DNA of 31,124 nt from an uncultured Chloroflexia bacterium (GCA_963726245.1 CAVSBT010000012.1:1-31124); one strand, 5' to 3'; shown: positions 1 through 31,124, counted from the first letter of the stretch. Notes: generated by a model not told the origin, from the letters alone. Program-made: numbers and translations.

Positions 1-1353
1 GGCAACGCCGCCAGAGCCTCCTTCACCTTCTCCGCCGGGTAGGCGTAGTCCTCAAGCTTGCCGGCGAAGTACTGGTCGTAGGCCCCCAGGTCGAGCAGGC
101 CGTGGCCGCTGAAGTTGAACAGAATGACCCGCCGATCGCCCGCCTGCTTCGCGGCCAGCGCCTCGTCGATGGCGGCCAGGATGGCGTGGGCCGTCTCCGG
201 CGCCGGGATGATCCCCTCGGCCCGCGCGAACTGGACTGCCGCGTCGAAGACCTTCGTCTGGTGGTAGGCCTTGATGTCCATGACGCCCTTGTTGCACAGG
301 TAGGAGACAAGCGGCGCCATGCCGTGGTAGCGCAGCCCGCCGGCGTGGATCCCGGGCGGCACGAAGGTGTGCCCGAGAGTGTACATCATCACTATCGGCG
401 CTGTCGCCGCGCTGTCCCCGAAGTCGTAGGCGTAGGGGCCGCGGCTGATGGTGGGGCAGGCTTCGGGCTCAACAGGGACGAAGCGCGTCTTCTTGCCTCC
501 CACCAGTCGATCGCGCACGAAGGGGAAGGCCAGCCCGGCGAAGTTGGATCCGCCGCCGACGCAGCCGATGACCACGTCCGGGTACTCGCCGGCCATCTCC
601 ATCTGCTTCAAGGCCTCTATGCCGACGACGCTCTGGTGCATGAGGACGTGGTTGAGAACGCTACCCAGCGAGTACTTGGTGTCGTCGCGGGTGACGGCGT
701 CCTCCACCGCCTCGCTGATGGCCATCCCCAGGCTTCCCGGCGAATCCGGGTCCTTGGCCAGGATCGAGCGTCCGGCGTTGGTGTCCTGGCTGGGGCTGGG
801 GACCACGCTGGCGCCCCAGGTCTCCATCATGGAGCGACGGTAGGGCTTCTGCTGGTAGCTCACCTTCACCATGTAGACCTTGCACTCCAGGCCGAAGAAG
901 TTGCAGGCCATGGCCAGGGCGCTGCCCCACTGTCCCGCCCCCGTCTCGGTGGCGATGCGCTTGACGCCTTCCTGCTTGTTGTAGAAGGCCTGGGCGACGG
1001 CGGTGTTCGGCTTGTGCGAGCCCGCAGGGCTGGCGCCCTCGTACTTGTAGTAGATGTGGGCCGGCGTATCGAGCACCTTCTCCAGGCGGAGGGCCCGGAG
1101 CAGCGGCGTCGGCCGCCACAGACGGTAGATCTCCTGCACCTCCTCCGGGATATCGATGTAGCGTTCCTGGCTCACCTCCTGGCGCGATGAGCGCCATGGG
1201 GAAGAGAGGCGCCAGGTCCTGGGGACCGATGGGCTGCTTGGTGCCGGGGTGCAGCGGCGGGGGCGGCGGCCCCCCAATAGGACCCAGGTCAGCCTGGATG
1301 TTGTACCACTGCTTCGGCAGATCCTTCTCCGAGAGGATGAACTTGGTCTCCAT
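1..1353 (-). CDS. trpB2: Tryptophan synthase beta chain, TrpB2 type (PLP enzyme); one +1 indel near 1182; 3' end runs just off the left edge
   Basis: ATG at 1353 with GGAGG SD. N-terminus [19 protein letters not shown]. After removing one C near 1182 it reads ...[18 protein letters not shown] (PLP lysine), [46 protein letters not shown], ending [20 protein letters not shown] at the window edge. Confidence 0.93.
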
Positions 1354-1424
1354 GCTTTCCTCCTGCACTGTGTTGCCTTGCTCTTGCGAAGATCAGCCGA
1401 CCGACTGCGCTGCGGCGGCAAATC

Positions 1425-1453
1425 AAAAAGCCCTCACCCCTAGGGGCGAGGGC
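1425..1453 (-). terminator. Intrinsic terminator of the T-box expression platform
   Basis: GCCCUCGCCCC-UA-GGGGUGAGGGC followed by UUUUU on the minus strand, directly after the T-box motif. Confidence 0.88.
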
Positions 1454-1730
1454 TGCCTCGCGGTGCCACCCTGGTTGATCCGCCATAGGCGGACCACCTC
1501 TGTCAGGTACGTGCCGCCTTCAGCGGCAGATACCCTGGGCTCTGATAACGGTGCCCCTCCGGCAAAGCCTACTGAGGTCGGCTAGGACCCTTGGAACTTA
1601 GGTTCCGGCGTCTCCTGTTCGGTTTGCAGCTCCCAGGTCCATTCCGTCATCGCGCAGGCGCCGGATTCTCACCTACCCCGGCTCTCTGGAGCCCCGCCAG
1701 ACGGCGTACTAGTCCTGTTCGCAGCCGATA
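1425..1730 (-). ncRNA. T-box riboswitch, Trp specifier (UGG), transcriptional
   Basis: Minus strand shows Stem I AGAGA and GGUGAGA boxes, specifier GAA-UGG-A (UGG at 1641-1639), AGUA S-turn (~1573-1570), CCGUUA F-box (~1551-1546), T-box AACCAGGGUGGCACCGCG (1476-1459), then a terminator. Confidence 0.93.
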
Positions 1731-1750
1731 GCTGTATCCAGGTGACCGGC

Positions 1751-1779
1751 ACTATAGCAGCCACCCCACGATCTGTCAA
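1751..1779 (-). promoter_or_regulatory. Sigma70-type promoter for T-box/trpB2
   Basis: TTGACA-17 nt-TATAGT with a TG extended -10. Confidence 0.8.
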
Positions 1780-1841
1780 GAGCTGCAATTCGCCCTCCCA
1801 CCCCTCGTTTGCCCGTGGGCGATCCTGCATAATAGAGTGCG

Positions 1842-2714
1842 ATGCTGCGCTTCGGGCGAGCCCTGGTGGCAGGACGGCCCGAATCCCACCCGCAAGCGGG
1901 GCCCCCAATGCCAAAGCCGTCCGTCGCCCACACCGGCGACCACGTGGCCATCGAAAGGCTGACCCAGGTCTTCCACCGGGATGACCGGTCCCTCACGGCC
2001 CTGAGCGATGTTAACCTGCGGGTCCGTCACGGGGAGTTCGTCTCCGTCATCGGGCCCAGCGGCTGCGGCAAGTCCACCCTCCTCCGCCTCATCGGCGGGC
2101 TGCTGCGGCCGACGCAGGGCCGGGTCGACCTCGCCGGGGCCACGCCGGCAGAGGCGCAGCGACGCAAGGCCATCGGCTACGTGTTTCAGGACCCCTCGCT
2201 CCTGCCCTGGCGGACCGTCATCGCCAACGTCAAGCTGCCGCTGGAGGTGAACCGGCAGGGCCGGGCCGAGGATCATCGCCGCGACCCCCGCGAGCTCCTG
2301 CACCTGGTCGGCCTCAGCCAGTTCGAGGGCTACTACCCACGGGAGCTGTCGGGCGGCATGCAGCAGAGGGTCGCACTGGCAAGGGCGCTGGTCTTCGAGC
2401 CCCCGCTGCTCCTAATGGACGAGCCCTTCGGGGCGCTGGACGAGATCACACGCCGGGCCATGCGCTACGAGCTGCTGCGCATCTGGCAGTCCGGCAACGG
2501 CGACAGCGGCCGCAAGACCGTCGTCTTCGTGACTCACAGCATCGCCGAGGCCATCGCCCTCTCCGACCGGGTGGTGGTGATGTCGGGGTCACCGGGCACG
2601 GTGCGCGCAGCCATCGACATCGACCTGCCCCGCCCGCGAGACGAGGACATGGAGATACAGCCGGCCTTCCTGGACTACGCGGTCCGTCTGCGCCGCCTGT
2701 TGGAGGAGGGCTGA
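1842..2714 (+). CDS. ABC transporter ATP-binding protein, NitT/TauT family (start 1842 or 1908)
   Basis: Walker A GPSGCGKST, signature LSGGMQQR, Walker B LLMDEPFGALD, H-loop VTH. Confidence 0.92.
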   Translation: MLRFGRALVAGRPESHPQAGPPMPKPSVAHTGDHVAIERLTQVFHRDDRSLTALSDVNLRVRHGEFVSVIGPSGCGKSTLLRLIGGLLRPTQGRVDLAGATPAEAQRRKAIGYVFQDPSLLPWRTVIANVKLPLEVNRQGRAEDHRRDPRELLHLVGLSQFEGYYPRELSGGMQQRVALARALVFEPPLLLMDEPFGALDEITRRAMRYELLRIWQSGNGDSGRKTVVFVTHSIAEAIALSDRVVVMSGSPGTVRAAIDIDLPRPRDEDMEIQPAFLDYAVRLRRLLEEG

Positions 2715-2822
2715 GAGTGGAGAGACCCGCCCGGACGCAGACGGAGGCCCGCGCAGCCACGTGAAGCGGGCGGCCGTCTGGCCGCTATCCGTCGCGAAGA
2801 GCTGTCGGGCGTCGCTCCGGCG

Positions 2823-3608
2823 GTGCATCGCGTTCTGCGGCTGGCGCGAGGCGCCATCGGCGCCCTGCTGCCGCCCGCCAGCGCCCTGCTGGTCGCGGCC
2901 GGCGTCTGGGAGGCCTGGGTGCGCCTCCGACACGTACACGACTACCTGGTGCCAGCGCCCTCGGCCGTGGTAGCGCGCATGGCCGGGGACCCAGCCTTCT
3001 TCGCCCGCGAGGGGCTGGTCACCCTCGAGGGCGCCCTGGCCGGTTTCGCCCTGGGCTCGGCCGTAGCCATCGCGCTGGCTGTGATCATGGCCCACTCGCG
3101 CCTCCTCGAAAGGAGCATCTTCCCCCTGGCCATCATGGTGAAGGTGACGCCGATCGTGGCCATCGCGCCCCTGCTGGCCATCTGGTTCGGCTTTGGGCTG
3201 CTGCCCAAGGTCTTCATCGCCGCGCTCCTCGTCTTCTTCCCGGTGATGGTGAACGGCCTGGTGGGCTTTCGCTCCGTGAACCCCGCGGCCCTGGAGCTCT
3301 TGCAGTCGCTGGCCGCCTCCAAGCTCGACGTGTTCCTCAAGCTGCGGGTGCCCAGCTCGCTCCCCTACCTCTTCGCCGCCTTCAAGGTCTGCATCCCGCT
3401 AAGCGTCATCGGCGCCGTGGTAGCGGAGTGGTTCAGCGGCGACCGGGGCCTGGGACGGGTGATCCAGGTGGCGAACAACAACCTGGACCTGGACACGGCC
3501 TTCGGCGCCGTCTTCTCGCTGGCCATTCTGGGCATCGGCCTCTACCTGCTGACGGCGGCCGTGGAGCGCCGCCTGCTCTTCTGGCACGAGTCGGCGGGTG
3601 GTCCGTAG
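2823..3608 (+). CDS. ABC transporter permease, NitT/TauT family (true start may be GTG 2717 with an indel)
   Basis: Several hydrophobic helices, PAPSAV, TPIVAIAPLL, and the KLRVPSSLPYLF...VIGAVVAEW pattern of SsuC/TauC/ThiX permeases. Confidence 0.9.
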   Translation: MHRVLRLARGAIGALLPPASALLVAAGVWEAWVRLRHVHDYLVPAPSAVVARMAGDPAFFAREGLVTLEGALAGFALGSAVAIALAVIMAHSRLLERSIFPLAIMVKVTPIVAIAPLLAIWFGFGLLPKVFIAALLVFFPVMVNGLVGFRSVNPAALELLQSLAASKLDVFLKLRVPSSLPYLFAAFKVCIPLSVIGAVVAEWFSGDRGLGRVIQVANNNLDLDTAFGAVFSLAILGIGLYLLTAAVERRLLFWHESAGGP

Positions 3609-3664
3609 TGTCGCTAAGGGGTGCCGTTTAGAAACGTCACTTCCGATTGAGGAAGGAGCCATCG

Positions 3665-4762
3665 ATGCGTCTATCTCTCCTGACCGGCACACGACTCTCT
3701 CTGGCGGCGGCCCTCCTGGCTGCAACCGGCCTCTTCCTCGCCGCCTGCGGCGGTGACAACAACGAGACGGCGACTCCCACAGCCACCACACCCGAGACGA
3801 CGGCCACCGTCGAAGCCACGCCGCGCGAGGTGAAGAAGGTGACCTTCATGGCCGGCTACCAGCCGCAGGCCAACCTGCCCTTCGTGGGAGTGTACGTGGC
3901 CCAGGAGAAAGGCTTCTTCAAGGAGCAGGCCCTGGACGTCGACATCCAGCACTCGGACGGCTCTCAGCACGTGCAACTTCTGGCCGCCGGCAAGATCCAG
4001 TTCGCCACCGCCGACGCCGCCCAGGTGCTACGCCGCCGCGCCGAGACCGGCATCCCCATCGTGGCCATCGCCCTCATCGGGCAGACGGGCCAGCAGGGAT
4101 GGGTGTCCCTGGCTGGCTCGGGCATCACCGACCCCACGGACTGGGTGGGCAAGACGGTGGGCTTCCGCAACACCATCCCACCCGACTTCTACGCCATCTT
4201 GAAGGCGAAAGCGATCGACCCTAACACGGTGAAGACGGTGAACATCGGCTACCAGCCGCCCACCCTGCTGCTGGAGGGGAAGGTGGACGTCTACCCCGTC
4301 TTCCTCTCGAACGAGCCGGACACCATCCGCCGCCAGGGCAAGGAGGTGACAGTCTTCCAAGCCGCCGACTACGGCGTGCCCACGCTCGGCCTCACCTACG
4401 CCGCCAACGAGGACTTCGTCGCCCGCGACCCCGACGCCGTCGAGCGCTTTCTAAAGGCGGCGCTGCGCGGCATCCAGTACGCGATCGACCACCCCGAAGA
4501 GGCGATCCAGATCGTCCTCAAGTACGCGCCGCAGCAGGATGCCGACCACCAGCGCTTCATGCTGGATACGGAGATAGCGGCTGCCTACAGTGACGTGACG
4601 ATGGGGAACGGCTTGGGCTGGCAAACCAAGGAGCAGTGGCAGGACCTGGCAGACAGTCTACTGGAGTTCGGGGCACTGCAGAAGGCGGTGGACGTAGGCG
4701 GGGCCTTCACCAACGACTTCGTCCAGCGCGCCTACAAGGATGGGGAACTCATCTGGCCCTAG
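3665..4762 (+). CDS. ABC substrate-binding lipoprotein, NMT1/THI5 (SsuA/ThiY-like) family
   Basis: AAGGAG SD, lipobox FLAAC, Thr/Pro-rich linker, YVAQEKGFFKEQALDVDI, and FLKAALRGIQYAIDHPEEA. Confidence 0.88.
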   Translation: MRLSLLTGTRLSLAAALLAATGLFLAACGGDNNETATPTATTPETTATVEATPREVKKVTFMAGYQPQANLPFVGVYVAQEKGFFKEQALDVDIQHSDGSQHVQLLAAGKIQFATADAAQVLRRRAETGIPIVAIALIGQTGQQGWVSLAGSGITDPTDWVGKTVGFRNTIPPDFYAILKAKAIDPNTVKTVNIGYQPPTLLLEGKVDVYPVFLSNEPDTIRRQGKEVTVFQAADYGVPTLGLTYAANEDFVARDPDAVERFLKAALRGIQYAIDHPEEAIQIVLKYAPQQDADHQRFMLDTEIAAAYSDVTMGNGLGWQTKEQWQDLADSLLEFGALQKAVDVGGAFTNDFVQRAYKDGELIWP

Positions 4763-4788
4763 GAAGCGATGACCTTGGGGAATAGACC

Positions 4789-4814
4789 GGGGCCGCCCCT
4801 TACGGGACGGCCCC
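4789..4814. terminator. Hairpin between the convergent ABC operon and the DUF1059-like gene
   Basis: GGGGCCG-CCCC-TTAC-GGGA-CGGCCCC stem-loop with a weak U-tract. Confidence 0.55.
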
Positions 4815-4835
4815 GCCTGCACTCCGCCGTCCTTC

Positions 4836-5012
4836 CTACTCCTCCTCACGAATTGACCTCCGAGCGGCCTCCTCCAACTCTTGCGTTCGCTTCATGAAGT
4901 GAGCCTGGCTCACATGCTGCACGGCCTCCTTGACCAGCTTTTCTTCCGTGTCGGCGCGTGCCTCCCAATTGCAGTAGCCGCCGGTGTCGCGGCATCGCAC
5001 TACCATAGCCAT
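4836..5012 (-). CDS. Small metal-binding protein, DUF1059-like (58 aa; not in ORF track; start may be 5006)
   Basis: Manual translation MAMVVRCRDTGGYCNWEARADTEEKLVKEAVQHVSQAHFMKRTQELEEAARRSIREEE has the C-x6-C...H-x4-H pattern of DUF1059. GGAGGTG SD and its own promoter. Confidence 0.82.
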   Translation of the reverse strand: MAMVVRCRDTGGYCNWEARADTEEKLVKEAVQHVSQAHFMKRTQELEEAARRSIREEE

Positions 5013-5052
5013 CCACCTCCTGTGCTTTCCGTGCTATTTTGCATGCCTAGCC

Positions 5053-5081
5053 ATAGTACCAGCCTGCCCATGCCCTGTCAA
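5053..5081 (-). promoter_or_regulatory. Sigma70-type promoter for the DUF1059-like gene
   Basis: TTGACA-17 nt-TACTAT with a TG extension. Confidence 0.7.
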
Positions 5082-5142
5082 CTCTCCGGAAAGAGATCAT
5101 GTCCACACCACTCATGCGTCCACGTCCCTGGTGAGGCATAGC

Positions 5143-5175
5143 AAAAGGGGTGGCGATCGGTCTCGCCACCCCCTT
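5143..5175 (-). terminator. Intrinsic terminator after the DUF5679-like gene
   Basis: GGGGTGGCGA/TCGCCACCCC stem with UUUU on the minus strand. Confidence 0.75.
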
Positions 5176-5211
5176 CACGAAAGACGAGGGCTTCAGAATA
5201 GACGTTAAGTC

Positions 5212-5352
5212 CTACCCCTTGCCGATGCGGTACATCTGCGTACTGCAGACAGGGCAACTACCGCGCGTGGCGGGCTTACCGTTCTTCATGGTCACCTGGC
5301 TGGGGCTCTTCATCTCCCGCATCGCGCGGCACTTGAGGCAATAGGCCTGCAC
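5212..5352 (-). CDS. Small basic zinc-ribbon protein, DUF5679-like (46 aa; not in ORF track)
   Basis: GTG start after a strong TAAGGAGGTG SD. MQAYCLKCRAMREMKSPSQVTMKNGKPATRGSCPVCSTQMYRIGKG has two CxxC pairs and the AYCxKC...MKNG.PA..G.CP.C...RIG family pattern. Confidence 0.85.
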   Translation of the reverse strand: MQAYCLKCRAMREMKSPSQVTMKNGKPATRGSCPVCSTQMYRIGKG

Positions 5353-5607
5353 TAGACTTCACCTCCTTAATTATCTCGGGCAGCGCCCTTACACTGAGCT
5401 GGCATCCCGCCGACCGGACTTGCTTCCTTGCCGCCTGCGGCCGCTACCTGCTGCTCTTTCAGGCGGCGATATCCCGAGTTGATCGCTCCGGAGGCTTTGT
5501 CAAATCGCCTACAGCTTCCTCCTACCCCACCCCTCCTGGCTCGACAACCCGCTTTCGCCGGACCTCCAGATTCGCGCCGAATGCGGGAAACCGGCAACGT
5601 TGCTTGA

Positions 5608-5635
5608 ATGATAGACGTTTTTGAAGGCTTGTCAA
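5608..5635 (-). promoter_or_regulatory. Sigma70-type promoter giving a ~250-nt leader before the DUF5679-like gene
   Basis: TTGACA-16 nt-TATCAT just downstream of the truB stop. Confidence 0.6.
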
Positions 5636-5663
5636 GCGCACTGAAGGCAGAAATGGGAGCGTT

Positions 5664-6614
5664 CTAGCTACCTTCTCTACCTTCTGCTGCCGAAAACACC
5701 TTGTCAGGCCGCCAGAGGTTCTCGCCATCCGCGTAGCGGAGGATAGCCACCAGATAGCCGTCCAAGGAGTACGCACGGCAGCCCATGCCCGGTGTTAGCC
5801 CGTGCTGGCGGGCGGCGGAAGTCAGCGGCAGGTCCAGCAGCCGGCCGATCCGGCTCCAGTGCTCATTGCGCTCTCCGATGATGGCCGCCGGCCACTGGAG
5901 GAGGGCGGCATCCGGCGCGTATAGGAGCTCCTGCCAGCGACCGTCGCGGAACGCCTCGCGCAATGCGTCCGGGTCCACAGCCTCCTCTAGCCGGAATGGG
6001 CCGATGCGCGTTCGTTGCAAGCTATCCAGGTGCGCGCCGCAGCCCAGCCGCTCGCCCAGGTCATGGGCCAGGGTGCGGATGTAGGCCCCGCGGCCACACT
6101 CGACCTCGATATGCAGGAGCGGCGGCTCAAAAGCGAGCATCTCGAGGCGCCTGATGACTACCCTGCGCGGCTGACGTTCCACCTCCTGGCCGGCGCGAGC
6201 GTAGCGATAGAGGGGCACGCCGTCACGCTTGATGGCGCTGTACATCGGCGGCACCTGCCACACCTCGCCGACAAACTCCCGCAAGGCCTCCGCCGCCCTT
6301 TCCCGGGTCACGCCGGATGGGTCGGCGGTGGCGGTGACGCTGCCCCAGGCGTCGTAGGTGTCGGTGGTGACGCCCAGGCGGATGGCAGAGCGGTAGGTCT
6401 TGGGCTCCTCTACCAGGTACTCAACGACGCGGGTGGCCTGCCCCACGCACACGGGCAGCACACCTTCGGCGGCCGGATCGAGGGTGCCGGCGTGGCCCAC
6501 GCGATACCGCCGGCCGTCCGTTGCCTGCCGCACCAGGCCACGGACCAGGGCCACCACGTCGAAGGACGACCAGCCCTTAGGCTTGTTGACGTTCAGGATG
6601 CCGGCGACGGTCAC
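5664..6614 (-). CDS. truB: tRNA pseudouridine(55) synthase
   Basis: NKPKGWSSFDVV, catalytic GHAGTLDP, QVPPMYSAIK, CGRGAYIRTLA; follows rbfA. Confidence 0.96.
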   Translation of the reverse strand: MTVAGILNVNKPKGWSSFDVVALVRGLVRQATDGRRYRVGHAGTLDPAAEGVLPVCVGQATRVVEYLVEEPKTYRSAIRLGVTTDTYDAWGSVTATADPSGVTRERAAEALREFVGEVWQVPPMYSAIKRDGVPLYRYARAGQEVERQPRRVVIRRLEMLAFEPPLLHIEVECGRGAYIRTLAHDLGERLGCGAHLDSLQRTRIGPFRLEEAVDPDALREAFRDGRWQELLYAPDAALLQWPAAIIGERNEHWSRIGRLLDLPLTSAARQHGLTPGMGCRAYSLDGYLVAILRYADGENLWRPDKVFSAAEGREGS

Positions 6615-6994
6615 GGGGACGGGGTCTCCTCCTGCGAATCCTTCTCAGGCGCGGGCGGCGCGGCCTCCTCAATTAGGGAGAGGAGGTGAGCGCCGCGCTC
6701 CAGGGAATCGTCGCGGCGGAAGCTGAGGTCAGGGGTGTGACGTGTGGAGAGGCGCTTACCCAACTCGCGGCGCAGGAAATGGCGGGCCGCTTCCAGGGCA
6801 CGGAAGGCATCCTCGCGCTCCTCCTCGCTGCCCATGACGCTGACGAAGACGCGCGCGTGGCGAAGGTCCACAGACACCTCCACCTCGGTTACCGTCACCA
6901 GGCCCCCCAGCCGGGGGTCATTCACCTCACGGCGGAGGAGGTCGCTGAGCTCCTCGCGGATGAGCTCGTTGATGCGCTCCGTGCGGCGCGTCAC
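6611..6994 (-). CDS. rbfA: 30S ribosome-binding factor A
   Basis: RTERINELIREELS, DPRL, VTVTEVEVSVDLRHARVFVS, TPDLSF; located between infB and truB. Confidence 0.95.
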   Translation of the reverse strand: MTRRTERINELIREELSDLLRREVNDPRLGGLVTVTEVEVSVDLRHARVFVSVMGSEEEREDAFRALEAARHFLRRELGKRLSTRHTPDLSFRRDDSLERGAHLLSLIEEAAPPAPEKDSQEETPSP

Positions 6995-7122
6995 GGCGCC
7001 CCCGCAGACCTCGCGCGCAGACGCGTGTCACCCCGACGCTCCGTCCGGGGCAGGCGGGGAAGCTGCATCGGGTTTCCTTTCGAACGGGGAATGAGGCCGG
7101 AGGTTCAGCGAGGCACGTCGCC

Positions 7123-9096
<1,974 letters not shown>

Positions 9097-9109
9097 TGCA
9101 TTCCCTTCA

Positions 9110-9421
9110 TCACCCGCCGCCGGCTGATGCCTCCGCTGCCAGGGTGGCAGCGAATGCCTCCAGTCCCTCTCTATTCTCCTCTGTTAGTGAGACGCGCAGC
9201 GCCTTCGGCAGGCGACCCCGCTTGAGAGCTTCCTCCCAGCACGCCGCCTGGCGACAGAGATAGGCGCCGCGACCGGGCTTCTTGCCCGTCGGGTCCACCT
9301 CGACGGCCCCCGTCGGAAGACGGACGATCCGCACCAAATCCCGCTTGGCTCTCGCCGTTCGGCAGGCCACGCAGCTCCGCTCGGGCATGCGCCGGGGCCG
9401 GGGTTGCGCCTTGGTGCTCAT
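9110..9421 (-). CDS. ylxR: YlxR/RnpM family RNA-binding protein
   Basis: PERSCVACR, LVRIVR, GKKPGRGAYLC; located between nusA and infB. Confidence 0.92.
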   Translation of the reverse strand: MSTKAQPRPRRMPERSCVACRTARAKRDLVRIVRLPTGAVEVDPTGKKPGRGAYLCRQAACWEEALKRGRLPKALRVSLTEENREGLEAFAATLAAEASAGGG

Positions 9422-9450
9422 CAGAACCGGGGCCAGCGACGTGGCCCGAG

Positions 9451-10928
9451 CTAGGATACCTCCTCGAAGTCTTCCAGTTCCTCCTCGTCCAGGATGACAG
9501 GCCGGCGGCTCCGTCGAGCCTTCTTGGGCTTCGCGGCTTCCGTCTCCGGCTCCGGCGCGCGGCCGCCCTTCTTCGCCTTGCCGCGCTTGCCTTTGCTTTC
9601 CACCGGGGCGGTGAGCGGCGCCAGCAGTTCCTCTGCGAAACGGATCTTGGGCTTGGCGGGCGCCTGAACTGTCGCCACCTTGGCGGGCTCAGCCTCTGCC
9701 TCCACCGTTGCGGCCTCTTCCTTGAAGGCCATCACGGCCTCTTCCTCGGGCGTCAGCGTCTTCGGCTCCTCGACGGCGGTGACGCCGGCAGGCTCGGCTT
9801 TGGCGGCGCGCGCCCGGGCAGCCTTCCGCGCGGCCGGAACCTCGACCGGCGCCTCTGCCGGCGCCTCCTCAGGCGGCCTGAGGGCTGCCTCCTGCTCGGC
9901 GATGGTCTCGCTCTTGATATCGATGCGCCACCCGGTCAGTTTGGCCGCCAGGCGGGCATTCTGCCCCTCTTTGCCGATGGCCAGGGAGAGCTGCCGGTCA
10001 GGCACCACCACCTCAGCCGTGTTCTCCTCCGCACGAATGGCAACGCTGAGAACCTGAGATGGGCTGAGGGCATTGGCGACGAAGCGTGAAGGCTCCTCAT
10101 CCCACTGGACCACGTCGATGCGCTCACCGTTGAGCTCGTTGACGATGTTCTGGATGCGGATACCACGAAGGCCCACGCAGGCGCCCACCGGGTCGACGCC
10201 CTCCTGGCGCGAGGCGACGGCCACCTTGCTCCGGTAGCCGGGCTCACGGGCTATGGCCTTGAGCTCTACGATCCCCTTGTAGATCTCGGGCACCTCCAGC
10301 TCGAAGAGACGGCGGAGGAGGTTCTTGTGGGTACGCGACACCAGGACCTGAGGACCCTTGGTGGCCTTGAACACGTCCAGGAGGTACAGCTTCAGGCGCT
10401 GGCCTGGGCGGTAGTGCTCCGCCCGTACCTGCTCCGGCGGCGGCAGGACAGCCTCTGTCTTCCCCAGGTCGATGATGACGTTCCGGCCCTCCAGCCGCTG
10501 GACGACGCCGGAGACGATGTCACCCTCTTTGCCCGAGTACTCCTCGAAGACAACCTCACGCTCGGCCTCTCGCAGCCGCTGGAGTACGACCTGCTTGGCC
10601 GTCTGGGCGGCGATACGTCCGGCGTTGTGCGGCGTCACTTCGATATCGATGATGTCGCCCGGCTGAGCGCCGCGTCCGGAAGGTTAGCGCTTCCTTAGGG
10701 CGTGATCTCCACCTTGGGGTCGAGCACCTCGTCGACCACCGTCTTCTGCATGTAGACGTGGACGGCGCCGGTCTCTGGGTCTATCCTGACCGCGAGGTTT
10801 GCGGAGGCCAGGGCGTCTTTCTTGTAGGCAGAGGCGAGGGCCGCTTCCACGGCCTCCAGGACCACGTCTCGAGGCAGGTTCTTCTCCGCGGAAAGCTGCG
10901 TGATGGCCGTAAGGAATTCGCTCTTCAT
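9451..10928 (-). CDS. nusA: Transcription factor NusA, split by indels at ~10670-10700, with a long Ala/Glu/Lys-rich C-terminal tail
   Basis: N-terminus [18 protein letters not shown] (ATG 10928) continues in another frame as [57 protein letters not shown]. Confidence 0.95.
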
Positions 10929-10966
10929 ATGTATCCAGGCCCAACCTCCGGGATGGCGGCGCCAAC

Positions 10967-10990
10967 AAAAAAGTGGGTCTCGCCCACTTC
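10967..10990 (-). promoter_or_regulatory. rimP-leader-like attenuator hairpin upstream of nusA
   Basis: AAGUGGG-CGAGA-CCCACUU followed by UUUU, between the promoter and the nusA start; resembles the GUGGG/CCCAC terminator known before rimP-nusA-infB operons. Confidence 0.75.
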
Positions 10991-11014
10991 CGGAAGCCTC
11001 CTTATGGCACGGCG

Positions 11015-11043
11015 AGTATAGCACGAGCACCCTAGGCTGACAA
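11015..11043 (-). promoter_or_regulatory. Sigma70-type promoter of the nusA operon
   Basis: TTGTCA-17 nt-TATACT with a TG extension. Confidence 0.78.
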
Positions 11044-11105
11044 TACCCTGCCGCCTTCTTTCCTCGCTGGGCCGTGCCACGTAGAATATGATTCTCGGCA
11101 CAGCC

Positions 11106-11747
11106 ATGGAACACGCTAATCAGCAGTGGATGCTCAAGGCCCTGCACGAGGCCGCTAACGAGCTGGCAAGCCAGCTCTTGGGCTTCAGCGAGCAGGACCT
11201 CTGCCGCCGGCCCGCCCCGGACGAGTGGTCGCTCAAGGAGATCGCCGCCCACCTCAGGGACGCCGAGGCCTGCTTCCTGGACCGCCTGCGGCTAATCGTG
11301 ACCCTGGACGAGCCCGACCTACCGGACATCGATGTCGATGCCTACGTGGTGGAGCGAGACTACCTGAGCCTGGATGTTGACGAGGTACTGCTGGAGTTCT
11401 CCCAGCTCCGGCGGCGCAGCTCCAGCCTCCTCTGGGACCTGGAGCCTTCTGAGTGGGAGCGCGAGGGCCTGCACCCCTACCGCGGCCGCCTCTCCGTCAT
11501 GCAGGTGGCCCGCGACATGAACGAGCACGACCTGGGACACCTCTGGCAGGTGCGCCGCCTCCGCCAGCAGATCGAGGAGGAGCGCAGCGCGGGAGGACCA
11601 GCGGGGCGGCTCCACGTAAGGACGGAAGCGGTATCTGAGCTCAGGGTCGCAGCATGCTGCTGCCCCTACGGCTCGCCCGCTACCCGAGGAGCGCCTTCTC
11701 CAGGCAGTCGAGGTGCTCCGCCTCGTGGTCGGTGGCCGAGCCCTTGA
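11106..11747 (+). CDS. DinB-family protein (putative metal-dependent thiol transferase); real stop probably near 11620
   Basis: RRPAPDEWSLKEIAAHLRDAE, GLHPYRG, HDLGH (His triad). The tail beyond ~11600 runs through a REP and overlaps the convergent gene. Confidence 0.82.
   Translation: MEHANQQWMLKALHEAANELASQLLGFSEQDLCRRPAPDEWSLKEIAAHLRDAEACFLDRLRLIVTLDEPDLPDIDVDAYVVERDYLSLDVDEVLLEFSQLRRRSSSLLWDLEPSEWEREGLHPYRGRLSVMQVARDMNEHDLGHLWQVRRLRQQIEEERSAGGPAGRLHVRTEAVSELRVAACCCPYGSPATRGAPSPGSRGAPPRGRWPSP
11616..11669. repeat. Degenerate REP-like palindrome cluster
   Basis: GTAAGGACGGAAGC (11616-11629) resembles the reverse complement of the 29679-29704 unit. AGGGTCGCAGCATGCTGCTGCCCCTAC (11643-11669) resembles the 19001/27665 palindrome. 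Confidence 0.65.
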
Positions 11748-12147
11748 TCACGTCGGCCAGCGCCGACATCCCGCCTGAGAAGTCAGGTATCTTCTTCGCC
11801 ATGAGGTCGTCGCCCGCGGATTCAACGGCCTTGATGCTGCTTTCGTGGCCGGCTCGGAACTCGGCCATGATCTCCTCAAGGGGCCTGTCCTGGCGCGCCG
11901 CCACCTGCTCGGCGTTCCAGCGATCGACGTCAAAGCCAGCGCCCATGCTCTGCGCGGACTGAGCCATCATGACGAAGAAGGCGGCGGAACCGGAGGTAGA
12001 CGCAAGGTGGCAGAGGAGCTGCTTCGCGGTCCACCCCACGTAGACGACTTTGCTCAGGTCCTCCTCACACCTCCCGGCGACGAGTCCATCCAGGCGGCGG
12101 GACGATTGCTGGTACGCGCTGATGATCTCCTGCTTGCTGGCGACCAT
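11680..12147 (-). CDS. DinB superfamily / MDMPI N-terminal-like protein
   Basis: GWTAKQLLCHLA, DRWNAEQVAAR, DHEAEH (His triad). Confidence 0.78.
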   Translation of the reverse strand: MVASKQEIISAYQQSSRRLDGLVAGRCEEDLSKVVYVGWTAKQLLCHLASTSGSAAFFVMMAQSAQSMGAGFDVDRWNAEQVAARQDRPLEEIMAEFRAGHESSIKAVESAGDDLMAKKIPDFSGGMSALADVIKGSATDHEAEHLDCLEKALLG

Positions 12148-12200
12148 GGCTTCTCCCCCGCCGGCGGCTCCTGTCCGCGTTGCGACTCACCGCCGGCACC

Positions 12201-14056
12201 TCAGTCGGCCGTATCAGGCTCGGCCGACACGTCAGCGTCGAAGTCCCTCACCCGGCCTGCCGGCGCGGCTATCTCGATCACCGCCGCCAGGAGGTCATCG
12301 GCCTCCCGCACCGGCGCCGAGCAGATTGTGCCGTAACAGACGTAGGCGGCCGGCGACGGCTCGGCGGGCAGGATTAGGGCCTCTAGTCTAGCGGCGTCCC
12401 TCAGTGGGTGCAACACGTCCACAATGCGTGCTGCCACCGGCAGGCGGAGTGCTGCCACGTGGAGCGCTGCGGTCGCCGGCTGGGCGGGGTCACCCACGAT
12501 CCGCACCTCAGGCGGCGGGTCCAGAAACAGGTCGACGGCGCGGGCATAGGCGGCGGCAAAGTGTCCCATCACCTCCTGGTCGCCGCTGAAGGCCTCCAGG
12601 GTGCGCCGGGCCACCTCTTCGTAGTCCGGCCGGCGCATCAACTGGGCGAGGCGCAGGAACACCTCGGCGGCAGCGGCGTTCTCGGCCAGCGGCTTCTGGC
12701 GCACGTCCAGGCGACCGACTGCTTCGTGGCCTTTCGACACGTCGTAGAAGCCGCCGCCGTGAGCGTCGGCGAAGCGACCGACCAGCAGAGCGGCCAGTTC
12801 TTCGGCGCGCTCCAGGTAGGCGGCTTCGGCCGACACTTCGAATGCGTCGAGGAGGGCGCGGGCGGTGAAGACCTGATCGGCCAGCAGCCCGGGCTGGTGG
12901 GGGCTGCCGTCGAAGAAGCGGTACATGCCGCCCTCGGGCGCCCTGCACTCCCTCCACAGGAAGTCCAGGGTGCGTCTCGCCCTCTCGCCGAGGTCGGGCC
13001 GGCCGAGCGTCCAGGAGGCCTCCAGGTAGGCGGATGCGGCCATGGCGTTCCAGCTCGTGTAGACCGTGCGGTCCACGTAGGGGGCTTGGACCCTCTCGCG
13101 CTCGGCGCCCGTCAGCGCATAGAAGTCCTCGTCGGCATCCTGGCTGCCGCAGAAGGCGCCGGTCTCAGGGTCGCTGAGCCAGCGGTCCATGTACTCGATG
13201 ACGCGGAGGGCGGTGTCGGCGTGGGCCTGCTCGCCGCTGATGCGGTAGAGGCGGAGCAGGTTGCGCAGGAGGTTGCTGTTGTCCTCCAGCATCTTCTCGA
13301 AGTGGGGGACGCTCCAGTCGCGGTTGGTGGCGTAGCGGAAGAAGCCGCCCCACTCGCGGTCGAAGATGCCGCCGTCGGACATCCGCTCAAGCGTCTTGCG
13401 CGCCATGTGCAAGAGGTCAGGGTCATGCTGGCGCTGCCCGGCGTGGAGGAGCAGGTCGAGCACATCGCTGTGGGGGAACTTGGGAGCGGTACCGAAGCCC
13501 CCATAGACGGGGTCATAGGCATCGGCTGCCGCCGCCAGCACCTGCTTGACGATGTCGGGCGACAGCTCGTCGCCGTGGACCGGCGCCGCCGCCCGCTGAC
13601 GGCCGGCCCGAATCTCCCGCACCTTCGCCTCGATGGCTTCGCGGTTGGTCTGGAAGTGCGCGCTCACCTGGTCCAGGACCTGCCGCATCTGGTCGGGCGG
13701 GACGTAGGTGAGCCCGGCCAGCACCTCGCCCTCCGGGAGTGAGGAAGTGCGGTGGTCGGCCAGCCGCCCATGTTGTAGCGGGCGTTCACGTCCGGGCGCT
13801 GGTCGTTGTCGACGCGGACGGGCACGTAGCGCTCGTTGATTAGCGAGATGACCTGCTCGTCCGAGTAGGACGTCTCGTCCATGACGTGGCACCAGTGGCA
13901 CCAGACGGCGGAGATGGCGAGCAGGATGGGCTTGTCCTCGCGTGCCGCCTCCCGGAAGGCCTCCTTGCCCCAAGGCCGCCACGCGATCTCGCGAGCGCGG
14001 TTGGGTCGCGGCGAAAAGTGGAAGCGACGGGAGACACGGCCTTTGGCGCCGGCCAT
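12201..14056 (-). CDS. YyaL/SSP411 family protein (DUF255 thioredoxin domain plus alpha/alpha barrel), indels at ~13735-13750
   Basis: GGAGGGAGG SD. WRPWGKEAF, KPILLAISAVWCHWCHVMDETSY and GGWPTT in one frame; GGFGTAPKFP, GGFFRY, WSVPHFEKMLEDN and AYVCYGTICSAP in another. Confidence 0.88.
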
Positions 14057-14136
14057 GACACCTCCCTCCCTCCTGGCCGGTTAAGCCCGATAAAGTAAGT
14101 CTAAATTCAGTATACTTCCCGAAGGGCGCGAACGGG

Positions 14137-14567
14137 TCAAACGGTGCCGCGTTCCTCCGCCGCACCTCCATGGCGATGTGTCCCCAGCCGCCGCAGCGGA
14201 CGCCTACGTCGAAGCAGCCCGTCCGGTTGAAGCGCAGCGAATTGGGATCGGCGCCCGCGTACAACAACTCGTTGCTGGCGAAGATAAGGGTAGCCAGAGC
14301 GTGGAGCGCATAGATGCAGACGCGGCCGGGGCACATGCCTGTGATGAGGTTACCCGCCCCATCAAACACGAAGCGGTCTCCCACTTTATGTTGACTGTTG
14401 CACCCGTGCGACTCCACCACCTCGGCGACGATGGTCTTCCGCATTAGCTCCGCGCCTTTGGCCAGCACCTCCGCGTTGCGGGGATCGGCCCGAAAGAGGG
14501 CCATCTCCTCGTCGCTGTAGCCCAGGTGCTGCTGGAAGAACTTCCAGGTGTTCTCATCGACCGGCAT
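14137..14567 (-). CDS. Cys-rich TIGR04076-like protein; indel near 14160, true end ...MEVRAEERGTV*
   Basis: GGGAGG SD. IVAEVVESHGCNSQHKVGDRFVFD...CPGRVCIYAL...CFDVGVRCGGWG. Restoring one G gives a stop at 14139-14137. Confidence 0.62.
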
Positions 14568-14581
14568 CTTGATCCTCCCTT

Positions 14582-15733
14582 CTAGGCGTGCGGGTGGTCG
14601 TGAACGGGGTAAGGCCTGCCTTTGGAAGCACCCCGCATGACCAACAGCTCGTGCGCACTAGCGGCCGGGATGAACACGTCCTTGTCCCTCTTCTCCAGAC
14701 GCAGCGCCTCGGGCGGACAGGCGAGGGTGCATACGCCACACCCCAGACAGCGCTCAAGGTCTATCTCGGCGACCGCGCTCTCGTTCATCTTGATGGCGGT
14801 CACCTGGCAGCGGTCCACGCAGGCCTCGCAGCCGTTGCAGAGGTCATCATCGACCGTCGCCCAGTAGCTGGAGGGCGCCACCGCATGCGGGACGTCCAGC
14901 AGGGTGATCCCTCGCAGGTTGTGACAGGCATGACTGCAGCAGTTGCAAATGAACCAGTAGTCCTCCTTCGAGTTCATCGTGGTGTGGACCAGGCCCGCTT
15001 CTGCGGCTTGCTTGAGCACCTCCACCGCCTCATCGACTGACACGGGACGGGCTCTGGGAGGACCGTCCACCATCTGGGCCGGGTCGAGCACCGGCAGGCC
15101 GGGCACGTCGCCGCCGTAGAGCTCCAGGCCGAAGATCATGCAGACGTCCAAGGGATCGTCGCAGTTGCGGACGGCCTGGCGGCACATGCAGGGGTAGATG
15201 GCCGGGCTGGAGGACTTCTGGACTATCTGAACAGCGTCCTCGTAGGGCAGGACCTGGTCCTTGGGGGCTTCAATGGCCGGGACCGCCCGCCCCACCTGGA
15301 TGGATCCGTTGTGCAGCTCACGTCCCCAAGCCTCGAGGAAGTACTTCTCCCACAGATCGCCCAGTCTGTCGAGGTCCGGAGACGGCTGGCGCACGGCGAA
15401 AGGCATCTCAAACAGGCCCGGTATGATGTGAGGCAGGCGAAAGACGCGCACGTCGTCGGGCCGCTTGACGCCGCGGACGAAGAACTTGGAGGCCATCGCC
15501 GTCAGGATCGGCGCGGCCTCGTCCGAGCTCATGCCCGCCCGCTTGGCAATCGCCTCCTCGGGCTCCAGGTCCCAGGTCATGTGGGCGGCCAGGTGAGCCT
15601 CCTCCGGCTCGTAGCAGAACTTGAGGATCTCCATGAACGTGTCAGTATCGGGCGCGCCGAGCGGGTGTTGGGCGAATCGCTGCTGAAGCGCCCGATAGGG
15701 CTTGTCCATTTCCAGCCAGGTCTTGGAGCTCAT
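14582..15733 (-). CDS. 4Fe-4S dicluster domain protein with N-terminal HTH-like region
   Basis: CMCR-x4-C-x6-C and ICNCCSHAC motifs, plus two ferredoxin motifs CNGCEACVDRC and CLGCGVCTLACP. Confidence 0.85.
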   Translation of the reverse strand: MSSKTWLEMDKPYRALQQRFAQHPLGAPDTDTFMEILKFCYEPEEAHLAAHMTWDLEPEEAIAKRAGMSSDEAAPILTAMASKFFVRGVKRPDDVRVFRLPHIIPGLFEMPFAVRQPSPDLDRLGDLWEKYFLEAWGRELHNGSIQVGRAVPAIEAPKDQVLPYEDAVQIVQKSSSPAIYPCMCRQAVRNCDDPLDVCMIFGLELYGGDVPGLPVLDPAQMVDGPPRARPVSVDEAVEVLKQAAEAGLVHTTMNSKEDYWFICNCCSHACHNLRGITLLDVPHAVAPSSYWATVDDDLCNGCEACVDRCQVTAIKMNESAVAEIDLERCLGCGVCTLACPPEALRLEKRDKDVFIPAASAHELLVMRGASKGRPYPVHDHPHA

Positions 15734-15806
15734 GTGATCGAACCTCCTTCCGGACGACTACCCGGACCGGCCTACGGATCGCCGCAGGCACGGCAGCGAG
15801 GGCACG

Positions 15807-16304
15807 CTAGTTCCTCGGAGCGCCTAAGGCGCCAGGCCTGAACGATGGTTCGCGCCCCGCCATCTGATCTATGTGCATTCGGTCGTGCCGATACAGGGAG
15901 CGCAGCATCTGCAGGACGCTCATCTCTCCGAACAGCAGATGTTTGCCCTTCCTCGTCAGTTCATCCTCGGTGAGGCCTTGGATAGCGGCAATGGTGTCGC
16001 TGCGCGCCGACACAAGCTCCCGCACGAGGTCGGCAACGGGACGGGTTGCCGCGTCCGCATAGGCTGGAGGGTTGGGAGGTGGAGGCCCAACTTCACAGCC
16101 GGGCTCATCCCGGACTTTCATGGCCCATTCCAGCCATAGCCTCTCGAACGCCGCGAGGTGGACCAACTGCTCCTTCACCGACCATTCCTGCTCTGACGGG
16201 CGGCGGCCGGCCTCCTCTTCGCTCATCTCACGAACCTGACGCAGAAGCTCGCTCCGGTGAGACTCCAGCTTCTCCACAAGGTCATCAAGATCCGACTGGC
16301 CCAC
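15807..16304 (-). CDS. DinB-family protein
   Basis: GTG at 16304 after AAGGAGG. RRPSEQEWSVKEQLVHLA, GKHLLFG, HDRMH (His triad). Confidence 0.82.
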   Translation of the reverse strand: MGQSDLDDLVEKLESHRSELLRQVREMSEEEAGRRPSEQEWSVKEQLVHLAAFERLWLEWAMKVRDEPGCEVGPPPPNPPAYADAATRPVADLVRELVSARSDTIAAIQGLTEDELTRKGKHLLFGEMSVLQMLRSLYRHDRMHIDQMAGREPSFRPGALGAPRN

Positions 16305-16351
16305 GATAACCCCTCCTTGTCCATCTGTACACAGCAGCCGCCCGGCCGCCC

Positions 16352-17518
16352 CTACCACCGCTCGTCTTTCAAGAGCCTCCTGGCGATGGTCAGGCGCTGC
16401 ATCTCTGAAGTGCCCTCAATGATGGTGAGGATCCTCACCGACCGGTAGACCCTCTCCACGTTGGTCTCCCGTAGGCATCCTACTCCACCGTGAATCTGGA
16501 CAGCCTCGTAGGCGGCACGGTTGACCATCTCCGAGCAGTATAGCTTGGTCATCGCCGCCTCTCTACGGATATCCTGCCCCTGGTCTCGCATCCAGGCCGT
16601 CCGCAAGACCATGTTCTCGGCGGCAAAGAGCTCGGTAGCCATGTCGGCCAGCTTGAACTGGATGGCCTGGTAAGTGGCGATGGGCTTGCCGAACTGGCTC
16701 CTCTGCTTGGCGTAGTCAGCGCTCATCTTGAGAAGACGCCGGGCTGTGCCCACGGCCATGGCCGCCGTCTTAACACGATTGGCATTGATCCAGTCCAGGG
16801 CCAAAATGAGCCCGTAGCCTTCCTGTCCCAGGACGCTCTCGGCCGGGACCCGGCAGTCGTCGAAGACCAGCTCGCCCTGGTATCCCGTGAAGCCCATGCA
16901 GGCGTGCGACCGGCCCACGGAGAAACCCGGCGTCTCCTTGTCCACGAGGAAGCAGGTTATGCCACCCATCGCTCCCAGTTTCTCATCGGTCACAGCGAAG
17001 ACCATCGCGAAGTCGGCCTGCACGCCGTTGCTGATGATGTTCTTGGTGCCGCTGAGCAGAAACGCCCCGTCCTTCTTCTGTGCCTTCGTCTGAAGCGAGG
17101 TGGCATCGGAGCCAGCGTCAGGCTCCGACAGGGCAAAGCAGGTGGTGACCTCGCCCCTCATCAAAGGGTCGAGATACTGTTCCCTTTGCTTCTCGGTGCA
17201 GGCCAGCAGGACGGGTGTGGGTCCGCAGCCACCCCCGAGCACGTCTTCGAAGAAGACAGTGTCGTGGAAGTACGCCTCCATCTCCAGGAGACAGCGGTCG
17301 CAGAAGGAGATGCCACCCCCGCCTACCTCTTGCGGCATGTCCAGAGCGTAAAGCCCCAGCTCCCTCGACCGCAGTCGCACCTGCTTGCGCAGCTCTTTCG
17401 GCGGGGCGACGTCCCATGTGAGGTTGTGCTCCTTCTCGAGAGGGATCACCTCCTCAATGACGAACCGCCGCAGGGTCTGCCGGAGCATTTCGATCTCTTC
17501 GGGTACCGTGAAGTCCAT
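16352..17518 (-). CDS. Acyl-CoA dehydrogenase
   Basis: FALSEPDAGSD, GTKNIISNG, RSQFGKPIA, AVQIHGGVG, catalytic IIEGTSEMQR. Confidence 0.95.
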   Translation of the reverse strand: MDFTVPEEIEMLRQTLRRFVIEEVIPLEKEHNLTWDVAPPKELRKQVRLRSRELGLYALDMPQEVGGGGISFCDRCLLEMEAYFHDTVFFEDVLGGGCGPTPVLLACTEKQREQYLDPLMRGEVTTCFALSEPDAGSDATSLQTKAQKKDGAFLLSGTKNIISNGVQADFAMVFAVTDEKLGAMGGITCFLVDKETPGFSVGRSHACMGFTGYQGELVFDDCRVPAESVLGQEGYGLILALDWINANRVKTAAMAVGTARRLLKMSADYAKQRSQFGKPIATYQAIQFKLADMATELFAAENMVLRTAWMRDQGQDIRREAAMTKLYCSEMVNRAAYEAVQIHGGVGCLRETNVERVYRSVRILTIIEGTSEMQRLTIARRLLKDERW

Positions 17519-18035
17519 GTTGCCCTCCTAACCGGACGGTCATTACCCGGAGGCACTCCTGACCGAGAGCCTTGGCGCAGGGGACGGCTGGCGGGTCCTC
17601 AGCCAGAGGCAGGTTCACCGCGTCGTGCCAGCCCTGAATGCGATCGAAGGCGGCGCAGCAGTAGGAAGAAGCTATCCCGGCCTTGGTGACCTTGTCATGG
17701 ATGAAGCAGCGCCTGATCCATCCCCCGTAGGAATGCCTGTCGATCACCCAGAGATCGAATGCCATCAGCGGCGGCGGTACGAAGAAGCGCATGGCCTGAT
17801 CCATCACTTCCACCAGTCCTCGCACAGTCCTGGGCCTTTCGATGCCAAACGCGGCCACGAAGCGGCGCATCTCGGCCTCGCCCAGCGCGCGACAGACCCG
17901 CCTGTTGAGCCGGTTCGCCGCCTCCACGCCGAACTCCTCCGCCACGCTCGTGAACCAGCGGGCGTCATGCGAGTACCAGCAACGCCGCAAGAGATCCTTC
18001 TGCGCGTCGTCAGTCAGCAGAGGCTTCTCGCTCAT
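17454..18035 (-). CDS. DUF6125-like protein; real stop probably ~17527, as the overlap with the next gene suggests an indel
   Basis: CWYSHDARWF...EEFGVEAANRLN N-terminus and Cys-containing C-terminus (RCFI, YCC, PC...EC). GAGGGGG SD before ATG 18035. Confidence 0.6.
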   Translation of the reverse strand: MSEKPLLTDDAQKDLLRRCWYSHDARWFTSVAEEFGVEAANRLNRRVCRALGEAEMRRFVAAFGIERPRTVRGLVEVMDQAMRFFVPPPLMAFDLWVIDRHSYGGWIRRCFIHDKVTKAGIASSYCCAAFDRIQGWHDAVNLPLAEDPPAVPCAKALGQECLRVMTVRLGGQHGLHGTRRDRNAPADPAAVRH

Positions 18036-18048
18036 CTCCGACCCCCTC

Positions 18049-18096
18049 AGAAACAACAGCAGCCCAATCTGACCGCACAGGCGGTCCTATTGGGCT
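18049..18096 (-). terminator. Intra-operon terminator-like hairpin
   Basis: AGCCCAAU-AG-GACCGC-CUGU-GCGGUC-AG-AUUGGGCU followed by GCUGUUGUUUCU. Confidence 0.6.
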
Positions 18097-18131
18097 CTGG
18101 ATTCCGACCTCTGGCCTCTCTTCTCAGCCTC

Positions 18132-18317
18132 TTAGAGGCACGGCGTTCTTTCCGGCGCGCTCACCATCCTCCTCTCCTCCACCCACGGGATCCGGTGGAC
18201 CCTCTTGCAGCGACGACAGAGGATCTCGATCCCGTCAGGGGAGACCTTGGCGAGGAGATTCCCACAGAGACAGCGTTCCTCCAGCGGCTCGTCCGCCTTT
18301 GGCCTTCTCGGCTCCAC
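18132..18317 (-). CDS. Small zinc-finger protein resembling the phage Mu Com family (61 aa)
   Basis: ERCLCGNLLAK...IEILCRRCKR matches the Com pattern RC..C.KLL.K...IEI.CPRCK. AAGGGAG SD before the GTG. Confidence 0.68.
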   Translation of the reverse strand: MEPRRPKADEPLEERCLCGNLLAKVSPDGIEILCRRCKRVHRIPWVEERRMVSAPERTPCL

Positions 18318-18931
18318 GGGGCTTCTCCCTTACCGATTCCAGATAGAGCCTTCCCCAGTCCTCGACTTTGCCGTGGTCCAGCTCGGCGTCCATGCCAAGC
18401 AGATGAATAAGGTCGAACGCCAGGCCTATGGCCATGAAGTGCCAGGCCGCGACGCGGGAGTCGATGTCACGCCTCACGAATCCGCGGGCCTTCCCCGTCT
18501 CCAACGTCTCCTCGATGAAGCGAACCATGGACGAGGAAGCTCTCGCTGACCGTAGCCCGGATCTCCGGGTCGTCGGCCTCGGACAGGGCCTCGAAGAACA
18601 TCTTCATGACGGGCGACCGGCTCAGCACGTGCTCGTAGTAGCCAAGGCCCATGATCCGGATGACATCCAGCGGGTCCGACACCTGGTCGCCGACATGCTG
18701 CCATATGCGGAGGAGACGCGGCCCCGTCGCCTTGAGGGTAGCGACGTACAGGTCTCTCTTGCCGGAGAAGTAGCGATAGAGGGCGGGCTCCGAGACGCCA
18801 GCGGCCTCGGCAAGCTCGGCGGTGCCCACCTTGGCGTAGTTGGAGTTAGCGAAGACCGCCTGGGCCTTCTCCAGGATGAGGCGTCTTCGTTCCTGGGCCG
18901 GTCGCTTGGGTGCTCGCTTCGTTGTCGTCAT
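18235..18931 (-). CDS. TetR/AcrR family regulator, indel near 18532
   Basis: RRRLILEKAQAVF...TAELAEAAGVSEPALYRYFSGKRDL HTH. The C-domain continues in another frame (GKARGFVRRDID). Confidence 0.9.
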
Positions 18932-18936
18932 AACAA

Positions 18937-18952
18937 TAGTGAATGTTCACTA
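18937..18952. promoter_or_regulatory. Probable TetR operator
   Basis: Perfect 7-2-7 inverted repeat TAGTGAA-TG-TTCACTA between the promoter and the tetR ATG. Confidence 0.78.
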
Positions 18953-18961
18953 ACATGACGC

Positions 18962-18990
18962 ACGCTAGCACGCCGCGGAGAGGTTGTCAA
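18962..18990 (-). promoter_or_regulatory. Sigma70-type promoter of the tetR operon
   Basis: TTGACA-17 nt-TAGCGT with a TG extension. Confidence 0.7.
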
Positions 18991-19000
18991 GAGGAACACG

Positions 19001-19059
19001 GTAGGGGCGCAGCATGCTGCGCCCCTACGAGTGGGTGGTGGGCTGAAGCCCGCCGCTAC
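19001..19059. repeat. REP-like doublet
   Basis: Perfect 28-bp palindrome GTAGGGGCGCAGCATGCTGCGCCCCTAC (19001-19028) plus GGTGGGCTGAAGCCCGCCGCTAC (19037-19059). Confidence 0.82.
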
Positions 19060-19070
19060 ATTATCGCAGG

Positions 19071-20910
19071 CTACCGCCTCAGGTCGGGCAGGAGTTGGGT
19101 CACTACGTCGTAGTTCCCCAAGGAGGGTGTGATGTAGACTCCCTGGATGCGCCCGCGCACAGCGTCCAGGAGCTCCCGGGCGAGGGCTATCCCCTCCTCG
19201 GGGCCGTTGTCGCCGGCGCGCGCGCATGCGCTCACGCACCGAGTCCGGGATTACGATGCCCGCCAGCTCGTTCCGCAAGAAATCGGTGTGGCGGAGGCTT
19301 TGCAGGGGCATCACCCCCAGGAGAATGGGAACCTTCAAGCCAGAGGTCGCCTTTAGGAAACGGTCCAGGGCCTCCACGTCGTAGACGGCCTGGGTCATGA
19401 TGAAGTCGACGCCGGCCGCCAGCTTCCGACGCAGCAGCTTCATCTCGACCTCCAGGGACGCGGCTGTCGGGTTCGCCGCCGCCCCAATAAAGAACGACGT
19501 CGGCTGGCCCATTGAGTTGCCCACCCAGTCCACGCCTTCGTTAAGGCCCTTCAGCACGCGGATGAGGCCCACGGTGCTAACGTCCCAGACGGCCACCGCG
19601 CGGGCGTAGCCGCCGCCGCTGGGCGCGTCGCCGCGCAGACAGAGCACGTTGCGCAGGCCCCAGACGTGAGCGCCGATCAGGTCGGCCTGGAGGGCCGCCA
19701 GGTTGCGGTCTCGGGTGGTGAAGTGAACGATCGTCTCCAGGCCCACGCGCTGCTGGACAAGGAGAGCGAAGGCCAGCGGACTCATGCGGGTCTGCGCCCG
19801 TGGGCTATCCCCCACGTTGACGCAGTCGGCGCCGGCGTCCTTGAGCATGGCGGCCGCCTCGAGGGTGCGGCGCGGGTTGATCCCCTTAGGAGGGTCGATC
19901 TCCACGCTGACCACAAAGTGACCGGCGGCCAGCTTATCTCGAAGGGTCTCGCCCTCGGCCGGCCCTTCGGTGAGCTTAGCTATGATTGCTGGTGCGCCCG
20001 CGGCCTCCACCGGCGCCTCGCCGGCCAGCACGTCGCGCATGGCCTTCGTGTGCTCGGGCGTCGTGCCGCAGCAGCCCCCGACGATGGTCGCGCCGGCTGC
20101 CACCAGCCTGGGCACGTATTCCGCGAAAGCCTGTGGTCCGATCGGATACACTACGCCCCTCTCCAGCAGCCGGGGCTGGCCGGCGTTGGCCTGGGCGCAG
20201 AGCTTGACGCCGCTGGCGGCGGCCATCTTCTCGATGATCTCCAGGGCGGGCTGCGGACCGGGCACGCAGTTGACGCCCACCACGTTCGCGCCCTCCCCCT
20301 GCAGGGCACGCACCACGTCGCCGGGCTCCTCGCCGGCCCAGGTGCGACCGTCGCGCTGGAAGCTGAGCTGCGCCACCACCGGCACGTCGCCGGCCCCGCG
20401 CACGGCGGCCAGCGCCTCGCGGATCTCGGCCAGAGTGGGGAAGGTCTCCAGCATTATGAGGTCGACGCCGGCCTCGACCAGCGCATCGACCTGCTCGCGG
20501 AAGATACGGCGGGCCTGCTTCAGGCTTACGTCGGCCGCCTCCGAAGTGGGGATGCCGACACCAATGGGCCCCACAGCGGCAGCAACGAAGACGCTCCGGC
20601 CCGCCTCCTTCACCGCTCCGCGGGCGATCTCGACGCCGCGCCGGTTGATCTCGCGGACGCGGTCGCTCAGACCGTAGCGGCCGAGACGGAGGCCGGTCGC
20701 CCCGAAGGTGTTGGTCTCGATGATCGCGGCGCCCGCCTCGATGTACTCGCGGTGTATGCCGGCCACCAGGTCGGGGTTGTCCAGGTTGACCGCCTCCAGG
20801 CAGGCCGAGAGGGGCACTCCGCGCTCGTGCAGGATAGTGCCCATGGCGCCGTCAGAGAGAAGAACGCCCTTCTCCAGGGCCAGAAGGAAAGGATGACTCG
20901 CGGCCTCCAA
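19071..20910 (-). CDS. yitJ: Bifunctional homocysteine S-methyltransferase / methylenetetrahydrofolate reductase (YitJ-like), indel near 19220
   Basis: DGAMGT, ETNTFGA, Zn ligands GVNC and GGCCGT, then the MTHFR part VEIDPPK, HFTTRDRN, MTQAVYD. The corrected C-terminus ends ...LLPDLRR* at 19071. Confidence 0.88.
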
Positions 20911-21157
20911 AATGCTCCCTCTCGGTAGTATCCCCAGCAGCGTGCTCTAGCATACATGGCCGCCGATTAGCGACGCAAGAAGCGACGCACGCCTCCACGG
21001 AGCACCCTCAACAGTCAACCGACCCCCAAAATGGGCCGAACGGCCCCCCCAAGAGGGGTAACTTGCACCGTGCCGGTCCGTACGGTGCGGGATACGTTTT
21101 ACCTAGTCAATGGCAAACTCGAATCACTAGGAAACACCCTCAATGGGAGCTGACAGC

Positions 21158-21826
21158 ATGGAAGGCGCAAGCATCCCGGCAGATACCTATGCCAAGACCG
21201 CTGACGGTGTATACGCCGTCGATGGCCGGCAGCGCATCGTCTACTGGAGCCCCTCCGCTCAGCAGATACTAGGCTGGAAGCCCGACGAGGTAGTCGGGGA
21301 GCACTGCTACGACATCATCTCGGGCGGAGACTACGAGGGGCAGCGGTTCTGCCGCCGCAACTGCCCTACCATCGCCGCTGCCAGGAAGGCGAAACCCGTC
21401 GGTAACTACGATGTCCTCTCGCGCCGTAAGAACGGTTCCCCCGTCTGGCTAAACGTCAGCATCATGCTGCCGCCCGAGGCCGGCAGAGACGGCGTCTGCG
21501 CCGTCCACGTCTTCCGCGACGTCAGCGAGCGCCGTCGCTCCGAGCAGCTCGCCCAGCAGACGCTGGAGATAGTAGCGCGCTTCGCGTCCGGCGAGGAAGG
21601 CCAGCTTGAGACCAGCGCTTATCCCCCGCCATCGCCGCCGCTCACGCAGCGGGAACTCGAGGTACTCCGCTTGTTGGCCTCCGGCGTGCCGACGGAGGAT
21701 ATCGCTACCAGCCTGGGAGTCAGCCGCTCGACAGCGCGCAACCACATCGAGAGCATACTGGCCAAGCTGGGAGTGCACAGCCGGCTCCAGGCTGTCGTCT
21801 ACGCCTCGCAGCACCGTCTCATCTAG
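21158..21826 (+). CDS. PAS plus LuxR-HTH one-component regulator
   Basis: PAS (DGVYAVD...IVYWS..A..ILGW...RKNGSPVWLNVS...FRDVSERR) and LuxR HTH (LTQRELEVLRLLASG...TARNHIESILAKLGVHSR). Confidence 0.9.
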   Translation: MEGASIPADTYAKTADGVYAVDGRQRIVYWSPSAQQILGWKPDEVVGEHCYDIISGGDYEGQRFCRRNCPTIAAARKAKPVGNYDVLSRRKNGSPVWLNVSIMLPPEAGRDGVCAVHVFRDVSERRRSEQLAQQTLEIVARFASGEEGQLETSAYPPPSPPLTQRELEVLRLLASGVPTEDIATSLGVSRSTARNHIESILAKLGVHSRLQAVVYASQHRLI

Positions 21827-21844
21827 CGCATTCCACCACCGCCG

Positions 21845-21876
21845 AAAAGCAGAACCGGCGCCCTTTGTGGCGCCGG
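21845..21876. terminator. Hairpin between the convergent LuxR and SufR-like genes
   Basis: CCGGCGCC-CTTTGT-GGCGCCGG with a U-rich tail on the minus strand. Confidence 0.5.
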
Positions 21877-21910
21877 ACTCGTCTAGACAACTAGGGAAGG
21901 CCCGCCCCGG

Positions 21911-22573
21911 CTAGCTAACGCCCGCCTCCTCGGCCTTCTTCTCCGTAACCCAGTACGAGCAGTAGGTCGTCTCCTCCGACGTGACGGGCTCTACGGGCTC
22001 CACGTCGGCCCGCAGCAGGGTGACGAGCAGCCGCTGGTCATGGGCGCACATCTGGGTATGGGCGTTGGCAACGCGACGGCAGGGGCAGCCGTGGCCCAGC
22101 AGGTAGTAGCCGCCTTCCCCTGAGCGCCACTCGAAGATGAGACCCTCGTCCGCCAGGAGCTTGACCACCTCGTCCAGACGCTGCTCGAGGGTGGCTCCTG
22201 TCACGCGAGAGGCGTAAGTCTGAGCCATCCGCTCCGCCATCTTCTCGAAGACCAGCTCCGCCAGCTCGAGACCGCTGCGGCCGCGCGTCTCCTTCGTATC
22301 CAGGTCGACGATTTCCTCGATTAGCCGATTTGTAAGACGGATGTAGTTCTTAGGGAAAAGGTCTTCCCCTGCTTCCGTCAATGTGAAGACGTAGTGGGGA
22401 CGGCCTGTCTCCCGTCTCACCTGGCTCACACTGACCACCGCATCGCGCATGAGGATGTCGAGGTGACGGCGAATAGTGGCCGGCGCCAGGCCAAGGAGAC
22501 GCGTCAACTCCTCGATGGTGGCCTGCTTGCGCCGTCTCAGGATCTCAAGAATAGTCTGCCGCGTGGTCTCCAA
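21911..22573 (-). CDS. SufR-like Fe-S cluster regulator (winged HTH plus Cys-containing C-domain)
   Basis: TRQTIL...TIRRHLDIL...GRPHYVFTLTEAGEDLFPKNY and C-x12-C...C (HGCPC...MCAHD...YCSY). Divergent from iscS. Confidence 0.75.
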   Translation of the reverse strand: METTRQTILEILRRRKQATIEELTRLLGLAPATIRRHLDILMRDAVVSVSQVRRETGRPHYVFTLTEAGEDLFPKNYIRLTNRLIEEIVDLDTKETRGRSGLELAELVFEKMAERMAQTYASRVTGATLEQRLDEVVKLLADEGLIFEWRSGEGGYYLLGHGCPCRRVANAHTQMCAHDQRLLVTLLRADVEPVEPVTSEETTYCSYWVTEKKAEEAGVS

Positions 22574-22637
22574 CTGATTAACCTCCCGGCCCGGCGGTGC
22601 GAGCGTGCCACCGGCTGCCGCGCCCTTCGTCGAGTCT

Positions 22638-22737
22638 AGAGTAGCATTCGCCCAAACGTGCTGTCAATGATTGCTTGGCTTTTCGTGCTAATATGGCTAA
22701 TTTCTGATTGACTGCCCCAGCGACCACATGCTACCTT
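22638..22737. promoter_or_regulatory. Back-to-back promoters for the SufR-like gene and iscS
   Basis: Minus: TTGACA-18-TACTCT (22667-22638). Plus: TTGACT-18-TACCTT (22708-22737). Both have TG extensions. Confidence 0.55.
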
Positions 22738-22759
22738 GGAAGCTCAAGGTATCTCCGCC

Positions 22760-23973
22760 ATGACTCACCGCATATACCTGGACCACGCCGCCACCACGCC
22801 TCTGGACCCTCGCGTGCTGGAGGCAATGCTGCCCTACCTCCACACTCACTGGGGCAACCCTTCCAGCATCTATCAGGAGGCGCAAGAGGCACGCGAGGGG
22901 CTGGACAGCGCCCGCCGCACGGTGGCCGAGATTCTCGGCGCCCACCCCAACGAGGTCGTCTTCACCAGCGGCGGCAGCGAGAGTGACAATAGCGCCCTCC
23001 GCGGCGTGGCTCAGGCGGCCCGCCGGGGCGCGCAGACCGGGGCCGCCGGCGGCGCCACATCATCACTTCCGCCATCGAACATCACGCCATCCTCCACGCC
23101 GCCGAGGAGCTGGAGGGCGAGGGCTTTCGCATCACCTACCTTCCCGTGGACAGCACCGGCCTGGTGGACATCAGCGCCCTGGAGAGGGCGCTGGACGGCG
23201 AGACCATCCTGGTGAGCATCATGTACGCCAACAACGAGGTCGGTACCATCGAGCCGATCGCCGAGATGGCCCAACTGGTGAAGGCCCGCCAGCCCCACGC
23301 GGTCTTTCACACCGACGCCGTCCAGGCCGTGGGCGCGCTCGACATCAACGTGGACCGGCTGGGGGTAGACGCGCTGTCCATCGCCGCCCACAAGCTGCAC
23401 GGCCCGAAAGGCGTGGGCGCCCTCTATATCCGCACGCGCACCCCCTTCCAGCCGCAGCAGTTGGGCGGGGGCCAGGAGAAGAACCGGCGAGCGGGCACCG
23501 AGAACGTGGCCGGCGCCGTCGGCCTGGCGACCGCCATGCGCCTGGCCTACGAGGAGCTGGAGCAGCGCACCGCCCGCATCCGCGCCCTCCGCGACCGGCT
23601 CCTGGCCGAGGTGCCGCGTCTCGTCCCCGGCACCCACGTCACCGGGCCGTCTGACCCGCGGGCGCGCCTGCCCAACAACTTCAGCTGCTGCTTCGAGGGC
23701 GTGGAGGGCGAGGCCGTCCTCCTCCAGCTAGACCTGGCGGGCATCGCCGCCAGCAGCGGCTCCGCCTGCACGTCCGGCTCGCTGGAGCCGTCGCACGTCC
23801 TGAAGGCGATCGGCGTCCCCGACGACCTGGCGCGGGGCAGCCTGCGCCTCACCGTGGGCAAGGACAACACCCAAGAGGACATCGACCGCTTGCTGGCCGT
23901 ACTGCCGGGCATCGTCCAGCGGCTGCGGAGCCTGTCGCCTCTGGCCGGTCGCCAGGCCGGCCGCTCCTCCTAG
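22760..23973 (+). CDS. iscS: Cysteine desulfurase, IscS/NifS type, indel near 23055
   Basis: [24 protein letters not shown]; then [25 protein letters not shown] (PLP lysine), SSGSACTS (catalytic Cys). Confidence 0.92.
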
Positions 23974-24452
23974 CGGGACCCGCCCACCTTGCGCAGGCGA
24001 CGGGGCGGCCAGTAGACGAGCCAGGCGCGCGCCTGGATGTCCCGAGCGCTCACCGTGCCGAAATGACGGGCGTCGGTGCTCAGGTCTGGCGCGTCGCCGA
24101 GAAGGAAGTACTCGTCCTCGCCCAGGGTCTTGACCTTCGCTTCAGCGCCCTCAGCAACAGGCTGGCTGGGAGCTTCCTCCACCCGCCAGTCGTCGCCCTC
24201 AGTCGTCACCACATCCCCAGGGACGCCCGCCACTCGCTTCACCAGCTTCATCGAGGGACGTTCGGGGTGCTTGGCCAGGACCACGTCGCCGCGGCGCGGA
24301 CGCTCCAGGCGGTACGCGAGAGCGTCGAAGAGGACGCGCTCGCCGGGGGCCAGCGTCGGGTACATGCTCCATCCCCGAACCACCACGCGCCGCGCGGAGA
24401 GGAAGGCGATGAGCGGATAGACGAGCGGAAGTCGCAGGAGGGATCGGGGCAT
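23970..24452 (-). CDS. sodX: S26-family peptidase, probably the Ni-SOD maturation protease SodX
   Basis: GWSMYPTL (Ser), RRGDVV, VKRV (Lys), LGD...STDARHFG. Divergent neighbour of sodN. Confidence 0.75.
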   Translation of the reverse strand: MPRSLLRLPLVYPLIAFLSARRVVVRGWSMYPTLAPGERVLFDALAYRLERPRRGDVVLAKHPERPSMKLVKRVAGVPGDVVTTEGDDWRVEEAPSQPVAEGAEAKVKTLGEDEYFLLGDAPDLSTDARHFGTVSARDIQARAWLVYWPPRRLRKVGGSR

Positions 24453-24570
24453 TGCCGCAGCCTCCGACAGTTAGGCCGGCTGGTGGCGGAGGCACGGCCG
24501 CCACGTTCGGCATGTTATCATATACGTAGAGTATTCTGATTCTAGTTTTCTTGTGCTAAGGAGGGCCAAG

Positions 24571-25083
24571 ATGATCCTGTCACGCGTTTTCGCCATCGTG
24601 AACCGCCTGCTCCCGGCCGAGGAGGCGTTCGCTCACTGCGACATCCCCTGCGGCATCTACGACCCCCATCCGGCGCAGATTGCCGCCCAGACAGTGCTGC
24701 GCATGAACCAGCTCATCGAGAAGTTGCAGCACCCAGCCCATGACGGCGGGGCGGAGCACGACGCCTACATCAACTCCCTCGCGCGCTACATCGCGGTCAA
24801 GGAGCAGCACGCCGAGCTCTGCAAGCGGGAGCTCCTCATCATCTGGGGAGACTACTTCAAGCCCGAGCACCTGGAGAAGTTCCCCGACCTGCACACCACC
24901 TTCTGGAACACCATCAAGCTGGCCTCCAAGAACAAGCAAGAGGTGAACATGCAGGCGGCCCAGGACCTGCTGGCCTCGGTGCAGAAGGTGGCGGAGATCT
25001 TCTGGGCTTCCAAGGGGGCAAAGGTTCGCCGGCAGCCCTCTTTGCAGACCGTCGGCGGAGAGGTGGTCTACCCGGCCGCGTAG
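24571..25083 (+). CDS. sodN: Nickel superoxide dismutase precursor
   Basis: Propeptide ending AFA, Ni-hook HCDIPCGIYDP, KEQHAELCK, IWGDYFKPEH. AAGGAGG SD. Confidence 0.95.
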   Translation: MILSRVFAIVNRLLPAEEAFAHCDIPCGIYDPHPAQIAAQTVLRMNQLIEKLQHPAHDGGAEHDAYINSLARYIAVKEQHAELCKRELLIIWGDYFKPEHLEKFPDLHTTFWNTIKLASKNKQEVNMQAAQDLLASVQKVAEIFWASKGAKVRRQPSLQTVGGEVVYPAA

Positions 25084-25112
25084 AGACGCGCGTCACCGGC
25101 CAAGAACGCAGC

Positions 25113-25151
25113 GCTCAGGGCCGCCCCCTCGTGGGAGGGGCGGCCCTGAGC
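25113..25151 (+). terminator. Strong hairpin after sodN
   Basis: 15-bp perfect stem GCTCAGGGCCGCCCC/GGGGCGGCCCTGAGC with a poor U-tract. Confidence 0.65.
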
Positions 25152-25188
25152 CTTGGCAAACCCCACGCCATCGACAGGTGCCCTGCAC

Positions 25189-26949
25189 ATGGGCTAGAGT
25201 AGCCTCGTCGCCGGGCCCGGCCCGGCCCAAGCTCCTGCCAGGGAGGAAGCCACGAAGGCGCTCTCCGGCACTCTGGCCCTGTTCACCGTCCTGGTGGCGG
25301 CCGCCTGTCCCCAGCAGGCGTCCAGCCCCTCGCAGACGCCCTCAGCCGGGCCGCTCCGCCTGTACGTGGAGCCAGGCGCGCCCCCCGGCACCGAGTCCCT
25401 CGCCCAGGCCTTCGGCTACGCGCTGGGCATCGAGGTGACGCCTGTCGACGCCAGCGCCCGGCCTCACCTCACCATCTCCCTGCAGCCGCCGAAGGACAAG
25501 AACTCCGACCAAGCCTCATCGACACCGGTCGCCTATCGATACTGGGTACCCGTGGCGCCCTTCTGGAGCCGTCTGGAGGGGCTGGCCTGGAGCGACCTGC
25601 GGGCCGCCTTGACGGGCGGCCCCACCGCTGCCGGCGCCTCGGCTCTCTACCTGCCGTCAGACCTGCGCGACGAGCTGGAGCGGGCCGCCGGCGCGCCGGT
25701 GCCTGGTCCGGACGCAGGACAGGCTGCGCACTGGCTGCCTCAGACCGAGATAGCGGCCGCCGTCGCCGGCGACGAAGGCGCCCTCGGCCTCCTGCCCCTG
25801 GAGGCCGTCGACTACCACGTGCGCAGCCTGGCCCTGGACGGCATCGACATGGTGCGGGGTATAGGTCCGCCCGAGGACTATCCCCTCGCCGACCGGCTGT
25901 GGCTCACCATAGACCAGCAGGCCTTCAAGGGGGCGCCGGCGTCGTTGCGAACCGCAGCCGAGGGCCTGGTCGACCTCATGCGCCGCCACTTCGAGGCGCA
26001 GGCCGCGCCGAAGCCGATCCGCCTCCTGGCCACGGGCGACATCATCCCCGCCCGCTGCGTCTACGCTCAGCAACTTGCCTACGGGGACTTTCGCCACGCC
26101 TTCCTCGAAACCGCCGACGTGCTGCGGGCGGCGGACATCACCGTGGGCAGCCTGGACGCCTCCCTCTCCGACGCCGGGCAGCCCATCGGCTGCACGGAGA
26201 CTTTCAGTCTCCTGGCGCCGGCCCGCAGCATCGAGGGCCTCACCTTCGCCGGCTTCGACGTCATGACGGTGGCCTCGAATCACGCCAAGGACTGCGGGGC
26301 CAGCGCCTGCGGCGACCAGGCCTTCCTCGACACCCTCACCAATCTGGAGACGGCCGGCATCGCCGCCGTGGGCGGAGGCCGCAACCTGGCGGAAGCCCGC
26401 TCGCCCCGCGTGCTGACGGTGAACGGTGTCCGCTTCGCCTTCCTCGGCTACGACGACATCGGCTCCTCCGACTACGGCGCCACCGAGGACAGCCCCGGCA
26501 CGGCGCCCCTGGCCTTCGGGACGCTGGGCGAAGACGTGGCGCGCGCCCGCCAGGAAGCCGACGTTGTCATCGTCCTCAACCACTGGGGCACGGAGTACAC
26601 GTCTGTCCCCACCGAAAGGCAGCGGGGGCTGGCCTGGGAGGCCGTCAACGCCGGCGCGACGCTGGTCATCGGCAACCACCCGCACTGGCCGCAGGCGGTG
26701 GAGTTCCTGGAGGGCGGCTTCGTCTCCTACGCCCTGGGCAACTTCGTCTTCGACCAGGACTGGTCGCTGGAGACCGAGCAGGGCGTCGTGATGGAGGCGG
26801 TGTTCCACGGGCCGCGCCTGGTCAGCATCCGCTACCTGCCCATCCACATCTACGACGAGCACCAGCCGCGCTGGGCCGACCCCTCGGAGGGCGATTCCAT
26901 CCTGGCGCGCATGGAGGAAGCCTCCAGAGGCCTGCCGGCCAGGCCCTAG
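25189..26949 (+). CDS. CapA/PgsA-family metallophosphatase-fold lipoprotein; signal peptide broken by indels at ~25190 and ~25273
   Basis: GDII, SNHAKD, NHWGTEY, GNHPHW, YALGNFVFDQ. Reconstructed signal peptide ...LALFTVLVAAAC. Confidence 0.82.
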
Positions 26950-27563
26950 AGCAGGTACCTGTCCAGCCCCTGCAGCAGGAAACGGACGGCGAACGCCAGG
27001 ATGACCACGCTGGCCGCCGCCGACGCCCATCGCAGCACGACATCGCCCGCCAGTCGCCGGCCCCAGGCGGCCGCTCCCGACAGGAAGGTGAACCAGGTCA
27101 GGGTGCCCGCGCCAATGAAGGCCGCCGCCGTCAGGAGCCGCAGCAGGTCGCCTTCCGACACGGCCAGGCTGCTCGCCACCGCCAGCCAGGCCGCTATAGT
27201 CAGCGGGTTGGTCATGGTGATGAGGAGGCCCTGCGCGAGCGCCACACTCACCGTTCCCGATGCCGCTCCCGCCTTGCGACGTGCCGCCTTCCCGGCGGTC
27301 AGCCCCGAGAGCCCCAGGTAGATGAGGAAGGCGGTGCCACCCAACCAGAGCGGCACGCCGAGCCAGGCGGTTCGAAAGGCCCTCTCCGCGCCAGCGGCCG
27401 CCGCCATGAAGTAGACGCCATCGACAACGGCCGCCCCCGCGCCGACGGCGAGCGCCGGCAGGAAGCCGCGCATGAGCCCCGTCCGGAGGACGGTGGCGCC
27501 CACGGGGCCCAGAGGCGCCGCCACCAGCACCCCTAGAAGGAAGGCGTGCACGAAGAGCGGAAT
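26946..27563 (-). CDS. LysE/RhtB family translocator (start appears to be ATT at 27563)
   Basis: AAPLGPVG...GFLPALAVGAGAAVVD, GLLITMTNP, and several transmembrane helices. Confidence 0.85.
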   Translation of the reverse strand: MPLFVHAFLLGVLVAAPLGPVGATVLRTGLMRGFLPALAVGAGAAVVDGVYFMAAAAGAERAFRTAWLGVPLWLGGTAFLIYLGLSGLTAGKAARRKAGAASGTVSVALAQGLLITMTNPLTIAAWLAVASSLAVSEGDLLRLLTAAAFIGAGTLTWFTFLSGAAAWGRRLAGDVVLRWASAAASVVILAFAVRFLLQGLDRYLL

Positions 27564-27594
27564 CGGCTTGCTCCTTAGTCTGGCGTTGCCAGCG

Positions 27595-27623
27595 AGTATG
27601 GCATCGCGGTCGACGTGGGGCAA
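27595..27623 (-). promoter_or_regulatory. Sigma70-type promoter for the LysE gene
   Basis: TTGCCC-17 nt-CATACT with a TG extension. The -35 coincides with the ORF-track TTG start. Confidence 0.6.
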
Positions 27624-27664
27624 CGGCGCGTGCTCGGCCCTCGAGCCCGAGAGGGCCAGCTGGT

Positions 27665-27772
27665 GTAGGGGCGCAGCATGCTGCGCCCCTACGGGTGGGA
27701 TGCAAAGCTGTCTTGTTCGTGACCGTCAGCCTTCCACGCGGGGGCTCGTGGAGGGCTGAAGCCCTCCGCTAC
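27665..27772. repeat. REP-like doublet
   Basis: Exact copy of GTAGGGGCGCAGCATGCTGCGCCCCTAC (27665-27692) and GTGGAGGGCTGAAGCCCTCCGCTAC (27748-27772). Confidence 0.82.
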
Positions 27773-27867
27773 GGGCTGGTGCTATCTCGATAGTGAGAAC
27801 GAGCATGCAGGACAAAGACTAGGGGGCCTAGGACTCCCTTTTTGCCCGTCAATAGCTCTCAATGCCC

Positions 27868-27896
27868 TTGCGTGCCTCTGGCTTCGCGGCTAAATT
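27868..27896 (+). promoter_or_regulatory. Promoter for groEL
   Basis: TTGCGT-17 nt-TAAATT immediately before the CIRCE. Confidence 0.6.
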
Positions 27897-27900
27897 AGTG

Positions 27901-27927
27901 TTAGCACTCTGACGGAAAGAGTGCTAA
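27901..27927. promoter_or_regulatory. CIRCE element (HrcA operator)
   Basis: Perfect TTAGCACTC-N9-GAGTGCTAA. Confidence 0.97.
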
Positions 27928-29561
<1,634 letters not shown>

Positions 29562-29573
29562 CGGCCATGCACC

Positions 29574-29606
29574 GGGGGCCCGCGAGAGCGGGCCCCCTAC
29601 CTTTCC
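29574..29606 (+). terminator. Terminator after groEL
   Basis: GGGGGCCCGC-GAGA-GCGGGCCCCC followed by TACCTTTC. Confidence 0.75.
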
Positions 29607-29641
29607 TCTCAGCGCCGCAAACCCGGCATGGTTTTCCACTC

Positions 29642-29704
29642 GTAGGGACAGAGCTTCAGCTCTGTCCTTGTTGTGGGCGGACGGAGCTGAAGCTCCGTCC
29701 TTAC
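29642..29704. repeat. Inverted REP pair (REPIN-like)
   Basis: GTAGGGACAGAGCTTCAGCTCTGTCC (29642-29667) and an inverted near-copy GGACGGAGCTGAAGCTCCGTCCTTAC (29679-29704). Confidence 0.82.
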
Positions 29705-29738
29705 GACATCCACCGCCTTCACGAGGCAGATCGCGTCG

Positions 29739-29767
29739 TTGACACCAATAGGCCCCCATGCTAGCAT
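29739..29767 (+). promoter_or_regulatory. Sigma70-type promoter upstream of the glgA leader
   Basis: TTGACA-17 nt-TAGCAT with a TG extension. Confidence 0.75.
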
Positions 29768-29773
29768 CACGCC

Positions 29774-29918
29774 CGACGGGTAGCCCGCCGGGCTACCTGT
29801 TTCACGCAAGAACGGTCCTGTCGCCTGGGGTTGGGTCGGCGGTTCGGTACGGCGGCAAGCCGGAGGGGTGACCCTGGACGGACCGTAGGCGAAGAGCCTC
29901 TGGTCTGTCTTTTTGTTG
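29774..29918 (+). ncRNA. Candidate cis-regulatory leader RNA (attenuator or riboswitch-like) before glgA
   Basis: 5' hairpin at 29776-29800. Helix ACGGUCC(U)GUC (29812-29822) with GAC-GGACCGU (29877-29886) competes with an intrinsic terminator (29877-29909 plus UUUUU). Confidence 0.6.
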
Positions 29919-29942
29919 CCGCTTCGGACCACCACCGGGGAG

Positions 29943-31124
29943 ATGTCGTTGGCAAGGGCCCTGCCCGTCCTGATCGCCGCCGTCGAGATGAGCCCCCTGG
30001 CCAAGGTGGGCGGTCTGGCCGACGTCATCGGCGCCCTCCCCCGCGCCCTGCGACGCGTCGGCGTCGATGCGCGCGTCGCCCTGCCCCTGCACCACGTCAT
30101 CGACCGCGAAGCACTCCGCCTGCGGCCCGTGGCCGCCGTCCCGGTGCCCACGCCGATGGGCCGACCACCGCCCGCCTGTTCGAGACCACGCTGCGCGACG
30201 TGCCCTCTACTTAGTAGAGAACGAGGCGTTCTTCGGCCGGTCGCGCGTCTACGGAGAGGAGGACGACCTGGAGCGCTGGCTCTTCTTCTGCGACGCCCTC
30301 CTGGCCGCGGCGCCCCATCTCCGCTGCAGCCCGGCTCAGCCCGGGCCTGGCAGCCCCATGTCCTCCACCTGAACGAGTGGCACAGCGCCTTCACGGTCAC
30401 CCGCCTGCTGGCGGCGCCGTCACATCCCTGGGCCTCCTGCGCCCGCGTCTACACCATCCACAACCTAGCCCTCCAGGGCCCCTTCGACCAGCACTTCAGC
30501 CGCCGCCAGGGACTCCCCATCGCCGCCCTGATGGCGCCGCCCGACCAGGAGCCGGACATCGCCTTCAGCGGCATGGCGCAGGGCATCTTGTGGTCCGAGA
30601 TGGTGAGCACGGTCAGCCCCACCTACGCCCGCGAGATCCAGACGCCGGAGTTCGGCGCCGGCCTGGACGGCCTGCTGCGCAGCCGCGGCGACCGGCTGAC
30701 CGCGGTGCTCAACGGCATCGACTATGAGGTCTTCGACCCGGCTCGCGACCCTCACATTCCCGCCAGCTTCAACGCAGACACGCTCGACCGGCGGGCGGAG
30801 AACAAGAGGGCGCTCCAGGAGCGGGCAGGCCTGCCGGTTGAGCCGCGCGTGCCCGTGGCCGGCATGGTCACCCGCCTCTACGACCAGAAGGGCAGCGACC
30901 TGGTGGCGCTGGCTTTCCAGCGCCTTCTCGTCGAGCACGACCTGCAGCTCGTCGTGCTGGGCACGGGCGATCCCTCGCACGAGCGCATGCTCGCCGACCT
31001 GCAGCGCGCCTTCCCTCAGCGCATGGCCCTCGTGCTAGGCTTCGACGAGGCACTGGCGCAGCTCATCTACGCCGGCTGCGACTTCTTTCTGATGCCGTCT
31101 CGCTTCGAGCCCTGCGGCCTGGGC
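29943..31124 (+). CDS. glgA: Glycogen synthase (GT5), compensating indels at ~30160-30330, truncated at the right edge
   Basis: EMSPLAKVGGLADV (KxGGL), HLNEWH, TIHNLALQG, TVSPTYAREI, LNGIDY, TRLYDQKG, MPSRFEPCGL. Confidence 0.93.
   Translation, partial: MSLARALPVLIAAVEMSPLAKVGGLADVIGALPRALRRVGVDARVALPLHHVIDREALRLRPVAAVPVPTPMGRPPPACSRPRCATCPLLSRERGVLRPVARLRRGGRPGALALLLRRPPGRGAPSPLQPGSARAWQPHVLHLNEWHSAFTVTRLLAAPSHPWASCARVYTIHNLALQGPFDQHFSRRQGLPIAALMAPPDQEPDIAFSGMAQGILWSEMVSTVSPTYAREIQTPEFGAGLDGLLRSRGDRLTAVLNGIDYEVFDPARDPHIPASFNADTLDRRAENKRALQERAGLPVEPRVPVAGMVTRLYDQKGSDLVALAFQRLLVEHDLQLVVLGTGDPSHERMLADLQRAFPQRMALVLGFDEALAQLIYAGCDFFLMPSRFEPCGLG

Follow-up and report, generated by a model that had tools for sequence, protein, structure and literature searches.

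We found a lineage-restricted leader in front of glgA, the gene for glycogen synthase, in uncultured Dehalococcoidia. With moderate confidence, we read it as a cis-acting leader built around an intrinsic-terminator attenuator, with a second hairpin after it that occludes the Shine-Dalgarno sequence; any control of the leader would more probably come from a factor acting in trans than from an aptamer. The stretch of DNA that we analysed (the window; 31,124 nucleotides) is the entire contig C12 of a metagenome-assembled genome of an uncultured Dehalococcoidia (G000; 2.68 Mb, 83% complete, 6.3% contamination). A unit of promoter, leader, and hairpin is present in all five distinct sequences that we found: the window, two reference genomes from two genera (G001, from the same genus as the window, and G007, from another genus of the same family), and two metagenome contigs (L070 and L071). 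Comparisons among five sequences from two genera have low power.

In the window, glgA begins at a TTG codon and runs off the end of the contig (29949..31124, plus strand). It is 74% identical to the intact GlgA of G001 over residues 5–394 (tblastn). GlgA from G001 has the glycogen/starch synthase domains Glyco_transf_5 (E = 7.5e-58) and Glycos_transf_1, and a ROK-family gene lies 3' of it. Upstream of the leader in the window is groEL (Cpn60_TCP1, E = 1.3e-55), which is split into two overlapping frames (27952–29352 and 29238–29561). The frame of glgA is also disturbed, at about 30160–30360. Because G000 contains a second, uninterrupted piece of glgA on another contig (C10:2-1402; aligned over 1111 nt at 94.6% identity with 3 gap openings), and because of the contamination of the bin, these disturbances are better explained by indel errors, or by two strains mixed in the bin, than by pseudogenes. 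A search of sequencing runs listed roughly 20 metagenome runs that share words with the leader, and no RNA run. The leader itself is covered by near-identical contigs in all four of the soil or sediment metagenome runs that we examined (for instance, 322 nt with 3 differences). Therefore, the leader sequence in the window is not an assembly artefact.

The leader starts with a sigma-70-type promoter (29739..29767, plus strand), which consists of TTGACA, a 17-nt spacer, and a TG-extended TAGCAT. This promoter had been proposed in an earlier note on this DNA, and both a motif scan and its conservation bear it out. Across 29300–30300, it is the single sigma-70-like site (10/12 matches), while shuffled sequences give 0.1 expected sites; the entire window has 9 such sites versus about 2.2 expected. 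The -35 and -10 elements are kept in all five sequences, and 19–20 of the promoter's 29 bases are identical between the window and G007. Similarity among the five sequences begins exactly at the -35 hexamer and runs into glgA. The DNA further upstream is unrelated: groEL precedes the unit in the window and at 0/4 of the other loci (tblastn).

As for where translation begins, the earlier note had taken an ATG at 29943 as the start of glgA. That codon is missing in the relatives and abuts the Shine-Dalgarno sequence (GGGGAG, 29937..29942, plus strand), which is 6 nt 5' of the TTG. The conserved start is this TTG at 29949, which is replaced by GTG in G007. By eye, all five sequences have a GGAG or GGGA motif 6–9 nt before the TTG or GTG.

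Between the promoter and this ribosome-binding site lies a GC-rich hairpin with a U-run directly after it, which is the layout of an intrinsic terminator or attenuator (29876..29918, plus strand; found by folding and by RNAalifold). The hairpin (29876–29910) has 10 base pairs, a 1x1 internal loop, 4 more base pairs, and a 5-nt loop, and it is followed by UUUUUGUUG; the U-rich tail occupies 29910–29918. Its folding energy is -20.9 kcal/mol in the window and ranges from -17.5 to -22.3 kcal/mol across the five sequences. As a structure, then, the terminator that the earlier note described before glgA is confirmed. (A simple terminator scan missed this hairpin because of its internal loop.) The U-run is present in 5/5 sequences, with a weaker tract in G007 (UUUUCUCUU). 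The hairpin and U-run lie 34 nt before the TTG in the window, and this distance is fixed at 34–38 nt from the start codon among the five sequences. From this layout we infer that transcription can terminate here.

The terminator is also the best conserved part of the leader. In the alignment of five sequences, 98.6% of its positions are paired, 10 of its 14 pairs are invariant, and 3 vary on one side only. Compared to G007, 29 of 35 bases (83%) are identical, which is similar to the glgA coding sequence (81%). For a distant variant from the metagenomes, 15 substitutions and 3 indels are listed (29789–29869); among the differences listed, none are in the arms of the terminator and two are in its loop.

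Downstream of the terminator, a second hairpin (CUUCGG/CCGGGG, 29922..29940, plus strand) covers the Shine-Dalgarno sequence in the five-sequence consensus, with weak statistical support. By eye, its arms vary among the sequences (UCCCGG/CCGGGG, UCCC/GGGA, or CUCCG/CGGAG). The Shine-Dalgarno sequence and the start codon are 23–35 nt beyond the terminator hairpin, and our scan of 29300–30300 did not find any promoter-like site between the terminator and the start of glgA in the window. We considered a second promoter 3' of the terminator (TTGCCG-N17-GAACAT, by eye), but it is present only in G001 and L070 and is absent from the window, L071, and G007, so we disregarded it. Since the ribosome-binding site and start codon of glgA come after the hairpin, and since no other promoter was seen, expression of glgA would depend on read-through of the hairpin. 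Together with the presence of the unit beside glgA in 5/5 sequences, this supports the proposal that a terminator-bearing leader gates glgA.

We found the leader in few genomes, and only in those with this type of glgA. When it was used as a BLAST query against 61 related genomes, the only match was in G001 (82% identity over 185 nt), and G000 had no second copy. When we examined the regions upstream of 28 glgA loci, only those from G001 and G007 had the long leader. The exact terminator pattern occurs in two records among 185,579 species genomes, namely G001 and G007, and in two metagenome contigs, namely L070 and L071. We also searched 401 genomes of the class, a sample that lacked G001 and G007, while allowing up to 3 mismatches to the terminator pattern. 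Beyond the window's own genome, 8 genomes had a hit, all with 3 mismatches, and the reversed control gave 9 hits, so these are at the level of chance. Within the family, a covariance model of the leader (R1) hit 3 of 18 genomes (E = 1e-28 to 1e-41), and the next best hit had E = 0.036. These three genomes have one copy each, and they are the only members of the family with this type of glgA (0/15 of the other genomes have the leader). Close homologs of this glgA are found in 3 of 93 genomes of the order.

This distribution bears on whether the leader might be a small RNA gene, or a 5' UTR from which a small RNA is released. Its main product would then be a stable RNA of about 140 nt that acts in trans, and glgA would be transcribed by leakage only. 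The unit has its own strong promoter and terminator, and as in many small RNAs, the 3' hairpin and U-tail are its best-conserved part. Premature termination within a 5' UTR would similarly release a discrete RNA of about 140 nt from upstream of the gene. Unlike such small RNAs, however, the element is strictly tied to glgA: it is found in all three family genomes that have this glgA and in none of the 15 that do not. Furthermore, it lies at a fixed 34–38 nt from the start codon, a separate promoter for glgA was not seen, and no conserved single-stranded seed stands out. We therefore consider a small RNA unlikely. A sister family from the same order, f4, does have a single-copy gene resembling a small RNA that adjoins glgA in 5 genomes, which is a point in favor of this view, but that gene is unrelated to the leader.

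The f4 element deserves a brief description. It is about 80–110 nt long (L042:3065-3175, minus strand, with matching places in L102–L113). Its features include a TGTAAC-like -10 box, the hairpin GUCGAAGG-AGGCGGGG-CCUUCGAC, and a terminator, and inspection by eye shows that its AAACGGG can pair with either an upstream CCCGUUU or the terminator's CCCGUUUU. It had no match in Rfam. The element is single-copy in 13 of the 14 f4 genomes that we searched (G057 has two copies), and it is absent from 47 other relatives. All 14 of the f4 genomes contain glgA, and the element adjoins this gene in five of them (G030, G039, G045, G048, and G054); elsewhere it is found before other genes. These three counts include the unpublished genome G045. 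The element looks like an undescribed small RNA gene. We rejected homology to the glgA leader of the window, as the f4 element is single-copy, lies beside different genes, and has no sequence similarity to the leader.

In f4 and in another sister family, f5, glgA has a short leader or none, and lacks the terminator. Because of this, an attenuator does not appear to be a general need for glgA. We inspected the f4 and f5 loci by eye (L041–L065). In f4, glgA has a conserved TTGCCG-N17/18-TACACAT motif about 35 nt before the start codon. In f5, most glgA genes follow groEL, as in the window, and have a TGnTATCAT-like -10 box only 4–17 nt before the start codon. This short distance suggests that the glgA mRNAs of f5 are leaderless or nearly so.

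Another view is that the large hairpin does not terminate transcription at all. Instead, the leader would serve as an extended, structured UTR, either keeping the mRNA stable or tuning translation via the Shine-Dalgarno hairpin, and the large hairpin might be a co-opted relative of a repeat. A hairpin does cover the Shine-Dalgarno sequence and the start codon in 5/5 sequences. Also, by eye, the outer stem of the terminator (GGACGGA...UCYGUC) looks like a palindromic repeat that is dispersed in these genomes (GGAC(A/G)GAGCU..AGCUC(U/C)GUCC as RNA), so part of the hairpin's conservation could reflect its origin in a repeat rather than its function. On the other hand, we found just one copy of the hairpin in the genome, and the leader is single-copy, as would not be expected of a dispersed (REP-like) repeat. 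The U-run follows the hairpin in all five sequences as well, and the same hairpin-plus-U design ends a T-box leader elsewhere in the window. A structured UTR with a non-terminating hairpin is thus rather improbable.

The repeat itself is present next to the leader. Two perfect 22-nt palindromes (GGAC(A/G)GAGCT NN AGCTC(T/C)GTCC; 29646–29667 and 29679–29700) lie between groEL and the promoter of glgA. We counted 40 places with the pattern in G000 (versus 0 for the reversed control), 10 in G001, 3 in G007, 6 in G043, and none in G002 or G030. It reaches a depth of up to 1433 in metagenome contigs. This palindrome is a REP-like dispersed repeat.

The T-box leader (Rfam RF00230, 93.2 bits by covariance model) is complete; it is at 1439–1731 on the minus strand, and the whole unit extends from 1429 to 1779. 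It has its own TG-extended promoter (TTGACA-17-TATAGT, 1779–1751, minus strand). Its terminator (1454–1429, minus strand) has 11 base pairs, an energy of -22.9 kcal/mol, and the tail UUUUGAUUUG (TTTTGATTTG in our scan). Leaders of the Gram-positive terminator-antiterminator type, such as this one, are among the closest known systems. The leader of glgA is similarly built: it has a TG-extended sigma-70 promoter, then a lengthy structured RNA, and, just upstream of the regulated gene, a GC-rich hairpin with a U-run. The energies of the two hairpins are similar (-20.9 versus -22.9 kcal/mol). This similarity implies that expression platforms made of a hairpin and a U-run are in use in this organism. 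Unlike the T-box leader, the glgA leader does not match the T-box or any other Rfam family, and we did not find a conserved antiterminator or sensing domain in it.

We now turn to the leader upstream of the terminator. The RNAalifold consensus begins with a 5'-proximal stem-loop (29771..29807, plus strand), with an inner helix (29778–29786 with 29790–29798) and an outer helix (29771–29776 with 29802–29807). The outermost pairs of this stem-loop may lie upstream of the transcription start. These two helices are 91–92% paired, and 5 of their pairs have changed on both sides, mostly owing to G007. A third helix (29815–29829 with 29836–29848, plus strand) is 89% paired and has 2 pairs that changed on both sides. 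Its pairs are kept despite the differences listed at 29817, 29836, 29847, and 29848 in the distant metagenome variant. Two small hairpins in a G-rich stretch (29851–29861 and 29865–29875, plus strand) precede the terminator, and these are poorly conserved. They are partly broken in G007 and also by differences at 29853, 29854, 29861, and 29867 in the metagenome variant.

Overall, the consensus structure that includes the terminator is 92% paired across the five sequences. In this structure, 8 pairs have changed on both sides, as compared to 3.3 for shuffles and 0–2 for slid controls. Because the structure was derived from the same five-sequence alignment, and because nearly all of the covariation comes from G007, we view this as modest support for the structure. 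The folding energy of the whole leader is mildly below that of shuffled sequences (z = -1.95, -1.18, and -2.57). Identity between the window and G007 is 41–50% in the 5' domain and 54–62% in the middle region, so both are less conserved than the terminator. We also checked for a leader peptide by eye. A 6-codon frame with a GTG start ends within the terminator arm in the window, but it is absent from G001, and an indel at alignment column 105 breaks the longer frames, so we rejected it.

The earlier note proposed that this upstream region may be a riboswitch or a protein-bound attenuator. Specifically, a strand at 29812..29822 on the plus strand (ACGGUCCUGUC) can form a helix with the terminator's 5' arm (29877–29886). 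If a ligand stabilised a domain that is closed by this helix, the terminator could not form and glgA would be turned on. The pairing is present in the window, and in the four g1-type sequences RNAalifold recovers the helix as a consensus structure once the terminator's 3' arm is deleted. In those four sequences, the antiterminator state lies above the terminator state by 9.4, 2.7, 3.4, and 7.8 kcal/mol, a gap that ligand binding could bridge. Also, the leader is not explained by any known Rfam family.

The comparative evidence for the alternative pairing is less favorable. The helix is 86% paired across the five sequences, and none of its pairs show compensatory changes. Its seventh pair (C29818-G29880) is found only in the window: position 29818 is G in the other four sequences and in contigs from 4/4 of the metagenome runs. 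In G007, only 6 of the 9–10 pairs are still possible, and the antiterminator state costs 13.0 kcal/mol, so the pairing is kept within the genus and is lost in the sister genus; the earlier note had named such a loss in relatives as grounds for refutation. When we shuffled the upstream leader 500 times while preserving dinucleotides, 17, 12, 9, 5, and 55% of the shuffles (the last for G007) could pair with the 5' arm as well or better, so the pairing does not exceed what chance would give. Helix 3 competes with the antiterminator for one and the same 5' strand.

The putative aptamer does not look conserved either. The inner stem UUCGG/CCGGA that the earlier note placed within it is specific to the window (the remaining four sequences have CCAG there), and the breaks in the small hairpins are described above. 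Known riboswitches are most conserved in the aptamer. Here the gradient runs the other way: the terminator is 83% identical between the genera while the would-be aptamer is just 54–62% identical, so the pattern is the reverse of a conserved aptamer with a drifting expression platform. The restriction to one locus per genome in two genera is another point against a riboswitch. All of the comparative tests that we ran went against it, and with five sequences these tests have little power. We consider a metabolite riboswitch with this closing helix to be very unlikely.

The adenine riboswitch of the pbuE type is a useful comparison, as it is an ON switch in which the P1 helix overlaps the terminator. 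Likewise, in the window, the terminator's 5' arm shares bases with the 3' strand of the possible closing helix. Unlike in the pbuE type, neither the closing helix nor the stems within it are conserved, and conservation is lowest in the region that it encloses.

The claim that the leader does not match any known RNA family was borne out by searches with Rfam covariance models. At the gathering thresholds, the T-box leader was the only match in the whole window, with none over the leader of glgA. In a permissive search of 29500–30100 (E up to 10), all 12 matches were far below the gathering thresholds; those over the leader scored 17.6 bits (versus a threshold of 81) and 13.3 bits (versus 40). 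We also did not find any Rfam matches in 9 related loci. In a full-text search of the literature, the result listings and the opening lines of the abstracts mentioned neither a riboswitch nor an attenuator for glgA.

If read-through is regulated, what might regulate it? We searched the genomes with the leader (G000, G001, and G007; 83–91% complete) for RNA-binding antiterminator proteins. The CAT RNA-binding domain (PF03123), which is found in proteins of the BglG/LicT type that bind RAT sequences, was absent from all three, while the control was positive in 4 of 14 known genomes. The ANTAR domain (PF03861) was also absent from all three, but the control was silent too (0/14 genomes), so that search is uninformative.

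CsrA is another candidate. The Escherichia coli glgCAP leader is controlled by CsrA, which acts on translation, and it does not have a terminator. As in E. coli, this lineage has a glycogen gene behind a structured leader, and all three of the genomes with the leader, G000, G001, and G007, encode CsrA (in G000, at C38:47916-48062 and C17:179972-180127). In 5/5 sequences, the invariant 5' arm of the terminator contains two GGA motifs, and a further one occurs at the Shine-Dalgarno sequence. In contrast to the E. coli leader, the glgA leader has a terminator, and its GGA motifs are in stems, not loops. The presence of CsrA does not discriminate, as 60 of 61 relatives encode it and most of these lack this leader. 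Control of the glgA leader by CsrA is compatible with these features, which are not evidence for it.

Our preferred explanation, the terminator-based attenuator, would work as follows in this narrow lineage of uncultured Dehalococcoidia, where the leader forms the 5' end of a glgA transcript (a glgA-ROK kinase pair in G001). Transcription would begin some 7 nt 3' of the TG-extended -10 box. The nascent RNA would fold into the 5' stem-loop and helix 3, and then the polymerase would meet the strong hairpin and U-run 34 nt before the start codon. Glycogen synthase would be produced only when the polymerase reads through, which would make the hairpin a transcription attenuator that sets or gates expression of the enzyme. 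The second hairpin, by burying the Shine-Dalgarno sequence, may add translational damping. We infer read-through, and any regulation of it, from this anatomy. Conservation centres on the hairpin itself and not on the region upstream of it. If read-through is regulated, this makes a ligand-binding aptamer a less likely cause than the general termination factors, or than a factor acting in trans that would recognise or melt the hairpin.

The leader could instead be a lineage-specific ON switch of a new class. A metabolite of the glycogen pathway or a nucleotide signal might bind at the G-rich 29812–29875, or a specific RNA-binding protein might bind the invariant 5' arm (GGACGGACCG), and either would block the terminator. 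This is highly doubtful. If it were true, it would couple the expression of glycogen synthase to carbon status in Dehalococcoidia. A riboswitch for a sugar phosphate or ADP-glucose would matter far more than an attenuator, but the comparative evidence argues against it.

The value of the attenuator is limited by its distribution, with one copy per genome in just two genera. To our knowledge, nothing is known about the control of carbon storage in the uncultured Dehalococcoidia, and a conserved attenuator before glgA is a concrete and testable handle on it. The leader also suggests that terminator-based leaders other than the T-box operate in this class.
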